Assembly: GCF_002571385.2 (NCBI RefSeq)
Contig: NW_019217896.1
Location: forward strand, 122,100 to 186,099
From: Stylophora pistillata
Lineage: Eukaryota
Length of the DNA: 64,000 nucleotides
Direction: 5' to 3'
Shown here: positions 1-64,000 of the stretch, piece after piece
Layout: every line of letters begins with the position of its first letter
Position numbering within the stretch: the first letter of the stretch is position 1
The notes under the pieces: generated by a model
What the model was told of the DNA's origin: nothing
The model's database searches: none
Seen by the model: the letters and a program-made list of their open reading frames with translations, nothing else
Position numbers and translations under genes: made by a program

Positions 1-880
1 ATCCAAGCTTATCTACGCCGTCAGGAAAGAGAAAGCGCTTTTCTTTCAATAAACAATGCATACGAGAATGATTTTAGACGTAAAATCATCTGGCTCGACT
101 TGTAACAATAAAATTTGAAATTGGTCTCGCCACTAGCTCTGAAAACACACTTGACAAAATCAAGAACGTTTCCTTTCAATTTAATATATCTGTACACTAA
201 TTTCTTCTGTCTTCGTGATACAGAGATGCCAAAATTATATATTTACATCATAGACTTTGTCCGTTTAAGTTCTTATTAGTTTTTTTTCCTTTTTCTTTTG
301 ATGTTTTTAACTTGAATTAAGCCTGCATAGTACAACATGAACGAATGACTAATTTTGTTTACATCGGTATTACATACCCCGAGGCTTATTCTTATTTGTA
401 CGAACGAATATTTTCTAATGTTTTTATTTTCTCTTGAAGCGAGGTATTTTGTGAAGTTCCTGTGTTGAATTTCATTTTGAGAATAATACATGGTCTGTCC
501 CTGAATTGAATAATACTCTCATTGGAGTTGCCTCTATTCACTGCTTCATTTCCGCAGGATTTTATGCTAATACATGTTCTATCAGCTTCTTTTGGCGCCG
601 AAATAAGTGAACTTGTTCCATGATACTAATCCTCTAGATAACTTTCGCCGTAAAATTTAACCCAACTCGCTTCCCCATCGCCCCTTTACGTAAGAATTGC
701 AAAGAATTCACATGTTTCCGTGAATATCTCGTACCAACTTGCGGTACCTACTTCGCACACCTGGGGTTTTGCTTCTGAATTATTGATGGCAATTCAAATT
801 CGTTTGAATGAAAACCCGAGAGCGATGAATTCCAAATTGCAAAATTCATTTTTCCTAGAATTATTTGCTACCTATCTTCC

Positions 881-1969
881 CTATGCGTGTCTCTTCATGT
901 GTAGAGCTAGATGGTCCGATCGTGAAAAGCACCGATCACAATGAACACATTTGAACGGTTTGGCTCCAGTATGTTTTCTGTAATGGCGAGTAAGTTCATC
1001 CGAGCGAGCGAAACGCCAGTTGCATCCATCCCAAGAACAACGGTATGGCTTTTCTCCCGTATGAGTACGTTGATGAGCTTTCAGATGCGAGCTCTTCGTG
1101 TAAACTTTACGGCAACCACTAAATTGACACCGATGCACTCGCCGTTTGCTCTCCGAGTCTTTGTCTTTAGGGCTGTTTGCTCTAGCACCTCCATTTCCTC
1201 CCCTCGCGCGAGGGGAGCGCGAACTCGGCCTGCCTGTTCTCTGCTGGTTCGGGCTACTAAACACAACTACAGGAGACTCCGGTGAGCTCGGTGGAGTTAG
1301 CGGTAAAACAGGCTTAGGAATTTTGCTAATCTCTTCGCAGCCCGTTGGGGTCGGTAATTTGATCTTTAGAGGTTTTACTGGGAGCTCCATAGATGGTTTG
1401 GTTTCCGTTGGAGTTTCTGGAAGAACCGTAGGCACTGTGGGAAAGGTAGCTATTGAAGTGAAATCAATGGGTTTGATATCCCAGTCGTCGCCAAATGGAA
1501 AATTTGACTCGTCGAAAGGTTGAAGTAAAAATTCGTTCCAAGGAGCTGGATTTCCTAAGTTTGAGTCTTTACAATCCAAAGATGATGGTTCAGGGCAAAG
1601 ATAACGATCCATTTCTAGTCTTGTCTGGAAAGAGAAAATAACAAAATACTATACAAGTCAGCAATGAAAACGAGCGCGAAAATGAAATACACAACGAATA
1701 CAGAATAAGGTAAACATGGCCGAATTACAAATCACGGTAAAGTTCGCGAGAAACGCAGGAGGCTGCAAGCTTCCCAAGAGTGTCCAAAGCCATCGTTAAA
1801 GGCCACATGTTAAGCTTGCTAAGCTACAAGGACAAAACCATTAGAGAAATTCACGTACCTGTGCCCAATCGTCTTCAAGCGATGGAAGCGAGTAGAAAAA
1901 GCCTGTGTCGTGAACAGTTTGTAGTTCGTGGAAAATTGAAGAGCACGGAAGAGCAGACTGCAGATCCAT
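881..1969 (-). CDS. KLF6/7: Kruppel-like factor 6/7 (2 coding exons: 1859-1969, 881-1624; 284 aa)
   Basis: Exon 1 reads [37 protein letters not shown] and splices (GT at 1858, AG at 1625-1626, phase 0) to TRLEMDRYL..., matching the KLF6/KLF7 acidic N-terminus. Three C-terminal C2H2 fingers ([33 protein letters not shown]...[12 protein letters not shown]...[12 protein letters not shown]) and a PLTPPSSP motif are present. Confidence 0.95.
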
Positions 1970-2189
1970 GTCGCAGGAGAGCAGCGTAGAAGTGAAAGCT
2001 GAGCGTCAGTGAAGCGATGCTACGGGTGAGTGAGACGAAGGAATGTCAGAATAACACAACACACAACACACTATCGCTTCTGTCATACACACTCGCCGAC
2101 GCTCAAATCAGTCGCAAAAAATAAAGCAGGGGACCCAAGGGTGCTTTGCAAAGTGCCGAGTGTAAAATTATCAATTAGCCATGTGCGCT

Positions 2190-2285
2190 ATGATTGGCAG
2201 ATGGTTTCAAATTCCACCAATCAAAACACTATGTTTGTCAGCACTCGCAATTAGTCAAAACAAAAGATCCTATCTGACCAATGAC
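2190..2285 (-). promoter_or_regulatory. Putative KLF6/7 proximal promoter with three CCAAT boxes
   Basis: TGATTGG (~2191), ACCAATCA (~2216) and GACCAATGA (~2277) lie 220-315 bp upstream of the ATG. Confidence 0.4.
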
Positions 2286-4615
2286 TGTCATTATTTCAAC
2301 AGAAGCCTTATAAGGTTGCGACTATTTTCGGCTGTGATATAAAAATCAGCTGTAACGAACAAACAATCGCGTGGAAGAACTCTCATTAAGTTTCTCTGTA
2401 AAATTCCTCGCTAGATCGTCAAGTGTCTTAGCTCCAAAGCCCTTTTTATTGCAACTTATTATCAAATATATTACTCTATTTCTCAGTTGTGTTTGGAGCG
2501 TATGAGGTGAACTGTGGTTGTATGACAAATGTTATCGTGTCTATGATGTCACTTTTCTGAAGGAGAACTGATCTTCAGTGTTTTGTTGCGTACGTGCTGA
2601 AAATGCATAGATACACACACCAAAATAAGCGAAATCAGGAAATTGCGTGAAAAGGAATTAAACGTCATGGTTTCTTTTGAATTTGGTCTAGAATAACGCG
2701 TCGTGTTTCCGTTGGAGTGCGTGACTTTTCAATTCAGTGTTGTTTACGACGTTCTGCGGCGCAATAAAAATAGCAAGTCTAGAACGAAAACAAACATGTC
2801 AAAATCATTAAAATAAACAGATCTGATGAAAATCGTCGATTTCATTGTCGTTTCTTTTTTCATCCAGAAAATTAGAAGTTTGGTATATGAACTCAATCAG
2901 TGTTAGTGGGTTTCGGTTTAGAGTCGTTCGATAAAAACATACCTGAAAGCAATGGAGCGTGTGTTCCAACAGCGATATTTTGCTTGTGGCCGTATTTGTC
3001 ACCTTCATTCAGCATGTTTTCGGGAAATGCAAAGGAAATGGTAGTTATTGTTATTTGTCATTAGATCTGTAAAATTAAAATTTATGTAAAGATAACAAAT
3101 TATCTTTTGTTTTTATCGCCACTGAACCAAGAAAATGCCTTTCATGACGAATCGACCGATTCTTGCATCTATAATTATCCTGTCGGTCCATCGAATGTCA
3201 AAACAATACGTGCGGAAAATCTGAAAAGCGATATTTCTCGAAACGATTAAACAATATTTGCGAGTTCTTCGCACCTTTATATCGCCTCGCCCGATCAGTT
3301 GAAGTATTCAGCGGAGCAGAACATACTTTCAATATATTTAGAATAAAATACATCTTTTGCAGGAAGTTTATGTATGTTTCGTTGTTTGAGTTGGCTCTTG
3401 AAAGGGCGAAATGCCCATTAGAAACTTGTAGATACGTAACAGTTTCCAAAAGTAAACATAGATCAAATATTGTAAAACAATTTAAGATCTATGCCAAAAA
3501 TTTCAAAATCGTCTTCAACATCGGTGTTTATGGGAAAGCGACTTTGTTCTACGTTCATATCAGCTGTTAAGAGTTTACCGCGATAAGTTATTTCTAACTT
3601 CCGCTTTTGTGTGGATGTCTCGAAGAGTCCGCGTTTATATTGTCACGTTTTAAGTTTAAAAGTCTTCAATGCGATGGGCACCATACAGTCAACAATAATT
3701 CATCTTGAAAATAACATATCCTCTTCGGTCATACCACGCGTTTGTAGGTAAAGATTAATTTCGTGATTGGATATAGAAGAACAAAGTCTGAGTTTGTATT
3801 GATGTGTGAAATTGAAACCTGCCACACTGGAAAGAATTATCAGACAAACATAACGTTTACAAATTCTACCCAATTACGTCGACCAAAGTAAACTTAATCA
3901 ACCTCGCTACAGAGATCTTGAAGCTCTAAAATCCCTTGATTTACTCTCCCTGCGGTATTTTGGGACATGTTTTCCACCTCTCCTTGACCTGAGCCACTCG
4001 GAAGTCGGTAGCCTCAAAGTCTGCAGTTAACGTATAAAACCAAAAATAAGCGAGATAGGTAAATTGAGATCAATTGATCCTTGACGAGCGAATGCCCAGG
4101 TTTCTTGTGGTTGTAATCTCTAGAACTAACAAAGAGCTCCGATTACATAGACGCTGTCATTATGGAATTGATTTTGAGAAGTATTTGCTATCAACGACAT
4201 ATACTTGACGCGGCCTGAATTGTCTGATTTTCGATGTTGAAATTTTTTTTTTACCTGTGTCCTTTGGCTTTCACACTCAAATGGCAATCCGCTGGCGTGG
4301 GAAGAACTGTGGAGATTGAAGTACCTTGAATCATTCGCCCTGAGGGTCTTGTTTTATTTGATAATTAAGATACAAGAAAGTGAAAGAAGGGTTACGAGAT
4401 ACGCGATTTTTTAAAGAAATTTGTGAATTCTAAAAACTTTCACGTCTTATACATCGTAAGAGTTAAGACAAGTTTCATCATCACCTTCAACGTATTGGGC
4501 AAACGGTTAAGAGAATTGATGGTTTGACCTCAAGGTTTTTGTGATGTGTTCCGGAAATACCAGAACTGTGACTCATCTTTCTATTAATTTCCAAAGCCTT
4601 TTCTTGCACGCACAG

Positions 4616-4650
<35 letters not shown>

Positions 4651-4705
4651 ACTTTCATAGCTAACACAATTACTGGTAACCCAGTAGTTTACATTGTGGG
4701 CTGTA
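4616..4705 (-). mobile_element. Retroelement 3' tail with (TTTA)n
   Basis: (TAAA)n followed by ...ATAGCTAACACAATTACTGGTAACCCAGTAGTTTACATTGTGGGCTGTA. The same sequence occurs at 31511-31596, flanked there by a TSD. Confidence 0.55.
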
Positions 4706-5906
4706 AAGTTGATATACACTGATCTGGATTTTTACTGAAGATTAATATTGAAGCTCTGATTGGTTCATTAGTTGAAAAAGTACTCGATCGAAAAGTCCGC
4801 TTTGAAAATGTGTTAACTAAAGCCATGGGATACATAATTTCCCAACAAGGCAAACAGCAGAGTTTAATCTAGCTTAAGACCTTGTTTAATCTAGGGTTAT
4901 ATGATACAGGAACTACTGTTCTTCTTTTGTTGAAAAAGACAAACAAAACACAAGTATCGAAAACTGCTTTTAATTTTAATTCAGCTACATAGAATTTCAG
5001 TCTCAACTGAAAAGTACTTAGTTCTACAGCCAATTTGTGTAGCGTTTTTAATGCCATATCTTTCAGCACAATATTCACTGTACATTAAATTCGTCTCGTA
5101 AATCGTTTAATTTCTTCTACTTTTTGACAAAAATACCATTCATTTTCAAACACTTGGAGGTTAGAAGAGTCTATGGGGCACGCCTGTATCGGTGCAGAAT
5201 TGTACATTAGGAAGAATAATAATCTGTTCTTGGGGGAAGGGTGATTCGTCTCTTTTAGCTACTTTAGAGAAAGACATTATTTTGTTCCATGCACCTCGAA
5301 GACGTCTGGGCTTCGTGAAAGTCAACAAGTTCGCGTCCTCTCTAAATTATTTCTGTGCGGGAACAAAGATATGTGTTCGTACACTTTTGAAGTCACGACA
5401 AACACAGAATCTGAGATGGTCGGAACGGGATCCATAGGTTTTTTATTTTTTCGCCGCTAACAACCGTAACCTTGCACGTTTACGAGGTAGTCGTCTTCTG
5501 TCACGTGATTTTGAAGTTGGCTGTCAATTGGTCCTTGTCCAGGTGCTTTGCTATTGGGGGGTAGGGGTAACGCACTCGCTCACCACGCATGTCAGGCACG
5601 CACGCTCTCGACATCTTTGGCGCTTCAAACTCACGCACTCTCGCACGCTCTCTCTGTGGTCGCCGTCACGTGATCAATTCTACAAGAGAAGGAACTAATG
5701 GTCAGAAAAGTGAAATAAATTGTAAGAGAATAGTTAGAGACGGGGGAGTATGGACGCGGAATCAGAAGCAAAGCACAGATGTCGCTTTTGTCTCTGTCGC
5801 GTGAGACAAGTGAAAACTGAATTCTTTGAGTCGTAAGCCGACGGATGGTCTGATAACTCATGATTGGTTGGTTCTCCTGCCTGTCTTTGCGACTCAGACC
5901 ACAAGC

Positions 5907-6166
5907 AGATCACACTATGTGTTCGTGGTTAATAATTGTTGACTTGAGACAAACAAGATCTATGAGAGTTACGAAAAATCTCTGAAAATTGCATATCTAA
6001 ATTACATCTCGGCCAGAATGTCTCAACATAAAGAGTAAATACATAAAGAGTAAATCGACTCATTTGTGATATTTTTTCGCCTTCATGGGCCGGAGGCCAA
6101 AAGTAATTCGGTAATTTTTTCGTCTTATGTCTACAATTATTAACCACGAATATATAGTATGGTCTG
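5907..6166. mobile_element. Small inverted-repeat element (MITE-like)
   Basis: CAGATCACACTATGTGTTCGTGGTTAATAATTGT at the left pairs imperfectly with ACAATTATTAACCACGAATATATAGTATGGTCTG at the right. Confidence 0.45.
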
Positions 6167-6340
6167 CCTGCGCTCAGACTATTTAGTTTTCACATGGTCG
6201 TGAGTGTCGGAGCCATCTGCGGAATCAGAGGGAAATGAACCTATCTGACTCTTGGTATCTTCCAGCTCCCCAGTAACGTCGAGCATGACTACCCCTTCGA
6301 CTTCGACTAAGACTCCGATTATACATCTGTCTCAGACGCT

Positions 6341-6356
6341 AATAATAATAATAATG

Positions 6357-6397
<41 letters not shown>

Positions 6398-6499
6398 CCT
6401 TTATCATTATAATGACTAAAAATATTTTTAAAAAATTATGATAAAATAGATTAAACTGTTTAATAAAAATCTAAGAAAAACTGACGGTACACGCTTCGT

Positions 6500-6536
<37 letters not shown>

Positions 6537-6620
6537 GTTTACTTGACCTTTAAAGAAGGAGAAGATAAAATATTATAATAATAATAATAATAATAATAAC
6601 AACAATAACAACAACAAACG
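6341..6620. repeat. (AAT)n/(AAC)n microsatellite cluster
   Basis: Three trinucleotide runs are directly visible. Confidence 0.95.
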
Positions 6621-6903
6621 AAACAGCCTTAATGTTGAAAGAACATAACATTCTACGGTAACAGCAAGAAAAGTCTGACTCTTCTATAGACTCTCGTATA
6701 TCATAAGTCCAAGCGCACCAAAGCAAGATCCAAGATCACCCTTAAATAAAAGATTAGCAATATTTTACTATACCGTACGGAACTGAGTTTGAACAAATAC
6801 CGAGACGTATCTATCGGATACAAAATTTGTATTTAACCATACTTCAAGACTTAAAACGGATTCAACGCGTTTGTGTATTAGGGAGAGAACTGCTGACTTA
6901 CAG

Positions 6904-9900
6904 CTAACTGACCTGCTGTTGTTTGAGCTTACGCAGTTCCTTAGTTGCCCATGTAGCGACTTGTTTGGTTTTGTGTGTCTTTGATCGTCGCCCTTCTTGT
7001 AACAGCTCGTTGATGGCTTGCTTTTCGAGCAGGACATGAACTTGGGCCCCGAATGCTGAGCAAATATCTCTACGAAAACAAAATCATTAAAATGAGTAAA
7101 ATGCATAGATAGCATGATTCAGTCTCTTGGAACAAACTTTTTTAAGGCGTCCTAATCGACGCGCAGTCGCCAAATGGTTGGTGCGCTGCAGTCCCGATTA
7201 AAAGGTCCCACTTCGAACGCAAGCCGGGATCATGGGGAAGACACTTCTATCTCAGTGCCTCTTCAGTCTCCACTTAGGCCCAGAGGAGTTAACAAATAGT
7301 AAACACCACACGCACATTGCTTAGTTATAGATGCACGCGGGAGGTTACTAAGCACGAAAGAAGCGTAAGTCGCGCGAGAAGATAGCCGAGAGCTTCTCTT
7401 GCTTCTTGAGTGCTTAGCAACCTCCCGCGTGCATCCAGAACTCAGTGGCGTACACCGTCGTGTTAACCATTTGTTTTGTACCATAACATTGATACATTGT
7501 AACAAAAGTGTTCCGTTTTTTTCTTAACAAATCTCACGTGGCCAGAAAAAAAAACATGCTCGCGTCAGCAGAGTACACCAATGGCAAAATGGCGGACACT
7601 GAATTGACCAATCACAATGCTCGCTTTACTTTGGTTATGTTATAATATAAAATAGATACCAGTGGAATTTTCAGGGGGATAAGGCTAAGTACTGGCAGCC
7701 TAGCTTATGACGGGCTCTTTGTCAGTAGAATTTCCATCACATTTCACCGGTATGTCACGCTGACTTGGAATGTGTTGGGGTACCCAGTGATTACAAGAGA
7801 CGCAGAGTTGTGAGTTGTGAAAAGGTCGCCATTAACTGGAATGAAGCATTTATGTAAGCTTTTGAAAGCAGACAGACCCCAAAGGAGAAAGAATAAACCA
7901 AAAGGTAACAAGGATAGTAGAGGACATACAAATAAGGTAATCTGGTTTTCTCAACTAACTTAAAATTGTAAATTGGCCACCGTAAAGAGTTAAAAAGCTG
8001 ACGTTTCGAGCGTTAGCCCTTCATCAGAGCGAAAGACGAAGGGCTAACGCTCAAAACGTCGGCTTTTAACTCTTTACTAAGGCCAATTTTCATTATGAAC
8101 TCATTTGATAAAACCAAATTACCTTGTCCCCCCACCGACGCAGCTCCCGACATACAAATAACACGGTTTGCAAATGACGAACTTGAAAAGTAACATTAAT
8201 ATCCACATTCTCCACACTGTTCTCTTTACATTTTCTACGGTTGTGACAAGGAGAGTTTGTTTGACAATCAGGAGCTTCTCCAATTGGTGATCGTTTCCTT
8301 TATTCTCATGACCTTTAGTTTACATTTTATTTCAGGGTGATAATGCAAAGGAGAAATTTGAAGCTAGTCACTCTTAGAGTTAAAGTGTTGAAGGCATTAC
8401 CATGGGATGAAAAAGATCTGGATCAATGATTCAAAGCCACATCACTCGGTTTACCTGAGCGGCTCACAAACTCCTCATACAATGAATAAAGGCTGATAGT
8501 TTCGAAAGAAACTGTTTGGGCCTGCGTCGGTGGGAGTAACGAAATAATTTGGATATATCAACAAAGTTGAAATGGTAAATTGGCCACCGTAACGAATACA
8601 ATGTCCTCATACAATGTCCTCATACAATGACCACCTACCCAACAAGACCACAAGCACTGGACACATTGCTTTCCGTATGATCCACGTCTGTTGCTATGAC
8701 CTCAATGAAGTTGATGATATGCAGAAGGTGAGGCTGAATTACATCCAGAACTAATTTAAAAATCACAACCGCAATAAGACTGACGGATTGAAGATGATTC
8801 GAATTACAACTAACAGCAAGAATGAATGACATTAGAATAATTGCTTCACTGGGTACCATTTAGGGTTCCATAGTAAAAGGTTTCTTTTAAAGAAACTGGC
8901 CAAAAAGGGCTCAGGTCGCCCCCTTCTTTAATTTTACGGAGCCCTATTTCAAAAATGGGGACCCAATAAAGGGAACCCAATACAGGGGACCCTATAAATG
9001 ACCAAATAAAGGGGACCCAATTAAGGGGGCACTACAGAAGGTTTCAAAGTACTTGTAGAGTATATTCAGTGAGAAAACGAAGAAGCTACATAGCAGCGCT
9101 CGTACAAATCTTGTTGTCAATTATGTTTTCGAACACATTATTTAATAAAACGAACACGACTTTAAAATACGTAGTGCTTAGCCTTGAGCACAATTTTTTG
9201 CACCCCATTTCACGCTAAATCGTAAGTTTTAGGCGGTATTTCTTTTCCAATTACGGAAATCCTGCAAAGCTGCGCTCTAGAACAAACTCTGACGGTAAGA
9301 AATTCGGGAAAGAGAGATGTTAAGGAGCTTCACTATACTTACGACCAGGTGTGGGACTGGGTCCGTCAGTAGAGCCTTTTAGTCCTTGTATAATGCCAGT
9401 GTAAGCTTCTAAACATCCTTCCCTGAGCTCATTTAAGTAGTCCACCATGTCATAATCCGCCTGAAATTCAGACCGAAAGATTTGGGGTAACTATCTTGTA
9501 AGAGAAATTGATCAATACAGCAGATCAAATAAAAACCTGATATCAAGTTTGGGGAGGACAACCTCCCAGGAACTTCAAACTTCCTGGAAGGTTGTCTTCT
9601 CTCCACTTGGCTACACTTCCTTCTATCCTGGAAGTGTAGCCAAGTGGACAACGGCATCAGTCGGCGTCAAAAGATTATTCTGTTCTGCAGCTGTTTGTTT
9701 TGTGGAGAATCGGTATCCAGTTGCATATCAACTGGATAACGATTTGTTTTCTATATGACGTTTTTACCCTTAAATAAACAAATCAGATATAAGTTATGTT
9801 GTGATTCGCCAGCCAACATTTTGTATCTTCGTTTCCTGGTTACAAATCGAACTGAAATGGAGCGAAGGTTTCAGCGGAGAGAAACATTGGAGAAACTGAA

Positions 9901-12900
9901 GGAATACCCTTGAAGAAAAAGTGGCAATCAACAACAGAATCAGCCCACTCGTAACGCCTATTTCAATGAATCAAGCCCGGGCTATGGTGGTCGAAGGTGA
10001 ACTCTCCCCTCCTCCTTTCCTGCCTTCTGCCCTCCCGTACCACGTCCCCTCCCCCCGAAACCTACCATCCTGATTCTCAACAAACTTGACCTTGATTGAT
10101 TGAAGTTCCCCTACACAGGCTCTTAGACCCTGAACAGAAGTCCGTTAAAGATCGTTCATGGGCGTATAGGTTGTCACAAAAATGTTGAGGTCACCAGTAT
10201 CGTTTGTTTTTTCTCTCTAAGCTTCACAACTCATTTTAGTACTTTCAGAACGTTTGTATGCATTGAAATCTATTTTTTTTAATCCATCCAACTTTAAATA
10301 ACTTACTTTGTCCACAATCGTAACAGATGCTTGATTCAGAGTTGCTATGACAACATCAAAGTAGGGAGAGAAACTGGGCCCGATGGCTAAAGCAACATCA
10401 CCAAACACCGAGAGAATATGAGGTTTGACGCTGCGATGGACATTTGCGTCCTGTTAAAATGCAAAATGAAACTCCTTACTAGAAAGAACAAACACAGCAA
10501 TCGAACGTCAACGCATGTACGTGCGCTGTAACTGCGAAAAAACAAAACCAAAACAATGCAAATGAAGAGCACCACAAAGAGTACCTCAAAGAAGAGGTGT
10601 CGCGCATCGTACAAATTTAAAACAAGTGTAAGTAAACAACGTTGTTCTCACCCCCTTTCCCGCTCCCCCGTCCAAATTTACTTACACATAAATTTAGTTT
10701 CTGGATAACAGCATGAAAAGAAAAGAATGCTGGTATCAACAGCTACAGATAAGCGTGGAACCAAAAAAAAAAAAAAAACAAAATCAAAAACAGAAAAACC
10801 CATCATGCGAGGGGCATGAATCCTGACGATAGAGTGAAAATACTCACCGCCAGGTTCTCCATTAAAATCTGCATGAAAAGGTCACTGACGTTCATTATTT
10901 TTTCTCCCAGTGCTCTAGCAATGTCTCCAACTAGTCCAACAGCGGCAACACAAACCTATTATAGAAAGATGGATGGAAAACATTATTACAGTGACAGAGA
11001 AACTACTTATTCATCTACTTGTCTGTTGTATAATTACTCACGTTCTGTTACTCATTGATTGAAGATGGCATAAGCATGCCAAAACATGTCTCTCAAAAAA
11101 GTTGTCTATTTCTTACAATATTTGAGCTTTAATTGTCACATCTCACAGATGTGTGTTAAACAGATAAACAAATTGGTGTTCTCAGGCGCGTAGCGTCCTA
11201 TACGCATATACGCACGTGCGTACTTCAAGTGACCAGAAAATTTTGAAATTTTTAGCAATTGATTTTTACGCTCAGTTTACTTAGGTTTCTAGATCATATG
11301 TACTTGTGCGTACTTGAAAAAATGACCACGCTACGCGCCTGGTTCTTAAGAGATTTAAAAACATTATTACCAGTAATGTAATGCCGCGTTTATACAAAGC
11401 TTTTATTCCACTACACTTTCAATATTGCTCCCTTGCAAGTACAATACAAGTGCAGTACATTGATTCATTTACCCGTTTGGCTGATTAAGTATCACCTCTT
11501 CGCATGGCTGCTGACTCTGCACATTGCAGACTTTTAAGCCTTGCTTGGAGACCAAAATAATCCATTTTAAAGGACAATGGTCATACAGAAGAAGAAGACA
11601 TTCTTTAACTTAGCTTGGTCCTTAAGTTAACATTAACGTGAGCTAAGTAAAGTTAATGCTAAACGGCATCTTGAATGCTAGAAAAACAATAGCTGAACAA
11701 AACTACATTGACGCTGATCGATCGACTGTGTTAAATTCGGCATTGCTTCACTGGAATTTACCACTCAATGATAATAACTCAGTTATTAAAGTAAGGCGGG
11801 AACAATGCAGTTCCTTTCCTCTGAACTATATATTTAGGAGAGTGTTTCAAACGTTATTTCACTGAAAACACACTATTCAGAAATATGGCGTTACTGAAGT
11901 GCCACAAAAGTTACACAAGTGCCACAAAAGTTAGACAAGTGCCACAAAAGTTACATGAGTGCCACAAGTTACACGAGTGCCAAAAAGTTACACGAGTGCC
12001 ACAAAGTTACACGAGTGCCACAAAGTTACAGGAGTGCCACAAAGTTACACAAGTGCCACAAAGTTACACGAGTGCCACAAAGTTACACGAGTGCCACAAA
12101 AGTTGCAAGAGTGCCACAAAAGTTACACGAGTGCCACAAAAGTTACATGAGTGCCAGGTTACAATAGTGCCATAAGTTACATAAGTGCCATTAAAGTTAC
12201 AGAAGTGCCACTGTAGGTTACGCGAGTGCCACTTTGCGTTACACAAGTGCCACAGTGAGGTTACAAAATTGCCTTTATGTCTAGCTCTCTACAAGGATAA
12301 ATCACCTGGTATTCAACTCGCTCTCTCAGTGCTTCTATTAAATAAGGCTTGAAAGATTCCATGTAAGGGTCAAAATTCATCCCAAGAACTAAAAAAGAGA
12401 CAAGATTTGATATGGATGATCAGACTACCACACCACACAGGTGACTGCTACTCCTGTGTTCAAGCCAGCCCTTTTTTTTTTTTTTAAATTAAATATCAAG
12501 AATTACTTAACAGATATGAAAGAAATTACATTATTACACTACATCACAATGATAAATTACCTACAATAGTACATTACGTTACAATACTGCTTTATTAACA
12601 CGATACTATTACTAACAACGCTATAAGTACAATTTAAATTAAACAAATAACTGCAATGTTTATTAAATTTATCAAAAAAAAAAATTATTTTAGGGGCACT
12701 TTTGCCAGGCCACTTAGAAAGATGAAAAGAGCTGAAAAACATTCAATTAAGTTAAAGTTGTATCAGAACTCAAGTCAGAGTTATCAGAGGAATTCATAGT
12801 GACCGCATGGGTGCACGAGTGCTTCTCCTGCATTCAAACCAGTAACTGTGTTACAAGTTTGATGATTCATTTTATTATTTGTGAACATACCTTCCACTAG

Positions 12901-62549: not shown

Positions 62550-62730
62550 TTGTTTAAAATCTTCCAACCTCCGGCGGCCGGGGTGAATTTCGGCGGGAGG
62601 TGATTTACAAAACGCCTCGTTCTTGATCAATGAGTAATCCCATGCCACTTGACTGATGTCATAGTTGAGGTTCACTCTGGTCTCTTCCGCGATTGTCATG
62701 GCGACAGAAATCGGGGCCTGATTGGCTGAT
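62550..62730 (-). promoter_or_regulatory. Putative JUN proximal promoter (CCAAT, TGACATCA, TTACTCA, AT-rich box)
   Basis: On minus: CAGCCAATCAG (~62729-62719), TGACATCA (62661-62654), TTACTCA (62637-62631), TTTTAAA (~62559-62553). Confidence 0.5.
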
Positions 62731-63172
62731 GTTAATGTTTTGTGTGAAAGTCAATATTACCACCTGATATTTGGTAATTATGTAATATGACCTAACTCGC
62801 AAGGCGAAAAACGCCGGTGGCAGCCACGGCCTGTCAAGAAAAGGCGCGAACCTTTAAAGAGGTTCCTGGCGCCATTTCGGAATAAAAAGATACGCTTGCA
62901 TCTCACGGTCAAGTGTTCCCTTATTAGGGTCTGTAGTAACATACTTTGCGCGCCGTAAACATGATTACTGTTGTAAATTGTTGATTTTACTTGAGAAACC
63001 TTTTGATATTTTGGCAAGTTTAACGTCAAAAATGTCTGTTATCGATTCTGTATATGTCTGAGGTCTGCCAACAAGCCATTAAAGAGTTTGACAAACTGAA
63101 TTCTGCAATTTAAAGATCATAGTATTCGCGATTCGATGAAAGTTTTACTTTATCGATGTTTTACGGTGTTTT

Positions 63173-63224
<52 letters not shown>

Positions 63225-63920
63225 CTTTATTAACGTGTCAAAGAACCTTCTAGTTTGGGAGATATCCCATACTAATGTGGGGACACGAATAAAATGGAGA
63301 AAGATTATTTACAAAGAATATTACCTACTTCATAATAAAATTAAGTCATATCATGTATGAAAAAATATGAAATGAATTAAGAAGTACATAGAGCACAGCC
63401 CCTGCAGCCGTCATCTAATAGGGAGCCGAGGTCACGCTTACGTATGCGGTTTTTGAAACTAGCTAGTGTTTTGGCCGATCTGTCATAAGCTGTCAGTTTA
63501 CTCCATAATTTAGGTCCTAAATAGCGTAGTGAATGTTTGCCGTAAGTTTTTGTGTTGTATCCAGGAATAGAAAGTCGGCCTGTCTTAAATTATAGGAAGC
63601 GTTGTGTTTCTGAAATATGTTACAAATATTCAAGGGGCTAAGGTTGTGTTTAACTTTGTACATTAAAATGCATATATCCTGTAAGCGTCTGTTTACTAGC
63701 GAAGGTAAATTAGCTTTGTGCAGCAAACGTTCATAGGTGGAATGTTTATCTTTGAATACAGCCCTTAGGCCTCTTTCTTGAACTCTCTCCAATATCTGCG
63801 ACTATCACTAGACTTACAAAAATGCCATGTGAGATGGCAGTAGGTCAGATATGGTAGAATGGCTGCCTTAAAAAGTTGTAATTTTGCATTTNTTGGAATC
63901 AAGTTGCGGAGTCTCATAAG
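63173..63920 (-). mobile_element. LINE (CR1/L2-type) ORF2 C-terminal fragment with (CTAT)n tail
   Basis: Frameshifted peptide ...FKAAILPYLTYCHLTWHFC...ERVQERGLRAVF...LPSLVNRRLQDICILMYK...YNLR...YGKHSLRYLGPKLW...FKNRI...CRGCALCTS*; (GATA)n at 63173-63223 is the tail. Confidence 0.9.
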
Positions 63921-64000
63921 ATGGCAGCCGTGAACGAGACTAAAAATAAGATGGGCTAAGAGTTCCGTTGTTATTTGTTGATTCGTTTCTTGATTTCCAC

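What the first reader, a model, noticed from the sequence alone, without database searches (positions are those of the whole stretch)
7936..8148. Family of short non-coding palindromic retroelements carrying minimal hammerhead ribozymes, with a shared fold-back junction and ~13-bp TSDs
Seen: six related copies (7936-8148, 8485-8597, 14805-14900, ~29235-29420, 42869-43113, 43567-43908). Copies A, B and C share the same asymmetric junction (CCCTTC.TC.GAGCGAAAGACGAAGGG, reversed and slightly decayed in B). In A and C one arm keeps a full hammerhead (CUGANGA...GAAA..UC) while the mirror arm lacks the CU of the core. Four copies have 12-13 bp flanking direct repeats. Known: Penelope-like elements have pLTRs with minimal hammerheads and often an inverted pLTR. 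Inference: a shared junction in dispersed, diverged copies means either that a ~210-250 bp hairpin ribozyme unit is itself propagated by Penelope RT/GIY-YIG machinery, or that template switching recurs at one fixed site next to the ribozyme core.
Basis: partly seen in the sequence, partly recalled or inferred. Interest (0 to 1): 0.7.

Follow-up and report, generated by a model that had tools for sequence, protein, structure and literature searches.

The report
Penelope stubs joined at RNA start
These small mirror-image insertions are the shortest stumps of a very common Penelope-type jumping gene in a coral-type genome, not a separate ribozyme family; each was likely built afresh by copying the start of one RNA onto both cut DNA strands, so the set helps test how these elements make their inverted ends.

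Summary
The copies, the shared junction in A, B and C, and four 12-13 bp target duplications are real. The reading as a propagated hairpin-ribozyme unit is not supported. The arms are the pLTR plus tail of a Neptune-type Penelope-like element (RT, C-terminal GIY-YIG). The shared junction is 44 of about 688 fold-backs, and two other junctions are commoner (154 and 197). Arms group by copy, not by side. Of 143 head-to-head pairs, 114 have one tailed and one tail-less arm, with a TSD mode of 13-14 bp. Either arm can reach further 5', at any age, which argues against one arm being copied from the other. Arm ends pile up 7 nt above the hammerhead core, 31 nt below a TATA box: the likely RNA start, not the ribozyme cut site. 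Best model (inferred): two primings, one per nicked strand, on one RNA, with the cDNAs joined at its 5' end. The hammerhead is predicted to be buried in the hairpin, and young lineages carry U4C. Copy B is probably an assembly fold-back. The architecture is in print, and this scan reached the same model earlier in other genomes.

The parts
7936..8148 (.). Copy A: head-to-head pair, older subfamily c (CUGA core). Left arm tail-less (to +89), right arm with a partial tail (to +113); positions count from hammerhead C3 = 0
7923..7935 (+). 13-bp TSD of copy A (second copy 8149-8161)
7997..8030 (-). Minimal type I hammerhead motif of copy A; predicted cut between 8000 and 7999; stems I and II have pairing probability 0 in the folded palindrome
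8026..8034 (.). 9-nt junction loop of copy A (U4 back to -6 plus one non-templated or changed base); same loop in C at 42959-42967
8485..8601 (-). Copy D: single tailed arm (+33 to +148), no hammerhead; 13-bp TSD at 8472-8484 and 8604-8616
14805..14900 (-). Copy E: tailed arm (about +57 to +148) cut by an N run; inner end unknown
29234..29420 (.). Copy B: two tail-less arms, core CCGACAA (broken at two positions), no TSD
28786..29868 (.). 537-bp arm inverted repeat centred on copy B and including its flank; probable assembly fold-back
42869..43113 (.). Copy C: subfamily a; the core-bearing arm is tail-less, the mirror arm is tailed (a non-nested pair); 13-bp TSD at 42856-42868 and 43114-43126
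42930..42963 (-). Hammerhead motif of copy C; its CUGA is likely CpG decay of the subfamily's CCGA
43567..43909 (.). Copy F: subfamily b; tailed arm to -58, tail-less arm to -44, both CCGA; 11/12-bp TSD at 43555-43566 and 43910-43921
43781..43788 (+). TATA-like TTTAAAAG at -31 to -24 from the inferred RNA start (A at 43812)

Best explanation
These palindromes are the shortest head-to-head insertions of the pLTR and tail of an abundant Neptune-type Penelope-like retrotransposon, likely built anew at each site by two reverse-transcription events, one primed at each nicked target strand, whose cDNAs would run to the RNA's 5' end and be joined there. Shown here: the parent element, two fixed outer ends (+90 and +148), one of each per pair, 13-14 bp TSDs, arms that match within a copy, varied junctions crowded at -9 to +7, and the pLTR and tail standing both after the ORF and 5' of its ATG. 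Inferred: (1) the element's protein nicks both strands 13-14 nt apart; (2) one 3' end primes at +90 and the other at +148, mostly on the same RNA; (3) priming at the tail copy near the mRNA 5' end gives short cDNAs that run off at a Pol II start 7 nt above hammerhead C3; (4) the first cDNA to arrive switches template onto antisense cDNA, through a 4-nt TTCG microhomology or a 0-1 nt match, which gives recurring junctions. The hammerhead is a passenger in these stubs.
For: Parent: the arm continues upstream into a 470-533 aa open frame with RT and GIY-YIG hits; 2057 exact matches to the upstream-continuing motif; in L221 and L229 the tail runs on about 75-80 nt to the ORF's ATG. Pairing: 114 of 143 pairs are tailed plus tail-less, 7 are like-with-like and unmirrored, 15 have an odd end, 7 are flank-mirrored; 31 of 38 in the set picked by an arm motif alone; 16 of 19 in subfamily c, with 3 cut short (hand count). 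TSD of 10 bp or more in 77 of 114, 47 of them 13-14 bp. Non-nesting: with 5' ends at least 30 nt apart and no N at the joint, the tail-less arm reaches further in 9 pairs and the tailed arm in 9; non-nested pairs are 27 of 77, and 4/13, 10/22 and 13/42 from young to old. Same source: 40 of 213 rare variants are shared by the partner arm against 1.3% in shuffled pairs; subfamily agrees in 97 of 112 pairs; long arms pair with long arms (Fisher p = 0.005, 37 pairs). RNA start: of 108 arms, 38 end at -9 to -1, 19 at 0 to +7 and none at -42 to -10; TTTAAAAG at -31 in the young subfamilies and TATAAA at -31 with TCCA(+1)TT in the older one (about 65 of 100 listed, hand count). In vitro, a Penelope-like protein cuts and extends both strands, starts at two internal sites that bound the tail, is predicted to be a dimer, and does not need hammerhead cleavage (PMC11167929).
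Against: The RNA start is not shown: three raw RNA runs were unstranded, looked like passive transcription of many copies, and showed no pile of molecule starts. An extra G, as cap copying might leave, is rare (3 of 215). 145 of 288 insertions are single arms by BLAST (70 tailed, 68 tail-less, 7 other), and in the earlier set most singles had no TSD found. Seven unmirrored pairs are like-with-like. Some pairs have arms of different haplotype (L114 with an N at the joint, L265 without), so one RNA is not universal. Shared rare variants could also come from arm-to-arm gene conversion. Most loci were picked by junction or motif patterns, ends come from BLAST (plus or minus a few nt), and the assembly has gaps inside the element. 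The in vitro data are from a Poseidon-clade element with a shorter tail.
Confidence: 0.65

Rival explanations
1. One priming only: a single cDNA (or an antisense RNA, as proposed in PMC3846280) folds back and copies itself, and non-nested pairs arise later by inversion of the centre between the arms or by a separate tail-adding step.
For: Arms match within copies. The 9-nt loop junction is precise, as a snap-back would be (215 of 688). Nested pairs are the majority (50 of 77; 34 against 12 at the 9-nt loop junction).
Against: Non-nested pairs are as common among the youngest pairs as among the oldest (4/13 against 13/42; Mann-Whitney p = 0.65). A self-copy cannot add a tail absent from its template, and it does not explain why nearly every pair has exactly one tail. 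The numbers in the age test are small.
Confidence: 0.22
2. Same twin priming, but the pile-up at -7 comes from an RT stop at RNA structure or a splice or processing site, not from a transcription start.
For: No direct start data. In D. virilis the intron end maps to the 5' end of helix I (PMC4209133).
Against: The TATA box and initiator-like spacing fit -7 exactly in two lineages; no AG precedes -7 (sequence); the stop lies past the hammerhead, not before it.
Confidence: 0.08
3. A 210-250 bp hairpin unit with a fixed junction is itself transcribed and propagated in trans, like a retrozyme or other non-autonomous element.
For: 44-50 exact copies of one junction; TSDs; fold-back joints are present in RNA reads; pLTRs can act in trans (PMC3846280).
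Against: No side-specific variants and no clustering by side; the same junction in four subfamilies; many other junctions; the tail lies on either side of the loop; no tandem units seen; a continuum of arm lengths up to more than 1.5 kb. A few secondary copies cannot be excluded.
Confidence: 0.04

Closest known systems
EN+ Penelope-like element insertions with inverted pLTR, optional tail and TSD (Adineta Pen2a, PMC3846280; overview in PMC8557442; D. virilis Penelope, PMC2377424)
   Same: Head-to-head pLTRs inside one TSD, tail at the 3' end of one of them, TATA and initiator-like motifs in the pLTR, pLTR overlapping the element's 5' leader.
   Different: Here hundreds of pairs have no ORF at all. 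The tail is about 58 nt (30-40 in print), the TSD is 13-14 bp (8-10 in Adineta), and the data favour two primings over the self-priming on an antisense template proposed there.
Poseidon element of Anolis (PAc) in vitro (PMC11167929)
   Same: Two internal start sites bounding the tail, both strands cut and extended, AT-rich targets (73% A+T in 62 TSDs), hammerhead not needed for insertion.
   Different: Different clade. The main text that I read does not derive the inverted pair from joining the two cDNAs, and it gives no junction or TSD statistics.
Minimal hammerheads of metazoan PLEs (PMC4209133)
   Same: Type I core without helix III, palindromic ACGU, extra base before stem II; the paper notes dual motifs 100-700 bp apart on opposite strands.
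   Different: Stem I is 3 bp and stem II 4 bp; U4C in the young lineages; opposite-strand arms cannot form the dimer on one transcript.
Animal non-LTR retrozymes (bioRxiv 10.64898/2026.07.22.740005; PMC7229834, listing only)
   Same: Short, non-coding, hammerhead-bearing, PLE-related.
   Different: Retrozymes are head-to-tail tandem units with a hammerhead in each; these are head-to-head stubs nearly identical to the autonomous parent.
L1 twin priming (recalled; no paper read here)
   Same: Both target ends prime on one RNA and the cDNAs are joined by microhomology.
   Different: L1 inversions cover non-overlapping parts of the RNA; here both cDNAs cover the same stretch and give a palindrome.

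Membership tests
EN+ Penelope-like element | Single ORF with RT and C-terminal GIY-YIG | tested here: met
   RVT_1 E=8e-6 and GIY-YIG E=2e-4 on L124, both just under Pfam's curated cut-offs; 533-aa open frame in L204. No full ORF seen in one piece because of assembly gaps.
EN+ Penelope-like element | [quoted passage not shown] | tested here: met
   VIYCITCTYCKKIYIG followed by conserved H residues (definition)
EN+ Penelope-like element | pLTR both after the ORF and before the ORF start | tested here: met
   ORF stop about 100 nt above C3; tail runs on to the ATG in L221 and L229
EN+ Penelope-like element | Inverted 5'-truncated pLTR, tail at one end, TSD | tested here: met
   114 of 143 pairs; TSD mode 13-14 bp
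Neptune/Nematis clades | CX2-5CxxC motif in the RT-EN linker | tested here: met
   CARARCKTC (definition)
Neptune clade | Placement in an RT phylogeny | not tested
   No reference PLE proteins were fetched; 'Neptune-type' rests on the linker motif alone
PLE minimal hammerhead | Core CUGANGA...GAAA..UH with helices I and II | tested here: inconclusive
   Met in subfamily c (CTGA 11 of 17) and in copies A and C; U4C in 142 of 177 young arms; no hammerhead family among the 17 Rfam matches up to E=1
PLE minimal hammerhead | Self-cleavage as a dimer | not testable with these tools
   Indirect only: arms ending at the cut site are 5 against 243 intact (subfamily c) and 24 against 4217 (a, a', b), p = 0.02, mostly explicable by AGC(T) microhomology (hand counts)
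Non-LTR retrozyme | Head-to-tail tandem units, each with a hammerhead | tested here: not met
   No such tandem units in the window or in loci L131-L200; arms are single or head-to-head
Non-LTR retrozyme | Circular or unit-length RNA | tested here: inconclusive
   No pile of starts or ends in three unstranded raw RNA runs, about 2% of each read; such libraries can miss small RNAs
Independently propagated non-autonomous element | Copies inherit junction and side-specific variants | tested here: not met

The most novel reading that the evidence does not exclude
Penelope-like elements integrate by asymmetric double priming: one protein dimer on one RNA primes both target strands at the two edges of the tail and joins the cDNAs head to head, so the inverted pLTR, the one-sided tail and the TSD are one event. 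The stubs are strong-stop-like copies that record the element's Pol II start to the base, and the most recently expanding lineage did so with a U4C hammerhead core, so efficient self-cleavage is dispensable in vivo.
Probability: 0.5. Interest if true: 0.62.

Novelty: new member of a known kind. Interest (0 to 1): 0.4.

Why it matters
The papers read here call the origin of the PLE tandem and inverted structures and of the tail undefined (PMC8557442). Thousands of young arms in one genome give counts that separate the models: one tail per pair, non-nested arms at all ages, and a sharp stop at a promoter-like site. They define a short RNA (-7 to +148) and a 13-14 nt stagger for an in vitro test. 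For annotation, such palindromes should be filed as PLE stubs, and flank-mirrored ones checked as assembly errors.

Tried and rejected
Rfam scan of the window: no hammerhead match, only hairpin-driven miRNA hits below gathering score and four tRNA-like hits elsewhere. A guessed pattern for tail plus ORF start found nothing; the real continuation came. RNA reads for the start site or the cut site: uninformative, unstranded, no piles. Junction at the ribozyme cut site as the explanation: rejected, the hot spot is about 35 nt upstream of it; a minor cluster at +25 to +33 (8 of 108) and the genome-wide counts are weak and confounded by microhomology. Cap-copied G: not supported (3 of 215). Flank-mirrored pairs as true snap-back run-on: not excluded, but 5 of the 7 examined end at or within 15 bp of an N (2 ran off the locus), and single unbroken contigs cross the mirror end of copy B at 29868 in three runs of one study. 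Literature searches for the twin-priming reading listed 4, 3, 8 and 3 papers; none that I opened proposes it for PLEs. Subscription papers (e.g. the 2005 and 2006 PLE reviews) and all supplements were not seen and may bear on this. No structure or complex prediction was run.

Full report
Positions below count from hammerhead C3 = 0 on the element's sense strand. The window is G000:C113:122100-186099 of a 398-Mb animal assembly. Public RNA runs that hold the element are labelled 'organism A' or 'coral metagenome'.

Observation. The six copies, the junction shared by A, B and C, the hammerhead-like core on one arm of A and C, and four flanking repeats of 12-13 bp are in the sequence. D and E are single arms without the core, F is joined further upstream, and B has no TSD.

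Parent element. Upstream of the core, 2057 places continue with one shared motif. [quoted passage not shown] By the definitions in PMC8557442 this is a C-terminal EN+ Penelope-like element of Neptune/Nematis type; no tree was built. In two loci the same pLTR and tail run on to the ATG of the ORF, so the stretch is also the 5' leader. One exact 24-mer of the arm occurs 5758 times. RT-coding copies are up to 100% identical over 398 bp, so the lineage is young.

Junctions. About 688 places have arms meeting within 30 nt of the core (50 listed, with many different centres). A junction through a TTCG microhomology matches 197 places, and 104 pairs meet further downstream. Among 108 arms picked by an arm motif alone, 31 reach -43 or beyond, none ends at -42 to -10, 38 end at -9 to -1, 19 at 0 to +7 and 20 further down. 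TTTAAAAG lies at -31 to -24 from A(-7) in the young subfamilies; the older one has TATAAA at -31 and TCCATT around that A (about 65 of the 100 rows listed of 163; these are copies of one lineage, not independent cases). The TATA and initiator consensus and spacing are recalled. I infer that -7 is the Pol II start. RNA reads could not test it.

Outer ends and TSD. Arms end near +90 or near +148. In 288 distinct insertions from loci L001-L320 and the window, 143 are head-to-head pairs: 114 tailed plus tail-less, 15 with one odd end, 4 both tailed, 3 both tail-less, 7 flank-mirrored; 145 are single arms by BLAST. Most loci were chosen by junction or motif patterns; in the subset chosen by the arm motif alone, 31 of 38 pairs are tailed plus tail-less. 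TSDs are 10 bp or more in 77 of 114 such pairs, 47 of them 13-14 bp; 300 mismatched flank pairs gave at most 8. Subfamily c shows the same pattern (16 of 19 pairs in 30 loci, hand count).

Arms of one copy differ by 6.6%, cores from each other by 10.6% and mirrors by 13.1%; side needs 19 changes on the tree against 16.3 in shuffles (78 columns, weak resolution); both arms agree in subfamily in 20 copies and 4 could not be fully assigned. In 94 pairs of any junction, diagnostic sites differ in 12.6% within pairs and 30.6% between, and 40 of 213 rare variants are shared by the partner against 1.3% expected. So the fold-back is remade at each insertion.

One priming or two. If one arm were copied from the other it would be contained in it. 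In 27 of 77 informative pairs the tail-less arm reaches further 5' while the other has the tail; the share is 4/13, 10/22 and 13/42 by rising arm-to-arm divergence. With differences of 30 nt or more it is 9 against 9. Copy C is such a pair. Later inversion of the centre could make them, but should accumulate with age. Long arms pair with long arms (4, 1, 4, 28; p = 0.005), as expected if both cDNAs start at the same tail copy on one RNA. Eight of 112 pairs disagree in subfamily (six of them at a single CpG site) and 7 are unassigned. This matches the in vitro behaviour of the Anolis Poseidon protein, which cuts and extends both strands and starts at two sites bounding the tail (PMC11167929), and departs from the self-priming reading in PMC3846280.

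Ribozyme. In the folded palindromes of A, B and C, stems I and II have pairing probability 0; in the arm alone they reach at most 0.10. The second arm is antisense, so the dimer that minimal hammerheads need (PMC4209133) cannot form within one stub. Young subfamilies a, a' and b have CCGA in 142 of 177 arms, CTGA in 14 and CCAA in 10, the pattern of CpG decay; subfamily c has CTGA in 11 of 17. U4C considerably lowers activity in vitro yet sufficed in a viroid (PMC3088659, passage), so the motif may be weak rather than dead. Arms ending exactly at the cut site are few: 24 of 85 rows against 4217 intact in a, a' and b, 5 of 17 rows against 243 in c (hand counts; p = 0.02), mostly at AGC(T) microhomology. 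Earlier notes of this scan reported cut-site stops in other genomes; here I find at most a weak trace.

Copy B. Its mirror includes 449 bp of flank with no further mismatch and stops 15 bp from an N run; of 7 such cases examined, 5 end at or beside an N and 2 run off the locus. In three public runs of one study a single contig crosses 29868 unbroken. An assembly fold-back is likely; the N in the window may be a mask, so this is not certain.

What is known. The inverted pLTR, one-sided tail and TSD are described (PMC3846280, PMC8557442), as are opposite-strand hammerhead pairs (PMC4209133). My searches gave no paper that I opened which derives the inverted pair from two primings. Earlier agents of this scan proposed it for other genomes, after I had reached it (note); that is not independent support. 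Seen of each paper: PMC11167929 parts 1-2 of 4 (main text); PMC4209133 parts 1-2 of 4; PMC3846280 part 2 of 5 and passages; PMC8557442, PMC3088659, PMC8969392 passages; PMC2377424 abstract and passages; bioRxiv 10.64898/2026.07.22.740005 part 1 of 5; PMC7229834 listing only; no supplements.

Verdict. A real feature and a new member of a known kind: miniature inverted-pLTR insertions of a coral Penelope-like element. Identity as de novo PLE stubs about 0.93; full mechanism 0.65; interest 0.4.

Noticed in passing
window 27357-28468: 250-bp repeat units with four tRNA-like hits (48.9 bits) arranged as a perfect 469-bp fold-back that ends 2 bp from an N run. Earlier notes on this genome describe a tRNA-bearing Penelope-mobilised unit of this size; I did not check that it is the same.
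   Followed up: no
window 29430-29740 and 51342-51633: Another repeat family beside copy B; reads and contigs show joints going back about 280 nt, suggesting a tandem or permuted unit.
   Followed up: no
window 8604-8629: The TSD of copy D occurs twice in tandem on one side, after a partial copy.
   Followed up: partly
L031, L033, L144, L157, L184 junctions: Some centres hold several short repeated pieces of the +2 to +16 region in both orientations, as from repeated template jumps.
   Followed up: partly
L101 and L102, core to tail: With CCGA the stretch from the core to the tail end is open in one frame, whereas CTGA puts a stop there; no ATG was seen, so it may be chance.
   Followed up: no
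L106:1546 in RNA runs X22-X24: A related, well-represented family shares the hammerhead region but diverges just after the predicted cut site (loose ends).
   Followed up: no
window 41081-41694; 11870-12176; 6331-6633: Tandem arrays of 68-bp, 19-20-bp and AAT units.
   Followed up: no
window 57095-57318 and 5894-6178: Two further imperfect inverted repeats (88 and 63 bp arms) that do not match this family.
   Followed up: no
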